Positions 1 to 64,000 of a DNA stretch of 64,000 nt are shown here, in pieces (position 1 is the stretch's first letter; the number at the start of each line of letters is the position of its first letter). The notes below the pieces were generated by a model, which ran no database searches, was not told the origin of the DNA, and was given only the letters and a program-made list of their open reading frames with translations. The stretch is from Acidimicrobiales bacterium (GTDB taxonomy: Bacteria > Actinomycetota > Acidimicrobiia > Acidimicrobiales > JAUTXP01), in the NCBI GenBank assembly GCA_035651095.1, contig DASRGI010000190.1, positions 2,941 to 66,940 of the forward strand, in the 5' to 3' direction. The translations under genes and the position numbers were made by a program.

Positions 1-81
1 ACCCGCAACGCCGTGACCAGCGGTAACGTCAGTGCACCGCATCAGGCAGACACCCTGACGGCGCCTACGGATCAGAAGGTT

Positions 82-107
82 GGGGGTTCGAATCCCTCCG
101 AGCGCGC
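82..107 (+). other. tRNA-like 3' fragment (T-arm plus acceptor-like tail) with no matching 5' half
   Basis: GGGGG-TTCGAAT-CCCTC forms a canonical T stem-loop, followed by CGAGCGC-G. The complementary 5' acceptor strand (GCGCTCG or GU variants) is absent within 90 nt upstream, and no anticodon arm folds. Confidence 0.35.
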
Positions 108-137
108 AAGATCCGAGTCGCGGCAGGCACGGATCCA

Positions 138-329
138 GTGACCGGGCGGACGTTGCAGCGATCGGTGACGTTCCACGGCTCGGCGGAGGACGCCAACGAG
201 TACCGCTGGCAGCTCGCCGGCGAGTACGCGGAACGTCGGGGAGTGACCCGGGCGGCGCCGATGCTCACGACCGCGGAGCTGTTGGAGCGATGGTCGACGC
301 GGGCGGCTGCCGAGAACTTCCACGCTTGA
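138..329 (+). pseudogene. Fragment resembling the N-terminal region of a phage-type tyrosine integrase
   Basis: A 63-aa ORF. The segment SAEDANEYRWQLAGEYAERRGVTRAAPMLTTAELLERW resembles the arm-domain to core-binding junction of actinobacterial integrases. No catalytic domain follows. It lies directly beside the tRNA-like fragment. Confidence 0.3.
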
Positions 330-382
330 GCGTTGATAGACACCCCCGGCACGCACATCACGGTGGAGGTAGACACGTCGGG

Positions 383-991
383 ATGACCCACTCCGAGGCC
401 GGCCAAGTGCCGGTGCGAGATCGGCAGCTGCTCGCCCGCGGTGTGCTGCTCGAGCGCTTCACCTTGGCGTGGAATGTCGTGGGGATTGCGGTGTTGGCGG
501 TCGCGGCGCTCGCGGTCGGTTCGGTGGCTCTGGCCGGCTTCGGACTCGACAGCTTGATCGAGATCGGTGCCAGCACCGTTGTGCTCTGGGAGCTCGCTGG
601 GACCGGAGAGGAACGACAGCGGCGCGCCCTGCGGCTGATCGGCGGCGCCTTCGCTGGCCTGGCCGTGTACATGGCCATCCAATCGACGTTCGTGCTCGCC
701 AGCGGCTACCACGCGCGCCACAGTTCGCTCGGTATCGCCTGGACCGCGGTCACTGCCGCGGTGATGTTCGCCCTGGCCGCAGGCAAGGCACGCGCCGGCC
801 GCGCCCTTGCGAACCCGGTTCTGGTCACCGAGGGACGTGTCACCTTCATCGACGGTCTCCTCGCCGTCGCCGTGCTCATCGGTCTCGCCGCGAACGCCGC
901 AGAGGGATGGTGGTGGGCGGACCCAGTTGCCGCCTACGTCATCTTGTTCTACGGCGCCCGTGAGGCGCACGCCATCTTCAGCGAGCACTGA
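383..991 (+). CDS. Cation transporter: short cation-diffusion-facilitator-like membrane domain
   Basis: Internal ATG of ORF 80..991. About 5 hydrophobic helices, with the motif GSVALAGFGLDSLIEIGAS typical of the cation efflux family. No C-terminal cytoplasmic domain. Confidence 0.7.
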   Translation: MTHSEAGQVPVRDRQLLARGVLLERFTLAWNVVGIAVLAVAALAVGSVALAGFGLDSLIEIGASTVVLWELAGTGEERQRRALRLIGGAFAGLAVYMAIQSTFVLASGYHARHSSLGIAWTAVTAAVMFALAAGKARAGRALANPVLVTEGRVTFIDGLLAVAVLIGLAANAAEGWWWADPVAAYVILFYGAREAHAIFSEH

Positions 992-992
992 C

Positions 993-1397
993 ATGCGATT
1001 CGCGCTCGGAGTCGTTGTCACCCTGCTCGCCCTGTGGGCGGTGTTCATGCTCGCTCTCGTGGCACTCCGGCCCCGCGGGATGAACCTCCGTGAAGCGTGG
1101 CGAACGGTGCCAGACACCGTTCGACTTCTGCGCGACTTGCGGAACGACCGAACGCTGCCGCGCGGTGTCCGGCGATGGCTCACCGCTCTACTCGTCTATT
1201 TGGCCGTACCGTTCGATCTCGTGCCGGACTTCGTTCCGGTGCTCGGCTACGCCGACGACGTCATCATCGTCGCCCTCGTGCTCCGGCGTGTGATCCGTCT
1301 CGCCGGCCCAGCAACCCTCGACCGCCACTGGCAGGGCACGCCCAACGGACTTGCTGCGATCAAACGCCTCGCTGGCATCCCCGGCCTCGAGCACTGA
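993..1397 (+). CDS. YkvA/DUF1232-family membrane protein
   Basis: ATG 1 nt after the upstream stop. The motif YLAVPFDLVPDFVPVLGYADDVIIVALVL is characteristic of DUF1232. Confidence 0.75.
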   Translation: MRFALGVVVTLLALWAVFMLALVALRPRGMNLREAWRTVPDTVRLLRDLRNDRTLPRGVRRWLTALLVYLAVPFDLVPDFVPVLGYADDVIIVALVLRRVIRLAGPATLDRHWQGTPNGLAAIKRLAGIPGLEH

Positions 1398-1498
1398 CGC
1401 CGAATGCGATCAAGCACCGCGCGTAGCGGTTGGTTCTATCCGAGACCCGCGTACACGATGGCCTCGCGTGTGACCGCCGCCGACGCCCTGGCTCAGTG

Positions 1499-2209
1499 CT
1501 ATCGGCGGGATGCGACGACCAGGTGGTGGTCGGTGATTCGGTAGCGGAAGAACTCGCCTTCGTTCCATCGGTCGGTGCCGTAGAACCACCCGACCGAGCC
1601 GCCGCTGGAGATGGTGACGCCGTGAAACGTGCGGTGTTCGGTTACCTCTCCGCTGAATGGATGCAGGCCGAATTCGCCTTTGTTCGACGGGTCGCCCCAG
1701 CGGTCGAAGACCAACGATTGGATGCAGCGGGGGAGCAGCGCTGTGGGCAGCCAGATCCCTTCGCCGGCCGCTCGTTCAGCGGAGCTGCGGGACACATCGG
1801 GTCCGTCGGCGTGCACCAGCCGGACGAGCCCAGCGAGCTTCCAGTCCATGCCGCCGCTTCCGGCGGCGTACTGGTCGGACCCGGATATGAGACCGGCGAT
1901 GCGCGCGGTCCAGACCGTTCCGCGATGCGGGGCGAGGAGTTGGCTGGCCCGGAACGGCAACCAGCGTCCCAGCTTGATGTGGCCGCGAATTCGCAGATGC
2001 GCCGCTAGCGCGAGCGGAGTGCCGGGCGCGATGGCGAGTTGTAGGTGCCGTCGAACCGGCTCGGGGAGTCCGACGAGTTCGTCGTCGCTGAAGACTGCGT
2101 CGACGGGATCTTGCGTGAGCGCGGCGTCAAGCGCGGTGGCCATCATCGCGTTCGCTGTGCGCGCCCACGAAGACCTCCCGCTCGCGATCGAAGCAACGGA
2201 CATCCTCAC
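1499..2209 (-). CDS. Conserved hypothetical protein, possibly DUF6544-like
   Basis: A 236-aa ORF with non-repetitive, balanced composition (GLPEPVRRHLQLAI...WFYGTDRW). The family call is from memory only and the start is uncertain. Confidence 0.5.
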   Translation of the reverse strand: MRMSVASIASGRSSWARTANAMMATALDAALTQDPVDAVFSDDELVGLPEPVRRHLQLAIAPGTPLALAAHLRIRGHIKLGRWLPFRASQLLAPHRGTVWTARIAGLISGSDQYAAGSGGMDWKLAGLVRLVHADGPDVSRSSAERAAGEGIWLPTALLPRCIQSLVFDRWGDPSNKGEFGLHPFSGEVTEHRTFHGVTISSGGSVGWFYGTDRWNEGEFFRYRITDHHLVVASRR

Positions 2210-2726
2210 GACAAGTGAGGCGGCTCTGCGTCGTCTTCGTGCATCCGCTCACGAGGTCGCCAGAGGCCGGGGCCCACAAGATCAGGGGCTGGTCAGTGCC
2301 TCCGAGGTTCGGGCGTGGTCGAGGGTGCGGTGCCGGCCGGATTCCGTTTGCGAACGGCACGGTGACGGCGCTGACCTCGTCCACGCGTCCTCCCTCCCGC
2401 CGAAGGTACTGGCCGCTTCACTCGGGCGGTTGGCGCGGCCCGGTCATGACCTCGAGGAGCACCCCGAGGGCACGGTCAGCGGGCAAACGGGATCTCGGCA
2501 CGGAGGGTCGCTTCGCCACGTCGAACCGGCAACGTTCCGTCTCTTGCATTGGGCTGTGCTCGCCAAGCTGGAGACTCATTCCCGACATGCCCGAGGTGTT
2601 CGATGTCTGGGCGGCGTTTGGCACCGACAAGGTCCGTGGTGCTGACCTGGCGCCACACGCCTGATACGAGCGATACGAGTTCGACTCACACGTTGCGGCG
2701 AGGCGATGTCGACCGATGGTGACAGT

Positions 2727-4376
2727 TCATGTCGGTTCGGTATGCAGCGCATGCCCGTGCTCGCGGGCGTGGTTGACGGCGTCGTCGAGATCGTGGAAGA
2801 GGTGGCGCTCGTGTGCGAGGTGCTCCAGTGCGCCTACAGCTGTGAGCACGCGATGGTGGTCCGGCCTGACGCCTTTGATGAGGACGGTGATGTGGCGGCT
2901 CTCGAGCTCCGAGACGATCTCGCCGAGTGCCTGCGCCCCGGTGGCGTCGAGCACCTGTAGGTCGGGCATGCGGAGGATGACGACCTTGGCATCGGTGACG
3001 TTGGTGAGCTCGGTGAGGAATCGCTGGGCGGCGCCGAAGAAGAGTGCGCCGTCGAGCCGGTAGGTGATGATCTGCTCGGAGAGAAGGTGTCGCTCAGCGG
3101 TGTCGTCGATCTCGGTCGGAATGTACGCCGGCGTGGCAACGGCGGCGAGGGCAACCTGGCGGAGGGCGAGCACGGCGGCGACCGCGATGCCGATCTCGAT
3201 GGCGACGATGAGATCGAACGCGATGGTGGCGACGGCGGTGAGTGTGAACACGGCGGCGTCCGAACGCGTGGCTCGCACGACGGCGCGGACGTTGTGGCGT
3301 TCGACCATGCGCGTGGCGGTCACCATGAGCACAGCGGCGAGTGCGGCGACCGGGATCCTCTCAACCAGCGCGCCGCCGACGAGGGCAACCACGAGCAGGG
3401 CGAGGGCGTGGGTGAGGGCAGAGATCCGGGTACGCGCCCCCGCGCGCACGTTGACCGCGGTGCGAGCGATGGCGCCCGTCGCAGGCATGCCGCCGAAGAG
3501 CGGCGACACGATGTTGGCGAGACCCTGTCCAAAGAGCTCGCGATCGGACTGATGACGGCCGACGTCGCTCATCCCATCGGCGACCTTGGCCGACAGCAGG
3601 CTCTCGATCGCGGCGAGGGCAGCGACCGCGAGCGCGGCACCGAACAGGTCGCTGATCCCACTGAACGACAGCGACGGCAGCCGCGGTGCGGGCAGACCGG
3701 CAGGCAGCGACCCGATCCGGCGAACGTCGAGGCTGAACACCTCGGCCACGAGCGTCGCGCCGGCCACCGCGAACAATGAGGCCGGCAACGAGCGATGCAG
3801 ACGCGGAACACCGACCATGATGACCACGACGAGCACCACCACGCCGACGGCGCCGAAGCTACCGTCTGCCGACCTGGTCGCGGCGCGGACAGCGACGACG
3901 AGCGGGTTCTCACCGTCCGGCGTGGCCACGCCGAGCGCGGCTGGCACCTGCTGCAAGAAGATGATCGTGCCGATTCCAACGGTGAAGCCCTCGATCACGG
4001 GCCATGGCACGAACGCCATGTACCGCCCGACACGGAGCAGGGACGCCGCGGCCACCAACATCCCGGCCATCAACCCGACGGTGAAGACCGCGTCGACTCC
4101 GTAGCGGTGCACGATCGGCACCAGCACCACCGTCATCGCCCCGGTCGGTCCCGACACCTGCACGTTGGATCCGCCGAGGACGCCAGCGACGATGCCGGCG
4201 ACCACCGCGGTGGCGAGCCCGGCCCGTGCGCCCATGCCGCTCGTGATGCCAAAGCCGAGTGCCAACGGAAGGGCCACGACGGCAACGGTGAGGCCCGCGA
4301 GGACATCGGAACGCCATGTCCTCGACGCGCCCGCGTAGTCAGCTCGACGGGGGAGGAGGTCGCGGGCCGATCTCAT
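2727..4376 (-). CDS. SulP-family anion permease with C-terminal STAS domain
   Basis: 549 aa. N-terminal motif LAGLTVAVVALPLALGFGITSG, multiple TM helices, and a C-terminal STAS-like region (YRLDGALFFGAAQRF...VLDATGAQAL). Confidence 0.9.
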   Translation of the reverse strand: MRSARDLLPRRADYAGASRTWRSDVLAGLTVAVVALPLALGFGITSGMGARAGLATAVVAGIVAGVLGGSNVQVSGPTGAMTVVLVPIVHRYGVDAVFTVGLMAGMLVAAASLLRVGRYMAFVPWPVIEGFTVGIGTIIFLQQVPAALGVATPDGENPLVVAVRAATRSADGSFGAVGVVVLVVVIMVGVPRLHRSLPASLFAVAGATLVAEVFSLDVRRIGSLPAGLPAPRLPSLSFSGISDLFGAALAVAALAAIESLLSAKVADGMSDVGRHQSDRELFGQGLANIVSPLFGGMPATGAIARTAVNVRAGARTRISALTHALALLVVALVGGALVERIPVAALAAVLMVTATRMVERHNVRAVVRATRSDAAVFTLTAVATIAFDLIVAIEIGIAVAAVLALRQVALAAVATPAYIPTEIDDTAERHLLSEQIITYRLDGALFFGAAQRFLTELTNVTDAKVVILRMPDLQVLDATGAQALGEIVSELESRHITVLIKGVRPDHHRVLTAVGALEHLAHERHLFHDLDDAVNHAREHGHALHTEPT

Positions 4377-4627
4377 GCGCTGGCGCGCGGGCCGGCGAGA
4401 AGATCGTTCGTCTCGTTCAGCGCCTCGATCAGCTGCTCCGTGGCGACGCGGCCGACGTCGACCATGAGCTCCTCGCTCACATCGGTTGCCGCGTCGACGT
4501 GCCGCTTCTGTAACGAGCGCGGCACCCGGACTACCGACTCGGGTGCCGGCTCATCCGTCGACATGCTCGCCGCCACCGGTTCGGTGGCCAGGCCGACCCT
4601 GAGATTCTTGCCGAGCAGACCCCTCAC
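4373..4627 (-). CDS. Small hypothetical protein coupled between the ArsR and SulP genes
   Basis: An 84-aa ORF whose start and stop overlap both neighbours by 4 nt. Its C-terminus (EQLIEALNETNDLLAG) echoes the ArsR C-terminus. Confidence 0.4.
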   Translation of the reverse strand: MRGLLGKNLRVGLATEPVAASMSTDEPAPESVVRVPRSLQKRHVDAATDVSEELMVDVGRVATEQLIEALNETNDLLAGPRASA

Positions 4628-5001
4628 ACTGCGCCGCGCAGATCAGCGAGGAGGTCGGTCGTCTCCGACAGCGAGTTGATCAGCAACCGCTTCGCCACCG
4701 CCAGCAGCTCGACGACGATGTCGTCCTTCACGGCGTAGAACACCGTCGAGCCTTCCTTCCGCGCCGTCAGCAGCCGAGCCCGGCGCAACACCGCGAGCTG
4801 CTGGGACAGGTGCGACAGCTCGATGCCCACCAACGGCTGCATGTCACCGACCGACCGCGGCCCCTCCGAAAGGACCTCCAAGATCCGGATCCGGGCCGGA
4901 TGCGCCAGCGCCTTGAACAGCTCGGCCTTGATCTCCGAGATCGGCTGGCTGACCACGTCCGCGCCAGCAGCGGTTCCCCGGGCATGTGATCGCTTTGCCA
5001 T
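4624..5001 (-). CDS. ArsR/SmtB-family transcriptional regulator
   Basis: 125 aa, with LFKALAHPARIRILEVL...SHLSQQLAVLRRARLL, the winged-helix signature of ArsR. Confidence 0.9.
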   Translation of the reverse strand: MAKRSHARGTAAGADVVSQPISEIKAELFKALAHPARIRILEVLSEGPRSVGDMQPLVGIELSHLSQQLAVLRRARLLTARKEGSTVFYAVKDDIVVELLAVAKRLLINSLSETTDLLADLRGAV

Positions 5002-5017
5002 CCATCGCTACCATAGC

Positions 5018-5052
5018 GTGTCTGAGCACTTGATAGAAGTGTCAGATGACAT
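5018..5052. promoter_or_regulatory. Imperfect inverted repeat in the ArsR divergent promoter; possible ArsR operator
   Basis: The locally AT-richer tract TGTCTGAGCACTT-N-AAGTGTCAGATGACA lies immediately upstream of the ArsR start. Confidence 0.25.
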
Positions 5053-5103
5053 GGTTATGCTCTTGTGCAGCGGCGGCGCCGTGGCGCACGACGGGGGATC
5101 GCG

Positions 5104-5412
5104 ATGCCCACCACTGAAGCGACGACCGAAGCGGCAGACGACAGGGTCGCGACTGCGTCGGGCGCAAAGGTCAGACCCATTCCGCCCGACACCGCGACGA
5201 CGTTCCTCGCCCGCGTCGGCGAACCCGCGTTCGGCACGATCACCGTCGCGTTCGGTGCACACGAGGACGACGGCACCCTGATCGGTGTCGCGGTGCTCGG
5301 CGCCCGAACGCGCTACACCTCGTCTCGCGAATGCGCTGGTCAGCGCGTCGCCTCACCTTCTGACATGCAGTCAAGAAGGCTCGGGGAACTCGGGGGAAAC
5401 GAGCACGCCTGA
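5104..5412 (+). pseudogene. GNAT-like N-terminal fragment, truncated
   Basis: VRPIPPDTATTFLARV...VAFGAHEDDGTLIGVAVLG resembles the first strands of GNAT acetyltransferases. No acetyl-CoA-binding motif follows in any frame. Confidence 0.25.
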
Positions 5413-5512
5413 GCACGATCGAAGGCGGCCGACCTGCGGTTCTGGCCGAAGAACCTTCTGCCGCCAACTCAGAAGGTGCAGTAGCAGCGCTGGTCATCGA
5501 GGCGGTGCGGCG

Positions 5513-5692
5513 TCCGCAGTCGTGCCGTGTCAGTTGTTCCGAGAGGACACCTCGGAGGAGCAGTTCGTACACCATGTTCGGTGTCGTGTTCGCAAGTGCG
5601 GCGAAACCCGCTGATCCGCGAGAGCCCGGTGCCGACCGGGACAGCGGCGCTGGCTCGTCGTACGCCACCGCGACGTTGTGCGGGTTCGACAC
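5513..5692 (-). pseudogene. MurJ/MviN-like N-terminal remnant
   Basis: GFAALANTTPNMVYELLLRGVLSEQL resembles the conserved actinobacterial MurJ N-terminal motif (ANT-PN-VYELLLGGVL). The rest of the ORF is Arg-rich and non-membrane. Confidence 0.3.
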
Positions 5693-5719
5693 CGGTCGCT
5701 TCCGAGGGTGCGGCCGACA

Positions 5720-6901
5720 TCAGGAGCTCACACCGACACCGCTCACGCGACGGCTCGCGACGGCGCGTGTCGCGAGCGGACTGACGAGCGCGGTCAGGAG
5801 CACGAACCCGGCAGCAACTGCCCCGAGATGAACGCCGTCCTCATGCGTTACGCCGAGGCTGGCGATGACGATGGAGAACTCGCCCCGAGCAGCGAGCGTG
5901 GTCCCCGCCCGGAGCCTGCCGGCCGAGCCGATACCCGAAGCGCGCCCGGCGAACCATCCCGTTGCCACCTTCGTCGCTGTGCCTATGACCGCCAACGCGG
6001 CGGCCGGCACGAGCGCACCACGGAGGTCGCTGGGGTCGATCTGAAACGAGAAGAACACGAAGAACACGGCTGCGAACAGGTCGCGCAGCGGTCCGATGAG
6101 CGTTCCGGCGCGATGTTGCACGGGACCGGAAAGAGCGAGTCCGACGAGGAAGGCGCCGATCGCAGCTGAGACTTCGAGCCGTTGCGCCAAGCCGCCGACG
6201 ACGAGCGTGAGACCGAACACCGCCAGCAACAACGACTCGTCATTGCCCTTGTCGAGGAAGGCGCTGAGGCGGCCACTCATTCGCAACGCGAGACCGAGGA
6301 TCGTCACTACCGCGGCGAACGCGACGACGATCGTCGTGATCGTGTCGGCGACGTTCCTGCCGATGACGAGAGCTGACGCCACGGGGAGGAACACCGCCAT
6401 GGCGAGATCCTCCAGCACCAGGAGGTTCAGGATCGCTGGTGTCTCGCGATTGCCGAGGCGATCGAGATCAGCGAGGACCTTCGAGATGATCCCCGACGAG
6501 CTCACCCAGGTGACACCACCGAGTAGGACCGCGACCGACGGATGCCAGCCGAGAACGAGACCTGCGAGGAATCCGGGGACGAAGTTCAAGGTCGCATCGA
6601 CGGCACCGGAGCTCAGGCCGGTCCGGAGCCCGTGCCGGAGCTCGTCGGCGGAGTACTCGAGACCGAGCGTCAACAGGAGCAGAAGCACGCCGATCTCGGC
6701 GACGAGCGCGATGAAGTCGTGGCTGACGTCGAGCGGTATGAGCCCGCCTTTGCCGACCGCGAGCCCGGCGAGGAGATACAGCGGTATGGCGGTGAAGCCG
6801 AACCGGCCCGCGATCCGCGACAGCATGGCGAGCGCGAGGGCGACGGTGCCGACCTCGAGGAACGCGGCGGTCGCGTTCGCGCTCGCGGCGGCGACGATCA
6901 C
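5720..6901 (-). CDS. Cation:proton antiporter, CPA2/Kef-type membrane subunit
   Basis: 393 aa and about 11 TM helices, with a Na+/H+ exchanger-like sequence (LLLLLTLGLEYS, GEFSIVIA). The start overlaps the upstream TrkA-C gene by 4 nt. Confidence 0.85.
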   Translation of the reverse strand: MIVAAASANATAAFLEVGTVALALAMLSRIAGRFGFTAIPLYLLAGLAVGKGGLIPLDVSHDFIALVAEIGVLLLLLTLGLEYSADELRHGLRTGLSSGAVDATLNFVPGFLAGLVLGWHPSVAVLLGGVTWVSSSGIISKVLADLDRLGNRETPAILNLLVLEDLAMAVFLPVASALVIGRNVADTITTIVVAFAAVVTILGLALRMSGRLSAFLDKGNDESLLLAVFGLTLVVGGLAQRLEVSAAIGAFLVGLALSGPVQHRAGTLIGPLRDLFAAVFFVFFSFQIDPSDLRGALVPAAALAVIGTATKVATGWFAGRASGIGSAGRLRAGTTLAARGEFSIVIASLGVTHEDGVHLGAVAAGFVLLTALVSPLATRAVASRRVSGVGVSS

Positions 6902-7377
6902 GAGCCGAGCAGCGTGCGCAGAAGTTCGAGCCCTTGAGGTGTCCCGACGGCGACGATGACATCGTCCGCGCGGAATGACGTCGTCGGCTCGGGCGCAGGA
7001 ATGGTCGTCTCATCGCGGACGATGGCGACGATGGACGCGCCGGTCTTCGTGCGGAACTCGCCGTCGGCGATCGTCGCTCCGGCAAACCGTGAGGTGGTCG
7101 GGAGGGTCAGCCAGTCGATGGCCAGGCCTTGCAACTGCTGCGCCCCGCGGACGGTCTCGCTGACCTGATTGACGCCGAGCAGGTCGCCGAGGGCGGTGGT
7201 GTCCTCACCGCTGAGATGCAGGACGGTTCGGCAGCGGTCAGGGTCATCTCGGTCGTAGACGGCGAGCTCTCGGCGGCCACTGCGGTGGGTGAGAAGCGAC
7301 AACCGTTCGCCGCCCGCAGTCGTGAACTCGTGACGCACGCCCACGCCCGGGAGGAGAGTCTCCTTGATGTCTGGCAT
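6898..7377 (-). CDS. TrkA-C domain regulatory subunit of the antiporter (KhtT-like)
   Basis: 159 aa. The N-terminal LPGVGVRHEF and the C-terminal TrkA-C-like GASIVAIVRD...DDVIVAVG are typical of KhtT/YhaT partners. Confidence 0.8.
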   Translation of the reverse strand: MPDIKETLLPGVGVRHEFTTAGGERLSLLTHRSGRRELAVYDRDDPDRCRTVLHLSGEDTTALGDLLGVNQVSETVRGAQQLQGLAIDWLTLPTTSRFAGATIADGEFRTKTGASIVAIVRDETTIPAPEPTTSFRADDVIVAVGTPQGLELLRTLLGS

Positions 7378-7576
7378 CTCACCATCCTCGCGTCGGGACG
7401 CCGAACGCGACGACGCGGGCCGATCTGGCTCTCAACAGGTGTGTTCACATTCCGGTCATGGTCAGGACGCAGGGTGGAAACTGATTCGAGTTAGCGCGGG
7501 CGAGTGTCGCCTGTCGTCTGTAACGACAGTCGTTGGTCGGACATGTCGGGGTTGAACAGTCCGGCACCGTCGCCTC

Positions 7577-8260
7577 GTGGCGGTGAAACGCTGGGATGGA
7601 GTGCCAATGCCTGACGACACGATCGGCGTCTTGATCCGAGACGCAGACCCTGCGCTCTTGCTGTGCGACGCGGACCTCGACCGAGCCCTTGATGCGATCG
7701 GCGAGCGGATCATGGCGAAGCCAGCCTCGCCGCAGGGGAAAAGGCGCGTCTCGAGGCGCCGGGTTGCAGTCGGCGTCACCCTCGCCGCGGTTCTCGCAGC
7801 CGGTGCACCTGCGGCGGCGAACTGGGTGTCTGCACGCTCGGGATGGTTCGGCGACCCGCACCACACAGAAGAAGACGCCTCCGAGTGGATTCGGCTCGAC
7901 TCGCCGGAGCTCCGAGAGATCGTGAGCACTGACGTCCGTAACCTCGGCTTCGAGCTGCCCGGGGAGGTGAGCCCAGCCGACGTCGTTTCTGGCGTCCTGC
8001 GCCGCGTGACCGTCGACGGTGACACGGGGCCCCGACTCATGCAGGAGGGCGCACTGCGAAACGTCATCGGCTGGGAGGTCGCGTGCCGTTGGGGAACCGT
8101 TTGGCTCGATTCAGCCGACGCTCCCCAGGCGACGAGCGCGCGGGCGCGCATGGCGGAAATCGCTAGCCGGGTCGATGCGCTGCCCGCCGCGCGCGGCTCG
8201 GATGACGAAGCGCTGCGCCAGCAGCTGCGAGTGAACTGCGATGTCGAGGCGGGCAAGTGA
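7577..8260 (+). CDS. Single-pass membrane protein, possible anti-sigma-like partner of the downstream ECF sigma factor
   Basis: 227 aa with one TM helix (VAVGVTLAAVLAAGAPAAA). Its stop overlaps the sigma gene start (GTGA). Start uncertain: GTG 7577 or ATG 7607. Confidence 0.5.
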   Translation: MAVKRWDGVPMPDDTIGVLIRDADPALLLCDADLDRALDAIGERIMAKPASPQGKRRVSRRRVAVGVTLAAVLAAGAPAAANWVSARSGWFGDPHHTEEDASEWIRLDSPELREIVSTDVRNLGFELPGEVSPADVVSGVLRRVTVDGDTGPRLMQEGALRNVIGWEVACRWGTVWLDSADAPQATSARARMAEIASRVDALPAARGSDDEALRQQLRVNCDVEAGK

Positions 8261-8808
8261 CGACGCCCTCGAACGCGGAGCAACGCTTCGAGGAGATCTA
8301 CCGGTCCACTCGACGCGATGTGCTCGCCTTCCTGGTCCGTCGCGTTGCCCAGCCGGCCGATGCAGCCGACCTACTGGCTGAGGTGTACCTCATTGTCTGG
8401 CGCCGACTCGACGTCGTCCCTCCGGACGATGAGGCGCGCCTTTGGCTCTTCGGAGTGGCCCGGCGAGTGCTCGCCAATCACCACCGCGACGGACGTCGAC
8501 GTGAACGGTTCACCGAGGACCTCGCGGCCGCGCTGGTCGACGCGACGAGAGCGTCCGCTCCGGCTGATGCATCGGTCGTCCACAACGACCGCGTACGAGA
8601 CGTGAGGCGAGCAATCGAAGCGCTGAACCCCGTCGACAGGGAAGTGCTCACGCTCTTCGCGTGGGACCACCTGAGTGCTGCGGAGATCTCCGCCGTCACG
8701 GGCGCCACGCCCGGTGCAATGCGTGTTCGTCTCCACCGGGCGCGTGAGCGTGTGCGCGCCGCGCTCGCGAAGGGCGGCCGCCCCTACCCGGAGCTGTCGA
8801 CAACCTGA
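8257..8808 (+). CDS. ECF-type RNA polymerase sigma-70 factor
   Basis: 183 aa with region 2 (DLLAEVYLIVWRRL) and region 4 (REVLTLFAWDHLSAAEISAVTGATPGAMRVRLHRARERV). Confidence 0.9.
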   Translation: MTTPSNAEQRFEEIYRSTRRDVLAFLVRRVAQPADAADLLAEVYLIVWRRLDVVPPDDEARLWLFGVARRVLANHHRDGRRRERFTEDLAAALVDATRASAPADASVVHNDRVRDVRRAIEALNPVDREVLTLFAWDHLSAAEISAVTGATPGAMRVRLHRARERVRAALAKGGRPYPELSTT

Positions 8809-8892
8809 TGACAAGGCCGGTGGCCACGTGCGGGAGACCCGAGAACGAGGGCGCGAGCGCGTGGGGTCGGCGAATGCGGAGCCGCTGGGGTC

Positions 8893-9831
8893 TCATTGGG
8901 CAGGCACGGTGAGTTCGAGCGCCCAGTGCTGCCCGACGAGGTCTGCACCAAAGCTGTGGTGCGCTTCTTCTTCGACGAGCCTGAAGCCTGCACGTTCGTA
9001 GATACGACGAGCATCCACGAGCACGTCGTTGGTCCAAAGGACGAGGGATCGGTACCCCGCGTCGCGGGCGAACTCGATGCACTGGTTCACCAGCGTCGAT
9101 CCCACGCCAAGACCTCGGGTGTGGGGCTCGGCGAGCAGAAGGCGGAGTTGCGCAGTTTCGTCATCACGACGGACACAGAAGACGCATCCGGCCGGCGCCC
9201 CCGCGACTTCTGCGATCCAAGCCGCCTCACGCGCCGGGTCGTGATCCTCCAGGTAGTCGACGACGATGCGGGCCACGAGCGCCTCGAAGGTGTGATCCCA
9301 GCCGTACTCCGAGCTGTAGATCGCTCCGTGGCGCTCGACAACCCAGCCGTACTCGCCGGCGAGCGGTGAACGCAGGGTTACCTCTGAAGCCATGCCGTCC
9401 GATGCCAGAATGCCCTTGATCACATCCATGGCGCTGAGAAGTCGACGTTGCACGGGCTCGGCGTGGCGTCCCAGAAGATTCTGGATGTCCTTCGCCGACC
9501 GTCGATTCAACGTCGCGAATTCCTTGCCTCCGTTCTTCGTCAGGCTGATCACCTGTCGCCGTCCGTCTTCGTCTGAACGTCGGCGCGAGATCAGGCCCTG
9601 GGCTTCGAGGCGGGCGAGGATGCGACTGAAGTAGCCGGAGTCGAGGCCGAGGTCGTGCCGCAGCGCCGCGGTGTCGGCGTCCCCGCGGGTCGCGATCTCG
9701 AAGATCACGCGCGCCTCGCTGACGTTCCACCGGGTGTGGAGGTAGGCGTCGTTCAAGATGCCGATCACTCGCGTGTAGAAGCGGTTGAACGAACGCACTC
9801 TCGCCACCCGTTCGGCGGTGCCGGCATCCAT
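8893..9831 (-). CDS. MarR-type HTH fused to a GNAT N-acetyltransferase
   Basis: Internal ATG of ORF 8893..10377. The N-terminus has FNRFYTR...LARLEAQGLI (MarR); the C-terminus has RGLGVGSTLVNQCIEFAR...YERAGF (GNAT). Confidence 0.85.
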   Translation of the reverse strand: MDAGTAERVARVRSFNRFYTRVIGILNDAYLHTRWNVSEARVIFEIATRGDADTAALRHDLGLDSGYFSRILARLEAQGLISRRRSDEDGRRQVISLTKNGGKEFATLNRRSAKDIQNLLGRHAEPVQRRLLSAMDVIKGILASDGMASEVTLRSPLAGEYGWVVERHGAIYSSEYGWDHTFEALVARIVVDYLEDHDPAREAAWIAEVAGAPAGCVFCVRRDDETAQLRLLLAEPHTRGLGVGSTLVNQCIEFARDAGYRSLVLWTNDVLVDARRIYERAGFRLVEEEAHHSFGADLVGQHWALELTVPAQ

Positions 9832-9918
9832 CGCAGCTCCGATACGATCTCTGACTGAGTCAGAGAATACACGGACGGACGACTTGACGGTGGCGATTGG
9901 TCGCGTACCGTCGTCGGT

Positions 9919-10329
9919 GTGACGCCGGAGGAGATCGCCGACCTCGGCCACCTGCGCCGGGCCCGCGACCTGATGGACCGCGACTACGCGCAGCCCCTCG
10001 ACGTTCCGGCCATGGCGCGTGCCGCGCTCATGTCGCCCGCCCACTTCTCGCGCAAGTTCCGTGCGGCGTATGGCGAGACGCCCTACTCCTATCTCATGAC
10101 GCGACGCATCGAGCGTGCCAAGGCGCTTCTGCGTCAGGGGCTGTCGGTCACCGACACCTGCCTCGCCGTCGGTTGCACGTCGCTCGGCTCGTTCAGCTCG
10201 CGCTTCACCGAGATCGTCGGGGAAACGCCGTCGCGGTACCGCGCACGCGACCACCGCGACCTCCAGGTCGTCCCGTCGTGCGTCAGCATGGTCGCCACGC
10301 GACCGCGGCGCACCCCGGTCAAGGTCTGA
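9919..10329 (+). CDS. AraC-family transcriptional regulator (HTH domain only)
   Basis: 136 aa, with SPAHFSRKFRAAYGETPYSYLMTRRIERAKALL...SLGSFSSRF. Confidence 0.85.
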   Translation: MTPEEIADLGHLRRARDLMDRDYAQPLDVPAMARAALMSPAHFSRKFRAAYGETPYSYLMTRRIERAKALLRQGLSVTDTCLAVGCTSLGSFSSRFTEIVGETPSRYRARDHRDLQVVPSCVSMVATRPRRTPVKV

Positions 10330-10406
10330 GCCCTCATGCCCGGCCTGCGCCAGCACCGAGCAGGATCGGAGAAGCACACGACGGGTGGTCCTCGTATGGT
10401 CCTCGC

Positions 10407-10805
10407 ATGGCAGTCACCGTCTCGGCAATGTTCATCCCCGTCCACGACCCCGACGCCGCGCTGGGCTTCTACCGCGACGCACTCGGGCTCGATGTCCGCA
10501 ACGACGTGGCGTCCGACGGCTTCCGCTGGGTCACCGTCGGCGCCCCGGGGCACGACGTCGACATCGTCCTGTTCCAGCCGCACGGCGGCCGTTCCCAGGC
10601 CGAGGGCGACGCCCTCCTGTCGCTCGTGACGCAGGGGTCGCTGCAGGCGGCGATCTTCCGCTCCGACGACCTCGACGCCACCTTCGAAAGGGTCCGGGCG
10701 TCGGGCGCCGAGGTGCTCCAGGAACCGGCATCGCAGCCCTGGGGAGCGCGCGACTGCGCGTTCCGCGACCCCTCGGGCAACCTCGTCCGCATCGCGCAGG
10801 CCTGA
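10407..10805 (+). CDS. VOC/glyoxalase-family protein
   Basis: Internal ATG of ORF 9897..10805. Contains FYRDALGLDV...PWGARDCAFRDPSGNLVRI. Confidence 0.8.
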   Translation: MAVTVSAMFIPVHDPDAALGFYRDALGLDVRNDVASDGFRWVTVGAPGHDVDIVLFQPHGGRSQAEGDALLSLVTQGSLQAAIFRSDDLDATFERVRASGAEVLQEPASQPWGARDCAFRDPSGNLVRIAQA

Positions 10806-10950
10806 CCGTCGTCCGCTCGGAGCGCGCGTCTGCCGTGCCGCGTCCATGATGGGCCGATGACGACCTGGGGCGCCTTCGCCGCCGCCGAAGCGGAGCTGGC
10901 GGCATTCCTGGCGGAGCGGCTGCAGGCGGCGCCTCACAGATGGAGACACC

Positions 10951-13343
<2,393 letters not shown>

Positions 13344-13373
13344 CCGGCGTAGACCGCGCGCACACCGTGCCGG

Positions 13374-16162
<2,789 letters not shown>

Positions 16163-16168
16163 ACCATG

Positions 16169-16206
16169 ATTCTGGCTTCAGTCAAAATTTAGAGGAACAC
16201 CAGAAT
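16169..16206. promoter_or_regulatory. Inverted repeat ATTCTGG-N24-CCAGAAT in the AT-rich furA upstream region; possible operator
   Basis: It lies in one of the AT-richest segments noticed by eye in this window, directly upstream of furA. Confidence 0.3.
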
Positions 16207-16251
16207 ACGGTGGGGCGCGGAAAGGGCAGCGGCACGAGCAACGCGCCCGGT

Positions 16252-16728
16252 TCAGACCGCGTGGGGCACCTTGCCCGTCCGGGTGAACACGAACCGCATG
16301 AGCTTGTGGCCCACGTCGGCAGTGGGCTCGAACATGAGCGGGCAACCGCCGTCGATCACGGTGATCCCGTGGTCCCGGCCGTACACGGTGGCCGCGTCGC
16401 ACACGCTCCCGGCCCCGAACGAGCGGTGCATCCACGCCTGGGTGATGCCCAACTCGGCGCACTCCCGCATGGTCGCCTCGGTGGCGTCGGGCCGGGTGGC
16501 CATGACCACCGCGCCCACCCCGCCGGGGATGCTCCGCAGGTCGGGATAGCTCGGGTCGCCCTCCACCTCGGTGGCGTTGGGGTTGACGGCGAAGACCTCG
16601 TAGCCGCGGTCCCGCAGGCGTTTGTACACGGCGTTGCTGCCGTGACCCTGGGGCTTGCGGGAGACGCCGGTCACGGCGATGCGCTTGTTGGCCAGGAAGG
16701 CCGAGGCGGCCTCTTTGACGGTGACCAT
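16252..16728 (-). CDS. CoA-binding domain protein (YccU-like)
   Basis: Internal ATG with RBS GAGAGGAGAG. Contains RIAVTGVSRKPQGHGSNAVYKRLRDRGYEVFAVNP. Confidence 0.8.
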   Translation of the reverse strand: MVTVKEAASAFLANKRIAVTGVSRKPQGHGSNAVYKRLRDRGYEVFAVNPNATEVEGDPSYPDLRSIPGGVGAVVMATRPDATEATMRECAELGITQAWMHRSFGAGSVCDAATVYGRDHGITVIDGGCPLMFEPTADVGHKLMRFVFTRTGKVPHAV

Positions 16729-16878
16729 CTGTCTCTCCTCTCGGGAGGGCTGCACCTCCGATCGTCCCCGGTGCAGCGGGCCGGGACCAGGGCTGAACGG
16801 CCCTACGCGGCTGCCCCACTCGCAGCCGTCCCGATGGTCGCCCGCTTCCTCGACCACCCTGCGTCGTAGCATCCGACC

Positions 16879-18000
16879 ATGGTTGATTCGCTCGCAATCG
16901 ACGCATCTCCCGGTGACGTGGTGGTGCTGGTGGGTACCACCAAGGGCCTGTTCGTACTGGCCGCCGGTCCCGACCGCCAGGACTGGGACCTCCGGGGCCC
17001 GTGGTTCCGCGGCGAGGAGATCTACGCCGCCACCCTCGACTGCCGCAACGGCCGCACCCGCCTGCTGGTTGGCGCCACCAGCTCGCACTGGGGCCCATCC
17101 GTGTACCGCTCCGACGACCTGGGCGCGACATGGATCGAGCCCCAGCCCACCACCCTCGCCTTCCCGGAGCACACGGGCGCGGCCGTGGCCCGCGTGTGGC
17201 AGCTCCAGCTCGCGGGCGACGCCCAGCCCGACGTGGTGTACGCGGGCGTGGAGCCGGCCGCCCTCTTCCGCTCGGACGACGGCGGCGAGTCGTTCCGGCT
17301 GGACGAGACCCTCTGGGACCACCCGCACCGGCCGCAATGGCAGCCCGGCGGCGGGGGACTGTGCCTGCACACCATCGTTCCCGACCCGTCCGGCGGGCCC
17401 CGCATGGGCGTGGCCGTGTCCGCCGCCGGCTTCTACCGCACCCTCGACGGGCAGACCTGGGAAGCGGCCAACCGGGGCATCGTGGCGCCCTTCCTGCCCG
17501 ACCCCGACGTCGAGTTCGGCCAGTGCGTGCACAAGGTCGACCGCCATCCCACCGAGCCGGACACCCTCTTCCTCCAGCACCATTGGGGCGTGTACCGGTC
17601 GGACGACTTCGGCGGGAAGTGGGCGGAGATCGGGACGGACGCCCTGCCCTCCACCTTTGGCTTCCCGGTGGTGGCCGACCCCAACCACGCGGGCACGGCC
17701 TACGTGCTGCCCCTCACGTCCGATTTCTTCCGCTGCACGCCCGACGGCCGCCTCCGCGTCTACCGCACCAGCGACGGCGGCCAGTCGTGGGATGCCCTCG
17801 AGCACGGCCTGCCCCAGGAGAACGCCTGGCTCACCGTGCTGCGGGACGGCTTCGCCGCCGACGCCCTCGATCCGGCCGGCCTCTACGTCGGCACCCGCAC
17901 CGGCGATGTGTTCGCGTCGCCCGATGCCGGCGCCTCGTGGCAGGAGCTGGCCCGCCACCTGCCGCCCGTGGTGTGCGTGAAGACGGCGGTGCTGCGCTGA
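16879..18000 (+). CDS. BNR/Asp-box repeat beta-propeller protein (sialidase-like fold, function unknown)
   Basis: 373 aa with six Asp-box motifs (SDDLGATW, SDDGGESF, TLDGQTW, SDDFGGKW, SDGGQSW, SPDAGASW). Confidence 0.8.
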   Translation: MVDSLAIDASPGDVVVLVGTTKGLFVLAAGPDRQDWDLRGPWFRGEEIYAATLDCRNGRTRLLVGATSSHWGPSVYRSDDLGATWIEPQPTTLAFPEHTGAAVARVWQLQLAGDAQPDVVYAGVEPAALFRSDDGGESFRLDETLWDHPHRPQWQPGGGGLCLHTIVPDPSGGPRMGVAVSAAGFYRTLDGQTWEAANRGIVAPFLPDPDVEFGQCVHKVDRHPTEPDTLFLQHHWGVYRSDDFGGKWAEIGTDALPSTFGFPVVADPNHAGTAYVLPLTSDFFRCTPDGRLRVYRTSDGGQSWDALEHGLPQENAWLTVLRDGFAADALDPAGLYVGTRTGDVFASPDAGASWQELARHLPPVVCVKTAVLR

Positions 18001-18281
18001 AGGTCGTCGTCCGCCTGGCATCGGCCCTGCGCGTGCACGCGGGTGGGGCGCCCACGGTCGAGCTCGACCTCCCCGCGCCCGTCACCATCGGCGCCGTCAT
18101 CGATGCCGTGGCCGCTGCCCACCCGGCCGTGGGCCGGCGCGTGCGTGACGAGGCGGGCACGTTGCGCCGGCACGTCAACGTGTTCGTGGGGGCCGACAAC
18201 GCTCGCGATCTCGACGGCGTCGACACGGTGGTGAGCGAGGGCCAGGAGGTGGCCGTGCTGCCCGCTGTGTCCGGGGGCTGA
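17973..18281 (+). CDS. MoaD/ThiS-family ubiquitin-like sulfur-carrier protein ending in Gly-Gly
   Basis: C-terminal part of ORF 17001..18281. The sequence KVVVRLASAL...VNVFVGADN...GQEVAVLPAVSGG ends in GG followed by a stop. Start uncertain: GTG 17973 or CTG 17997. It overlaps the upstream gene. Confidence 0.7.
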   Translation: MREDGGAALKVVVRLASALRVHAGGAPTVELDLPAPVTIGAVIDAVAAAHPAVGRRVRDEAGTLRRHVNVFVGADNARDLDGVDTVVSEGQEVAVLPAVSGG

Positions 18282-18300
18282 TCGGCGTAGCGTCTGACCC

Positions 18301-18801
18301 GTGAAGTACGCGGACGGCCCCACCGTCGAGGTCGAGGTGCTGATCGACGCCCCCGCCGAGCGCGTGTGGGCCCTCGTGAGCGACATCGACCTGCCCGCCC
18401 GCTTCTCGTCCGAGTTCCTGGGCAGCCGTTGGATCGACGGGGCCATCGGCCCGGCACCGGGCGCTCGCTTCGTCGGCCGCAATCGCCACCCGGTCGGGGG
18501 CGAATGGGAGACGACGTGCGTGGTCGACGTGTACGAGCCGGGCCGCTCCTTCGGGTGGGCCGTGGGCGACCCCGACTACCCGTCGGCCAGCTGGTGCTTC
18601 GACATCGAGCCCGAGCAGGACGGCGTGCGCCTGCGCCAGTGGGCCCGGTTGGGGCCGGCGCCGTCGGGTCTCACGCCGGCCATCGAGGCCATGCCCGACA
18701 AGGAGGAGCGCATCGTCGCCCGCCGGTTGGACGAGCACCGGGCCAACATGCAGGCCACCGTCGAGGGGGTGAAGGCGCTGGCCGAAGACGAAGGCCGATG
18801 A
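18301..18801 (+). CDS. SRPBCC (START/polyketide-cyclase-like) family protein
   Basis: 166 aa, with VEVLIDAPAERVWALVSDI...FGWAV. Confidence 0.7.
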   Translation: MKYADGPTVEVEVLIDAPAERVWALVSDIDLPARFSSEFLGSRWIDGAIGPAPGARFVGRNRHPVGGEWETTCVVDVYEPGRSFGWAVGDPDYPSASWCFDIEPEQDGVRLRQWARLGPAPSGLTPAIEAMPDKEERIVARRLDEHRANMQATVEGVKALAEDEGR

Positions 18802-19844
18802 GCCTGCGGGTGGGGGTGAGCGCCCTGCCGTTCGACGCCGAGGGGGTGGACTTCGTGCGGCAGGCGGAGCGCCTGGGAGCGCACTCGGTGTGGGTGCCCG
18901 AGTTCTGGGGCTACGACGCGCTCACTCCCCTCGCTCACCTGGCCGCCCGCACCGACCGCATCCGCCTGGCCACCGGCATCGTGCAGCTGGGCACGCGCAC
19001 GCCGGCCATGCTCGCCATGTCGGCCATGTCCCTCCAGGCGCTGTCGGGCGGCCGCTTCATCCTCGGCGTGGGGACCAGCGGCCCGCAAGTGATGGAGGGC
19101 TGGCACGGCGTGGCCTTCGACCGACCCATCCAGCGCACCCGGGAGACGGTCGAGATCGTCCGGGCCATCGCCCGCGGCGACCGCCTCGAACACGAGGGCG
19201 CGGTCTACACGCTGCCCCTGCCCGGCGGCGAGGGCCGCAGCATCCGGTCCGTGGCCCCGCCGGTGGACGTGCCCATCTACATCGCGTCGCTCGGCCCCGC
19301 CAACCTCAGGCTCACGGGCGAGGTGGCCGACGGGTGGATCGGCAACTCGTTCCTGCCCGAGACGGCCGAGGTGTTCTTCGACCCCATCCGCCGAGGCGCC
19401 GAAGGGGCCGGGCGCCGCCTCGACGACCTCGACCTCACGGTGGCGGTCGGCGTCGAGTTCACCGACGACGTGGACGAGGCCGCCCGCCGCCACGCCCGCG
19501 GCTACGCCTTCACCTTCGGGGCCATGGGGTCGGCCACCCACAACTTCTACAACGACGCCTTCGCCCGCCAGGGCTTCGGCGACGACGTGGCCGCGGTGCA
19601 GCGGCTGTGGCGGTCCGGCGATCGCCCGGCGGCCGAGGCCCGGGTGCCGGTGGAGATCGGCTTCAAGACCAACCTGCTCGGTCCGCCGCCTGTGGTCACC
19701 GAGCGGTTGCGGCGCTACCGCGACGCCGGCGTCACCACGTTGCGGGCCGGCCTGGGTGAGGGCGACCTCGACACCCGGCTGTCCGCGTTGGGCCAACTCC
19801 TCGAGTTGGTGACGGCGGTGAACGCCGAGCCCACCTCCGCCTGA
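18798..19844 (+). CDS. LLM-class (luciferase-like), probably F420-dependent oxidoreductase
   Basis: Its ATG overlaps the upstream stop. Contains SVWVPEFWGYDALTPLAHLAARTDRIRLATGIVQL...GRFILGVGTSGPQV. Confidence 0.85.
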   Translation: MSLRVGVSALPFDAEGVDFVRQAERLGAHSVWVPEFWGYDALTPLAHLAARTDRIRLATGIVQLGTRTPAMLAMSAMSLQALSGGRFILGVGTSGPQVMEGWHGVAFDRPIQRTRETVEIVRAIARGDRLEHEGAVYTLPLPGGEGRSIRSVAPPVDVPIYIASLGPANLRLTGEVADGWIGNSFLPETAEVFFDPIRRGAEGAGRRLDDLDLTVAVGVEFTDDVDEAARRHARGYAFTFGAMGSATHNFYNDAFARQGFGDDVAAVQRLWRSGDRPAAEARVPVEIGFKTNLLGPPPVVTERLRRYRDAGVTTLRAGLGEGDLDTRLSALGQLLELVTAVNAEPTSA

Positions 19845-19892
19845 CCGGCCGATTGGGGCTTCCTTCTTGCGGCGTGTTTTTCTGTAGGGGAC

Positions 19893-19920
19893 TTGACAGT
19901 TGTAGGTTAGGTCAGCCTAA
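19893..19920 (+). promoter_or_regulatory. TTGACA -35 element plus IdeR/DtxR-like iron box GTAGGTTAGGTCAGCCTAA
   Basis: Positions 19902-19920 match the IdeR consensus TTAGGTTAGGCTAACCTAA at 15 of 19 positions. The box lies 58 nt upstream of the lipoprotein ATG and overlaps the spacer and -10 region. Confidence 0.7.
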
Positions 19921-19977
19921 CTTTCAGCCGTCCGAAGGCCGAACGGTCGGCACGAGGCTGGCGAAGGAGAGAGATCG

Positions 19978-20397
19978 ATGAAGCACATGGTCCGGGTGGT
20001 GCTGCTCGCGGTCGCGGTGGCGCTGGTGGCGGGAGCCTGCTCGAACTCGAAGAAGGACACGGCGAGCGCCAACGCGAGCTCGCCCGAGGACAAGCGCACG
20101 TCGGCGGCGGCCGTGGCCACGGGCTTGAAGAAGATCGAGGCGACCGCCACCGACATTGCCAAATCGATCACTACCGACAAGGCTCGGGCCAAGAAGCTCA
20201 CCGGGGACATCGAGCCCGTGTGGGAGGGCATCGAGGGCACCGTGAAGGCCAACGACCAGGACTCGTACATCACCTTCGAGGACAACTTCGCCGTGTTGGA
20301 GAAGGCGGCGGAGGACGGCGACGCGACCAAGGCCCAGCAGGGCGCTGACGCGGTTTCGAAGGCGGTCAGCAGCTACCTGGCCAAGTACCCCGGGTGA
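19978..20397 (+). CDS. Small helical lipoprotein, first gene of the FTR1 operon
   Basis: 139 aa with signal peptide and lipobox LVAGAC, RBS GGAGAGAG. The stop overlaps the next start. Confidence 0.75.
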   Translation: MKHMVRVVLLAVAVALVAGACSNSKKDTASANASSPEDKRTSAAAVATGLKKIEATATDIAKSITTDKARAKKLTGDIEPVWEGIEGTVKANDQDSYITFEDNFAVLEKAAEDGDATKAQQGADAVSKAVSSYLAKYPG

Positions 20398-21665
20398 CGA
20401 ACCTGGCCCGCCGCGCCGCGCTGTTGGGGATGACGGGGCTGCTCGCCGTCCTCGCGCTGTTCCTGGTCGCCACGCCGGCCCAGGCAGCCGCCCCTGCGGT
20501 GTCGCGGGCCGAGGCCATCCGGCAACTGGACATCGTCCGGGAGTCCATCGACCGCACCTTGACCCTGATCAAGGACGGTCAGGCCGACAAGGCGTTCGCC
20601 GAGGCCAAGGCCGGCTACCTCAGCCACTTCGAGTTCGTCGAGGTGCCGTTGCGGGTGGTCGACCCCCGGCTGACGTCCGACGCCGAGACCAAGTTCGCCG
20701 AGATCCGCGGTCTCATCAGCTCGGGTGCACCGGTGGGTGAGGTGCGGTCCAACATCGTGGAGCTGCGGTCGCTGATCGACAACGCCGAGCGCCGCCTCAC
20801 CGACCAGGGGGTGGGGGCGCCGGCGGTGGTGTTCGGCCAGTCCTTCCTGATCATCTTCCGGGAGGGGCTGGAGGCGGTGCTGCTGGTGTCGGTCCTCCTC
20901 GGCTACCTCGAGGCGGCCAAGGCCACGCAGTACCGGCGGCCCATCCTCCTCGGCATGGCCGGGGCGGCGGTGGCCACCGTCCTCACCTTCCTCGTGCTGC
21001 GCACGGTGCTGGCCGCCCTGCCCCTCGGCCGGGAGATGCTCGAAGCGGTCACCGCGCTGGTGGCCGTGGTCGTGCTGTTCTACGTCTCCTTCTGGCTGGT
21101 GGCGCGCCTGGAGCAGAAGCGGTGGTTGGAGTTCCTGCGGGCGCGGGTGTGGACGGCGGTGTCGGTGGGATCGACGGCCGCGCTCGCGCTCGTGGGCTTC
21201 ACCGCCGTGTACCGCGAGGGGTTCGAGACCGCGCTCTTCTACCAGGCCCTGCTGTCGTTCGGCCCCGGCCTGGGGCAGTGGGTGGCGGCCGGCCTGGGCG
21301 CGGGCATCGTGGTGCTGACCGCAGTGTCGTGGGTGATCTTCCGCCTGGGCCGGCGGGTGCCGGTGAAGGCCTTCCTGTCCAGCGCCGTGGTGCTGCTGAT
21401 GGCGACGTCCGTGGCGTTCTTCGGCAACGCCGTGCGCTCCCTGCAGGAGGCCGACGTCATCGGGCTCCATCGCTGGACGGGCTGGCCCCGTGCGCCCATC
21501 TTCCTGTCGCAGTCGCTCGGGTACTGGCCCACCCGGGAGACGCTCGTGGCCCAGGCCGCGCTGTCGGCCGTCTACGTCGTGGGCGCGCTGTACCTCTTCG
21601 TGCTACGGCCCCGGCTCCGGCAGGCCCCGGCCGCCGCTCCGGTGGCTGCCACCAACCCCCGCTGA
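20394..21665 (+). CDS. FTR1-family high-affinity iron permease with an N-terminal extracytoplasmic helical domain
   Basis: 423 aa with two REXXE motifs (REGLEAV and REGFETA), 7 TM helices, and a signal peptide followed by a roughly 140-aa soluble domain. Confidence 0.85.
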   Translation: MTNLARRAALLGMTGLLAVLALFLVATPAQAAAPAVSRAEAIRQLDIVRESIDRTLTLIKDGQADKAFAEAKAGYLSHFEFVEVPLRVVDPRLTSDAETKFAEIRGLISSGAPVGEVRSNIVELRSLIDNAERRLTDQGVGAPAVVFGQSFLIIFREGLEAVLLVSVLLGYLEAAKATQYRRPILLGMAGAAVATVLTFLVLRTVLAALPLGREMLEAVTALVAVVVLFYVSFWLVARLEQKRWLEFLRARVWTAVSVGSTAALALVGFTAVYREGFETALFYQALLSFGPGLGQWVAAGLGAGIVVLTAVSWVIFRLGRRVPVKAFLSSAVVLLMATSVAFFGNAVRSLQEADVIGLHRWTGWPRAPIFLSQSLGYWPTRETLVAQAALSAVYVVGALYLFVLRPRLRQAPAAAPVAATNPR

Positions 21666-21668
21666 GCC

Positions 21669-23723
21669 GTGTCCATCCGGGTCGGCGTCGACGTCGGGGG
21701 AACCTTCACCAAGGCCATCGCCTTCGACACGGGCGCGGGCACGATGGTGGCCCAGGCCGTCGTCCCCACCACGCACGACCACGCCCATGGCGTGGCCGCC
21801 GGTGTGGTCGAGGTGGTGGAGCGCATCGCCAATGAGGTCGGGCCCGGGCGCATCGAGCTGGTCACCCACTCCACGACCCAGGCGGTCAACGCCTTGCTGG
21901 AGGGCGACGTGGCCACCGTGGGCATGATCGGCATGGGCCGGGCACCCGACCTGCGCAAGGCCCGGCGACGCACGGTCGAGCCCCGCATCGAACTGAGCGA
22001 GGGAAGGCAGCTGCCCACCGTTCCCGAGTTCCTCGACGTCACCGCCGGGCTCGACGCGGCCGCGGCCGGCGCCGCCATCGCCCGGGTTCGCGCCGCCGGG
22101 GCCCAGGCCATCGCCGTGGCCGAGGCCTTCGCCCCTGACGACCTGACCAACGAGGCCACCATCCGGGCCGCGGCCGCCGCCGCCGGCCTGCCCGTCACCA
22201 CGTCGGCCGAGCTCACCGGCCTGTACGGCCTGGAGTTGCGGGCCGTCACCGCCGCCCTCAACGCCTCCATCCTTCCCATCGCCCTGCGCACGGCCGAAGT
22301 GGTGGGCGAGGGCGTGGCCGCCGCGGGTGTGGCCAGCCCGGTGATGGTCATGCGGGGCGACGGCGGCGCCACCGACCTGGCCGGCTTCCGCCAGGCCCCC
22401 GCCCGCACGCTGTACTCGGGCCCGGCCGCGTCGGTGGCCGGGGCCCTCCGGTCGGGCCGGGTCGGCGATGGCGTCATCGTCGAGGTGGGCGGCACGTCCA
22501 CCAACGTGGCCGCCATCCGGCGGGGGCGCCCGGCGCTGTCGTACGTGCAGGTGGCCAGCCACGCCACCGCCATCAGGGCCCTCGACGTGCGCGTGCTCGG
22601 CGTGGCCGGCGGGTCGATGCTGCGCGCTCGCCGAGGCCGGGTGTACGGCGTCGGTCCCCGCAGCGCCCACATCGCCGGCTACCCGTATGCCTGCTTCCTC
22701 ACCGAGGCCGACTTCGCCGGCGCCGTCACCGAACTCGTGGCACCCCGCCCGGGCGACCCGGTCGACTACCTCGCCCTCCGCCTCGCCGACGGCCGCCACG
22801 TGGCCCTCACCAACACCTGCGCGGCCAATGCGTTGGGCGTGGTCCACGAGGGCGACTACGCCCGGGGCGACACCGCCGCGGCTCTGGCCGCCTTCGCCGT
22901 GGCCGGGCGCGAACTGCGCCTGCCCGCCGAGGAGGTGGCCCGGCGCATGCTGCAGGCGTCGACCCAGGCGGTGGGCGACCTGGTGGCGGCCGTGGCGCGC
23001 GACCACCACCTGCAACGGCCCACGTTGGTGGCCGTCGGCGGTGGTGCGGGCGCCCTGGGCCGGGCCGTCGCCGCGGCCATGGACCTGGACCTGGTGGTGC
23101 CGCCCCACGCCGAGGTCATCAGCGCCATCGGCGATGCCCTCTCCCTCATCAGGGCCGAGCGGGAGCGGACCTTCCACGAGCCCACGCCGGCCGACACCCA
23201 GCGGCTCATCGCCGAGGTCGAGGCCGAAGCCCTGCGGGCCGGCGCGGGCGCCGCCGACCTCGACGTGCGGGTCGAGCACAACGCCGAGCGCAGCGCCGTG
23301 CGGGTCACCGTGACCGGCGCCGTCGGCCTCAGCTCCGGTGCCATGCCCGGGCGCCAGCCGGCCACGGCCGACGAAGCCGGCGCCGCCGCCCGCGAGCGGG
23401 GCTACCAGGACGTCGTGCCCGTGGGCCAGTTCTGGGTGGCGACCGGCGGCGACCGCGTCGTCCTCTTCGACCGCTACGCCGACCTCGTCATCGACGCCAA
23501 GGGCGAGGCCGTGCCCGGCCCCCACGCGGAGACGCCGGTGGCCGAGGTCGTGGCCCGCCACACCCGCAGGGTCGGTCCCGTCACCATCGCCCCCGACGCG
23601 TGGGTGATCAGCGGCGCCCGCTTCCTCCAGGTGCCCGACGCCACCGCCCGCGCCATCCTCGACACCGCCGCGGCCCTCACCGTCGACGGCGCCGCCCCCA
23701 CCGTGATCATCGGAAGAGAGTGA
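21669..23723 (+). CDS. Hydantoinase/oxoprolinase A-family (ASKHA-fold) protein
   Basis: 684 aa. N-terminal IRVGVDVGGTFTKAI, then later IVEVGGTSTNVA and LVAVGGGAGALG. It starts 3 nt after the FTR1 stop. Confidence 0.8.
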   Translation: MSIRVGVDVGGTFTKAIAFDTGAGTMVAQAVVPTTHDHAHGVAAGVVEVVERIANEVGPGRIELVTHSTTQAVNALLEGDVATVGMIGMGRAPDLRKARRRTVEPRIELSEGRQLPTVPEFLDVTAGLDAAAAGAAIARVRAAGAQAIAVAEAFAPDDLTNEATIRAAAAAAGLPVTTSAELTGLYGLELRAVTAALNASILPIALRTAEVVGEGVAAAGVASPVMVMRGDGGATDLAGFRQAPARTLYSGPAASVAGALRSGRVGDGVIVEVGGTSTNVAAIRRGRPALSYVQVASHATAIRALDVRVLGVAGGSMLRARRGRVYGVGPRSAHIAGYPYACFLTEADFAGAVTELVAPRPGDPVDYLALRLADGRHVALTNTCAANALGVVHEGDYARGDTAAALAAFAVAGRELRLPAEEVARRMLQASTQAVGDLVAAVARDHHLQRPTLVAVGGGAGALGRAVAAAMDLDLVVPPHAEVISAIGDALSLIRAERERTFHEPTPADTQRLIAEVEAEALRAGAGAADLDVRVEHNAERSAVRVTVTGAVGLSSGAMPGRQPATADEAGAAARERGYQDVVPVGQFWVATGGDRVVLFDRYADLVIDAKGEAVPGPHAETPVAEVVARHTRRVGPVTIAPDAWVISGARFLQVPDATARAILDTAAALTVDGAAPTVIIGRE

Positions 23724-23726
23724 CTC

Positions 23727-24161
23727 GTGGCCCTCTACGTACCCGCCGGTCGCCGCCGCCGCCGTGCCCTCGCCCTGGCCATGGCCGGCCTTGCCATCGG
23801 GCTCGTCTTCGGCGTGCTCATCGGCCGGTCGTCGGCTTCCTCGGTCGAGGACCGCGTCCGCAGCGTGCAGGCCGACGCCCGCCAGACAGCGGCCGGCCTG
23901 CGCGTCATCGCCCTGCACGACCAGGCCGGCGCCATCGCCAATGAGGCGCCTGGCAACGGCGGAGCCGACCTGGTCCTGCGGCGCACCCGTACCGAGCTGC
24001 AGCACGAGTTCGCCCGAGCGCCATGGCTGAAGCAGGCGGAGCGCGACGACCTGCTGCGTGCTCTCGACGCCCTGGCCGCCATCACCGACCGCACCGGCGC
24101 CGCGTTCGGCCAGGCGGCCGATGCCCTGGCCGGCAAGATCGAGACGACGTTCGGCGCATAG
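23727..24161 (+). CDS. Membrane-anchored helical protein, last gene of the FTR1 operon
   Basis: 144 aa with an N-terminal TM helix (ALALAMAGLAIGLVFGVLIG). Starts 3 nt after the hydantoinase-like stop. Confidence 0.55.
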   Translation: MALYVPAGRRRRRALALAMAGLAIGLVFGVLIGRSSASSVEDRVRSVQADARQTAAGLRVIALHDQAGAIANEAPGNGGADLVLRRTRTELQHEFARAPWLKQAERDDLLRALDALAAITDRTGAAFGQAADALAGKIETTFGA

Positions 24162-24191
24162 CCGCCCACCCGTTCTGGGAGCAGGGCCGGG

Positions 24192-24944
24192 TCAGGCATA
24201 GGTCCGGACCAGGGCCAGCACGGCGCCGGCGTCGGGGCCCTCGCCCCGCAAGGCCGTGCTGCTCCCCTCGACCCGGCGCCCGGCCACCAGGCACAGCTCC
24301 AGGGCGTCGCCCCGGATCACCGTCTGGGGATCGACATCCATCCCGAACGCCCACGTGTCGCCGGCCGGCCCGGTGAGCTCGAACCCCACCGGCCCGGCCA
24401 GCTCCCGTCCCTCCCGGGTGAAGGCGTAGGGCAGCGTGCGCCAGGCCAGGCGGGCGATCAGCCGCAGCCGGTCGGTGGGCGGGAGCGGCCGGCCCAGCCC
24501 CCCGGCGACATCGCCCGTGTGGATCCACGTCTCCGCCAGCCGGGTGGTGGCCAGCGTCTGGACCGACAGCTCGCCCGCCACCCACTGCACTCGGTCTCCC
24601 GGATCGTGGGCGGCCAGGGCGTCCCGCAGCCGGGCGACGCTCGACCGCCACCGATCGAAGATGGCGGCGGCCGGAACAGTGCGGTCCCGGGCCACCATGA
24701 GCTCGGCGCCCTCGTCCACCGACGCGGCCGGTCCCAGCCCGGCGGTGAGGTCGGCCAGGGCTTCGTCGAACCGGCCGGTGGCGCTGCCGATGGCCATCTC
24801 GTTGGTCTGCGCCAGGTGGAGCACGACGTCGGCCACCGTCCAGCCCGGGCACGCCGACGGCCGCCGCCACGCGGCCTCGTCCAAGCCGTCCACCAGCGCG
24901 GCCAGCTCGGCCTGCTGTGCGGCCAACGCCCCCAATGCGTCCAC
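24192..24944 (-). CDS. Mycothiol-dependent maleylpyruvate isomerase family (DinB-fold) protein
   Basis: WRRPSACPGWTVADVVLHLAQTNE is typical of this actinobacterial family. GTG 24944 is the chosen start within ORF 24192..25187. Confidence 0.75.
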   Translation of the reverse strand: MDALGALAAQQAELAALVDGLDEAAWRRPSACPGWTVADVVLHLAQTNEMAIGSATGRFDEALADLTAGLGPAASVDEGAELMVARDRTVPAAAIFDRWRSSVARLRDALAAHDPGDRVQWVAGELSVQTLATTRLAETWIHTGDVAGGLGRPLPPTDRLRLIARLAWRTLPYAFTREGRELAGPVGFELTGPAGDTWAFGMDVDPQTVIRGDALELCLVAGRRVEGSSTALRGEGPDAGAVLALVRTYA

Positions 24945-24971
24945 ATCGAGGACTGTACGCTCCGACCCGAC

Positions 24972-25268
24972 ATGGCCGTCATGGAGATCGACACCTTCCA
25001 GCTGGCCGAAGGCGTCGAGGAGGCCGACTTCCTGGACGCCGACCGCCGCATGCAGGCGGACTTCGCCCACCAGCAGCCGGGCATCCTCCGGCGCACGACA
25101 GCCCGCACCACCGACGGCGAGAAGTGGGTCGTCGTGGTGCTGTGGGCGTCGGAGGCCGATGCCGACGCGGCGGCCACCATGCTGCACAGCGACCCCGTGG
25201 CCGGTGCATTCATGGCCCTGGTGGACCCGGCGTCCCTGGAACGCACCCGGGTCACCACGCTCGGCTGA
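24972..25268 (+). CDS. Small ABM/Dabb-fold protein, putative
   Basis: A 98-aa internal ORF (MAVMEIDTFQL...VVVVLWASEADADAA), divergent from the DinB gene. Confidence 0.45.
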   Translation: MAVMEIDTFQLAEGVEEADFLDADRRMQADFAHQQPGILRRTTARTTDGEKWVVVVLWASEADADAAATMLHSDPVAGAFMALVDPASLERTRVTTLG

Positions 25269-25286
25269 CCCGCCCCCGGCGGCCGC

Positions 25287-25640
25287 CTACTGCTGCACGA
25301 GCATCAGGTAGTTGCCTTCGGGGTCACTGATGGCGGCCAGCGTGGGCCCGCCGGGCACGTCGAAGGGCTCGATCACCACGGCCCCGCCCATGGCACTCGC
25401 CTGCTCGAGCGACGCCCGCAGGTCTCGCACCTGGACGTACAGCGTGATGCCGGTGCGGTCGCCAGCCCGGATGTGCCCGCCCGGCCCGGGCTCCGGGCCC
25501 CCGATGCCGGGTGGGATCTGCATGATGGGACCGTCGCCGATGGTCCAGTTGAACAGCCCGCTGTAGAAGGCCCGCTGCCGTTCCGGGTCGAGCGCCTGGA
25601 GCTCCCAGTGCACGACCGGTCGTGCCCAGTCATCGCCCAT
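25287..25640 (-). CDS. VOC/glyoxalase-family protein
   Basis: 117 aa from the internal ATG. Contains VVHWELQALDPERQRAFYSGLFNW...AAISDPEGNYLMLVQ. Confidence 0.75.
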   Translation of the reverse strand: MGDDWARPVVHWELQALDPERQRAFYSGLFNWTIGDGPIMQIPPGIGGPEPGPGGHIRAGDRTGITLYVQVRDLRASLEQASAMGGAVVIEPFDVPGGPTLAAISDPEGNYLMLVQQ

Positions 25641-25715
25641 GCCCAGACGGTACCCACGCGAGCGCGGGCAGCGCTTCCCTCCAATTGACATGACCGGTGT
25701 GTCCCATGTACGCTA

Positions 25716-25731
25716 TCGATTGATCAATCGA
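25716..25731. promoter_or_regulatory. Perfect 16-bp palindrome TCGATTGATCAATCGA: operator site A, upstream of the paaA-like gene
   Basis: Read directly. It lies just downstream of a TTGACA (25685-25690) and TACGCT promoter-like pair. Related copies occur at 31145, 33305 and 44035. Confidence 0.65.
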
Positions 25732-25779
25732 CAAATTCTGTTGAACACCGATTCCCTGTTGAGCACCTTCGGAGGAGCG

Positions 25780-26691
25780 ATGACGGAGCAGGTCGAAGAC
25801 CGGGCCCAGGATCCCCGTCTGGCGGTCCGCTACGAGCGCTGGGACGAGATGAGCGACGAGTACCGCACCGCGGCGGCCAAGGTGGCGTCGTTCCAGGCGT
25901 TGGCCGAGCTCGTCGGCGTCCTCCCGTTCAACGAGTGGATGGACCGGGTGCCGGACTACGCCCGCAAGCAGATGCTCGTGGCCAAGATCCAGGACGAGGT
26001 GGGGCACGGGCATGTCACCGCCCGGGTGGCCGAGGACCTCGGCGTCACCCGTGAGGAGATCCTCGAGGACTTCGCTGCCGGCAAGACCAAGCTCCTCAAC
26101 ATCTTCCACTACGGCTTCGCGACCTGGGAGGAGATCGGCCCGGCCGCCCTGCTCATGAACTCGGCCGCCATCGTCCAGTTCCAGTCGCTCGACCAGGGCA
26201 CGTACCTGCCCTACACCCGGGCGCTCAAGAAGATCGAGAAGGAAGAGGGCTTCCACTACCACCACGCCCTCGACCTCACGCACCAGATCATGCAGGAGGG
26301 CGAGGCCGAACAGCGGGCCATCGTGCAGGACGCCTTCGACACCTGGTTCCCGCGCCTGCTGGCCTACTTCGGCCCGCCCGACAGCGATCGCTACCACGAC
26401 AACGTCGGGTACAAGTTCGGTCTGAAGGTCGACTCCAACGACGACCTGCGCCAGCGCTGGATCGCCAAGATCGTCCCCGTGTTCCGCGAGCTGGGCGTGC
26501 ACGTGTCCGACGACCTGGCCTCGTGTGACGAGGAGAGCGGCGAGTGGTCCTACGTCGCCGTCGACTGGGCGGCGTCCAAGAAGCTCATCGCCGAAGGCGG
26601 TCCCAAGTACCAGGAGTGGGTCGACACGGTCCGCGGCTCGCTGGAGCGCAACGAGCGCTACCGGAAGGCCGCTCTGGCGCTGGCGGCCTGA
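25780..26691 (+). CDS. paaA: PaaA-like diiron acyl-CoA epoxidase catalytic subunit
   Basis: RBS GGAGGAG. Two EXXH motifs (QDEVGHGH, EKEEGFHYHH). The length and sequence are typical of 1,2-phenylacetyl-CoA epoxidase subunit A. Confidence 0.8.
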   Translation: MTEQVEDRAQDPRLAVRYERWDEMSDEYRTAAAKVASFQALAELVGVLPFNEWMDRVPDYARKQMLVAKIQDEVGHGHVTARVAEDLGVTREEILEDFAAGKTKLLNIFHYGFATWEEIGPAALLMNSAAIVQFQSLDQGTYLPYTRALKKIEKEEGFHYHHALDLTHQIMQEGEAEQRAIVQDAFDTWFPRLLAYFGPPDSDRYHDNVGYKFGLKVDSNDDLRQRWIAKIVPVFRELGVHVSDDLASCDEESGEWSYVAVDWAASKKLIAEGGPKYQEWVDTVRGSLERNERYRKAALALAA

Positions 26692-26692
26692 C

Positions 26693-26998
26693 GTGCACGC
26701 GGCCGACGACGATCCCAACGCCTACGAGGTGTTCGTCCAGATAGGCGGCTCGGGCAAGCCCGTGCAATACGTGGGCAGCGTCCGGGGCGCCGACCCGGTG
26801 CTGGCTTGGCACGCGGCCAAGGAAGTGTTCACCCGGCGGGAGGACTGCACCCAGCTGTGGGTGGTACCCCGCGCCGCGGTGGTGCGCAGCGACGCCGAGG
26901 ACGAGCTCGTCCTGGCCAAGGGCAGTGCTCGGCGCTACCGACTCCCCAGCTATCCAAGCAGCCGCCGCCGGATGCGCAGCCGCTCGGAGGTGGCGTGA
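26693..26998 (+). CDS. paaB: PaaB-like epoxidase subunit
   Basis: About 101 aa, with YEVFVQ...GKPVQYVGSVRGADPVLAWHAAKEVFTRRE...LWVVPR. Confidence 0.8.
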   Translation: MHAADDDPNAYEVFVQIGGSGKPVQYVGSVRGADPVLAWHAAKEVFTRREDCTQLWVVPRAAVVRSDAEDELVLAKGSARRYRLPSYPSSRRRMRSRSEVA

Positions 26999-27741
26999 TC
27001 CATGCACCGCTGGTCGTCGCCTGGTGCGACGACCTCTTCCTCCAAGGCCACCAGCTCGCTCGCTGGATCACCGACTACGTCGATCTCGAGGAGTCGCTCG
27101 CCATGGGCTCCGTCGCCCAGGAACACCTGGCCCACGCGGCCGCGCTCCTCGGCGCCTGCGAGATGAACGAGTACGAACGCGACGCCCACGTGTACGAGCG
27201 GCCCGCGGACCAGTGGTTCCCGTCCGCCCTCAGCTTCCTGCCCCGGCAGGACTGGCCCGCCACCGTGGCCCACGCCCTCTTCCTCAACCAAGGGCTGCTG
27301 GTGTTGCGCAGCCACGTGCAGCTGCCCGACAAGCCGCGCGTCCAGCAGCTGGCCGAGATCATCCGGGCCGAGCAGGACCTGCACGCCCGCCACTGGGCAC
27401 GCTGGGTCCGGGTGTTCGCATCCGACCCCGAGCTGGCCGACGAGTTCGGCGACCGGGTGGCCAAAGCCGCGGGCATGGCGGTCGACCTCTTCGGTTTCCC
27501 GGCCGGCGTCGACGGTCCCGACGCTCTGGTGGGCGACACCGACCCGGCCGACATGCAGCGGGAGTGGGCCAAGGCGACCACCTGCGTCCTCGAGGAGGCC
27601 GGCATCACCGCACCGGACCTGCCGGACACCCCGCAGCCCCGCCAGCCGGGCGACACCCGCGAGCCGCTGACCCAGGTCCTCGCCGAACTGCGCTGGGCGC
27701 GGGGCCCGGGAGGTGCCAACCGCTACGAGGTCTACCGGTGA
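26995..27741 (+). CDS. paaC: PaaC-like epoxidase structural subunit
   Basis: Its GTG overlaps the paaB stop. A helical ferritin-like sequence (CDDLFLQGHQLARWITDYVDLEESLAMGSVAQEHLAHA). Confidence 0.7.
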   Translation: MIHAPLVVAWCDDLFLQGHQLARWITDYVDLEESLAMGSVAQEHLAHAAALLGACEMNEYERDAHVYERPADQWFPSALSFLPRQDWPATVAHALFLNQGLLVLRSHVQLPDKPRVQQLAEIIRAEQDLHARHWARWVRVFASDPELADEFGDRVAKAAGMAVDLFGFPAGVDGPDALVGDTDPADMQREWAKATTCVLEEAGITAPDLPDTPQPRQPGDTREPLTQVLAELRWARGPGGANRYEVYR

Positions 27742-28199
27742 CCTCGGCCATCGAGGACGCCCTGGCCAAGGTCGAGGATCCCGAGGTCCCGGTCACCCTG
27801 CTGGATCTGGGCGTGCTGCGGAGCGTCACCGTCGACGCCGACCGCGTGGTGGTCCTGCTCCGCCCCACCCGGCTCGGATGCCCGGGCCGCGACCGCATGG
27901 AGCGGGACGTGACCACCGCCGTGCACGCCGTCGACCCCCACCTGGCCGTCGAGGTGGCGTGGGAGCCGCTGCCCTGGCGGGAGCAGGACGTCACCCCCGC
28001 GGGGCGGGCCGCCCTCAAGGACATCGGGTACGCCGTGCTGCTGGGTGGGCCGGCCCGGTGCCCGTACTGCGGGTCGGAGGACGCGAAGTCGGAAGGCGAG
28101 TTCGGCGGCGCGCTGTGCAAGGCGCCCTACACCTGCCGGTCGTGTGGCTCGACGTTCGATGCCATGCGCTCGGCCCTGGCGGCGTTGGGAGAGGCGTGA
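27738..28199 (+). CDS. paaD: PaaD-like (DUF59/SufT-type) protein with a C-terminal Cys4 ribbon
   Basis: Contains VEDPEVPVTLLDLGVLR, plus CPYCGS...CRSCGS. Both start and stop overlap the neighbouring genes. Confidence 0.75.
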   Translation: MTSAIEDALAKVEDPEVPVTLLDLGVLRSVTVDADRVVVLLRPTRLGCPGRDRMERDVTTAVHAVDPHLAVEVAWEPLPWREQDVTPAGRAALKDIGYAVLLGGPARCPYCGSEDAKSEGEFGGALCKAPYTCRSCGSTFDAMRSALAALGEA

Positions 28200-28972
28200 G
28201 CGCAACCGAGGAGATCCTGTACGAGATCAACGGCGGCGTCGCTCGCGTCACCATCAACCGCGCCCACCGCATGAACGCCTTCACGCTGGAGGGCGCCGAG
28301 CGGTTGGTGACCTGCATCCAGCAGGCCGGGGCCGACCCGGAGGTCGGCGTCATCGTCCTCACCGGCGCGGGCGAGCGGGCCTTCTGTACGGGCGGGGACG
28401 TGGGCGACTTCGAGAGCTTCACCATCGACGTCGACCGGGCCATGAACACGACCCTGCTCCGCCTATCGCACGAACTGCGGACGTGCGGCAAGCCGGTGAT
28501 CGCACGGGTGAACGGCTACTGCATCGGCGCCGGCAACGAGCTCAACATGCTGTGCGACCTCACCATCGCGGCCGAGCACGCCCGCTTCGGGCAGACGGGC
28601 CCGAAGATGGGGAGCGTGCCCAACTGGTGGGTCACGCAACTGCTGCCCCGCTCGGTGGGCGAGAAGCGGGCGCGGGAGATCGTCTATCTCTGCCTCCAGT
28701 ACTCGGCCGAGGAAGCCAGGGACATGGGCTGGGTCAACCGCGTGGTACCCAAAGAGGAGCTGGACGCGGCCGTGGCCGAGTGGTGCGAGCGCCTGCTGAC
28801 CATGAGCCCGACCGCCCTGCGCCTGGCCAAGATGGCGATCAACCAGGGAAGCGACCAGGCGTTCGCGGCGGTGACGCAGGGCATGGAGCTGATCACCTTC
28901 TTCCACGACACCGACGAGTCGAGGGAAGGCATGCGGGCCTTCTTGGAGAAGCGGCCGCCCAAGTTTCGCTGA
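28196..28972 (+). CDS. Crotonase-superfamily enzyme of the MenB/BadI type
   Basis: NGYCIGAGNELNMLCDLTIAAEHARFGQTGPKMGSV...EKRAREIVYLCLQYSAEEARDMGWVNRVVP closely parallels the MenB/BadI signature recalled from memory. Confidence 0.75.
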   Translation: MSATEEILYEINGGVARVTINRAHRMNAFTLEGAERLVTCIQQAGADPEVGVIVLTGAGERAFCTGGDVGDFESFTIDVDRAMNTTLLRLSHELRTCGKPVIARVNGYCIGAGNELNMLCDLTIAAEHARFGQTGPKMGSVPNWWVTQLLPRSVGEKRAREIVYLCLQYSAEEARDMGWVNRVVPKEELDAAVAEWCERLLTMSPTALRLAKMAINQGSDQAFAAVTQGMELITFFHDTDESREGMRAFLEKRPPKFR

Positions 28973-29014
28973 GCCGCACGCGGCCGGCGGCAGTTCCGTT
29001 GGCGGCCGAGCGGG

Positions 29015-29740
29015 CTAGAGCATGGCGTAGCCACCGTTGACGCTGAGCGTCTGACCGGTGATCCACTCCGACCGCTCGTCCAGGAAGAAGCGCACGGCGT
29101 TGGCGGCGTCCTCGGGCCGGCCCAAGCGGCCCATGGGATAGAAGCGGGGCATGCGCTCCAACTGCCGCTCGTCGAACGTCTCCAGGGCACCGGGTGTGAC
29201 CGTGGTGGAAAGCGACACGCAGTTCACGGTGATGCCGTGCTTGCCGACCTCTTTGGCCAGCGACCGGCTGAACCCGGCCACTCCCGCCTTGGCCGCGGCG
29301 TAGACGGCCACGCCGGGCTCGCCGGTGCGGCCGGAGTCCGACACGATGCTCACGATGCGGCCCCAGCCCCGCTCGATCATCCCGGGCAGCACGAGATGGC
29401 TGAGGTGGACGGGGCCCATCAGGTTGATGGCGATCTCGTCCTCCCACTGGGAAGGCGCGGCGTCGAGGAAGGGGCCCCACGTCCAGCGGCCGGCGTTGTT
29501 CACCAGCGCGTCGATCCGGCCGATGCCGGCCACGGCGGCGGCCAGTTGGTCGCGGTCGCGCACGTCGGCCACGTGGGTGGACACCCGCTCGGGCGGCAGC
29601 GCCGCGGCCATGGACTCGAGACGATCACCGTCCCGATCGACCGCGGCCACCACGTAGCCGGCGTCGACCAGTTCGGTGGCGATCTGCTCGCCCACGCCCT
29701 GGCCCGCGCCGGTGACCAGCGCGACCCGCTCTTCGCTCAC
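29015..29740 (-). CDS. SDR-family oxidoreductase
   Basis: 241 aa, with VALVTGAGQGVGE, the YAAAK catalytic motif and NAGR. Confidence 0.85.
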   Translation of the reverse strand: MSEERVALVTGAGQGVGEQIATELVDAGYVVAAVDRDGDRLESMAAALPPERVSTHVADVRDRDQLAAAVAGIGRIDALVNNAGRWTWGPFLDAAPSQWEDEIAINLMGPVHLSHLVLPGMIERGWGRIVSIVSDSGRTGEPGVAVYAAAKAGVAGFSRSLAKEVGKHGITVNCVSLSTTVTPGALETFDERQLERMPRFYPMGRLGRPEDAANAVRFFLDERSEWITGQTLSVNGGYAML

Positions 29741-30357
29741 GGTGCTTCCGGCAGGCCGATGAGGTTGCAGAACACGTCGGCCACGCCCGCGGGGTCGAGC
29801 GTCCGACCGGGCCGGTACCAGTGGTACATCCAGCAGACCATGCCCACCACGCCCTCGGTGACGATGGTGGTGGGGGCGTCGCTGGGGAAGGTGCCGTCGT
29901 CCTGTAGCTGCTTCACCAACTTGCTGATGCGGGCCATGAAGGCCTTCTCGTCCTTGGTCACCGCGGCCCGCAGGTCTTCGGGGAACGAGGAGTCGAGCTC
30001 CTTCCAGTAGACGGCGAACGTCTCCTGGTTCTCGATGACGGCGGCCACGAAGGCGCCGATGATGGCCCGGAGCTGGGCGGCCGGGGGCGCGTCGGGATCG
30101 GCGGCATCGAGCGAAGCCAGGATGTCGTGGTCGACCTGGAGGGCGATCTGGCGCAGCAGATCGTCCTTCGACCCGACGTAGTGGTAGATCGCCGGCTGGC
30201 TCAGCCCCACCTCGGCGGCGATCTCCTTGGTGGTCCCGGCCGCGAACCCCCGGCGGTAGAACACCAGCGCCGCGCCTCGCAGGATGTCCCGGCGCTTCCG
30301 CTCGAATCCCGCCGACCGGTCGATGACAGGCGCCGGCTCACTCGCTGATTTGGCCAC
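29737..30357 (-). CDS. TetR/AcrR-family transcriptional regulator
   Basis: 206 aa, with FYRRGFAAGTTKEIAAEVGLSQPAIYHYVGSKDDLL. It sits between two SDR genes on the same strand. Confidence 0.9.
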   Translation of the reverse strand: MAKSASEPAPVIDRSAGFERKRRDILRGAALVFYRRGFAAGTTKEIAAEVGLSQPAIYHYVGSKDDLLRQIALQVDHDILASLDAADPDAPPAAQLRAIIGAFVAAVIENQETFAVYWKELDSSFPEDLRAAVTKDEKAFMARISKLVKQLQDDGTFPSDAPTTIVTEGVVGMVCWMYHWYRPGRTLDPAGVADVFCNLIGLPEAP

Positions 30358-30384
30358 GTCCCCTTCCCTCCCCCGGCTGGCGCC

Positions 30385-31152
30385 TCATGTGTGCCCGCAC
30401 GAGAGGCCACCGTCGACGTACAGTACTTGGCCGCTTACGTAGCCAGCCGATTCGCTCAGCAGAAACCCGCACACATTGGCAACGTCTGCCGCTGATCCGG
30501 CCCGGCGAGCAGGCACCCGGGACAGGAACTTCTCGTAGGCCGCGGGCGCCGCCTCCCGGAAACTGGCATTGGCCGGCGTCTCGATCACCCCCGGGCACAG
30601 CACGTTGGCCGTGATCCCGGAACGGCCACCCTCGATGGCCGCCGTCTTGGCCAACCCCACCAGGCCGGCCTTGGCCGCCGCGTAGTTGGCCTGCCCGAAG
30701 TTGCCGTCCTTGGCCACCGACGACATGGCCACGAACCGGCCGAAGCCGTGGTCGACCATCTGGGGCCACAGGGCTCGCAGCAGGCGAAAGGGCCCGGTGA
30801 GGTCGACGTCGAGCACGCGGCCCCAGCGGTCGTCGTCCAGCTTGGGCACGCGGTCGTCGAGGAAGATCCCGGCGTTGGCCACGCCGGCCACCACCGGGCC
30901 GAGGGCGGTGGCGTCGTCGATCAGGGCGGCCAGCGTGTCGCCGTCCGACGCGTCGCCCACCCGCGTCACCACGCCCGGGCCCTTCAGATCGGCCAGGCCG
31001 GCGCCGTCCAGGTCCAGGGCGGCGACGCGCCACCCGCCGTCGAGCAACACGCGAGCCACGGCCGCGCCGATGCCCTGGCCGGCGCCGGTGACGACAGCGA
31101 CGGCGCCCTCGGGGCGCGGTGGGTTGGACGCGGTGGTTCTTCGGTCGATCGG
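30385..31152 (-). CDS. SDR-family oxidoreductase whose Rossmann motif lies upstream of the first canonical start codon
   Basis: The ORF track starts at GTG 31059. However, the in-frame codons at 31060-31152 encode ...PEGAVAVVTGAGQGIGAA and contain no ATG, GTG, TTG or CTG. The catalytic YAAAK motif is present. The true 5' end is unresolved. Confidence 0.6.
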   Translation of the reverse strand, partial: PIDRRTTASNPPRPEGAVAVVTGAGQGIGAAVARVLLDGGWRVAALDLDGAGLADLKGPGVVTRVGDASDGDTLAALIDDATALGPVVAGVANAGIFLDDRVPKLDDDRWGRVLDVDLTGPFRLLRALWPQMVDHGFGRFVAMSSVAKDGNFGQANYAAAKAGLVGLAKTAAIEGGRSGITANVLCPGVIETPANASFREAAPAAYEKFLSRVPARRAGSAADVANVCGFLLSESAGYVSGQVLYVDGGLSCGHT

Positions 31153-31160
31153 TCAATAGA
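31145..31160. promoter_or_regulatory. Operator-like site B, TCGATCGGTCAATAGA (13 of 16 matches to site A)
   Basis: It lies in the 20-nt gap between the divergent SDR and crotonase genes. Confidence 0.4.
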
Positions 31161-31169
31161 ATCAGGTCC

Positions 31170-31985
31170 GTGCCAGAAGGTCAACGACCGCTCCTCGTCG
31201 ATCTCGACGACGGCGTGCTGGAGCTGACGCTCAACCGGCCCCACGTGCGCAACGCCCTCGACCACGACATGGAGGCCATGCTCGAGACGGCGTTGCAGCA
31301 CGCCCACGACGACCCGGCGGTCCGGGCCGTCACCCTCACCGGCGCGGGCGGTGCGTTCTGTGCGGGCGCCGACCTGTCGGCCATGAAGTCCCGACCCCAT
31401 CGGGCCGACCTGCCGCCCGAGGATCGGGTCCGGGCCCGGGCCGACGAGCGGGACCGCCTCACGTGGGCCTTCGCCAATGTGGTCCGCCTGGCCGAGCTGC
31501 CCCAGCCCACCATCGCTGCCCTGCAGGGGCCGGTCGCCGGCGCCGGCATCGGCCTGGCCGCGGCGTGCGACATCCGCATCGCGGCGGCGAGCACCCGCTT
31601 CGCCATGGCCTTCGCCCGCGTGGGCCTGCCCGGGGACTGGGGCGTCACCCTGCTGCTCTCCGACCTGGTGGGCCGGGCCCGGGCTCGCCAGTTGTTGTTG
31701 CGAGCGGCCGTGGTCGACGCCAAGGAGGCCCAGGGCCTCGGCCTGGTGGACGAGGTGGTGCCCGACGACCATCTGGACGACGCCCGGCGCACCCTGGCCG
31801 CCGAGTTGGCCGCGGGACCGTCGGCCGCCTACGCGGCCACCAAGCGGCTGACCGCCCTGCCCGGCCTGCGCGACCGCATCCGGCAGGAGATCGAGGCCAC
31901 GCTCGAATGCCAGGAGACGGCCGACCACGCCGAGGGCGTGCGGGCCTTCCTGGACAAGCGCCCGCCGACGTTCACTGGCCGCTGA
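31170..31985 (+). CDS. Enoyl-CoA hydratase/isomerase family protein
   Basis: GTG start within ORF 31119..31985. Contains LTGAGGAFCAGADL...GPVAGAGIGLAAACDIRIA...EGVRAFLDKRPPTF. Confidence 0.85.
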   Translation: MPEGQRPLLVDLDDGVLELTLNRPHVRNALDHDMEAMLETALQHAHDDPAVRAVTLTGAGGAFCAGADLSAMKSRPHRADLPPEDRVRARADERDRLTWAFANVVRLAELPQPTIAALQGPVAGAGIGLAAACDIRIAAASTRFAMAFARVGLPGDWGVTLLLSDLVGRARARQLLLRAAVVDAKEAQGLGLVDEVVPDDHLDDARRTLAAELAAGPSAAYAATKRLTALPGLRDRIRQEIEATLECQETADHAEGVRAFLDKRPPTFTGR

Positions 31986-32005
31986 CCCCACCCCCCCCTT
32001 CCGTT

Positions 32006-32048
32006 CTCGTGACCCACACTGGGTCTCTGGCGGCGCCAGCGTCACGAG
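32006..32048. terminator. Nested inverted repeat (CTCGTGAC...GTCACGAG with inner CTGGCG-G-CGCCAG) between convergent genes
   Basis: Read directly. No U-tract is present. Confidence 0.4.
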
Positions 32049-32061
32049 CATGCCGGGTGGG

Positions 32062-32466
32062 TCAGGTGGCGTCGGCCCGGCCCGCCTCCAGGACCCACTC
32101 GGGCAGGGGTTGGGGCTTCATGGTCGACATGTCGACCCACACCCGCACGATGCGGCCCCGCCCCACGACCGTGCCCTCCTGGTTGGTGAACTCGTGCTCG
32201 CACGTGAAGCTCGTGCGCCCGCCGGGGACGATGCGGATGTGCTGCAGGATGCTGTCCCCCGCGCCGGTGGGCGCCACGAAGTCGCACTCGGCGTGGACGG
32301 CCGGGCACGTGGTGCCCGAACCGGCGTGCTCGGCCACGGGATGGCCCAAAGCCTCCATGTAGTCCTGGTCGCCCTCGGACATGTACCGGAAGTAGCTGGC
32401 GAAGAAGATGAGCCCGGACAGGTCGTCGTCACCCAGGTAGACGGTCCGCCGCCGTTCGAAGGGCAT
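32062..32466 (-). CDS. Hotdog-fold acyl-CoA thioesterase (4HBT/YbgC-like)
   Basis: 134 aa, with VYLGDDDLSGLIFFASYFRYM... Confidence 0.7.
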   Translation of the reverse strand: MPFERRRTVYLGDDDLSGLIFFASYFRYMSEGDQDYMEALGHPVAEHAGSGTTCPAVHAECDFVAPTGAGDSILQHIRIVPGGRTSFTCEHEFTNQEGTVVGRGRIVRVWVDMSTMKPQPLPEWVLEAGRADAT

Positions 32467-32858
32467 CAGGAACCAGCCACCCAGGCGACCTCGCCTCGCG
32501 CCACCTCGGTGCCGTCGGCCCCGACGGCCCGCACGTCGGCCACCACCAGGTCGCCTTCGGTGCCGCGCACGGTCACCTCGGTGGTGAGCACGCTGCCCGG
32601 GAACACCGGGGCGGTGAGGTCGACCTTGAGGCGGCGCAGGTTGTCGACGCCGACGTGACGGCTCACCGCCGCGCCCACGTAGGACACGGCGAAGGTGCCG
32701 TGGGCGATGACGCTCGGGAGCCCGATGTCCTTGGCGAACTCGTCGTCCACGTGCACGGGGTTGGGATCGCGCATGGCCACGGCCATGTAGGCCAGGCGCA
32801 TGCGGCTGATCTCCGGCGTGGTGAGGGGCGGGGGGGTGGTGGGGGTGGGGTCGGTCAT
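32466..32858 (-). CDS. MaoC-like (R)-specific enoyl-CoA hydratase subunit (HadB/ChsH1-like)
   Basis: Internal ATG of ORF 32466..33173. Contains RDPNPVHVDDEFAKDIGLPSVIAHG. Confidence 0.8.
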   Translation of the reverse strand: MTDPTPTTPPPLTTPEISRMRLAYMAVAMRDPNPVHVDDEFAKDIGLPSVIAHGTFAVSYVGAAVSRHVGVDNLRRLKVDLTAPVFPGSVLTTEVTVRGTEGDLVVADVRAVGADGTEVARGEVAWVAGS

Positions 32859-32863
32859 GTCGG

Positions 32864-33277
32864 TCAGCCTCGTTGGATGGTGGTCGAACGCTCCCGGGCG
32901 GCGAGGGTGCCGTCGGGTAGGCGGTACTCGGTGGTGAGCTCCACGAAGGTGAGGTCGCCTCGGGAGCCCGACTTGGTGAAGTGGTTGGACACGAAGGGCG
33001 CCACGGTGAGGGTGTCGCCCACCCGGATGGGGGCGAAGAACTCGGCGTCCATGCCGCCGTACACGGCCTTGCGGAAGTCGATGTGGAACGAGTCGTGCAC
33101 AGCGTCGGCGCCGTACATGGTCACGTACATCAGGAAACCGGGTGGGACGGGGTTGCCCGGCTCGGGTGCCCACCCCTCCTCGGGGGCGACGCCCAGGGCC
33201 TCGACATAGAGGCCGACCCGCCAGGGGTCGAGGGTCACGGTCTTCTCGGGGAAGCGATGGCCGGCTTCGACGGGCAC
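32864..33277 (-). CDS. MaoC N-terminal-type hotdog subunit (HadA/ChsH2-N-like)
   Basis: GTG start with RBS GAGAGGAG. Contains FDPWRV-like TLDPWRVGLYVEALG...VYGGMDAEFFAPIRVGD. Confidence 0.7.
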   Translation of the reverse strand: MPVEAGHRFPEKTVTLDPWRVGLYVEALGVAPEEGWAPEPGNPVPPGFLMYVTMYGADAVHDSFHIDFRKAVYGGMDAEFFAPIRVGDTLTVAPFVSNHFTKSGSRGDLTFVELTTEYRLPDGTLAARERSTTIQRG

Positions 33278-33304
33278 GGCGCTCCTCTCGGTCCTCGGCG
33301 CTAG

Positions 33305-33320
33305 TCGATCAATGAATCGA
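33305..33320. promoter_or_regulatory. Operator-like site C1, TCGATCAATGAATCGA (13 of 16 matches to site A)
   Basis: It lies in the divergent region between the MaoC pair and the thiolase gene. Confidence 0.45.
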
Positions 33321-33372
33321 TCAGGAGAGGATAGGGACGCAGTCGCGCTCGATGCAACCGTCCGTCCCGTCG

Positions 33373-33416
33373 TTGACACCGGAGGTATCCGTAGGTTAAA
33401 TAGATCGATAAATCGA
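33373..33416 (+). promoter_or_regulatory. TTGACA / TAAATA promoter-like pair followed by the short palindrome TCGATAAATCGA (site C2)
   Basis: An AT-rich tract upstream of the thiolase ATG. It has the same TCGAT/ATCGA half-sites as site A but a 2-nt spacer. Confidence 0.4.
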
Positions 33417-33458
33417 CTCGGCCGCTCAGGCCGGGTGGTCGGAACGCGAGGGGGGTGC

Positions 33459-34622
33459 ATGCGAGACGTCGCGGTCGTCGGTACCGGCGTGACCAAGTTC
33501 GGCAAGTTCCTGGACGTCCCGCTCCGGGCGTTGGCCCACGAAGCGGTGGGCAAGGCTCTGGTCGATGCAGGGGTCGACGCCAAGGCCATCGAGGCTGCGT
33601 ACTGCGGGAACGCCATCGCCGGCCTGATCACCGGGCAGGAGATGGTGCGGGGCCAGGTCGCCCTGCGCACGATGGGCATCGGCGGCATCCCCGTGGTCAA
33701 CACCGAGAACGCCTGCGCCAGCGCGTCCACCGCCCTGCAACTCGGGTGGATGTCCGTGGCCGCCGGGCTCTACGACATCGTCCTCGTCCTGGGCGCCGAG
33801 AAGATGACGCACCCGGACAAGCGCCGTTCGATCATGGCCGTGGCCGCCGCCCTCGACGTGGAGGAGCCGGTGGACCCCGACGCCATCTCGCCCTTCATGG
33901 ACGTGTACGCCGAAAAGGTGCGGTCCTACCTCGATCACTCGGCCGCCACGGCCGAGGACTTCGGGCTGGTGGTGCGCAAGGCCCAGCACAACGGGTCGCT
34001 GAACCCCATCGCCCAGTATGGCGGCGACGTGTCGGTGGCGGACGTGCTGGCGTCGCCCATGGTGGCGCCGCCCCTGACCCGCATGATGTGCTCGCCCATC
34101 GGCGACGGCGCCGCCGCCCTCGTCCTCACCTCGGCCGACGCCCTGGCCCGGTTGGGTGACGTGCAGCCGGTGTGGATCAGGGCGTCCGTGCTTCAGTCGG
34201 GATCGGACCCCGGCGACGGACCCCAGGCGGGCGCCCGCGTGGCGGCCAAGGCGTACGAGATGGCGGGCATCGGTCCCGAGGACGTCGACGTGATCGAGCT
34301 GCACGACGCCACCGCCTCGGCCGAGATCATGCGCTACGAGACCCTGGGCCTGGCGCCCGAGGGCGACGGGGCCAAGCTCATCCGCGAGGGCATCACCGAG
34401 CTGGGCGGTCGCCTGCCCGTCAACCCCAGCGGCGGGCTGCTGGCCCGGGGCCACCCCATCGGGGCCACCGGCTGCGCCCAGGTCGTGGAGCTGTGCGACC
34501 AGCTGCGGGGCCGGGCCGGCGCTCGCCAGGTGCCGGGGGCGCGGGTGGCGGTGGCGCAGAACGGCGGTGGTTGGGTCCGAGGAGATTCGGCGGCTGACTG
34601 CATGCACGTCCTGACCACGTGA
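33459..34622 (+). CDS. SCP-x/Ltp-type thiolase-fold protein
   Basis: 387 aa from the internal ATG. Contains NTENACASASTAL, GGLLARGHPIGATGCAQ. Confidence 0.85.
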   Translation: MRDVAVVGTGVTKFGKFLDVPLRALAHEAVGKALVDAGVDAKAIEAAYCGNAIAGLITGQEMVRGQVALRTMGIGGIPVVNTENACASASTALQLGWMSVAAGLYDIVLVLGAEKMTHPDKRRSIMAVAAALDVEEPVDPDAISPFMDVYAEKVRSYLDHSAATAEDFGLVVRKAQHNGSLNPIAQYGGDVSVADVLASPMVAPPLTRMMCSPIGDGAAALVLTSADALARLGDVQPVWIRASVLQSGSDPGDGPQAGARVAAKAYEMAGIGPEDVDVIELHDATASAEIMRYETLGLAPEGDGAKLIREGITELGGRLPVNPSGGLLARGHPIGATGCAQVVELCDQLRGRAGARQVPGARVAVAQNGGGWVRGDSAADCMHVLTT

Positions 34623-34629
34623 CCGACTG

Positions 34630-36564
34630 ATGGCGACCCTGATGACCGAGATCCAGCCGGCGGCAGCAACACACCATTGGCAGCCTTCGGGGCCGGGCCG
34701 CATCGATGACGAGGTCCGGGAGCGCCTGGCCACGCTGCCCATCGGGAAGGCCATCCGGGCTCGGGCCACGCTCACGCCGGGCGACGCGGTGGTACGGGTG
34801 AAGGAAGGGGGGGTGTACCGCACCCGCACCTGGCGCCAGTACGCCGAGGACATCGAGGTGTTCGCCCGGGGCCTGCTCACGCTGGGCGTGGAGCCCGGTG
34901 ACACCGTCGCCATCATGGGCGACCCCGCCTACTGGTGGATGGTGGCCGACGCCGCCGTCATCTCCATCGGCGCCGTCTCCTTCGGCATCTACACGACGTG
35001 CTCGCCCGAGGAGATCCGCCACCAGGTGTCGACCGCCGGCGCCCGGGTGTTCATCGCCGAGAACCAGGAGTACGTCGACAAGCTGCTGAGCCTGGGCTCG
35101 GCCTGTCCCTCTGTCGAGCACATCGTGGTGGACGACGTGCGTGCGCTCTTCGGGTACGACGACGAGCGCATCATGCCCCTGGCCGACGTGGCCGATCGGG
35201 GCCGGTCGGCGGGGCCGGACCTGCAGGCCCGGTTCGCGGAACGGCTGGCTGCCACGGACGCCGACGACGTAGCGCTGCTGGTCTTCACGTCCGGCACCAC
35301 GGGGCCGTCCAAGGCGGCCACCATCAGCCATCGCAACTTCCTCGTGGGTGGCGCCTTGGAGTTCTGCGACACCTTCAAGGACATGACCGGCCCGGGCGAG
35401 CGCCGGGTGCTGGCCCACCTGTCGTTGGCCCACGCCTTCGAGCGCATCTTCGCCCTCTACACGCCCATCCTGTCGGCCGAGGTCGTGCACATCGGCGAGG
35501 ACCTGGAGTCGCTCGAGCAGACGCTGTTCGAGGTCCAGCCCTACTACTTCCACGCCGTCCCCCGCATCTGGCAGAAGATGGCCGCCCGGGCCGTCACCAA
35601 CATCGAGCGGTCGAGTTGGATCAAGCGCCGGTCGTACCAGGTGGCCATGGGCATCGCCCGCCGCCGGGTGGCCGGCCTGTGGGAGGGCAAGCGGTCGCTG
35701 CCGGTCGGCGTCGCCTACGCCCTGGCCCGGTTGGTGGTGTTCCGGCCCATGCTGCGCAAGTTCGGTCTGGCCCAGGCTCGCTACGGCCTCACCGCCGGGA
35801 CCCACGTGCCGCCCGAGGTGCAACGGGTGTGGCAGTGCTGGGGCCTCAACCTGGTCAACGGGCTGGGCATGACCGAGGTCGGTTACGTCGCCTTCCAACG
35901 GCAGCGGTTCCCCAAGCCCGGCTCGGTGGGCCAGAAGGTGCGCGACCTCGAGGTGAAGGTGGCCGAGGACGGCGAGCTGCTCTACCGGGGCGCCGGCGTG
36001 TTCAAGGGCTACCTGGGCCAGCCCGAGGGCACGGCCGAAGTCATCACCCCCGACGGGTGGTTCCACAGCGGGGACGTGGGCCGCATCGAGCCCAACGGCG
36101 AGGTCGTCCTCGTCGACCGCAAGAAGGACATCATGATCACCGCGGGCGGCAAGAACATCACGCCCAGCCTGATCGAGAACCTGATGAAGGCGAGCCCGTT
36201 CATGAGCGAGTTCGTCCTCATCGCCGACAACCGCAAGTTCCCGTCGGCCCTGGTCGAGCTGGACTACGAGACGGTGTCGGAGTGGGCCCAGAACAAGGGC
36301 CTGGTGTTCACCGGCTTCACCAGCCTCACGCAGCTGTCCGAGGTCCAGTCGCTGATCGCGGCCGAGATCGACAAGGGCAACGTCGAGCTGGCCCGGGTCG
36401 AGCAGGTGAAGAAGTTCAAGATCATCCCCAAGGAGCTGGACCCTGAGGAGGGGGACACCACCCCGACCCGCAAGGTTCGCCGCCGGCAGTTCGAGTCGAT
36501 GTTCCAAGACCTCATCGACGAGATGTACGCCGACGAAGCTGCCGAGTTCGAACGACTCGGCTGA
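34630..36564 (+). CDS. Long-chain-type AMP-dependent acyl-CoA synthetase (FadD-like)
   Basis: 644 aa, with LLVFTSGTTGPSKAA (AMP-binding motif), GWFHSGDVG and DRKKDIMITAGGKNI. Confidence 0.9.
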   Translation: MATLMTEIQPAAATHHWQPSGPGRIDDEVRERLATLPIGKAIRARATLTPGDAVVRVKEGGVYRTRTWRQYAEDIEVFARGLLTLGVEPGDTVAIMGDPAYWWMVADAAVISIGAVSFGIYTTCSPEEIRHQVSTAGARVFIAENQEYVDKLLSLGSACPSVEHIVVDDVRALFGYDDERIMPLADVADRGRSAGPDLQARFAERLAATDADDVALLVFTSGTTGPSKAATISHRNFLVGGALEFCDTFKDMTGPGERRVLAHLSLAHAFERIFALYTPILSAEVVHIGEDLESLEQTLFEVQPYYFHAVPRIWQKMAARAVTNIERSSWIKRRSYQVAMGIARRRVAGLWEGKRSLPVGVAYALARLVVFRPMLRKFGLAQARYGLTAGTHVPPEVQRVWQCWGLNLVNGLGMTEVGYVAFQRQRFPKPGSVGQKVRDLEVKVAEDGELLYRGAGVFKGYLGQPEGTAEVITPDGWFHSGDVGRIEPNGEVVLVDRKKDIMITAGGKNITPSLIENLMKASPFMSEFVLIADNRKFPSALVELDYETVSEWAQNKGLVFTGFTSLTQLSEVQSLIAAEIDKGNVELARVEQVKKFKIIPKELDPEEGDTTPTRKVRRRQFESMFQDLIDEMYADEAAEFERLG

Positions 36565-36600
36565 TCACACCAGACAGCAACAACACACACATGGAGGGGG

Positions 36601-37896
36601 TTGCACAACGTGCGAAGCTGGCGTAGCTGGAGCGCTCTGCTCGTCGTGCTCGCGCTGTTCGCCGGCGCGTGTGGCGGCAGCGGGGGCAGCAAAGGCGCGA
36701 GCAGTGACACCACTGCCGCGGCCGGGAAGAAGGCGACGGGCGAGCCGATCCGTGTCGGGTGGTTGACCGACGCGACGTCGGTGACCCGGGGGACGTACTT
36801 CCCCGAGTACGAGGGGGCGAAGCTCTTCTTCTCGAACCTGAACGACAACGGGGGCATCGATGGTCGCCCGGTCGAGCTGTTGGTCGAGGACATGAAGATC
36901 GACCCGCAGTTGGCGGTCACGGCCGCCACCAAGCTCATCAAGGAGCGCAACGTCATCATGCTGGCGGGGGGCACCATCGAAGGTCGCCTGCCACCGGTGT
37001 TCGAAGTGGTCCGGGCCAACGGCGTGCCGTTCCTCACGGGGCACAGTGCCCGGCCCGACATGTTCCCGCCCAAGCCCGACCCGCTGCTGTTCACCGCGGG
37101 CAACGTGTTCGAGGCCATGTCCGACGCCCGGGTGAAGTTGTGGCCGAAGGTGTTCGACAAGGACTTCCCGAACGGTGGCACGTCGGCCTGCTACATCCAC
37201 GAGGCGCCTGCCGCCTTCGCGGTGTGCAACCGCTGGCTGGATCAGCAGCAGAAGGCCACCCCGCAGTGGAAGCCCGGCACCATCGCCAAGGCCCCGCTGC
37301 AGACCACGGACTTCACCAACTACATCCGCCCGGTGGTGGACTCCAAGCCCACGGTGTTCTTCGACATCTCCATCGCCTCGCACGCCATCGGTGCCGCGGT
37401 CAGCGCTCGGAACCTGGGTTACCAGGGCCCCATCGCCTTCTCGATGACGGCTACGCCGGAGACCGACATCAACGAGGTCATCAAGCAGGTGGGCGGCCAG
37501 AACATCTACGCCCTGAGCAACGTGACGTCGATCGACGAGACCCAGGTCCCCGAGGTCAAGAAGGTGATCGACATGGCCAAGAAGTACGGCACGGAGATCG
37601 CCCCCAACTCGGGCACCCTCAACGGGTGGATGATGGCGATGATCATCGCCGACTCCCTGAAGCGCTGCGGCGCCGGCTGCGACCGGACCAAGCTGCGTGA
37701 CGCGGTGGAGAAGACGAACATCGACACCAAGGGCCTCACTGGCGGCAACATCGCCTACGGCCCCGACGATCACGTGGGCAAGCGGTACTGGACGGCCTAC
37801 AAGTACGACACCTCCAAGAAGACGCTGGTTCGTGTCGTCAAGGACTGGATCACGTTCGACCCCAAGACCGATCTGCTGGCGCCACTCGCCAAGTAG
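36601..37896 (+). CDS. ABC transporter substrate-binding lipoprotein (Liv/branched-chain-amino-acid type fold)
   Basis: 431 aa with lipobox LFAGAC and IRVGWLTDATS... Start is TTG 36601 or GTG 36610. Confidence 0.85.
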   Translation: MHNVRSWRSWSALLVVLALFAGACGGSGGSKGASSDTTAAAGKKATGEPIRVGWLTDATSVTRGTYFPEYEGAKLFFSNLNDNGGIDGRPVELLVEDMKIDPQLAVTAATKLIKERNVIMLAGGTIEGRLPPVFEVVRANGVPFLTGHSARPDMFPPKPDPLLFTAGNVFEAMSDARVKLWPKVFDKDFPNGGTSACYIHEAPAAFAVCNRWLDQQQKATPQWKPGTIAKAPLQTTDFTNYIRPVVDSKPTVFFDISIASHAIGAAVSARNLGYQGPIAFSMTATPETDINEVIKQVGGQNIYALSNVTSIDETQVPEVKKVIDMAKKYGTEIAPNSGTLNGWMMAMIIADSLKRCGAGCDRTKLRDAVEKTNIDTKGLTGGNIAYGPDDHVGKRYWTAYKYDTSKKTLVRVVKDWITFDPKTDLLAPLAK

Positions 37897-37913
37897 CGGT
37901 CTGACCTGTTCTC

Positions 37914-37948
37914 GGCCCGCGCCCCTGTTCCCCCCCGGGGCGCGGGCC
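37914..37948 (+). terminator. Perfect 12-bp GC stem (GGCCCGCGCCCC / GGGGCGCGGGCC) after the binding-protein gene
   Basis: Read directly. It lies 18 nt after the stop codon and 32 nt before the next gene. Confidence 0.55.
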
Positions 37949-37979
37949 GACGACCACCTGAGGAATCCCCCGGACAACC

Positions 37980-38867
37980 ATGGATCTCACCGTCTTCGTC
38001 GACATCGCCAAGCTCGCCGGCATCTACCTGGGGATGGCCCTCGGCTTCGTGATCGTCTACCGGGCCTCGCGGGTGCTGAACCTGGCCCAGCCCGGACTGA
38101 TCATGCTCGGCGCCTTCGCGACGTTGACCTATCTCCCGAAGTACGACAGCGGTCCGCGAGCCACGCCCGCGTTCTGGCTCACGGCCCTGGCTCTCGTGGC
38201 CGGCGGCGCCGTGGTCGGTCTCGTGGTGTACGTGGCGCTGGTGCGGCCCATGGCCGGCGAGAGCCGCGTGTCGATCGTGCTCATGACGCTCGCCGTGCTG
38301 TTCCTGCTCGAAGCCGCCGTCGAGGTGCACTGGCGGGGCGAGCGGGGCTTCATGTCCTTGCCCGGCAACCAGGTCAACTACACGATCTTCGGTACCCACG
38401 TGCGCCTCTTCGACCTCGTCCCCCTGGTCGTGGGCCTGGCCATGTGGTCGGGCGTGGCCGCCTTCTACAAGTGGTCGAAGGCGGGCATCCGCATCCGGGC
38501 CGTGGCCGAGAGTCCCGCCCTGGCCGCCCGGCGGGGCATCAACATCGATCGGATCGGCGCCCTGTCGTGGGCGCTGGCCGTCGCCGTCGCCGTCGTGTCC
38601 GCCTTCACCAGCGGGACGCAGGGGCCGGTGAGCGGGCTGCTCGTGGGCAGCGCGCTGAAGGGCTTCACCGTCGCCCTGGTCGGCGGGCTGGACAGCATCG
38701 GTGGGTTGTTGCCGGCGGCGCTGATCGTGGCCGCCAGCGAGGTCATCACGGTGCGCTGGGTGGACCAGCAATGGGGTGAGGCCATCCCCTTCGTGGTGCT
38801 GCTCGTCGTCCTGATGATCAAGCCATGGGGCCTGGCGGGCACGGTCGAGGAGCTCGAACGTGTCTAG
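37980..38867 (+). CDS. Branched-chain-type ABC permease (LivH-like)
   Basis: 295 aa, multi-TM, with a typical LivH-like sequence. Confidence 0.85.
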   Translation: MDLTVFVDIAKLAGIYLGMALGFVIVYRASRVLNLAQPGLIMLGAFATLTYLPKYDSGPRATPAFWLTALALVAGGAVVGLVVYVALVRPMAGESRVSIVLMTLAVLFLLEAAVEVHWRGERGFMSLPGNQVNYTIFGTHVRLFDLVPLVVGLAMWSGVAAFYKWSKAGIRIRAVAESPALAARRGINIDRIGALSWALAVAVAVVSAFTSGTQGPVSGLLVGSALKGFTVALVGGLDSIGGLLPAALIVAASEVITVRWVDQQWGEAIPFVVLLVVLMIKPWGLAGTVEELERV

Positions 38868-39963
38868 CGCCACGCGCCTGCTGGAGCGCTCGCCGTACCT
38901 CCACGAGGACTACTCGTCCGACCTGGCCCTGTTCCCCTACTCGGCCAAGCGCATCGCCGCCATCGTCATCCTGGTCGCCGCCGCCCTGGCCCTGCCCATG
39001 GTGGCCACCGACTTCATCGTCAACGTCGTCAACTTCACCTTGATCGCGGTGATCGGGGCCATCGGACTGCAACTGCTCACGGGCATGGCCGGGCAACTGT
39101 CGCTGGGCCACGCCGCCTTCCTGGGCACGGGCGCGCTGGTGTCGTCGGGCCTGTGGTTCCACTTCGAGCTCCCGTTCTGGCAGGCCGTCCCCCTGGCCGC
39201 GGTGGCCGGCGGCCTGGTGGGCCTGCTGGCCGGCATTCCCGCCCTGCGCCTACGGGGCCTGTACCTGGGCATCACCACCCTGGCCGTGCAGGCCATCGTG
39301 GCCGTGGCCGGCCTGAAGTACCAGCTGTACCTCCAGCGCCGGTACGGCACCGGTGCCGACCTCAACGTGCCCCGCCCCAACATCGGCTTCTTCACCGTCG
39401 AGACGGTGCGGCAGTGGTACTTCCTGCTGGCCGTGATCGCCTTGGTGGGCCTGGGCTTTGCCGCCAACCTGGCCCGGTCGCGGCTCGGCCGGGACTGGGT
39501 GGCGCTGCGCCGGCGGGAGGTCGTGGCCGAGAGCCTGGGCGTGAACGTGGCCCGCCAGAAGCTCGTGGCCTTCGTGCTGAGCGGCGTGTTCGGTGGGATC
39601 GCCGGCGCCCTGCTCGCCTACTACTTCCGCAACGTCAGCATCGAGGACTTCAACCTGCAACTGTCGGTCGAGTACCTGGCCATGATCATCGTGGGCGGTC
39701 TCGGATCAGTGCAGGGCACGGTGTACGGCGCCGCCTTCGTGACGGCGACGCCGTTCGTGGTGGGCGAGGCCGTCGACCGGTTGGGGCTCACGAAGTCGCT
39801 GGGCGCCAACCTGCGGGGCATCGAGCTGGGTGTGTTCGCCCTGGCCATGATGGCGTTCCTGCTCTTCGAGTCGGACGGCCTGGCCGGCGTGTGGAAGCGG
39901 CTGAAGGCGTACTTCGTGCGCTGGCCGTACCGGTACACGAGCCTGTCGCGGGGATCGCGCTGA
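38860..39963 (+). CDS. Branched-chain-type ABC permease (LivM-like)
   Basis: 367 aa, multi-TM, with GQLSLGHAAFLGTGA. Confidence 0.85.
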   Translation: MSSATRLLERSPYLHEDYSSDLALFPYSAKRIAAIVILVAAALALPMVATDFIVNVVNFTLIAVIGAIGLQLLTGMAGQLSLGHAAFLGTGALVSSGLWFHFELPFWQAVPLAAVAGGLVGLLAGIPALRLRGLYLGITTLAVQAIVAVAGLKYQLYLQRRYGTGADLNVPRPNIGFFTVETVRQWYFLLAVIALVGLGFAANLARSRLGRDWVALRRREVVAESLGVNVARQKLVAFVLSGVFGGIAGALLAYYFRNVSIEDFNLQLSVEYLAMIIVGGLGSVQGTVYGAAFVTATPFVVGEAVDRLGLTKSLGANLRGIELGVFALAMMAFLLFESDGLAGVWKRLKAYFVRWPYRYTSLSRGSR

Positions 39964-40739
39964 TGCTCGAACTGCGGCAGGTGGAGGTCGTCTACAACAA
40001 GCTGGCCACGGCCGTCTCCGGCGTGTCGTTGTCGGTGGAGCAGGGCGCCATCACCACGCTGCTGGGTACCAACGGGGCGGGCAAGACGACAACGCTCAAG
40101 ACCATCTCGGGGTTCCTGCGTTCCGAGAACGCCGACATCACCGAGGGCGAGATCCTCTTCGAGGGCAGGGACATCCGGGGCCTGGCGCCCCACGAGGTGA
40201 GCAAGCTGGGCATCGCCCTGGTGCCCGAGCGGGACAAGGTGTTCGACACGCTCACGGTCGACGAGAACCTGCGGGCTGCGTCAGTCACCAGCGCGGGGGT
40301 GACCGAGGCCTACGAGCTGTTCGAGCGCCTCAACCAGGTGCGCACCCGCCTGGCCGGGTACCTGTCCGGCGGCGAGAAGCAGCTGCTGGCCATGGCCATG
40401 GCCCTGAGCACGAAGCCCCGGCTGCTGCTGGTGGACGAGCTGTCGTTGGGCCTGGCGCCCATCATCGTCTCCCGCTTGCTGGCCGACCTCCAGCGGGTCC
40501 AGAAGGACCTGGGCCTGACCGTGCTGCTGGTCGAGCAGAACGCGGCCGCCGCCCTGCGGGTGGCGAACTACGGGTACGTGATCGAGGACGGGCGCATCGT
40601 GTTCGACGGCGACGCCGACCGCCTCCTGAACCACGGCGACATCATGGAGTTCTACCTGGGCGCCGAGGACGACGAGGGCGAGCGACGGTCGTACCGGGAC
40701 GTGCGCCAGTACCGGAGGAAGCGCCGGTGGTGGGGATGA
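39963..40739 (+). CDS. ABC transporter ATP-binding protein (LivF-like)
   Basis: Its ATG overlaps the upstream stop. Walker A GTNGAGKTT; signature LSGGEKQLL. Confidence 0.85.
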   Translation: MLELRQVEVVYNKLATAVSGVSLSVEQGAITTLLGTNGAGKTTTLKTISGFLRSENADITEGEILFEGRDIRGLAPHEVSKLGIALVPERDKVFDTLTVDENLRAASVTSAGVTEAYELFERLNQVRTRLAGYLSGGEKQLLAMAMALSTKPRLLLVDELSLGLAPIIVSRLLADLQRVQKDLGLTVLLVEQNAAAALRVANYGYVIEDGRIVFDGDADRLLNHGDIMEFYLGAEDDEGERRSYRDVRQYRRKRRWWG

Positions 40740-40755
40740 CGGTGGTGGGGATGAC
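40726..40755. repeat. Exact 15-bp tandem duplication GGTGGTGGGGATGAC x2 at the livF-like/livG-like junction
   Basis: Read directly. It duplicates the overlapping stop/start junction (GGGGATGA). Confidence 0.9.
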
Positions 40756-41554
40756 GGCGCCGGCGGGCGGGCCGATCTTGGAGGTGCGGGACGTCAGCAT
40801 CCGCTTCGGCGGGGTGGCGGCCGTGTCGGACACGAGCTTCACCGTGGGCGACGACGAGTTGGTCGCCCTGGTGGGCCCCAACGGTGCCGGCAAGACGGCG
40901 CTGCTCAACGCCATCTGCGGCATCTACCGGCCGTTGTCGGGAACGATCCTGCTCGACGGTCGCGAGATCCAGGGCAAGCACGTGCACCGCATCGCGGCGA
41001 TGGGCGTGGGACGGTCGTTCCAGCACGCCGAGGTGCTGGAGGAGCTCACGGTCGTCGAGAACCTCCTTGCTGCCCGCCACCTCGCGCTGGGCAGCAACGT
41101 GCTGGCCATGGGGCTGTACTTCGGGCCCTACAAGCGGCGGGAGATCGCGGCCCGGCAGGCGATCGAGGAGGTCATCGACTTCTTCGAGATCGAACGCTAC
41201 CGGCACCAGCACGTCGGGTCGCTGGCGTTCGGCGTGCAGAAGATGGTGGGCGTGGCCCGCGCCGTGTGCATGGAGCCGCGGGTGTTGCTGCTGGACGAGC
41301 CCTCGTCGGGGCTCACCCGGCAGGAGAAGGAGGACTTCGCCCGCTTCCTGCTCCGGCTCCGGTACGACCGCAAGCTGCCCGTGCTGTGGGTCGAGCACGA
41401 CATGCAGATGGTCACCGACCTGGCGGACCGCCTGATCGTCCTCGACTACGGCCGCAAGATCGCCGACGGCGTGCCCAACGAGGTCATGCGCCTCCCCGAG
41501 GTGGCCGCCGCCTACCTGGGCGTGGAGACCGAGGAGCTGGCCGACGGCGTTTGA
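40727..41554 (+). CDS. ABC transporter ATP-binding protein (LivG-like)
   Basis: Walker A GPNGAGKTA, and LEVRDVSIRFGGVAAV. Start ambiguous (GTG 40727, ATG 40736 or ATG 40751) because of the duplication. Confidence 0.85.
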   Translation: MVGMTVVGMTAPAGGPILEVRDVSIRFGGVAAVSDTSFTVGDDELVALVGPNGAGKTALLNAICGIYRPLSGTILLDGREIQGKHVHRIAAMGVGRSFQHAEVLEELTVVENLLAARHLALGSNVLAMGLYFGPYKRREIAARQAIEEVIDFFEIERYRHQHVGSLAFGVQKMVGVARAVCMEPRVLLLDEPSSGLTRQEKEDFARFLLRLRYDRKLPVLWVEHDMQMVTDLADRLIVLDYGRKIADGVPNEVMRLPEVAAAYLGVETEELADGV

Positions 41555-41588
41555 CCGCGCTTCGTACGGTATTTCGGACGAAGCGCGG
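41555..41588. terminator. Perfect 11-bp stem hairpin (CCGCGCTTCGT / ACGAAGCGCGG) between convergent operons
   Basis: Read directly. It starts 1 nt after the livG-like stop. Confidence 0.55.
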
Positions 41589-41603
41589 CCAAAACTCGTG
41601 CGG

Positions 41604-42032
41604 TTAGCGGCGGGCGAGGATGCCGGTGGTGTCGAACGACAGCATCGGCTCGCCGGCTTCGTCCCGCAGCATGAACGCCCAGTTGACGATGCCGTGCCCC
41701 TTGGAGCTGACCCGATGTTCGCCGATGGTGACGGTGGCGCGCACGGTGTCGCCCGGGCGCAGGGGCTTGTACCAGCGCACGCGCTCCATGGCGATGCCGC
41801 CCCGCCCGTCCTCGCCCTGCAACCCCATGTCGAGCCACAGCTGCCACGCCACCGCCAGCGTCATGAACCCCGATGCGATGAGCCCGCCGAACGGGCTGGC
41901 GGCCGCCGCCGCCGGGTCGGTGTGCATGGGCTGGTTGTCGTAGCGCCGGGCGAACTCGATCATCTCGTCCTGTGACACCGTGCGGGTGCCGGACACGAAC
42001 TCCTGCCCCTCCTTGAAGTCCTCGAACTTCAT
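41604..42032 (-). CDS. MaoC-like dehydratase (hotdog fold)
   Basis: 142 aa from the internal ATG of ORF 41604..42731. Contains YDNQPMHTDPAAAAASPFGGLIASG. Confidence 0.8.
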   Translation of the reverse strand: MKFEDFKEGQEFVSGTRTVSQDEMIEFARRYDNQPMHTDPAAAAASPFGGLIASGFMTLAVAWQLWLDMGLQGEDGRGGIAMERVRWYKPLRPGDTVRATVTIGEHRVSSKGHGIVNWAFMLRDEAGEPMLSFDTTGILARR

Positions 42033-43198
42033 GCCCGGCCTCCCGTGAACAACGACGATGACAGTGCGTTCAGCAAGCTCTCGGTGGTGCCGCCCGCGAT
42101 GGTCCAGCCTCGCAGCTGGCGGTACCACAGCTCGGCTGGGTGCTCCCGGTCCCGCACCATGCCCCGCCACCCCTGCAACTGCACGGCCTGCTCGGCCAGC
42201 TGCACGGCCGTGCGGGACGCCAGCAGCTTGGCCGCGGCGGCCTCGCGGGCGGGCGGGAACCGGTGCTCGTCCCGGTCGGCCAACCGGGCGGCCCGGTAGG
42301 TCAACAGCCGGGCCTGCTCCAGTGCCAGCGCCAGCTCGGTGACGCGCCAGCGCAGCCCTTGGAAGTCGGCCAGCGGCTGGCCGAACTGGTGCCGCGACTC
42401 CAGGTGGGCGACGACGTGGTCGAGCACGGCCTGCCCGGCACCCACGCACATGGCGGCGATGCCCAGACGCATGGTGTTGTAGCTCTGCATGGCGGGCTTG
42501 AAGCCCTCGACCACCACGCAGTCGGCCGGCACCACGCAGCGGTCGAAGCGCACCACCGCCTCGGGGATGGCGTTGCCGCCGATCTTGTGCCACGACCGCT
42601 CGACGGTCACCCCGGGTGTAGCCCCGTCGACCAGCACGTACCCCAGGCCCGACAGGCCCGGGCCCGGCCCGCCGGCGAACCGGCCCAGCACCAGGTGGGC
42701 ACCTGCCAGACCGCCCGCGGTCACGAAGCACTTGGTGCCCTCGACCACGACGGTGTCGCCGTCCCGTTCGAACGACGTGGCGACGTCAGCCAACGACGAG
42801 CCTGCGTCCTCCTCGGTGATGGCGATGGTGACGAGCGTCGTGCCCGCCAGCACGCCCGGCAGCAACCGCTTTCGCAACGACTTCGAACCGAGCCGGCTGA
42901 TGGCGTAGGGCGGGCCGTTCAGCGCGATCTGGGCCACCTCGGCGAGCGTGAGCGAGCGGTAAGCGAGCTGTTCCTGGACGACCACCGACGTCAGCCGGTC
43001 GGCGCCCTGGCCACCGTCCTCCTTGGGGAGGGTCAGGCCCAACATGCCGGACGCGGCCAAGGCCTCGACCGACTCGGCCGGGTACCGGGCCTCCTCGTCC
43101 CACCCGTACTCGTCCACGGGCAGCCCGTCCGCCACCGTGCGGGCCCAGTCCCGGGCGGCCACGTGGGCGGGCGTGAGGTCGAGGTCGGCGGCGTCCAT
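42029..43198 (-). CDS. Acyl-CoA dehydrogenase family protein
   Basis: 389 aa from the internal ATG of ORF 42029..43963. Contains ITEEDAGSSLADV, QFGQPLADFQGLRW and a C-terminal IAGGTTESL. Confidence 0.85.
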   Translation of the reverse strand: MDAADLDLTPAHVAARDWARTVADGLPVDEYGWDEEARYPAESVEALAASGMLGLTLPKEDGGQGADRLTSVVVQEQLAYRSLTLAEVAQIALNGPPYAISRLGSKSLRKRLLPGVLAGTTLVTIAITEEDAGSSLADVATSFERDGDTVVVEGTKCFVTAGGLAGAHLVLGRFAGGPGPGLSGLGYVLVDGATPGVTVERSWHKIGGNAIPEAVVRFDRCVVPADCVVVEGFKPAMQSYNTMRLGIAAMCVGAGQAVLDHVVAHLESRHQFGQPLADFQGLRWRVTELALALEQARLLTYRAARLADRDEHRFPPAREAAAAKLLASRTAVQLAEQAVQLQGWRGMVRDREHPAELWYRQLRGWTIAGGTTESLLNALSSSLFTGGRA

Positions 43199-44019
43199 CA
43201 CGCCAGCCCGAACAGGCGAGCGGCGTTGCCCCACATGACGGCCTCGATGGTGGCGGCCTCGTACGGGAGCTCGGCCATCTGGGCGATGAGCCGGGAGGGC
43301 GGCGGGGACGACGGCCAGTCGGTGCCCCACACCACCTTGTCCCGCACCCGGTCCAACTCGGGGAACCACTCGGGCAACCGCTTGGGAGGCAGCCCCGACA
43401 GCTCCATCCACACGTTCTGCCGCATGCGCACGAGGGAGTACACCTGGCTGGTCCAGAACCCCCGGCCGGCGTGGGCGCAGATCAGCAGGAGGTCGGGGAA
43501 GTCGGCCGCCACCTCGTCGACCAGCAGCGGGTCGCAGAACCGCATCTTGGCGCCGGGAAACACCGACGACCCGACGTGCACGAGCACCGGCACGCGCAGG
43601 CGCTCGGCCACCTCGTACAGCGGGTAGAGGGCCCGGTCGTTGGGCGGCAGTTGGTACGTGGCCGGGTGGACCTTCAGCCCGCGTGCCCCGGCGGCGATGG
43701 CGGCCTCGAACCGGGCCCGGGCTCCCGGCTCGGCCCGAGGGTCGTACTGCACGAAGGGCAACAGCATCCCGTCCGACGCGGCCGTGTAGGAGAGCGTCTG
43801 CTCCTCCACGGCCCGCCGCCCGGGCGGGATGGCGATGGCGTGGGTGACGCCCTGGCCCTTGAGGTAGGCGGCCACGCGTGCCCCGTCGACGTCGTGCGAC
43901 AGCAGCTCCATGGTCTTGGGGTCGCTCAGCTCGCTCGCCAGGTGCAAGCCCTCGGGGATCCATTCGCTCGTGGCGCCCACGTGGACGTGGAAGTCGAAGA
44001 CACGCTCGATATCGGCCAT
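43198..44019 (-). CDS. Amidohydrolase-2-type metal-dependent TIM-barrel hydrolase
   Basis: 273 aa, with VFDFHVHVG (HxH), LICAHAG and VVWGTDWP. Confidence 0.75.
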   Translation of the reverse strand: MADIERVFDFHVHVGATSEWIPEGLHLASELSDPKTMELLSHDVDGARVAAYLKGQGVTHAIAIPPGRRAVEEQTLSYTAASDGMLLPFVQYDPRAEPGARARFEAAIAAGARGLKVHPATYQLPPNDRALYPLYEVAERLRVPVLVHVGSSVFPGAKMRFCDPLLVDEVAADFPDLLLICAHAGRGFWTSQVYSLVRMRQNVWMELSGLPPKRLPEWFPELDRVRDKVVWGTDWPSSPPPSRLIAQMAELPYEAATIEAVMWGNAARLFGLA

Positions 44020-44034
44020 GGACCCGGGATATTA

Positions 44035-44050
44035 TCGACTGATCAATCGA
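44035..44050. promoter_or_regulatory. Operator-like site D, TCGACTGATCAATCGA (15 of 16 matches to site A)
   Basis: It lies in the 87-nt divergent region between the amidohydrolase and aldehyde dehydrogenase genes. Confidence 0.6.
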
Positions 44051-44106
44051 GAGTTGGCCTGGGGTTGGCGCAAGCCTGGGGCATGACGACGCGGAGGGGA
44101 AAGGCC

Positions 44107-45480
44107 ATGACGACGTTCACCGTGCGGGCCCCGCACGACCAATCCGTAGTGGGCCGGGTGGAGCTGGACGACGAACGGTCGGTCGACCGCAAGGTCGCCG
44201 CCGCCCAGAAGGCCATGGCCGACTGGTCCGGCCGCAACGCCATGGAGCGGGCCGAGGTCCTCCTGCGCATCGCCTCCGCCACTCGCGACGACATGAGCCG
44301 CCTGGCCCATGCCCTCTCCGTGGAGCAGGGCAAGACGATCAAGGAGGCCTTCCTCGAACTCGACCGTTACGTCGGCCCCTTCGTGCAGTACGCGGGCCTG
44401 GCCACGTCGGTCGGCGGGCGCCGGGTGTCGCTGGGCGGCGGCGTCGAAGGCGTGGTGGAGCGGGAACCGGTGGGCGTGGCCGTGGGCGTGGTGCCGTGGA
44501 ACTTCCCGGCCTCGCTCTTTGCCAGCAAGGCGGCCGCCGCCCTGGCCGCCGGGTGTGGCTTCCTCATCAAGCCGGCCGAGAGCACCAGCATCATCACCAT
44601 CGAGCTGGCCAAGCTGGCCCAGCAGTTCCTGCCCGAGGGCTTGGTGGACGTGGTGGTCGGCGGTGCCGACGTGGGCCGCTACCTCGTCACCCACCCGGGC
44701 GTGGCCCGCGTCGCCTTCACCGGTTCCACCGGCGTGGGCAAGGACATCGCCGCCCACGCGGGGGCCGCGCTGAAGCGCCTCAGCCTGGAGCTGGGCGGCT
44801 GCGACCCCTTCGTGGTGCTGGAGGACGCCAACCTGCGCTCGGCCACCCGCTCGCTCATGGGCACCCGCTTCTACAACGCCGGCCAGGTGTGCGTGGCGCC
44901 CAAGCGGCTGATCGTCCACCGGGCCGTGGCCGACGAGATGATCGACGCCGTGTCCGAGCGCATGGCCCGCATCGTCGTCGGCCCTGGGCGCGACCAGCAC
45001 AGCACCATGGGCCCCCTGCACACCGAGTCGGGCCGGACGAATCTCGAAGCGCAGGTGGCCGACGCCGTGGACAAGGGCGCCGAGTTGGTGGGCGGCGGTC
45101 GGCCCGACGAGCCGGGCACGGCCAGCGGCTGGTTCGTCAACCCGGCGCTGGTGATCGACCCGCCGGCCCATGCCCGGGTGCGCACCGAGGAGACGTTCGG
45201 CCCTGTGCTCACCGTGGTGCGGGTGGACGACGACGACGAAGCGGTGGCCGTGGCCAACGAGACGCCGTTCGGGCTGGGCGCATCGGTGTGGAGCGCGGAC
45301 CTGGGCCGGGCTCGGGCGCTCGCCCGGCGCATCCCTGCCGGGTACACGTGGCTCAACGCGCTGGGCCGGGTGTACGACGAGCTGCCCTTCGGCGGCGTGC
45401 GGGACTCGGGCTTCGGCCGGGAGCACGGCGTGGAAGCGCTCGACTCCTTCCTCGAAGACCGCACCTACGTGATCGGCTGA
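44107..45480 (+). CDS. NAD(P)-dependent aldehyde dehydrogenase
   Basis: RBS GGAGGGGA. Contains VVPWNFP, FTGSTGVGK, LELGGCDP and FYNAGQVCVAPKR. Confidence 0.9.
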   Translation: MTTFTVRAPHDQSVVGRVELDDERSVDRKVAAAQKAMADWSGRNAMERAEVLLRIASATRDDMSRLAHALSVEQGKTIKEAFLELDRYVGPFVQYAGLATSVGGRRVSLGGGVEGVVEREPVGVAVGVVPWNFPASLFASKAAAALAAGCGFLIKPAESTSIITIELAKLAQQFLPEGLVDVVVGGADVGRYLVTHPGVARVAFTGSTGVGKDIAAHAGAALKRLSLELGGCDPFVVLEDANLRSATRSLMGTRFYNAGQVCVAPKRLIVHRAVADEMIDAVSERMARIVVGPGRDQHSTMGPLHTESGRTNLEAQVADAVDKGAELVGGGRPDEPGTASGWFVNPALVIDPPAHARVRTEETFGPVLTVVRVDDDDEAVAVANETPFGLGASVWSADLGRARALARRIPAGYTWLNALGRVYDELPFGGVRDSGFGREHGVEALDSFLEDRTYVIG

Positions 45481-47093
45481 TGGACTTCAGCTTCGCCGAG
45501 GTGCTCGGCGCCCTCGCCGTTCCCTTCGCCGCCAAGGAAGCCGTCGTCGACGGCGAGCGCCGGTTCACGTGGGCCCAGTTCGACGCCCGCACGCGCGGGT
45601 TCGCCGCCTTCCTCGCCAGGCTGGGGCTGCACCCCCGCGCCGAGCGGGCCGACCTGGCCAACCACGAGTCGGGTCAGCACCACCTGGCCATCTACCTCCA
45701 CAACTCGGCCGAGTTCCTGGAGGCACTGGTCGGTGCCACCCGCGCCCGCCTGGCCCCGTTCAACGTCAACTACCGGTACCAGGCCGCCGAGCTGACCTAC
45801 CTCCTCGATGACGCGTCGCCCTCCGTGGTCGTCTACGAGGGCGCCTTCGCCCCCGTGCTGGCCGAGGTGCTGCCCCGGTTGCGGCGCCGCCCGGTGCTCG
45901 TGCAGGTCGACCGGGGCCACGGCGACCTGCTGCCCGATGCCATCCCCTATGAGGCGGCGGTGGCCGCGCACAGCGCCCTGCCCGAGGCCAACGGCGACGA
46001 CCTCTACATCCTCTACACGGGAGGCACGACGGGCATGCCCAAGGGCGTGCTCTGGCGGCAGGCCGACATCTTCGTCACCGCCCTCGGGGGCCGGAACTTC
46101 CGGGGCGGCGGGGCTGAGTGGTCAAGCGTCGAGGACCTGGTGGAGGCCGCCATCAAGCGCCCCGGCCCTCGCCTCCTGCCCGCCCCGCCGTTCATGCACG
46201 GCACGGGCCAGTGGACCGCCCTCCAGGCCCTCGTCGCCGGAGGCACGGCCATCATCCAACCGGGCGCCACCCGCTTCGACCCCCACACCGTGCTCGACAC
46301 CATCGAGCGGGAGCGGGTCGAAGTGCTGGTGATCGTGGGCGACGCCTTCGCCCGTCCCCTGGTGGAGGCCCTCGACGGGAGTGACCGGCACCGGGACCTG
46401 TCGTCGCTCGTCGCCATCGTCTCCAGCGGCGCCGCCGTCACCAGCACGACCAGGGAGGCCATCGCCCGCCTCCTCCCGCACGTGAAGCTGAAGGACGTGG
46501 TCGGGTCGTCCGAGAGCGGGCCCCAGGCCGACGCCCAGGAGGGCCGGGTGTTCGTGCCCCGGCCGGGCACGCTGGTGGTGTCGACCGATCGCGCTCGGGT
46601 CCTGTCGCCGACCGGCGAAGCCGGCGAGGAAGGGTGGCTGGCGTCGTCCGGCCGCGTACCCCTCGGGTACCTGGGCGACCCGGCCAAGACGGCCGACACC
46701 TTCCCCGTCATCGACGGCGTGCGCTTCTCCATCCCCGGCGACCGGGCGCGCTACGTGGACGACGGTGCCATCGAGGTGCTGGGCCGGGACTCCATGACCA
46801 TCAACACCGGGGGCGAGAAGGTGTTCGCCGAAGAGGTCGAGTCCGTGCTGTGCGACCACCCAGCGGTGGCCGACGCCCTGGTGGTGGGCAGGCCCAGCGA
46901 GCGTTGGGGTTCCGAGGTCGTGGCCGTGGTACAGCTCACCAGCGCCACGACCGACACCGAGTTGCTGGCCCACTGCACCGACCACCTGGCCCGCTACAAG
47001 GCGCCCAAGCAGATCGTGTTCGTCGACGCCGTGCGCCGCTCGCCGGCGGGCAAGCCCGACTACGCCTGGGCGTCCGAGGTGGCCAGGGCCTGA
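45480..47093 (+). CDS. AMP-dependent acyl-CoA synthetase (FadD3-like, medium size)
   Basis: Its ATG overlaps the upstream stop. Contains YILYTGGTTGMPKGV, RDSMTINTGGEKV and LARYKAPK. Confidence 0.85.
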   Translation: MDFSFAEVLGALAVPFAAKEAVVDGERRFTWAQFDARTRGFAAFLARLGLHPRAERADLANHESGQHHLAIYLHNSAEFLEALVGATRARLAPFNVNYRYQAAELTYLLDDASPSVVVYEGAFAPVLAEVLPRLRRRPVLVQVDRGHGDLLPDAIPYEAAVAAHSALPEANGDDLYILYTGGTTGMPKGVLWRQADIFVTALGGRNFRGGGAEWSSVEDLVEAAIKRPGPRLLPAPPFMHGTGQWTALQALVAGGTAIIQPGATRFDPHTVLDTIERERVEVLVIVGDAFARPLVEALDGSDRHRDLSSLVAIVSSGAAVTSTTREAIARLLPHVKLKDVVGSSESGPQADAQEGRVFVPRPGTLVVSTDRARVLSPTGEAGEEGWLASSGRVPLGYLGDPAKTADTFPVIDGVRFSIPGDRARYVDDGAIEVLGRDSMTINTGGEKVFAEEVESVLCDHPAVADALVVGRPSERWGSEVVAVVQLTSATTDTELLAHCTDHLARYKAPKQIVFVDAVRRSPAGKPDYAWASEVARA

Positions 47094-49363
47094 TCGGCCA
47101 TCCGGTTGGCCACGGCGGCCACGACCTCGTTCTTGGGCATGGCCGGGGCGAAGAGGAAGCCCTGTCCCAACGTGCAGCCGTGGGCCTGGAGCACGCGCAG
47201 CTGGTGGGGCCGCTCGATGCCCTCGGCCACCGTCGTGATGCCGAGGGCCCGGGCCAGGTCGATGATGGCCTTCACCAGTTGCAGGCCGGCCTCGTCGTCG
47301 ATCGCGTCCACGAAGCTGCGGTCGATCTTGATCTCGTCGAGCGGGAAGTCGCGCACGTAGGACAGCGCCGAGTACCCGGTGCCGAAGTCATCCAGGGCCA
47401 CGCGCACGCCCAGGGCCTTGAGGGCGGTCAACTGGGTGATGGCCTTGTCCCGCCCCCGCAGCGCGCTCTCGGTGATCTCGAGGGTGAGCAGGTGGGCCGG
47501 CAGCCCGCTGGTCTCGAGGGCAGCGCGCACCTCGCCCACCAGGTCGCCGTCGAACTGGCGGACCGATACGTTGACGCTCACTGCGTAGTCCCTGCGCAAC
47601 GTGAGTCGCCACGCGGCGGCTTGGCGGCAGGCGTCGGTCAGCACGAATCGGCCGATCTCGGCGATGAGCCCGCTCTCCTCGGCTACGGGGATGAAGCGGG
47701 CCGGGGGGATGGCGCCGGCCGTGGGGTGGTTCCACCGGGCCAGGGCCTCGAAACCCACGATCTCTCGGTTGTGGATGGAGACGATGGGTTGGTAGTGGAC
47801 GTCCAAGTCGCCTTGGCGCACGGCCTGGATGAGATCGTTGCGCAGGGCGACCCGCTGCTGCAGGCGCTCTTGCATGACAGGGACGAACAGCTCGATGCGG
47901 CCCTTGCCCGCTCCTTTGGCCTGGTACATCGCGATGTCGGCGGCCCGCAGCAGCTCGTGAACAGAGTGGGGCTCGTCGCCCGGGCCGACGACGGCCACGC
48001 CCACGCTCGTGGTGACCATGAGATGGAACCCGTGCAGGACGAAGGGCCGCTCGAAGGCCGCCAGGATGCGCTGGGCGGCGTCGAGGGCGCCCTCGGGGCC
48101 GCTCACGTCGTCCAGCAGCACGGCGAACTCGTCACCGCCGAGGCGGGCAGGCACGTCCCGCGGGCGCAAGGCCGTCCGCAGCCGGTGGGAGACGGCGCGG
48201 AGCAGGTCGTCGCCGACGTTGTGGCCGAGCGTGTCGTTCACGTTCTTGAAGTCGTCCAGGTCGATGAACACCAGCGCCGCCCTCGTGTCGGGGTTCAGGC
48301 AGGTTCGCTCCACGTACTGCACGAACTCGTCGCGGTTGACCAGACCGGTGAGGGCGTCGTGGCTGGCCCGGTGGATGAGCAACTGCTCGAGCAGCTTGTG
48401 TTCGGTCACGTCCCGGAGGGTGACGAGCACTGCCCCTTCGGGCCCCCCGGCATAGGACGGGTTGGCGATGGCCTCGATCGTGCGCCGGCGGCCGTGGGTG
48501 TCGGTGCTGCGCCACTCGGCGTGCTCCAGGTCGTTGGCCGTCCGGGCGTCATCGACCACGGACGCCGCTCCCCGCGCGCTGGACACTCCGAGGCTCCCCA
48601 GCCGACGACCGACGAGATCGTTCTCGTTCAGGCCCACCAGGGCCGCCGCCGACGGCGAGGCGAAGGTGACGCGGTTGTCGGGCCCGGTGACCATGATGCC
48701 GTCGGCCGCGTTCTGGACCAGGGCCCGGAACCGCAACTCGCTCTCGGCCATGACCGTGGCCCGCTCGTGCGAGGCCACGGCGTGCAGGCGGTGCCGGTTG
48801 GCCCGCAGGACGATGAAGGTGATCAGGCCCCCGGCACTCATCATGGCCAGGAGGGAGCCGACCCGCAGCCACCACACCGCCCGTTCGGCGGAGCGGGTCG
48901 CCTGGTTGCTGGTCTCCTTGAGGACGTCATGGAGCTGGTCGAAGGCGGGGTCCACCCGCTCCTCGTCGACCTTGATGGCAGCGCCGAGGTCACCCTGGCG
49001 CAGGAGCTTGAACTCCTCGGTCACCCCGTCCCGGTATTCACGGAAGGGCGCGGCGGCGTTTTCGTACCAGCGCGACCGGGTCGAGACCTGGGCGAGGAGG
49101 TCGTCGGCGCGGGCCAGATCGGACGTCATCTTCATCTCGATCTCAGGGGTGACGGTCCCCACGGCCCGAGCCCGCCACTCGTCGGCGTCTATGGCCTCGG
49201 CCACGGCCTGCAGCCTGGCGGCGCGCAGGGCGGCCTTGTGGTGCTCCTCAGCCGTGCTGGTCAGGCCCAGCACCGACCAACCGGCGACAGCCACAACGGC
49301 CACGACCAGCACTGGAGCTACCCACAAGCCGTGTCGCCCGCTTCTCCGCCAGTCTCCACGCAT
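47060..49363 (-). CDS. Membrane sensor with PAS, GGDEF and EAL domains (c-di-GMP turnover)
   Basis: Two TM helices flank a helical extracytoplasmic domain. PAS region (RFRALVQNAADGIMV), GGDEF motif RLGGDEFAV, and EAL motifs (EALARW, DDFGTGYS). The start was chosen at ATG 49363; the ORF track extends to 49447. Confidence 0.9.
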   Translation of the reverse strand: MRGDWRRSGRHGLWVAPVLVVAVVAVAGWSVLGLTSTAEEHHKAALRAARLQAVAEAIDADEWRARAVGTVTPEIEMKMTSDLARADDLLAQVSTRSRWYENAAAPFREYRDGVTEEFKLLRQGDLGAAIKVDEERVDPAFDQLHDVLKETSNQATRSAERAVWWLRVGSLLAMMSAGGLITFIVLRANRHRLHAVASHERATVMAESELRFRALVQNAADGIMVTGPDNRVTFASPSAAALVGLNENDLVGRRLGSLGVSSARGAASVVDDARTANDLEHAEWRSTDTHGRRRTIEAIANPSYAGGPEGAVLVTLRDVTEHKLLEQLLIHRASHDALTGLVNRDEFVQYVERTCLNPDTRAALVFIDLDDFKNVNDTLGHNVGDDLLRAVSHRLRTALRPRDVPARLGGDEFAVLLDDVSGPEGALDAAQRILAAFERPFVLHGFHLMVTTSVGVAVVGPGDEPHSVHELLRAADIAMYQAKGAGKGRIELFVPVMQERLQQRVALRNDLIQAVRQGDLDVHYQPIVSIHNREIVGFEALARWNHPTAGAIPPARFIPVAEESGLIAEIGRFVLTDACRQAAAWRLTLRRDYAVSVNVSVRQFDGDLVGEVRAALETSGLPAHLLTLEITESALRGRDKAITQLTALKALGVRVALDDFGTGYSALSYVRDFPLDEIKIDRSFVDAIDDEAGLQLVKAIIDLARALGITTVAEGIERPHQLRVLQAHGCTLGQGFLFAPAMPKNEVVAAVANRMADQALATSDAQA

Positions 49364-49482
49364 ACCGGTCCCAGTCGCTGGTCTCCCAGGAATTTCATCG
49401 TCGTGCCTGACAGTCGACTTGACGACCAAAATTCGCACTTTGGACACTTTGGTGTGCAGCGGTCGGTAGCGCCCCGGTCGTC

Positions 49483-49821
49483 GTGTGCGGGGGAATGCCG
49501 TCGTACACTTTTCCGAGTATGCGCAGGACAGGAGGCGTCCGCGGCGCGACAGGTCTTTTCCCCGGAGATCACGTCCGCCGGACGTACGCCGAAGACGACG
49601 AGCACTGCCAGGCGCTGGACGCCTCCTTCGCCGACGGGATCACTGCCGGCGAGAAGCTGCTGTCCTTGGGGCCCGCCGGCGCCGTGGCCGGGGAGGTCGA
49701 TGTCACCCAGAGCGAGCTGGTGGAGACGCTTCGACGCGCATTGTTGGAGGCGTCACCGACGTTCCGGAACGTGTGGTCGCTCCTCGGGCATGGCGACCGG
49801 GCATTGGTGGCGTCGAGCTGA
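49483..49821 (+). CDS. Small ORF carrying a MEDS-domain-like N-terminal segment; possibly a truncated paralog
   Basis: PGDHVRRTYAEDDEHCQALDASFADGITAGEKLL resembles the MEDS N-terminus, and resembles the start of the next gene. Its stop overlaps the next ATG. Confidence 0.35.
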   Translation: MCGGMPSYTFPSMRRTGGVRGATGLFPGDHVRRTYAEDDEHCQALDASFADGITAGEKLLSLGPAGAVAGEVDVTQSELVETLRRALLEASPTFRNVWSLLGHGDRALVASS

Positions 49822-50750
49822 TGCATACGACGACGGGATTTCGTCACGAGGCGTTGCTCTACGCCGGGATGGACGGGTTCCTGGACGCCACGCTGCCCTT
49901 CATCGAGGAAGCCGTGGCCGCGGGCGAGCCCACCCTCGTCGTGGTGAACGAGGAGAAGATCGAACTGCTGCGCTCCCACCTCGGCCGCGACAGCGGCGCC
50001 GTGTGCTTCCTCGACATGGCCTGGGTGGGCCGCAACCCGGCGTGCATCATCCCCGCCTGGGGCGACTTCCTGGCCGAGCACGCGACCAGTGGCCGTCACA
50101 TGCGGGGCATCGGCGAGCCCGTGTGGGCGGGTCGCGACGAGGCCGAGCTGGCCGAGTGCCAGCGACACGAGTCGTTGTTGAACGTGGCTTTCGGGGAGGG
50201 CCCAGCCTGGTGGTTGCTGTGCCCGTACGATGTCGACACCCTCCCTGCCGATGTCGTCCGCGCCGCCGAGCGCTCCCATCCGTTCGTGGTCGAGGGCGAG
50301 CAGCGACGGGCCAGCGCCGCCCACGCGGCGACGAAGGCCGACGATCCCTTTGCCGGGACCCTGCCCGAGCCGGTCGTCCCGGTGGCGGAGCGGCCGTTCG
50401 CCAGGGGCCCGCTCAACGCGTTGCGCCGCTTCGTGGTCGACCAGGCCGTGGCCGCCGGCCTCGACCGGGTCCGCACCGACGACCTGGTGCTGGCCGTCAC
50501 CGAGGCGGCGTCCAACAGCCTGCGCCACGGCGGTGGGCAGGGCACCCTGCGGGTGTGGTGGGACGACCGCGCCCTGGTCTGCGAGATCCGCGACCACGGT
50601 CGCATCACCCACCCGCTCGCCGGCCGGGAGCGGCCATCCGATGAGCGGGTCGGGGGGCGGGGCCTGTGGCTTGTCAACCATTTGTGCGATTTGGTCCAGG
50701 TTCGTTCCTCGGCATTGGGGACGATCTTGCGCTTGCACATGCGGCTTTGA
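49821..50750 (+). CDS. MEDS domain fused to an anti-sigma-factor-type Ser kinase (HATPase, RsbW-like)
   Basis: The N-terminus is FRHEALLYAGMDGFLDATLPFIEEAVAAGEPTLVV. The C-terminus is AVTEAASNSLRHGGG...GGRGLWLVNHLCD. Confidence 0.75.
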   Translation: MHTTTGFRHEALLYAGMDGFLDATLPFIEEAVAAGEPTLVVVNEEKIELLRSHLGRDSGAVCFLDMAWVGRNPACIIPAWGDFLAEHATSGRHMRGIGEPVWAGRDEAELAECQRHESLLNVAFGEGPAWWLLCPYDVDTLPADVVRAAERSHPFVVEGEQRRASAAHAATKADDPFAGTLPEPVVPVAERPFARGPLNALRRFVVDQAVAAGLDRVRTDDLVLAVTEAASNSLRHGGGQGTLRVWWDDRALVCEIRDHGRITHPLAGRERPSDERVGGRGLWLVNHLCDLVQVRSSALGTILRLHMRL

Positions 50751-50785
50751 TCGGTACCCTCACTTTCCAACGGGGAGGTACCGGG

Positions 50786-51064
50786 GTGGACGGAGCGAGG
50801 GACCAGCTGGCGACCGCGATTCGGGCCGCCGCGGGTGAGGCGGAGGCGTGGGAGCGGGCTGAGCTGCATCTCCTGGAGCAGGGCCTCCGGGAGCGCTTGG
50901 CCATCCTGCAGGTCGAACCCACGCCGGAGGTGGCCGCCGCGCTGATGGCGGTGGCGTGCTACTTCGGCGAACACACCCCCGAGTGGGGCGGCGACACCCG
51001 CACCACGCTGTGCGAGATCGCCCGGTTGGGCCTACGCCTCCTGGAGGGCGACGACCCCACCTGA
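50786..51064 (+). CDS. Small hypothetical helical protein
   Basis: GTG start with RBS GGGGAGG inside ORF 50666..51064. No recognisable motif. Confidence 0.35.
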   Translation: MDGARDQLATAIRAAAGEAEAWERAELHLLEQGLRERLAILQVEPTPEVAAALMAVACYFGEHTPEWGGDTRTTLCEIARLGLRLLEGDDPT

Positions 51065-51099
51065 GCCGTTTGGCCAACGCGCCGGTGGTTGGGGCGGGG

Positions 51100-51672
51100 C
51101 TACTGCTGGCGGACGGCCTCGGCTGCCAGCTCGATCTTGACCTGCTTGCCCACCAGCCAGCCGCCCGCCTCCAGGGCCTGGTTCCACGTGAGGCCCCAGT
51201 CCTCGCGGTTGACCTCGGTCTCGGCCGAGAACGCGATGCGGACGTTGTCCCATGGGTCGGTGGTCCCGCCCTCGAACACCACCTCGAGGGTGACGGCCCG
51301 GGTCGTCCCCCTGATGGTGAGCTCGCCTTCGAGGAGCCAGTCGTCCTTGTCCCGGGTGAGCTGGCGGGACCGGAAGTCGATGGTCGGGTGGTGCTCGACG
51401 TCGAGGAAGTCGGCGCTGCGCAGATGGGCGTCGCGATCGGCGTTGCCGGTGTCGATGGACGAGGCGTCGATGGTCACCCGGGTGGACGACTCGAACGGAT
51501 CCTCACCGATCTCGATGACGCCCTGGAACTCGGTGAACCGCCCGCGCACCTTGGCCAGGCCCAGGTGGCGGACGACGAACTCGACGGCGGAGTGGGCCGG
51601 ATCGATCACGTAGGTCCCGGCTTCGGGAACGGTCAGACCGCCGATGGTACGGACGGCGACTGCGGTGGCCAT
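51100..51672 (-). CDS. YceI-family protein
   Basis: 190 aa from the internal ATG. Contains YVIDPAHSAVEFVVRHLGLAKVRGRF...NADRDAHLRSADFLDVE. Confidence 0.85.
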   Translation of the reverse strand: MATAVAVRTIGGLTVPEAGTYVIDPAHSAVEFVVRHLGLAKVRGRFTEFQGVIEIGEDPFESSTRVTIDASSIDTGNADRDAHLRSADFLDVEHHPTIDFRSRQLTRDKDDWLLEGELTIRGTTRAVTLEVVFEGGTTDPWDNVRIAFSAETEVNREDWGLTWNQALEAGGWLVGKQVKIELAAEAVRQQ

Positions 51673-51760
51673 GAGCTGCCTCCTCTGCTCGCTTCCCCCG
51701 GCTCCATCCCTACCCGGGGCGGTTCGGAGGCCACACGCGCGGCTGGTACCGTCGCTCGGG

Positions 51761-52513
51761 ATGGTGCTCCTGGTGTTCGGGGAAGGCGTTGCCATCGCCC
51801 TCCTCGCCGTGCTGGTGGCGGGGCTGCTTCGCAGCCACGCCCAGATCCTTGCCCAACTGCATACGTTGACCGCGGCGCCCTCGCCGGGGTCCACCCCTGT
51901 GGCGAGCCCGGCCGCCATCTCGCCGCGCGCGGTGGTGGACGGCGGCACCGTGGTGGACCTGGTCGGCGTCACCCCGGCCGACGAGACGCTGAACATCGCC
52001 GTGCGCACGCCTCGCGTCGACACCCTGCTCGCCTTCCTGAGCACCGGCTGCACCACCTGCTCGGCGTTGTGGACCGGCCTCCAAGAGGGCGAGGGGCCGG
52101 AGCTGCCGGACCGCACCCGGCTGGTGGTCGTCACCCTCGGCCCGGGTGACGAGAGCCCGGCCCGCTTGCGCCGGCTGCAGCCCGACGGCGTGCCCGTCGT
52201 GATGTCGAGCGAGGCCTGGCAGGACTACAAGGTCCCGGGCTCGCCCTACTTCATCTGGGTGGACGGGACGAACGGCCGGGTGCGGGGCGAGGGTTCGGCC
52301 CGCAGCTGGCCCGAGGTGGTCTCGCTCATCGGCGACGCCACCGCTGATGCCGCCGGCGACACGGACGGTCGCACGCGAGAAGCGCGGGTCGACGCCGAGC
52401 TGGCCGCCGCCGGCATCTTCCCCGGCGACCCTCGACTGCACCCCCAGCCGTCCCTGCAGCACCAAACAACCCCTCAGCACCAAACAACCCCTCAGCACCA
52501 ACCAACAGAGTGA
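51761..52513 (+). CDS. Membrane-anchored thioredoxin-fold protein with a CxxC motif (TlpA/MauD-like)
   Basis: N-terminal TM helix, FLSTGCTTCSALW (CTTC motif), and a C-terminal low-complexity tail QHQTTPQHQTTPQHQ. Confidence 0.65.
   Translation: MVLLVFGEGVAIALLAVLVAGLLRSHAQILAQLHTLTAAPSPGSTPVASPAAISPRAVVDGGTVVDLVGVTPADETLNIAVRTPRVDTLLAFLSTGCTTCSALWTGLQEGEGPELPDRTRLVVVTLGPGDESPARLRRLQPDGVPVVMSSEAWQDYKVPGSPYFIWVDGTNGRVRGEGSARSWPEVVSLIGDATADAAGDTDGRTREARVDAELAAAGIFPGDPRLHPQPSLQHQTTPQHQTTPQHQPTE
52457..52503. repeat. 18-bp tandem repeat CAGCACCAAACAACCCCT, about 2.6 copies
   Basis: Read directly. It is in frame within the 3' tail of the thioredoxin-fold gene. Confidence 0.9.
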
Positions 52514-52584
52514 CGGTCGCCCTTGGCATCGTCGCCGCCCTCGTCGCGGCGATCCGTTCGGCCTGGTCGCCCTGAGGAGAGTCG

Positions 52585-53169
52585 ATGCTGGCCAGCATCC
52601 ACCCGCTCGGTGAGCGGGCACGAGACAACCGGTGGAGTGTCACGGTGGCGGCCTTCGTCGCCGGGTCGGTCGCGGGCGGGGTGGTGCTGGGCGCCGCCCT
52701 GGGCGCGCTGGGCCAGGTGGCCGGCGTGGGCGGCCGCACCGCGTTGGTCGCCGCCGCGGCCGTCACCGCCGTGGCCGCGGCCGCCGACCTGGCCCGCCGG
52801 GACCGGCTTTGGCCGACCGTCCGGCGCCAGGTCGACGACGAGTGGATGACCGAGTACCGGGGCTGGATCTACGGCGTGGGCTTCGGGTTCCAGCTCGGCC
52901 TCGGCCTGGTGACCATCGTGACCTCGGCGGCCGTGCACGCCGTGGTGGTGCTGGCCTTCCTCACCGGTTCGACGGTCCCCGGTGCCGTGGTGGGCGCGGT
53001 GTTCGGGTTGGCCCGGGCGTTGCCGGTGCTGGCCCTTCGTGGCATCGACGGACCCGACCGCCTCTGGCAGTTCCACCGCCGGTTCCAGGCCCTCGCCGTG
53101 CCCGTGCGCCGCTGGGGCGCGGGCGTGCTGTTGGCCGCCGCGGCCGTGGGCATGGCGGTGGGGAGATGA
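52585..53169 (+). CDS. Integral membrane protein (about 4-5 TM), function unknown
   Basis: 194 aa and highly hydrophobic, with no Cys. The stop overlaps the next start. Confidence 0.6.
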   Translation: MLASIHPLGERARDNRWSVTVAAFVAGSVAGGVVLGAALGALGQVAGVGGRTALVAAAAVTAVAAAADLARRDRLWPTVRRQVDDEWMTEYRGWIYGVGFGFQLGLGLVTIVTSAAVHAVVVLAFLTGSTVPGAVVGAVFGLARALPVLALRGIDGPDRLWQFHRRFQALAVPVRRWGAGVLLAAAAVGMAVGR

Positions 53170-53618
53170 CGACGATCGCCCGGTGGGGCCTGGCCGCCAA
53201 GCTGCCGTTGGGGTGGGAGGCCCGCATCTTCAAGCGAGCGCCGGAAGCGGCCGCCGAGTCCACCAACCCCGTCCTGCACGCGGCCAGCTTCGCCCTGCCC
53301 GCCGACCGGGGCGACTTCGGCAGCGGGGCCGTCGACCTCATGGGCCCGGACGACGTGTTCGTGACGGTGATCGAGTACGACCGCTCTGCCGCCGGCACCG
53401 CCCTCTTCGCCCGCCAGGGCTTGCCCCGGTCGGTCGACCGCAGCCAGTTCAGCCCCACCACCTTGCAGCGCATGATCCCGGGCCAGGCAGGCGCGCAGCT
53501 CTTCTTCTCCGACCGGGGCCGGGCCTTCTGCCTCTACGTGGTGCTCGGCTCGTGGGCTCGGGCCGACGCCCTGATCCCCAAGGCCAACGCCCTCATCGCC
53601 GGCCTCATGATCGAGTGA
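53166..53618 (+). CDS. Hypothetical soluble protein
   Basis: 150 aa from the internal ATG of ORF 52632..53618, coupled to both neighbours. No motif recognised. Confidence 0.5.
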   Translation: MTTIARWGLAAKLPLGWEARIFKRAPEAAAESTNPVLHAASFALPADRGDFGSGAVDLMGPDDVFVTVIEYDRSAAGTALFARQGLPRSVDRSQFSPTTLQRMIPGQAGAQLFFSDRGRAFCLYVVLGSWARADALIPKANALIAGLMIE

Positions 53619-53629
53619 TCGAGCATCCA

Positions 53630-54151
53630 ATGAACATTCCCTTCTGGTACGGGCCGTTCGCGGCGGCGGCGGCTCTCCTCGTGGCCGCCGGCGGGGCCAA
53701 GATCTGGCGCCCGGGCACCACCACCAAGGCGTTGCGCCAGGCCGGGCTGCCCGCTCGGGACACGGCCGTCCGGGTGGGCGCGGCAGTCGAGGTCGTCGTG
53801 GGCGTCGCCGCCCTGGCGGGCAACACCGCCGGCGCTGCCGCGGTGGCGATGTCGTACCTGTTGTTCGCCGCCTTCGTGGGCCTGGGCCTGCGCAAGGGGT
53901 CGCCCATCAGCACGTGCGGCTGTTTCGGCGAGCCCGACGCCGCCCCCACGGCCATCCACCTCGTGTTCAACCTGGCCGCCGCCCTGGTGGCGGCGTGGGC
54001 CGCGGTCGGGTCGGCGGTGGTGCCGCTCCGACGCGTGCTGGCCCACCAACCGCTGGCCGGGCTGCCCTTCCTCGTGATCACCGGCGTCACCGGCTACCTG
54101 GCCTACCTGGCCATGTCCGTGCTGCCCCGCCTGCGGGGGGTGCGGGCGTGA
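53630..54151 (+). CDS. MauE/DoxX-family membrane protein
   Basis: 173 aa, 4 TM helices, and the motif STCGCFGEPD characteristic of MauE-like proteins. Confidence 0.7.
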   Translation: MNIPFWYGPFAAAAALLVAAGGAKIWRPGTTTKALRQAGLPARDTAVRVGAAVEVVVGVAALAGNTAGAAAVAMSYLLFAAFVGLGLRKGSPISTCGCFGEPDAAPTAIHLVFNLAAALVAAWAAVGSAVVPLRRVLAHQPLAGLPFLVITGVTGYLAYLAMSVLPRLRGVRA

Positions 54152-55410
54152 GCCAACGGCTGGTCGAGTACGTCGCTACTCGCATCGCCTCGCATCCCAG
54201 CAACCGCCGGGACTTCCTGGTGCGCACGGCGGTGGCCGGCTCGGCCCTGGCCACGCGGCCCTGGCGCTACCTGTCCCGCCCGGGCACCGCTTACGAGGTG
54301 GTCACTGCCGCGGCCACCAGCCCCAGCCGGGCCTGCCCGCCCGGCGCCCTGTGCAAGGCCGACGCGTACGCCGAGTTCTGCTGCACCATCAACCGGGGGG
54401 TGAACGCCTGCCCGGCCGGCACCATCGCCGGCGGGTGGTGGAAGGCGGACGGGTCCATCTACTGCAACGGCCCCCGCTACTACATCGACTGCGTGGGCAC
54501 GTGCAGCCGGTGCACGGACGGTTGCAACACGCACTTCTGCCCGGACTGCGACACCGTCGCCGCGTGTGATTGCGCCCTGGGCAACTGCAACAACCGGCGG
54601 GTCGGGTGCCGCACCTTCCGCTACGGCCAGTGCAACCTCGACGTGGCCTGCGTGGGCCGGCTGTCCTGCCGGGTGGTGTCGTGCACGCCGGCGTGGCAGA
54701 TGGACCCGTCGTGCACGACGTCCAGCGCCACCGACAACCGCACGGCCAACCACACCGCGCCCTGCCTCTCGGATTCCGGCAACCCGCCCGTGGTGAGCAT
54801 CGGCGCCGCTCCCGACGGCCAGGGCTACTGGCTGGCGGCGGCCGACGGGGGCGTCTTCGCCTACGGCTCGGCCACCTTCGAGGGCTCGGCCGGCGGGCAG
54901 CAGTTGAACGAGGCCATCGTGGCCATGGCCGTCGACCGGGTGCACTCGGCCTACTGGCTGGTGGCCGGGGACGGCGGGATCTTCGCCTACGGGGCGCCCT
55001 ACCAGGGGTCCCAGGGCGGCCAGCGTCTCAACCAGCCCATCGTGGGCATGGCCTCGACGCCCGACGGCCAGGGTTACTGGCTGGTGGCGGCCGACGGCGG
55101 CATCTTCGCCTTCGGCACGGCCCGCTTCTTCGGCTCCACCGGCAGCATGCGGCTGAACCAGCAGATCGTGGGTATGGCATCGACGCCCGACGGCCGGGGC
55201 TACTGGCTGGTGGCCCTGGACGGCGGCATCTTCGCCTTCGGTACGGCCGGGTTCTTCGGGTCCATGGGCGGCCAGCCGCTGAACCAGCAGATCGTGGGCA
55301 TGGCGGCCACGCCCGACGGCCAGGGCTACTGGCTGGTGGCGTCGGACGGCGGCATCTTCGCCTTCGGGACTGCGGGCTTCTTCGGAAGCCGGCCCGATTC
55401 GCAGGGTTGA
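54148..55410 (+). CDS. Tat-signal protein: a 22-Cys domain resembling the methylamine dehydrogenase light chain, fused to five roughly 40-aa repeats
   Basis: The GTG overlaps the mauE-like stop. Twin-arginine motif SNRRDFLVRTAVAGSALA. The Cys-rich core is CPAGTIAGGWWKADGSIYCNGPRYYIDCVGTC. It is followed by 5 repeats of (GYWLVAxDGGIFAFGxAxFxGSxGGxxLNQxIVGMAxTPDG). Confidence 0.7.
   Translation: MSQRLVEYVATRIASHPSNRRDFLVRTAVAGSALATRPWRYLSRPGTAYEVVTAAATSPSRACPPGALCKADAYAEFCCTINRGVNACPAGTIAGGWWKADGSIYCNGPRYYIDCVGTCSRCTDGCNTHFCPDCDTVAACDCALGNCNNRRVGCRTFRYGQCNLDVACVGRLSCRVVSCTPAWQMDPSCTTSSATDNRTANHTAPCLSDSGNPPVVSIGAAPDGQGYWLAAADGGVFAYGSATFEGSAGGQQLNEAIVAMAVDRVHSAYWLVAGDGGIFAYGAPYQGSQGGQRLNQPIVGMASTPDGQGYWLVAADGGIFAFGTARFFGSTGSMRLNQQIVGMASTPDGRGYWLVALDGGIFAFGTAGFFGSMGGQPLNQQIVGMAATPDGQGYWLVASDGGIFAFGTAGFFGSRPDSQG
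54791..55392 (+). repeat. Five in-frame tandem repeats of about 120 bp; the last three are roughly 85% identical at DNA level
   Basis: Recurring strings CCCGACGGCCAGGGCTACTGGCTGGTGGC and GACGGCGGCATCTTCGCCTTCGG at a 120-bp period. Confidence 0.85.
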
Positions 55411-55483
55411 CAGCGCCCCCCGAACGGGCCATTTGCCCGAGGCTGTCCCTCCACATGGCACACCGTGGGTTCATACTTCGGCC

Positions 55484-57118
55484 ATGAAGCAACGTGCCCT
55501 GGTCCGGCCCAGGTCGTTCGTGTGCCTGGTCGTGGCGGTCCTGGCCCTGGTGGCGGCCGCGTGCAGCAGCGGTAGCAAGGGCGTCAGCAGCAGCGGCGGC
55601 TCGGGTGGCGCGGCGGGGCCGCCCAAGGCCGGGGGCCGGGTGATCATGGCCACCGAGGCGGAGATCGACGGGTTCGATCCCACCAAGAACCGCTTCGATG
55701 TCACCGGTCTCACCTACGCCGAGACGGTGTACGACCCGCTGGCCGCCTACGGCAAGGACGGCAAGGTGCACCCGTACCTGGCCCAGTCCATCGACCACAA
55801 CGCCGAGTACACGGTGTGGACCATCAAGCTGCGCCCGGGCGTGCTGTTCCACGACGGGTCGCCCCTCACATCCGACGCGGTGAAGGCCAACCTCGACGGC
55901 CACCGGAAGTCACCGCTCACCAGCCCCGCCATCGCGTCCATCGCCTCGGTCGACAAGGTCGATGACCTCACGGTGAACGTCACCATGAAGGAGCCGTGGG
56001 TCGCCTTCCCCACCTACCTCACCGGGCAGATCGGGTACGTGGCCTCGCCCAAGACGCTGGCGGACCCCAACGGGTCGCGCAACCCCATTGGCACGGGCCC
56101 GTTCAAGTTCAAGGAGTGGGTGCCGGGCAACCACTTCGTGGCCGTCAAGAACCCGAACTACTGGCAGAAGGGCCTGCCCTACCTCGACGAGGTGGAGTAC
56201 CGGCCCATCGTGGAGGTGCAGTCCCGAGCGTCGAGCCTGAAGGCGGGCACGGTCGACCTCATCCACACCACCGACCCCGACACCATCGTCGACCTGCGCA
56301 AGGCCAAGGGCGTCTCGGTCATCGACGACCTGAAGAGCCCGGGCGAGCACGAAGAGGGCTTCTTCATGCTCAACACCCTCAAGCCCCCGCTCGACGACGT
56401 GCGGGTGCGCCGGGCCCTGGCCGCTGCCACCGACCGGCGCAAGATCGTGAACACCGTGTACGCCGGGCTGCCCCCCGACTCCACCGGCCCGTTCGACGCC
56501 AACTCGCCGTACCACGCCGACACCGGCTACCCGGACTACGACCTGGCCAAGGCCAAGTCGCTGGTGGCCGAGTACGAGAAGGACAAAGGCAAGATCTCCT
56601 TCGAGTTGGGCACCACCAACTCGGCCAAGAACCTGCAGGTGGTCCAGCTCGTGCAGGACATGTGGAAGCAGGCGGGCATCACCACCACCATCAAGCAGGT
56701 GGAGCAGAGCTCGTTCATCCTCAACGCGCTGGTGGGCAACTACGGCGCCTACCTGTGGCGCCAGTTCGGCGAGCCCGACCCCGATGCCGACGTGATCTGG
56801 TGGAGCTCGCAGACCGCCCGGCCCTTGGGCGAGCTGTCGTTAAACTTCGCTCGCAACAAGGACCCCCAGATCGACGCTGCCCTCCGGCAGGGCCGCCAGT
56901 CGGCCGACCCGGCCCAGCGCAAGGCCGCCTACCAGGCCATCGCCAGGCGCTTCGCCGAGGACGTGCCCTACGTGTGGGTGAACACCGACGTGTGGGCGGT
57001 GGCCTCCAAGCCCGCCGTGCAGGGGGTCACCACGTGGACCCTGCCCGATGGCTCGGCGGGTATCGACTCGCTCCTGTCGGGCCGGTTCATGCTGTCGCAC
57101 GTGTGGCTGAACAAGTGA
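55484..57118 (+). CDS. ABC transporter substrate-binding lipoprotein, family 5 (peptide/nickel type)
   Basis: Lipobox LVAAAC and a Gly/Ser linker. The sequence is typical of DppA/OppA-like proteins (NPNYWQKGLPYLDEVEY). Confidence 0.85.
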   Translation: MKQRALVRPRSFVCLVVAVLALVAAACSSGSKGVSSSGGSGGAAGPPKAGGRVIMATEAEIDGFDPTKNRFDVTGLTYAETVYDPLAAYGKDGKVHPYLAQSIDHNAEYTVWTIKLRPGVLFHDGSPLTSDAVKANLDGHRKSPLTSPAIASIASVDKVDDLTVNVTMKEPWVAFPTYLTGQIGYVASPKTLADPNGSRNPIGTGPFKFKEWVPGNHFVAVKNPNYWQKGLPYLDEVEYRPIVEVQSRASSLKAGTVDLIHTTDPDTIVDLRKAKGVSVIDDLKSPGEHEEGFFMLNTLKPPLDDVRVRRALAAATDRRKIVNTVYAGLPPDSTGPFDANSPYHADTGYPDYDLAKAKSLVAEYEKDKGKISFELGTTNSAKNLQVVQLVQDMWKQAGITTTIKQVEQSSFILNALVGNYGAYLWRQFGEPDPDADVIWWSSQTARPLGELSLNFARNKDPQIDAALRQGRQSADPAQRKAAYQAIARRFAEDVPYVWVNTDVWAVASKPAVQGVTTWTLPDGSAGIDSLLSGRFMLSHVWLNK

Positions 57119-57209
57119 CGGTGCACGCCCCCCGGCGTTCTCTGGCAATCCAGCGCCATCGACGGCGCTCAGTTGCACCAGGACCAGCGGCAGGGGGAGC
57201 GCGCCCGGC

Positions 57210-58169
57210 GTGAGCGGTCGGTTCATCGGCAGGAAGGTGCTCCAGCTCGTTCCCGTGCTGTTCGCGGTGTCGGCCCTGTCCTTCCTGCTGCTGAACCTGT
57301 TGCCGGGCGACCCCACCGTCGCCATCCTCGGGCCCAGCGCCACCACCGAGGCCCGGGTCCGGCTGCGCCACGAGCTCCACCTCGACCGGCCCCTCGTCAC
57401 CCGGTACGTCCATTGGGTGGGCCAGACCGCCACCGGCGACCTGGGCAAGTCGTACGTGAGCGGCCAGCCCACCACCGAGGCGCTGCGCCAGCGGCTGCCC
57501 GTGACGCTCGAGCTACTGGCGCTCAGCCAGTTGCTCGCCCTGGTGCTGGCCGTGCCCCTCGCCCTGCTGGCTGCCCGGCGGCCCGGTGCCCTGCTCGACC
57601 GGGTGTCCACCAGCGCCGCCTTCGGGTTCCTGGCCGTGCCCAACTTCATGCTGGGCGTGCTGCTCGTGTACCTCTTCGCCGTGCGCTTCCGGTTCTTCCC
57701 GGCCACGGGGTACACGGCCCTCACGGAGAACCCGGCGTCCAACCTGCGTTCCCTCGTCCTGCCCAGCTTCACGTTGGGTGTGGCCGAGCTGGCCGTCTAC
57801 CTGCGCCTGTTGCGCAGCGACCTCATCGCCACGCTGGCGCAGGACTACATCGCCATGGCCAAGGCCAAGGGCCTGCCGGCCTGGCAGGTGCTCCTGCGCC
57901 ACGCCTTGCGCCCTTCCACCTTCTCGCTGGTGACGGTGGCCGGGCTCAACCTGGGCCGGCTCGTGGGCGGTGCCTTCGTGGTCGAGTACCTGTTCTCGCT
58001 GCCGGGCATCGGCGCCCTCACCGTGGAGTCCATCTTCAAGCGGGACTACGTGGTGGTCCAGGGCACGGTGCTGCTCGTTGCCGTGGGCTACGTGCTCGCC
58101 AACTTCCTCGTCGACCTCCTCTACGGGATCCTCGATCCCCGCGTCCGCCATGTCCGAGCTGCTCACTGA
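57210..58169 (+). CDS. ABC permease (DppB-like)
   Basis: 319 aa, with LPGDPTVAILGP and the EAA-loop region. Confidence 0.85.
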   Translation: MSGRFIGRKVLQLVPVLFAVSALSFLLLNLLPGDPTVAILGPSATTEARVRLRHELHLDRPLVTRYVHWVGQTATGDLGKSYVSGQPTTEALRQRLPVTLELLALSQLLALVLAVPLALLAARRPGALLDRVSTSAAFGFLAVPNFMLGVLLVYLFAVRFRFFPATGYTALTENPASNLRSLVLPSFTLGVAELAVYLRLLRSDLIATLAQDYIAMAKAKGLPAWQVLLRHALRPSTFSLVTVAGLNLGRLVGGAFVVEYLFSLPGIGALTVESIFKRDYVVVQGTVLLVAVGYVLANFLVDLLYGILDPRVRHVRAAH

Positions 58170-59031
58170 AGCGGCCGCCGTCTCGGCCGGCGGGTCGGCC
58201 GAGGACGTGGCCGCCCGGCGGAAGCTGCCCGTGCTCTTCTGGGTGTCCCTCGGCTGGCTGGTGCTCGTCGCCGTGCTGGCGGTGGTGGCCGGGGTCCTGC
58301 CCCTGCCCCGGCCCACGGAGACGGGGGCGGGTCCGGCCCGCATGGGACCGAGCGCCCAGCACTGGCTGGGGACCGACAGCCTGGGCCGGGACATGCTCTC
58401 CCGCACGATCTACGGGGCGCGGGTGTCGCTGCTGGTCGGCTTCACGTCCATCGCCGCCGGCCTGCTGGTGGGCGGCACCATCGGGGTGCTGGCCGGGTAC
58501 TACCGGGGTCGCTTCGAGACCGTCGCCATGGGGGCCATGGACGTGCTCCTCGCCTTTCCTTCGCTGGTGTTCGCCCTCGCTCTGGTGAGCTTCCTCGGGC
58601 CCCGGCTGAGCACGGTGATCCTGGCCATCGGCGTGCTGTCGGTGGCGCCCATCGCCCGTGTCGTGCGGGCCAGCACGCTCACGTTCGCCCAGCGGGAGTT
58701 CGTCCTCGCCGCTCGCACGGTCGGCGCCAAGAACCGGCGCATCATCGTGAGCGAGATCCTGCCCAACGTCGTACCCGCCGCCCTCTCCTTCGCCTTGGTC
58801 GCGGTGGCCGTGGCCATCGTGGCCGAGGGAGCGCTGTCGTTCCTCGGCTTGTCGGTGGCGGCCCCCACGGCCACGTGGGGCTCGATGATCAACGAGGGAC
58901 GCACGCTGCTGCAGGAGGCGCCCCACATCAGCTTCGTGCCGTCGGCCGCCATGTTCCTCACCGTGCTGGCCCTGAACTTCGCGGGCGACGCCCTGCAGGC
59001 CCGCTTCGACGTGCGGGAGGGCCGGCTGTGA
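58150..59031 (+). CDS. ABC permease (DppC-like)
   Basis: Internal ATG of ORF 57970..59031. Contains HWLGTDSLGRDMLSR. Confidence 0.85.
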   Translation: MSELLTEAAAVSAGGSAEDVAARRKLPVLFWVSLGWLVLVAVLAVVAGVLPLPRPTETGAGPARMGPSAQHWLGTDSLGRDMLSRTIYGARVSLLVGFTSIAAGLLVGGTIGVLAGYYRGRFETVAMGAMDVLLAFPSLVFALALVSFLGPRLSTVILAIGVLSVAPIARVVRASTLTFAQREFVLAARTVGAKNRRIIVSEILPNVVPAALSFALVAVAVAIVAEGALSFLGLSVAAPTATWGSMINEGRTLLQEAPHISFVPSAAMFLTVLALNFAGDALQARFDVREGRL

Positions 59032-60020
59032 CCCCCCTCCTTGAGGTGGTCGACCTCGTCACCCACTTCGTGACCGAGCGGGGCCTGGCCCGCGCCGTCG
59101 ACGGCGTGTCGCTGACGGTGGAGCGGGGGCGCACGCTGGGCATCGTGGGCGAGTCGGGCTCGGGCAAGACGGTGCTGGCCCGGTCGATCATGGGCCTGCT
59201 GCCCCGGGCCGGCGTGCGCCGGGGCGGGAAGGTGCTGTTCGAGGGGCAGGACCTGCTGGGCCTGTCCGACCGCGACCTGCGCGACATCTGGGGCGCCGAG
59301 ATCGCCATGGTGTTCCAGGACCCGATGACCTCGCTCAACCCGGTGGTGCGGATCGGGCGCCAGATCACCGAGTCCTTGCGCCACCACCTCCAGTTGGGCA
59401 AGGCCGCAGCCCGGGCCCGGGCCATCGACCTGCTGGCGTCGGTGGGCATTCCCGAGCCCGCCCGCCGGTTTGACCAGTACCCGCACGAACTGTCGGGCGG
59501 CATGCGCCAGCGGGTCACCATCGCCATCGCTCTCGCGTGCGGGCCCAAGCTGCTCCTGGCCGACGAGCCCACCACCGCGCTGGACGTCACCGTCCAATCG
59601 CAGATCCTCGACCTGCTCCAGGCCCAGCAACGGGAGCGGTCGATGGCCATGATCCTGGTCACCCATGACCTCGGCGTGGTGGCCGGCCGCACCGACGAGA
59701 TCGCGGTGATGTACGCAGGCAAGGTCGTGGAGCGGGCGCCCACGCACACGCTGTTCACCGAGATGCGCATGCCGTACACGGAATCGCTGCTGGCGTCCAT
59801 CCCCCGGATCGAGCAGCCCAGCCACACCCGGCTGCGGGCCATCACCGGGCGCCCGCCCGACCTCGTGCACCCGCCCACCGGATGCCGCTTCGCCGCCCGG
59901 TGCCCGTATGCCCAACCCCGGTGCGTGGAGGAGGAGCCGCCGCTGATGCCCGCGCCCACGCCCGGCCACCACTACGCCTGCTGGTACCCGGTCGGGGACC
60001 CGGCCGTGCGGGCCGGCTGA
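59028..60020 (+). CDS. ABC ATP-binding protein (DppD-like)
   Basis: Walker [10 protein letters not shown], signature LSGGMRQR, and a C-terminal oligopeptide-type extension with [10 protein letters not shown]. Confidence 0.9.
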
Positions 60021-61111
60021 TGGCGGGGAGCGGCACGGCCCACCTCCGGGCCGAGGGCGACGCCCTGCTGCGAGTCGAGCATCTGGTCGTGGAGTTCCCG
60101 GTGGGTCCCGCCCGCCGGGGCCGGGTCGTGCACGCCGTGTCCGACGTGAGCTTCGACGTGCTGCCGGGGGAGACGCTGGGACTGGTGGGCGAGTCGGGCT
60201 GCGGGAAATCGACCACCGGGCGGGCCATCATGCAGTTGCCCCGGCCCACAGCGGGGTCGGTGCGCTTCGACGGCGAGGAGCTCACGCACCTCAGCGGTGA
60301 GGTCCTGCGCCGAGTGCGGCCCCGGATGCAGATGATCTTCCAGGACCCCATCTCGTCGCTGAACCCCCGGCGCCCGGTGGGCGACATCGTGGCCGAGCCC
60401 TTGCGGGTGTGGGGTTCCGACGGCGGCGACGCCGGCCGGGAGGCCGCCGTGCGCCAGGTGCTCGACGACGTGGGCCTCGACTACGACAGCGCCGCCGGGC
60501 GCCGGCCCCACGAGTTCTCGGGCGGGCAGTGCCAACGCATCAGCATCGCCCGGGCCCTGGTCCTCAACCCCAAGCTGCTGATCTGCGACGAGCCCGTGTC
60601 CGCCCTCGACGTGTCCGTGCAGGCCCAGATCCTCAACCTGCTGGAGGACATGAAGGCCCGCTACGGGCTCACCGTGCTGTTCATCGCCCACGATCTGGCC
60701 GTGGTCAAGAACGTGAGCGACCGCATCGCCGTGATGTACCTGGGCAAGCTCTGCGAGGTCGCGCCCAGCGACGAGCTGTACCGGGCGCCCGCCCACCCGT
60801 ACACGGCCGTGCTGTTGGCCTCCATCCCCGCGCCCGACCCCGACGTCCGGCCCGGCATGGCCGGCGGCGCCGCCCGTGCCGCCCTGTCGGGCGAGCTGCC
60901 CTCACCGGTCGACCCCCCGTCCGGCTGCCGCTTCCGCACCCGCTGCCCCCGGGCCGAGGAGCGCTGCGCGGCCGAAGAGCCGGTGCTGCGAGAGGTGGGC
61001 GACGACCACTGGGTCGCCTGTCACTTCCCCCTGGGCCACACCGCCCGGTTGGCGGCGTCCGGAATGCGGTGGGACCCGGGTGGTGTTGGTCCCCGTCGTG
61101 CCGACGATTGA
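60020..61111 (+). CDS. ABC ATP-binding protein (DppF-like)
   Basis: Walker [10 protein letters not shown], signature FSGGQCQR, and [10 protein letters not shown]. Confidence 0.9.
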
Positions 61112-61451
61112 GCTGACCAAGGACAACCTCGAAGGGACGCTGCAGAACAACGCCATCGTCTTCATCGACTTCTGGGCCGCCTGGTGCGGGCCGTGCCGCA
61201 CGTTCGCCCCCATCTTCGAGGCGGCGGCCGAGCGCAACCCCGACATCGTGTTCGGCAAGGTGGATACCGAAGCGCAGCAGGAGCTGGCGGCGGCCTTCAA
61301 CGTCATGTCCATCCCCACCCTCACGATCTTCAAGGAGGGCATCGGCGTGTTCTCCCAGCCCGGCGCCCTTCCCACGCAGGTGCTCGACGACCTGGTCGGC
61401 AAGGTGCGGGAGCTCGACATGGACGAGGTGCGCGCCGCCCTCCAGGATTGA
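61098..61451 (+). CDS. Thioredoxin
   Basis: WCGPC active site ([14 protein letters not shown]). GTG 61098 was chosen among several in-frame GTG/TTG codons. It overlaps the dppF-like 3' end. Confidence 0.85.
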
Positions 61452-61496
61452 GGCCTGGCAGTTGACAGCACGGCGCAAAAGGCGTGGACTCGGCGT

Positions 61497-61943
61497 GTGG
61501 ACGACGATGGCCGGGCCGATTCGCTGCGCAACGTCAGAACCCGTCGGGAGGAGCTGCGCACGGCGATGATCGGGCTCGAGCAGGCGGTGACGGCACCGGG
61601 CGGAACCGATCCCGCGGCGTGGTCGCGGCGGGCCGGGGCGGCGGCCGACTCCCTGCAGGTCGCCTTCGACAAGCACGTCGAGGCCACCGAGCGGCCGGAC
61701 GGCTTCCTCGACTCGGTGGTGGCCGACGCCCCCCGGTTGGCCCACGCCTGCGACCAGTTGCGGGACGAGCACATCGAGCTGGCCAAGCAACTGGCGGCAC
61801 TGGGCGACGCCGCCCAGACGGCCAGTCGTGAGGCGGTGCTGGCCGACGCCATCGAGGTCCTGTCCGCGCTCACCCGGCACCGCCACCGCGGCGCCGATCT
61901 GGTGTATGAGGCCTACTCGGTCGACATCGCCGCCAGCGACTGA
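61497..61943 (+). CDS. Hypothetical helical protein
   Basis: 148-aa ORF with balanced composition and no motif recognised. Confidence 0.45.
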   Translation: MDDDGRADSLRNVRTRREELRTAMIGLEQAVTAPGGTDPAAWSRRAGAAADSLQVAFDKHVEATERPDGFLDSVVADAPRLAHACDQLRDEHIELAKQLAALGDAAQTASREAVLADAIEVLSALTRHRHRGADLVYEAYSVDIAASD

Positions 61944-62001
61944 GCCGGCCGAGCAGGCGGGCAACCCGGGCAACCAGGAGCCGGCCGGCCCGGCGGACGG
62001 C

Positions 62002-62619
62002 ATGGTGCCCCGCCTGGGCGCCATCGTGCCCCGGCTGGTGGTCGCCGGCGTCCTCCCCGTCGTTGGCTATGCCCTCCTTCGCCCCCACCTCCCGTCGGAC
62101 GCGGCCGGCCTGGCCCTGATCACCGTCTTCCCCGTGGGCGAGATCGCCTTCGAGCGGGCCCGCCACGGGCGCTTCGATCCCATCGGCGTGATCGCCCTCG
62201 TCGGCATCGTCGCCGGCCTCGCGGGCGCGGTGCTCCTCCGGGGCGACGCCACGCTGCTGAAGGTCCGGGAGTCGCTCGTCACCGGGCTGTTCGGTGCCAT
62301 CTGCCTGGCCTCGCTCGGGGCCCGGCGCCCCGTCATGTTCCTGCTGGCCCGGTCCTTTTCCACCGGCGGCGACCCGAAGAAGGCGGCCGAGTTCGACGCC
62401 ATCTGGGACCTCGATGGCGTCCCTGCCCGCTTCCGTTTCATCACCGCCCTGTGGGGTGTCGCCCTCGTCGGCGAGGCCGTGGTCCGCACGGCGCTGGCCC
62501 TGGCCGCCCCCACCACCACCTTCCTGGTGGTGTCGCCCGTCCTCAACTGGGGCGTCATCGGCGGGTTGCTCTGGTACACCCGGGGCTTCGCCCGGCGCCA
62601 GAGCAGCCGATACGCCTGA
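62002..62619 (+). CDS. Integral membrane protein (about 5-6 TM), function unknown
   Basis: Internal ATG of ORF 61828..62619. Hydrophobic helices throughout. Confidence 0.55.
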   Translation: MVPRLGAIVPRLVVAGVLPVVGYALLRPHLPSDAAGLALITVFPVGEIAFERARHGRFDPIGVIALVGIVAGLAGAVLLRGDATLLKVRESLVTGLFGAICLASLGARRPVMFLLARSFSTGGDPKKAAEFDAIWDLDGVPARFRFITALWGVALVGEAVVRTALALAAPTTTFLVVSPVLNWGVIGGLLWYTRGFARRQSSRYA

Positions 62620-62667
62620 CTTCTCCAATCCGCGCGCGGTTGCTGCCCGTCTGTCACCCTCGTCGGG

Positions 62668-64000
62668 ATGAATCAGCAGGAGGAGGTGTACCGGCTCACG
62701 GTCGAGACGTCGAGCGACGCCTTCGTGGGCGTCACCTCGGACGGCCTCATCACCGACTGGAACGGGGCCGCCGAGGGCATGTTCGGCTGGCGCCGGTCCG
62801 AGGTCATGGGCCGGGACATGGCCAGCTTGATCATCCCCAAGCGCTACCGCACCGCCCACAACCGGGGCGTGCGTCGGGTCACCGCCACCGGGCAGAGTTC
62901 GGTGCTGGCCCACGGCCGCCGGGAGCTGGTGGCCCTGCGCCGCAGCGGCGAGGAGTTCCCCATCGAGCTGTCGGTGTCGGCCGTGCCCGCCGGGGACGAG
63001 GTGTGCTTCAAGGCCTTCATCCGCGACATCAGCGAGCGTCGCCAGGCCGAGGCCCAGATGGCCAGGCAGGCCCTGACCGACGTCCTGACCGGCCTGCCCA
63101 ACCGCACCCTGTTCATGGACCGCCTCAGCCGGGCCATGAGCCGCCTCGGCCGGGCCGACCAGCTCGTGGCCGTGCTGTTCATCGACCTCGACCGTTTCAA
63201 GCTGGTGAACGACAGCCTGGGCCACCGGGCCGGCGACCAGCTCCTGCTGGCCGTGGCCGCCCGCATCCGGGGTGCCGTGCGGCCCAGCGACACCGTGGCC
63301 CGGTTCGGGGGCGACGAGTTCGTGGTCCTGTGCGAGGAGCTGGACTCCGAGGCCGACGTGGTCCACATCGCCGAGCGCCTGTCCGAGGGCCTGGCCGCCC
63401 CCCTGGTGCTCGACGGCCGTCAGGTCTACCCGTCGGCCAGCGTGGGCATCGCTCTCACCTCCGACGGCGCCACCGGCAGCGAGGCCATGGTCAGGGACGC
63501 CGACGCCGCCATGTACCTGGCCAAGGACCGGGGCCGGTCCCGCTACGAGATCTTCGACGCCGAGATGCGCCAGCGGTCCCTGGCCCGGCTCGACCTCGAG
63601 GCCGACCTGCGCCGGGCCATCGAGCGGGACGAACTGGACGTCTGGTACCAGCCCGTGGTCTCCCTGGACGACGAGCGGGTGTCGGGTCTGGAGGCGCTGG
63701 TCCGCTGGGACCACCCCGCCCGGGGGCTCCTGCTGCCCGGCGAGTTCGTGGGCGTGGCCGAGGAGACGGGGCTCATCGCCGGCCTGGGCCGCCGGGTGCT
63801 GCAACGGGCGGCAGCCGACGTGGGCCGGTGGCGGGCGGCCGGGTGCCTGCCCGGCAGCGAGAACGGCGCCGACCCGTTCGTCCTGTCCGTCAACCTCTCG
63901 GGCCGGGAGCTGTGCCAGCCCGACCTGCTGGCCATGGTGCAAGACGCCCTGGCCGGCGCGGCCGAGGGCGGGCCCACGTTCTGCGTGGAGATCACCGAGT
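62668..64000 (+). CDS. PAS-GGDEF-EAL protein, 3'-truncated by the window end
   Basis: My own translation from ATG 62668 gives MNQQEEVYRLTVETSSDAFVGV... (PAS), then RFGGDEFVV (GGDEF) and EALVRW (EAL). The frame is open to the window edge. Confidence 0.85.
   Translation, partial: MNQQEEVYRLTVETSSDAFVGVTSDGLITDWNGAAEGMFGWRRSEVMGRDMASLIIPKRYRTAHNRGVRRVTATGQSSVLAHGRRELVALRRSGEEFPIELSVSAVPAGDEVCFKAFIRDISERRQAEAQMARQALTDVLTGLPNRTLFMDRLSRAMSRLGRADQLVAVLFIDLDRFKLVNDSLGHRAGDQLLLAVAARIRGAVRPSDTVARFGGDEFVVLCEELDSEADVVHIAERLSEGLAAPLVLDGRQVYPSASVGIALTSDGATGSEAMVRDADAAMYLAKDRGRSRYEIFDAEMRQRSLARLDLEADLRRAIERDELDVWYQPVVSLDDERVSGLEALVRWDHPARGLLLPGEFVGVAEETGLIAGLGRRVLQRAAADVGRWRAAGCLPGSENGADPFVLSVNLSGRELCQPDLLAMVQDALAGAAEGGPTFCVEITE

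Follow-up and report, generated by a model that had tools for sequence, protein, structure and literature searches.

Does the 22-cysteine protein encoded beside MauD- and MauE-like genes in this Acidimicrobiales genome belong with the light chain (MauA) of methylamine dehydrogenase (MADH), or does it represent an exported product of another kind with maturation genes of its own? The question was raised by an earlier note on the window (the whole 64,000-nucleotide stretch of DNA that was analysed), which had described the product as MauA-like but not as a methylamine dehydrogenase.

Gene layout and conservation

The open reading frame list and gene calls made independently on the public contig agree on five plus-strand genes between 51761 and 55410 (g1 to g5, Table 1), and the called junctions of +71, -4, +11 and -4 nt match those given before. 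The +71 gap between g1 and g2 is probably coding: the frame of g2 extends 5' through an in-frame TGA to a GTG at 52510. This GTG overlaps the stop of g1 (GTGA), so the g1/g2 junction would also be -4; in cassettes of the TGA type, g2 directly adjoins g1. The five genes are a conserved unit, and their co-occurrence in other genomes is confirmed: in 62 of 83 loci, among which five gene orders occur, all five are co-directional and lie within 6 kb. Of the 21 incomplete loci, 12 are truncated by contig ends; g2 is missing from the vicinity of three or four internal loci, and four g5 paralogues occur without the cassette. The genes flanking the cassette vary from genome to genome. The absence of MauB, MauG and amicyanin from the 64 kb, noted earlier, is upheld by tblastn with Paracoccus denitrificans queries (E <= 1e-4), and none of the three was found within about 8 kb of the 82 related loci.

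Table 1. Features of the cassette, in window coordinates
Feature	Position	Strand	Description
g1	51761-52513	+	250 aa; TlpA/ResA/MauD-like thioredoxin-fold candidate
CTTC of g1	52049-52060	+	C97-T-T-C100
g2, revised start	52510-53169	+	219 aa; MauF homologue by sequence comparison, with in-frame TGA
In-frame TGA of g2	52573-52575	+	Candidate selenocysteine codon where MauF has its invariant Cys (WSPCG)
Two adjacent hairpins	52584-52599, 52602-52618	+	Candidate bacterial SECIS, 9-43 nt 3' of the TGA
g2, as called	52585-53169	+	194 aa; gene finders
g3	53166-53618	+	150 aa; conserved; no signal peptide or transmembrane segment
g4	53630-54151	+	173 aa; MauE-family membrane protein
CGCFG of g4	53915-53929	+	DsbB-like disulfide oxidase motif
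g5	54148-55410	+	420 aa; Tat signal, Cys-rich domain, predicted beta-propeller
Twin-arginine signal of g5	54202-54255	+	SNRRDFLV...; TIGR01409, 18.1 bits (cut-off 16.7)
Cys-rich domain of g5	54319-54783	+	About 150 aa; 22 Cys; invariant GGWW, RYYxDC and FRYGQC motifs
Repeats of g5	54784-55407	+	Five repeats of 41-42 aa; predicted beta-propeller module (repeat register, AF2, Foldseek)

The genes g1, g3 and g4

Redox maturation genes do lie beside the product, as had been proposed, in the form of a MauE and a CxxC protein. By its sequence g4 is a true MauE, a predicted DsbB-like disulfide oxidase: it matches Pfam MauE (PF07291) at E 1.2e-15 and 58.4 bits, well above the cut-off of 27, and both Cys residues of its CGC motif are 100 % conserved among homologues. 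MauE complements E. coli dsbB, for which the CXC motif is required, and is described as a generalist (preprint 10.64898/2026.03.05.709764); because of the latter, it is linkage alone that leads us to call the present cassette dedicated.

The membrane anchor and CTTC motif that had been read in g1 both stand. The hydrophobic N-terminal anchor is conserved among homologues, and across 65 of them C97 and C100 reach 98-100 % conservation. The proposed MauD-like thioredoxin fold fared less well, as g1 resembles MauD and known thioredoxin-fold families weakly (NCBIfam MauD TIGR02661: E 0.015, 14.8 bits, cut-off 188.6; PDB profile matches to StoA and CITRX: E 1.3); P. denitrificans MauD finds the g1 homologue of one related locus (L001) by tblastn at 7e-5. 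g3 is present in 75 of the 83 loci, has no relative in Pfam, NCBIfam or the PDB, and showed no similarity to MauJ when this was looked for.

g2, a MauF homologue with an in-frame TGA

Sequence comparison identifies g2, overlooked by the earlier note, as a homologue of MauF, and the analogy with mau clusters is therefore stronger than was thought. P. denitrificans MauF finds the window by tblastn at 1e-7 and 44 other loci at values down to 7e-14, and BLASTP gives 2e-17 against the homologue of one locus (L040). A MauF model is lacking in both Pfam and NCBIfam, where P. denitrificans MauF itself gives no MauF-family match; g2 has a weak match to Pfam DsbD_2 (E 4.6e-4). The first transmembrane helix of both g2 and MauF contains a P-C(U)-G motif, and g2 homologues share a single invariant Cys/Sec column.

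The Cys codon of the WSPCG motif is TGC or TGT in 52 homologues and TGA in 14 Actinomycetota-type genomes or loci, as well as in Thermomicrobium roseum, but never TAA or TAG. In g2 this residue is most likely selenocysteine (Sec22 within WSP-U-G), and the protein is a candidate selenoprotein. The other reading is that the TGA is a true stop, in which case a 21-aa transmembrane peptide would be followed by a body restarting at ATG 52585, with loss of the catalytic Cys and no selenocysteine. The sequence GGAGAG lies 5-6 nt 5' of this ATG as a possible ribosome-binding site, gene callers and RefSeq place the start after the TGA, and neither Sec machinery nor tRNA-Sec was seen in the 64 kb window. 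We nevertheless consider a true stop unlikely. In 14 genomes, and again in a second phylum, the stop is always TGA and falls precisely at the one codon whose Cys is invariant; the peptide 5' of it (RS[ST]WSP) is conserved, in frame and has its own start codon; and the purine-rich stretch is missing in T. roseum. The RNA 3' of the TGA is structured: RNAalifold predicts the two hairpins, conserved in the 14 loci, with 13 pairs (99.5 % of cells paired), two pairs show compensatory changes, invariant synonymous positions are also present, and the minimum free energy is lower for TGA-type than for Cys-type sequences of equal GC (-22.0 versus -18.0 kcal/mol, p 3.5e-4). The class Acidimicrobiia, moreover, includes users of selenocysteine (preprint 10.64898/2026.04.03.716425).

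Architecture of g5

The product of g5 is identical to a public 'twin-arginine translocation signal domain-containing protein [Acidimicrobiales bacterium]'. The signal read by eye scores above the TIGR01409 cut-off, and its RR motif is found in most members of the family. All 22 Cys, as counted before, fall between residues 63 and 206, a stretch of 144 residues. The invariant motifs of this Cys-rich domain were read from alignments A1 and A2. The domain has no sequence relative in Pfam or the PDB, and its family comprises 465 clusters at 50 % identity (E <= 1e-3). Of 333 domains, 305 have an even number of Cys (16, 18, 20, 22, 24 or 26), which fits the expectation for paired disulfides; it is from this parity that we infer the disulfide state. 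Our analysis thus bears out a distinct secreted Cys-rich class: to judge from sequence, it is an undescribed, large and unannotated family of Tat-exported, disulfide-type proteins. In three members a MauE domain is located in the same polypeptide as the Cys-rich domain, and elsewhere the domain is fused to LGFP, SLH, CWB2, FG-GAP, ricin or tectonin modules, that is, to varied cell-wall or surface modules as exchangeable C-termini.

The AF2 model of g5 has a mean pLDDT of 85.7 and a pTM of 0.58, at which the packing of one domain on the other is not confident. The five repeats of roughly 40 aa reported before are real, with periods of 42, 41, 42 and 42 aa. Each is modelled with three strands detected by DSSP (pLDDT 93-98), and Foldseek matches them to WD40-type propellers (E 5.6e-9, probability 1.0). 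The same module occurs on proteases, glycosidases and other enzymes, and on the model we assign it as a generic beta-propeller common to many unrelated secreted enzymes. The propeller nature of the repeats had been missed by the earlier note.

Is the Cys-rich domain a MauA?

The label 'MauA-like' is not established for g5, and it fails the test set beforehand because there is no significant HMM match to MADH light chains. PF02975 matches neither g5, nor 108 diverse members of the family, nor 28 isolated domains; HMMER profile searches against the MADH light chain were insignificant in both directions; PDB sequence searches were empty; and a structural search, made with a single domain model of poor quality, gave no match. 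What remains of the likeness seen by eye is a marginal profile-profile similarity in hhalign, at P 0.004 against 129 MauA sequences, P 0.003 against the T. roseum MauA-like proteins and P 0.003-0.005 overall, a score reached by one of 200 column shuffles. The domain could still be a highly diverged MauA homologue, carrying a Trp-derived quinone or other crosslinked cofactor as a dehydrogenase subunit in which the propeller replaces MauB. Its gene context mirrors mauF, mauE, mauD and mauA, and the hhalign alignment pairs CPxGT, invariant W98 with TTQ Trp57, and invariant D114 with Asp76 of YxDC, W98 and D114 both lying on a long beta-hairpin predicted by AF2. The two proteins have a Tat signal in common (its RR is invariant in MauA, alignment A5), and T. 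roseum provides a case outside methylotrophs in which MauA-like genes are accompanied by MauE, a TGA-type MauF and a thioredoxin-like gene. We judge this homology improbable all the same. Besides the negative searches, the second TTQ Trp is opposite Ala or Gly and so is not aligned; the 83 loci have no MauG, flavoprotein, radical-SAM enzyme or electron acceptor; and the propeller is swapped for LGFP, SLH, ricin and other modules, occurs on unrelated enzymes and is not confidently packed against the domain. On our reading g5 is, as first proposed, not a methylamine dehydrogenase.

It is unusual for a protein whose folding depends on disulfides to be exported by Tat, although MauA is as well; typical Tat substrates are cofactor proteins. 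The Cys-rich domain might be a metal or Fe-S binder loaded in the cytoplasm, which would account for the use of Tat, with the redox genes serving another purpose, and its 22 Cys include a CxxCxxxCxxxxCPxC stretch at residues 119-134. Across the family, however, the spacing and length of this stretch vary, and it is modelled with the lowest confidence (pLDDT 69-76); the Cys numbers shift by twos, and there is no ferredoxin-type Pfam match. As close linkage to genes for a DsbB-like oxidase and a CxxC protein also favours disulfides, we regard a metal site as very improbable.

Comparison with known systems

With the P. denitrificans cluster mauFBEDACJGMN the window shares a MauF homologue (g2), a MauE homologue (g4) and a membrane-anchored CxxC protein of the MauD type (g1), which in both adjoin a small, very Cys-rich exported domain with a Tat signal. 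The window differs in having no MauB, amicyanin, MauJ, MauG, MauM or MauN, in the additional conserved g3 and in the TGA that replaces the MauF Cys. Its substrate has 22 rather than 12 Cys, is not recognised by PF02975 and belongs to a family fused to propeller or cell-wall-binding modules. The megaplasmid of T. roseum (NC_011961), a non-methylotroph, combines MauA-like genes and genes for large hypothetical proteins with a MauE fusion, a thioredoxin-like gene and a MauF-like gene that has TGA at the WSPCG Cys. Unlike g5, its small Cys-rich proteins exceed the PF02975 threshold (E 9e-9); each has a separate partner protein of 430-460 aa, and there is neither a g3 homologue nor a fused propeller.

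In DsbB/DsbA and VKOR/DsbA, a membrane oxidase and a thioredoxin-fold carrier put disulfides into exported proteins, and DsbI/DsbL is a substrate-dedicated pair adjoining an arylsulfate sulfotransferase. The cassette shares with these a predicted oxidase and carrier, whose genes may adjoin one demanding substrate, and differs in its MauE-type CXC oxidase, a third, MauF-like component with a single Cys or Sec, and a Tat substrate. Like the g5 domain, the beta subunits of MADH and AADH (TTQ) and the gamma subunit of QHNDH (CTQ, thioethers) are small, exported and extremely Cys-rich, have invariant Trp and Asp, and need dedicated maturation genes; in the window, MauG, QhpD, QhpG and LodB-type flavoproteins are not linked and the second cofactor Trp is unaligned. 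g2 and MauF recall CcdA/DsbD through their weak DsbD_2 matches and their P-C(U)-G motif, which resembles the PC motifs of CcdA; they differ in having one conserved redox residue, not two.

Proposed function

We lean towards the view that the cassette, with its relatives of MauF, MauE and MauD, the proteins that mature the MADH small subunit, performs dedicated extracytoplasmic oxidative folding of a previously undescribed substrate other than methylamine dehydrogenase. With its Tat signal, g5 is presumably a substrate of this export route; outside the membrane, oxidation of its N-terminal domain of about 150 aa would then yield about 11 disulfides. g4, presumably quinone-linked through its CGC active site, would re-oxidise the membrane-anchored g1, which in turn would act on the substrate in the manner of DsbA or MauD. 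The roles of the other two proteins are guesses. As a CcdA/DsbD-related membrane protein, g2 would most likely resolve or isomerise wrong disulfides or set the redox state of g1, while g3, which has no signal peptide or transmembrane segment, may perhaps be a cytoplasmic escort of the unfolded Tat precursor. Mature g5 would be a disulfide-knotted functional head on the envelope, displayed by an exchangeable C-terminal module that here is a five-bladed propeller, and the invariant aromatic and charged motifs of the head suggest a putative binding or catalytic site.

Layout and conservation of the cassette

The five genes of the cassette have the order and spacing described in the earlier note when they are read from the called ORFs. 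The GTG at 52510, which we suggest is the start of g2, overlaps the stop codon of g1 (GTGA), and the g1/g2 junction given as +71 nt therefore becomes -4 nt, like the others.

Genes of the cassette, in window coordinates
Gene	Product	Position	Strand	Length	Source
g1	CxxC protein	51761-52513	+	250 aa	ORF list, independent gene calls on the public contig
g2	MauF-like protein	52585-53169 (as called)	+	194 aa (as called)	ORF list, independent gene calls
g3		53166-53618	+	150 aa	ORF list, independent gene calls
g4	MauE	53630-54151	+	173 aa	ORF list, independent gene calls
g5	Cys-rich Tat protein	54148-55410	+	420 aa	ORF list, independent gene calls

The window has a G+C content of about 70 %, and in it the cassette lies between a divergent YceI gene upstream and a gene for an ABC substrate-binding protein downstream. 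Besides YceI, the upstream stretch (47060-51640) encodes a PAS-GGDEF-EAL protein on the - strand and a MEDS/HATPase_c_2 protein; none of these three genes is kept beside the cassette in other genomes. A protein identical to the g5 product is on public record from a metagenome-assembled genome of Acidimicrobiales, where its name refers to the Tat signal alone.

Species-representative genomes scanned with a profile of the Cys-rich domain (the N-terminal domain of g5) yielded at least 583 loci. We fetched 80 of these and compared them with two loci obtained by exact look-up and the window itself, 83 in all. The five genes do occur together elsewhere: in 62 of the 83 loci all of them are co-directional and no more than 6 kb apart, in five different orders. 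Contig ends cut 12 of the 21 incomplete loci, and in three or four internal loci g2 has no nearby copy. At four loci (L018, L023, L029 and L045) g5 paralogues stand alone, all four accessory genes being absent for 8 kb around, and a cassette located elsewhere probably serves them in trans. In three family representatives MauE and the Cys-rich domain share one polypeptide; these may be real fusions or gene calls merged across the 4-nt overlap. MauB, MauG and amicyanin, noted earlier as missing from the 64 kb, have no tblastn relative at E <= 1e-4 either in the window or in the 82 other loci.

A family of Cys-rich Tat proteins

The account of g5 in the earlier note, a Tat protein with 22 cysteines and five repeats of about 40 aa, proved accurate in each part. 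Its SNRRDFLV motif scores above the cut-off of the Tat-signal model TIGR01409, the 22 cysteines all fall within residues 63-206, and the five repeats have a period of 41-42 aa. The Cys-rich domain family is new: it has no Pfam or NCBIfam domain model, and our literature search found no paper on it. It comprises 928 clusters at 90 % identity (E <= 0.01), or 465 at 50 % (E <= 0.001), mostly from Acidimicrobiia, with some from Mycobacteriales, Actinomycetales and others. A Tat signal nearly always precedes the domain, which either stands alone (200-280 aa) or is followed by a C-terminal LGFP, SLH, CWB2, FG-GAP, ricin, tectonin or propeller module. Among proteins P0251, P0256, P0272, P0276, P0309 and P0348, some have the domain from residue 150-280 and no N-terminal Tat motif. 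Outside the cysteine pattern, the motifs GGWW, RYYxDC and FRYGQC are invariant, which suggests a functional site beyond the scaffold.

The repeats of g5 match no Pfam repeat family, and the AF2 model (pLDDT 93-98 over the five repeats) has the WD40-like architecture of a beta-propeller, with a Foldseek probability of 1.0 to WD40 propellers. Their motif, GYWLVxxDGGIFxFG, recurs along 54784-55407. In Acidimicrobiales the same propeller stands behind matrixin/metalloproteases, GH43, S8 peptidase, CHAP, PQQ sugar dehydrogenase and chitinase domains, among others (proteins P0024-P0115). Since it follows so many unrelated domains in one lineage, we conclude that it is a generic surface or binding module. 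We considered the propeller as an analogue of MauB, the heavy chain of methylamine dehydrogenase (MADH), and rejected this as the main reading because it occurs on unrelated enzymes and is swapped for other modules within the family. The g5 of the window has five repeats, against six in its closest relatives (for example P0002, 83 % identical, 459 aa) and in the family consensus; the missing repeat reflects either a real loss of a blade or a collapse of repeats in the assembly.

Possible relationship to the MADH light chain

The earlier note had called g5 MauA-like, and the Pfam search does not uphold this. PF02975, which detects a true MauA at 2e-53 and a MauA-like protein of Thermomicrobium roseum at 9e-9, gives no match to g5 at E <= 1 or to 28 isolated Cys-rich domains at E <= 10, and for 108 diverse members of the family it does not appear in a listing of 25 of the 79 families matched at E <= 1. 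HMMER profile-against-sequence comparisons of the domain and MauA families were insignificant in both directions. PDB sequence searches with g5 as a single sequence, a full-length profile and a domain profile returned nothing except a weak WD40 match for the repeats. Foldseek with the full-length AF2 model listed only propellers among the best 50 matches, and with a poor domain-only model (pLDDT 56, 28-sequence alignment) it found no match. Against these stands a weak hhalign signal: comparisons with 8, 9 and 129 MauA sequences and with the T. roseum branch gave P 0.003-0.005 and a probability of 7-10 %, and the score was reached in one of 200 column shuffles of the MauA alignment. The alignment is alike each time, pairing CPxGT and placing W98 on Trp57 of the tryptophan-derived TTQ cofactor and D114 of YxD114C on Asp76. 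MauA also has a twin-arginine leader, its RR being invariant in our alignment of MauA sequences.

In the end, because the Pfam, HMMER and PDB searches found no significant match and the hhalign signal is weak, we regard homology of the domain to MauA as possible but unproven; membership of PF02975 is absent. The position of W98 is among the points that a diverged quinoprotein subunit would have in its favour. However, the two TTQ tryptophans, Trp57 and Trp108, are both invariant in MauA, and the counterpart of Trp108 in the Cys-rich domain is Ala or Gly in the same weak alignment; the two-Trp feature is absent, and we consider a quinoprotein subunit unlikely. That so cysteine-rich a domain is a metal or Fe-S protein we judge less probable still; 305 of 333 members have an even number of cysteines in the domain, and this number shifts in steps of two, as would be expected if all the cysteines were paired. 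It is chiefly through its accessory genes that the cassette resembles the mau system.

The accessory proteins g4, g1 and g3

The MauE-like gene reported earlier is g4, which scores 58.4 bits against Pfam MauE (PF07291; E 1.2e-15), above the gathering score of 27, in agreement with the public annotation of the contig. Its CGCFG consists of the CXC active-site motif of MauE, as defined in a 2026 preprint (10.64898/2026.03.05.709764), followed by F-G, and both cysteines are 100 % conserved in 62 homologues. According to the same preprint, MauE proteins stand in for DsbB in E. coli, the CXC motif is required, and MauA is present in only about 10 % of the species that have MauE.

The MauD-like label given to g1 stands only in part. 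Its N-terminal membrane anchor and its CxxC are both conserved in the homologue alignment, but it scores 14.8 bits against the NCBIfam MauD model TIGR02661, far under the equivalog cut-off of 188.6, and three g1 homologues have no NCBIfam match whatever. A g1 profile against the PDB gave a weak fold signal (StoA and CITRX, both E 1.3), and P. denitrificans MauD reached 7e-5 by tblastn on one g1 homologue. As the family models barely detect g1, we describe it from its sequence as a TlpA/ResA/MauD-like CxxC protein and not as a MauD. Past the CxxC domain, the C-terminus (52370-52513) carries a conserved motif, RE..D.EL.AAGI.PGDP.L.P, and then, in the window, a low-complexity tail of PQHQTT repeats.

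The g3 product has neither a signal peptide nor a transmembrane segment, and searches of Pfam, NCBIfam and the PDB found it no relative. Its single signal is a DUF4365 match at chance level (E 0.027), and it shows no similarity to MauJ.

An in-frame TGA in the MauF homologue

Sequence comparison identifies g2 as a MauF homologue. P. denitrificans MauF matches it at 2e-5 by BLASTP and the window at 1e-7 by tblastn; by tblastn it also matches homologues at 44 further loci, with E-values as low as 7e-14, and the homologue at one related locus, L040, is matched by BLASTP at 2e-17 (36 % identity over 162 aa). The genuine P. denitrificans MauF itself has no MauF-family match from Pfam or NCBIfam, and the family therefore stays unannotated. 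The Pfam DsbD_2 match to g2 is weak, and we ruled out a CcdA/DsbD reductant transporter, given the single conserved redox residue.

The first transmembrane helix of g2 homologues carries a shared motif, STWSPCG. In the window, the helix with the WSP motif precedes the called ATG and is in frame with it, and the extended frame reads GTG(52510) VTVALGIVAALVAAIRSAWSP-TGA-GESMLASIHPLGER. The TGA (52573-52575) takes the place of the sole invariant cysteine of the MauF family; across the family this column is 100 % Cys or TGA, and the g2 of the window has the conserved WSPCG residue only if its TGA is read as selenocysteine. We count WSPCG (TGC or TGT) in 52 cases and WSP-TGA-G in 14 loci including the window, never TAA or TAG. 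TGA-type g2 always directly follows g1, and Cys-type g2 follows g5. A MauF-like gene of T. roseum, on the megaplasmid NC_011961 (locus L004, about 8650-9328), has a TGA at the same position (WSP-TGA-GYSM); it follows a thioredoxin-like gene and shares its cluster with genuine PF02975 genes. That cluster includes small MauA-like ORFs, at least two of them intact (one annotated, with PF02975 at E 9e-9, and one unannotated) and a third that appears frameshifted; they alternate with hypothetical proteins of 430-460 aa and a 596-aa MauE fusion.

Alternatively, the gene may be split, with translation restarting at ATG 52585 and no selenocysteine (Sec). The RefSeq CDS of the T. roseum gene likewise begins at an ATG past the TGA (8735-9328). 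SelD has no match in the window or the compared loci, the 64-kb window contains no tRNA gene, and an Rfam search around the TGA found nothing relevant, Rfam holding no bacterial SECIS model. However, the peptide upstream of the TGA is conserved and in frame, so that an in-frame UGA aligns with the Cys of homologues behind a conserved reading frame. Two conserved hairpins follow 9-43 nt after the TGA (also given as +12 to +46), with 13 pairs and 99.5 % of cells paired; two pairs are compensatory, but 10 of the 13 are invariant. At equal GC, the TGA-type stretch is more stable than the Cys-type (-22.0 vs -18.0 kcal/mol, p 3.5e-4). We therefore find the split gene rather unlikely. Because the TGA replaces an invariant cysteine, the upstream frame is conserved, the GTG shares bases with the stop codon of g1 and a pair of conserved hairpins follows, we suggest that g2 probably represents a candidate new selenoprotein family with Sec at the TGA. 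An invariant residue at which Sec and Cys alternate is classically the mark of a redox-active site in a selenoprotein, and the Cys/TGA alternation here points to redox activity at that residue of MauF. Sec is used in at least one order of Acidimicrobiia (preprint 10.64898/2026.04.03.716425); our literature search found no paper that describes MauF as a selenoprotein or the use of Sec by T. roseum.

Proposed maturation system

The sequence itself shows which genes are present, how far they are conserved, their motifs and the Tat signal, and the oxidase role of MauE is taken from the literature. On this basis, we propose that MauE (g4) would re-oxidise g1, which in turn would oxidise the exported domain of g5. 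The g2 protein may provide a second redox step, on a thiol or selenol, and g3 would work in the cytoplasm. The mature head of g5 would be displayed on the envelope.

Dedicated disulfide systems are known already, as is MauE without MADH. What is new is the client family, the association of MauF with both MauE and a CxxC protein in a setting other than MADH, and the putative Sec/Cys site in MauF. The client family is large: it forms 465 clusters at 50 % identity, and species-representative genomes contain at least 583 of its loci. One could go further and see in the MauE/MauD-like/MauF trio a general Tat-linked maturation system, with MauF as a membrane selenol/thiol oxidoreductase, that in Actinomycetota would build a new class of surface redox proteins; their Cys-rich head, derived from the MADH light chain, would carry a Trp/Cys-derived crosslinked cofactor, set around GGWW and YxDC and formed without MauG. 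This is speculative and, we think, improbable. MauE has only now been proposed as a DsbB-like oxidase (10.64898/2026.03.05.709764). Here the same three components accompany, across hundreds of genomes of Actinomycetota, a wholly different client with about 11 predicted disulfides. The trio's company with this second client argues that it makes up a portable machine for the oxidative folding of Tat substrates that are hard to fold.
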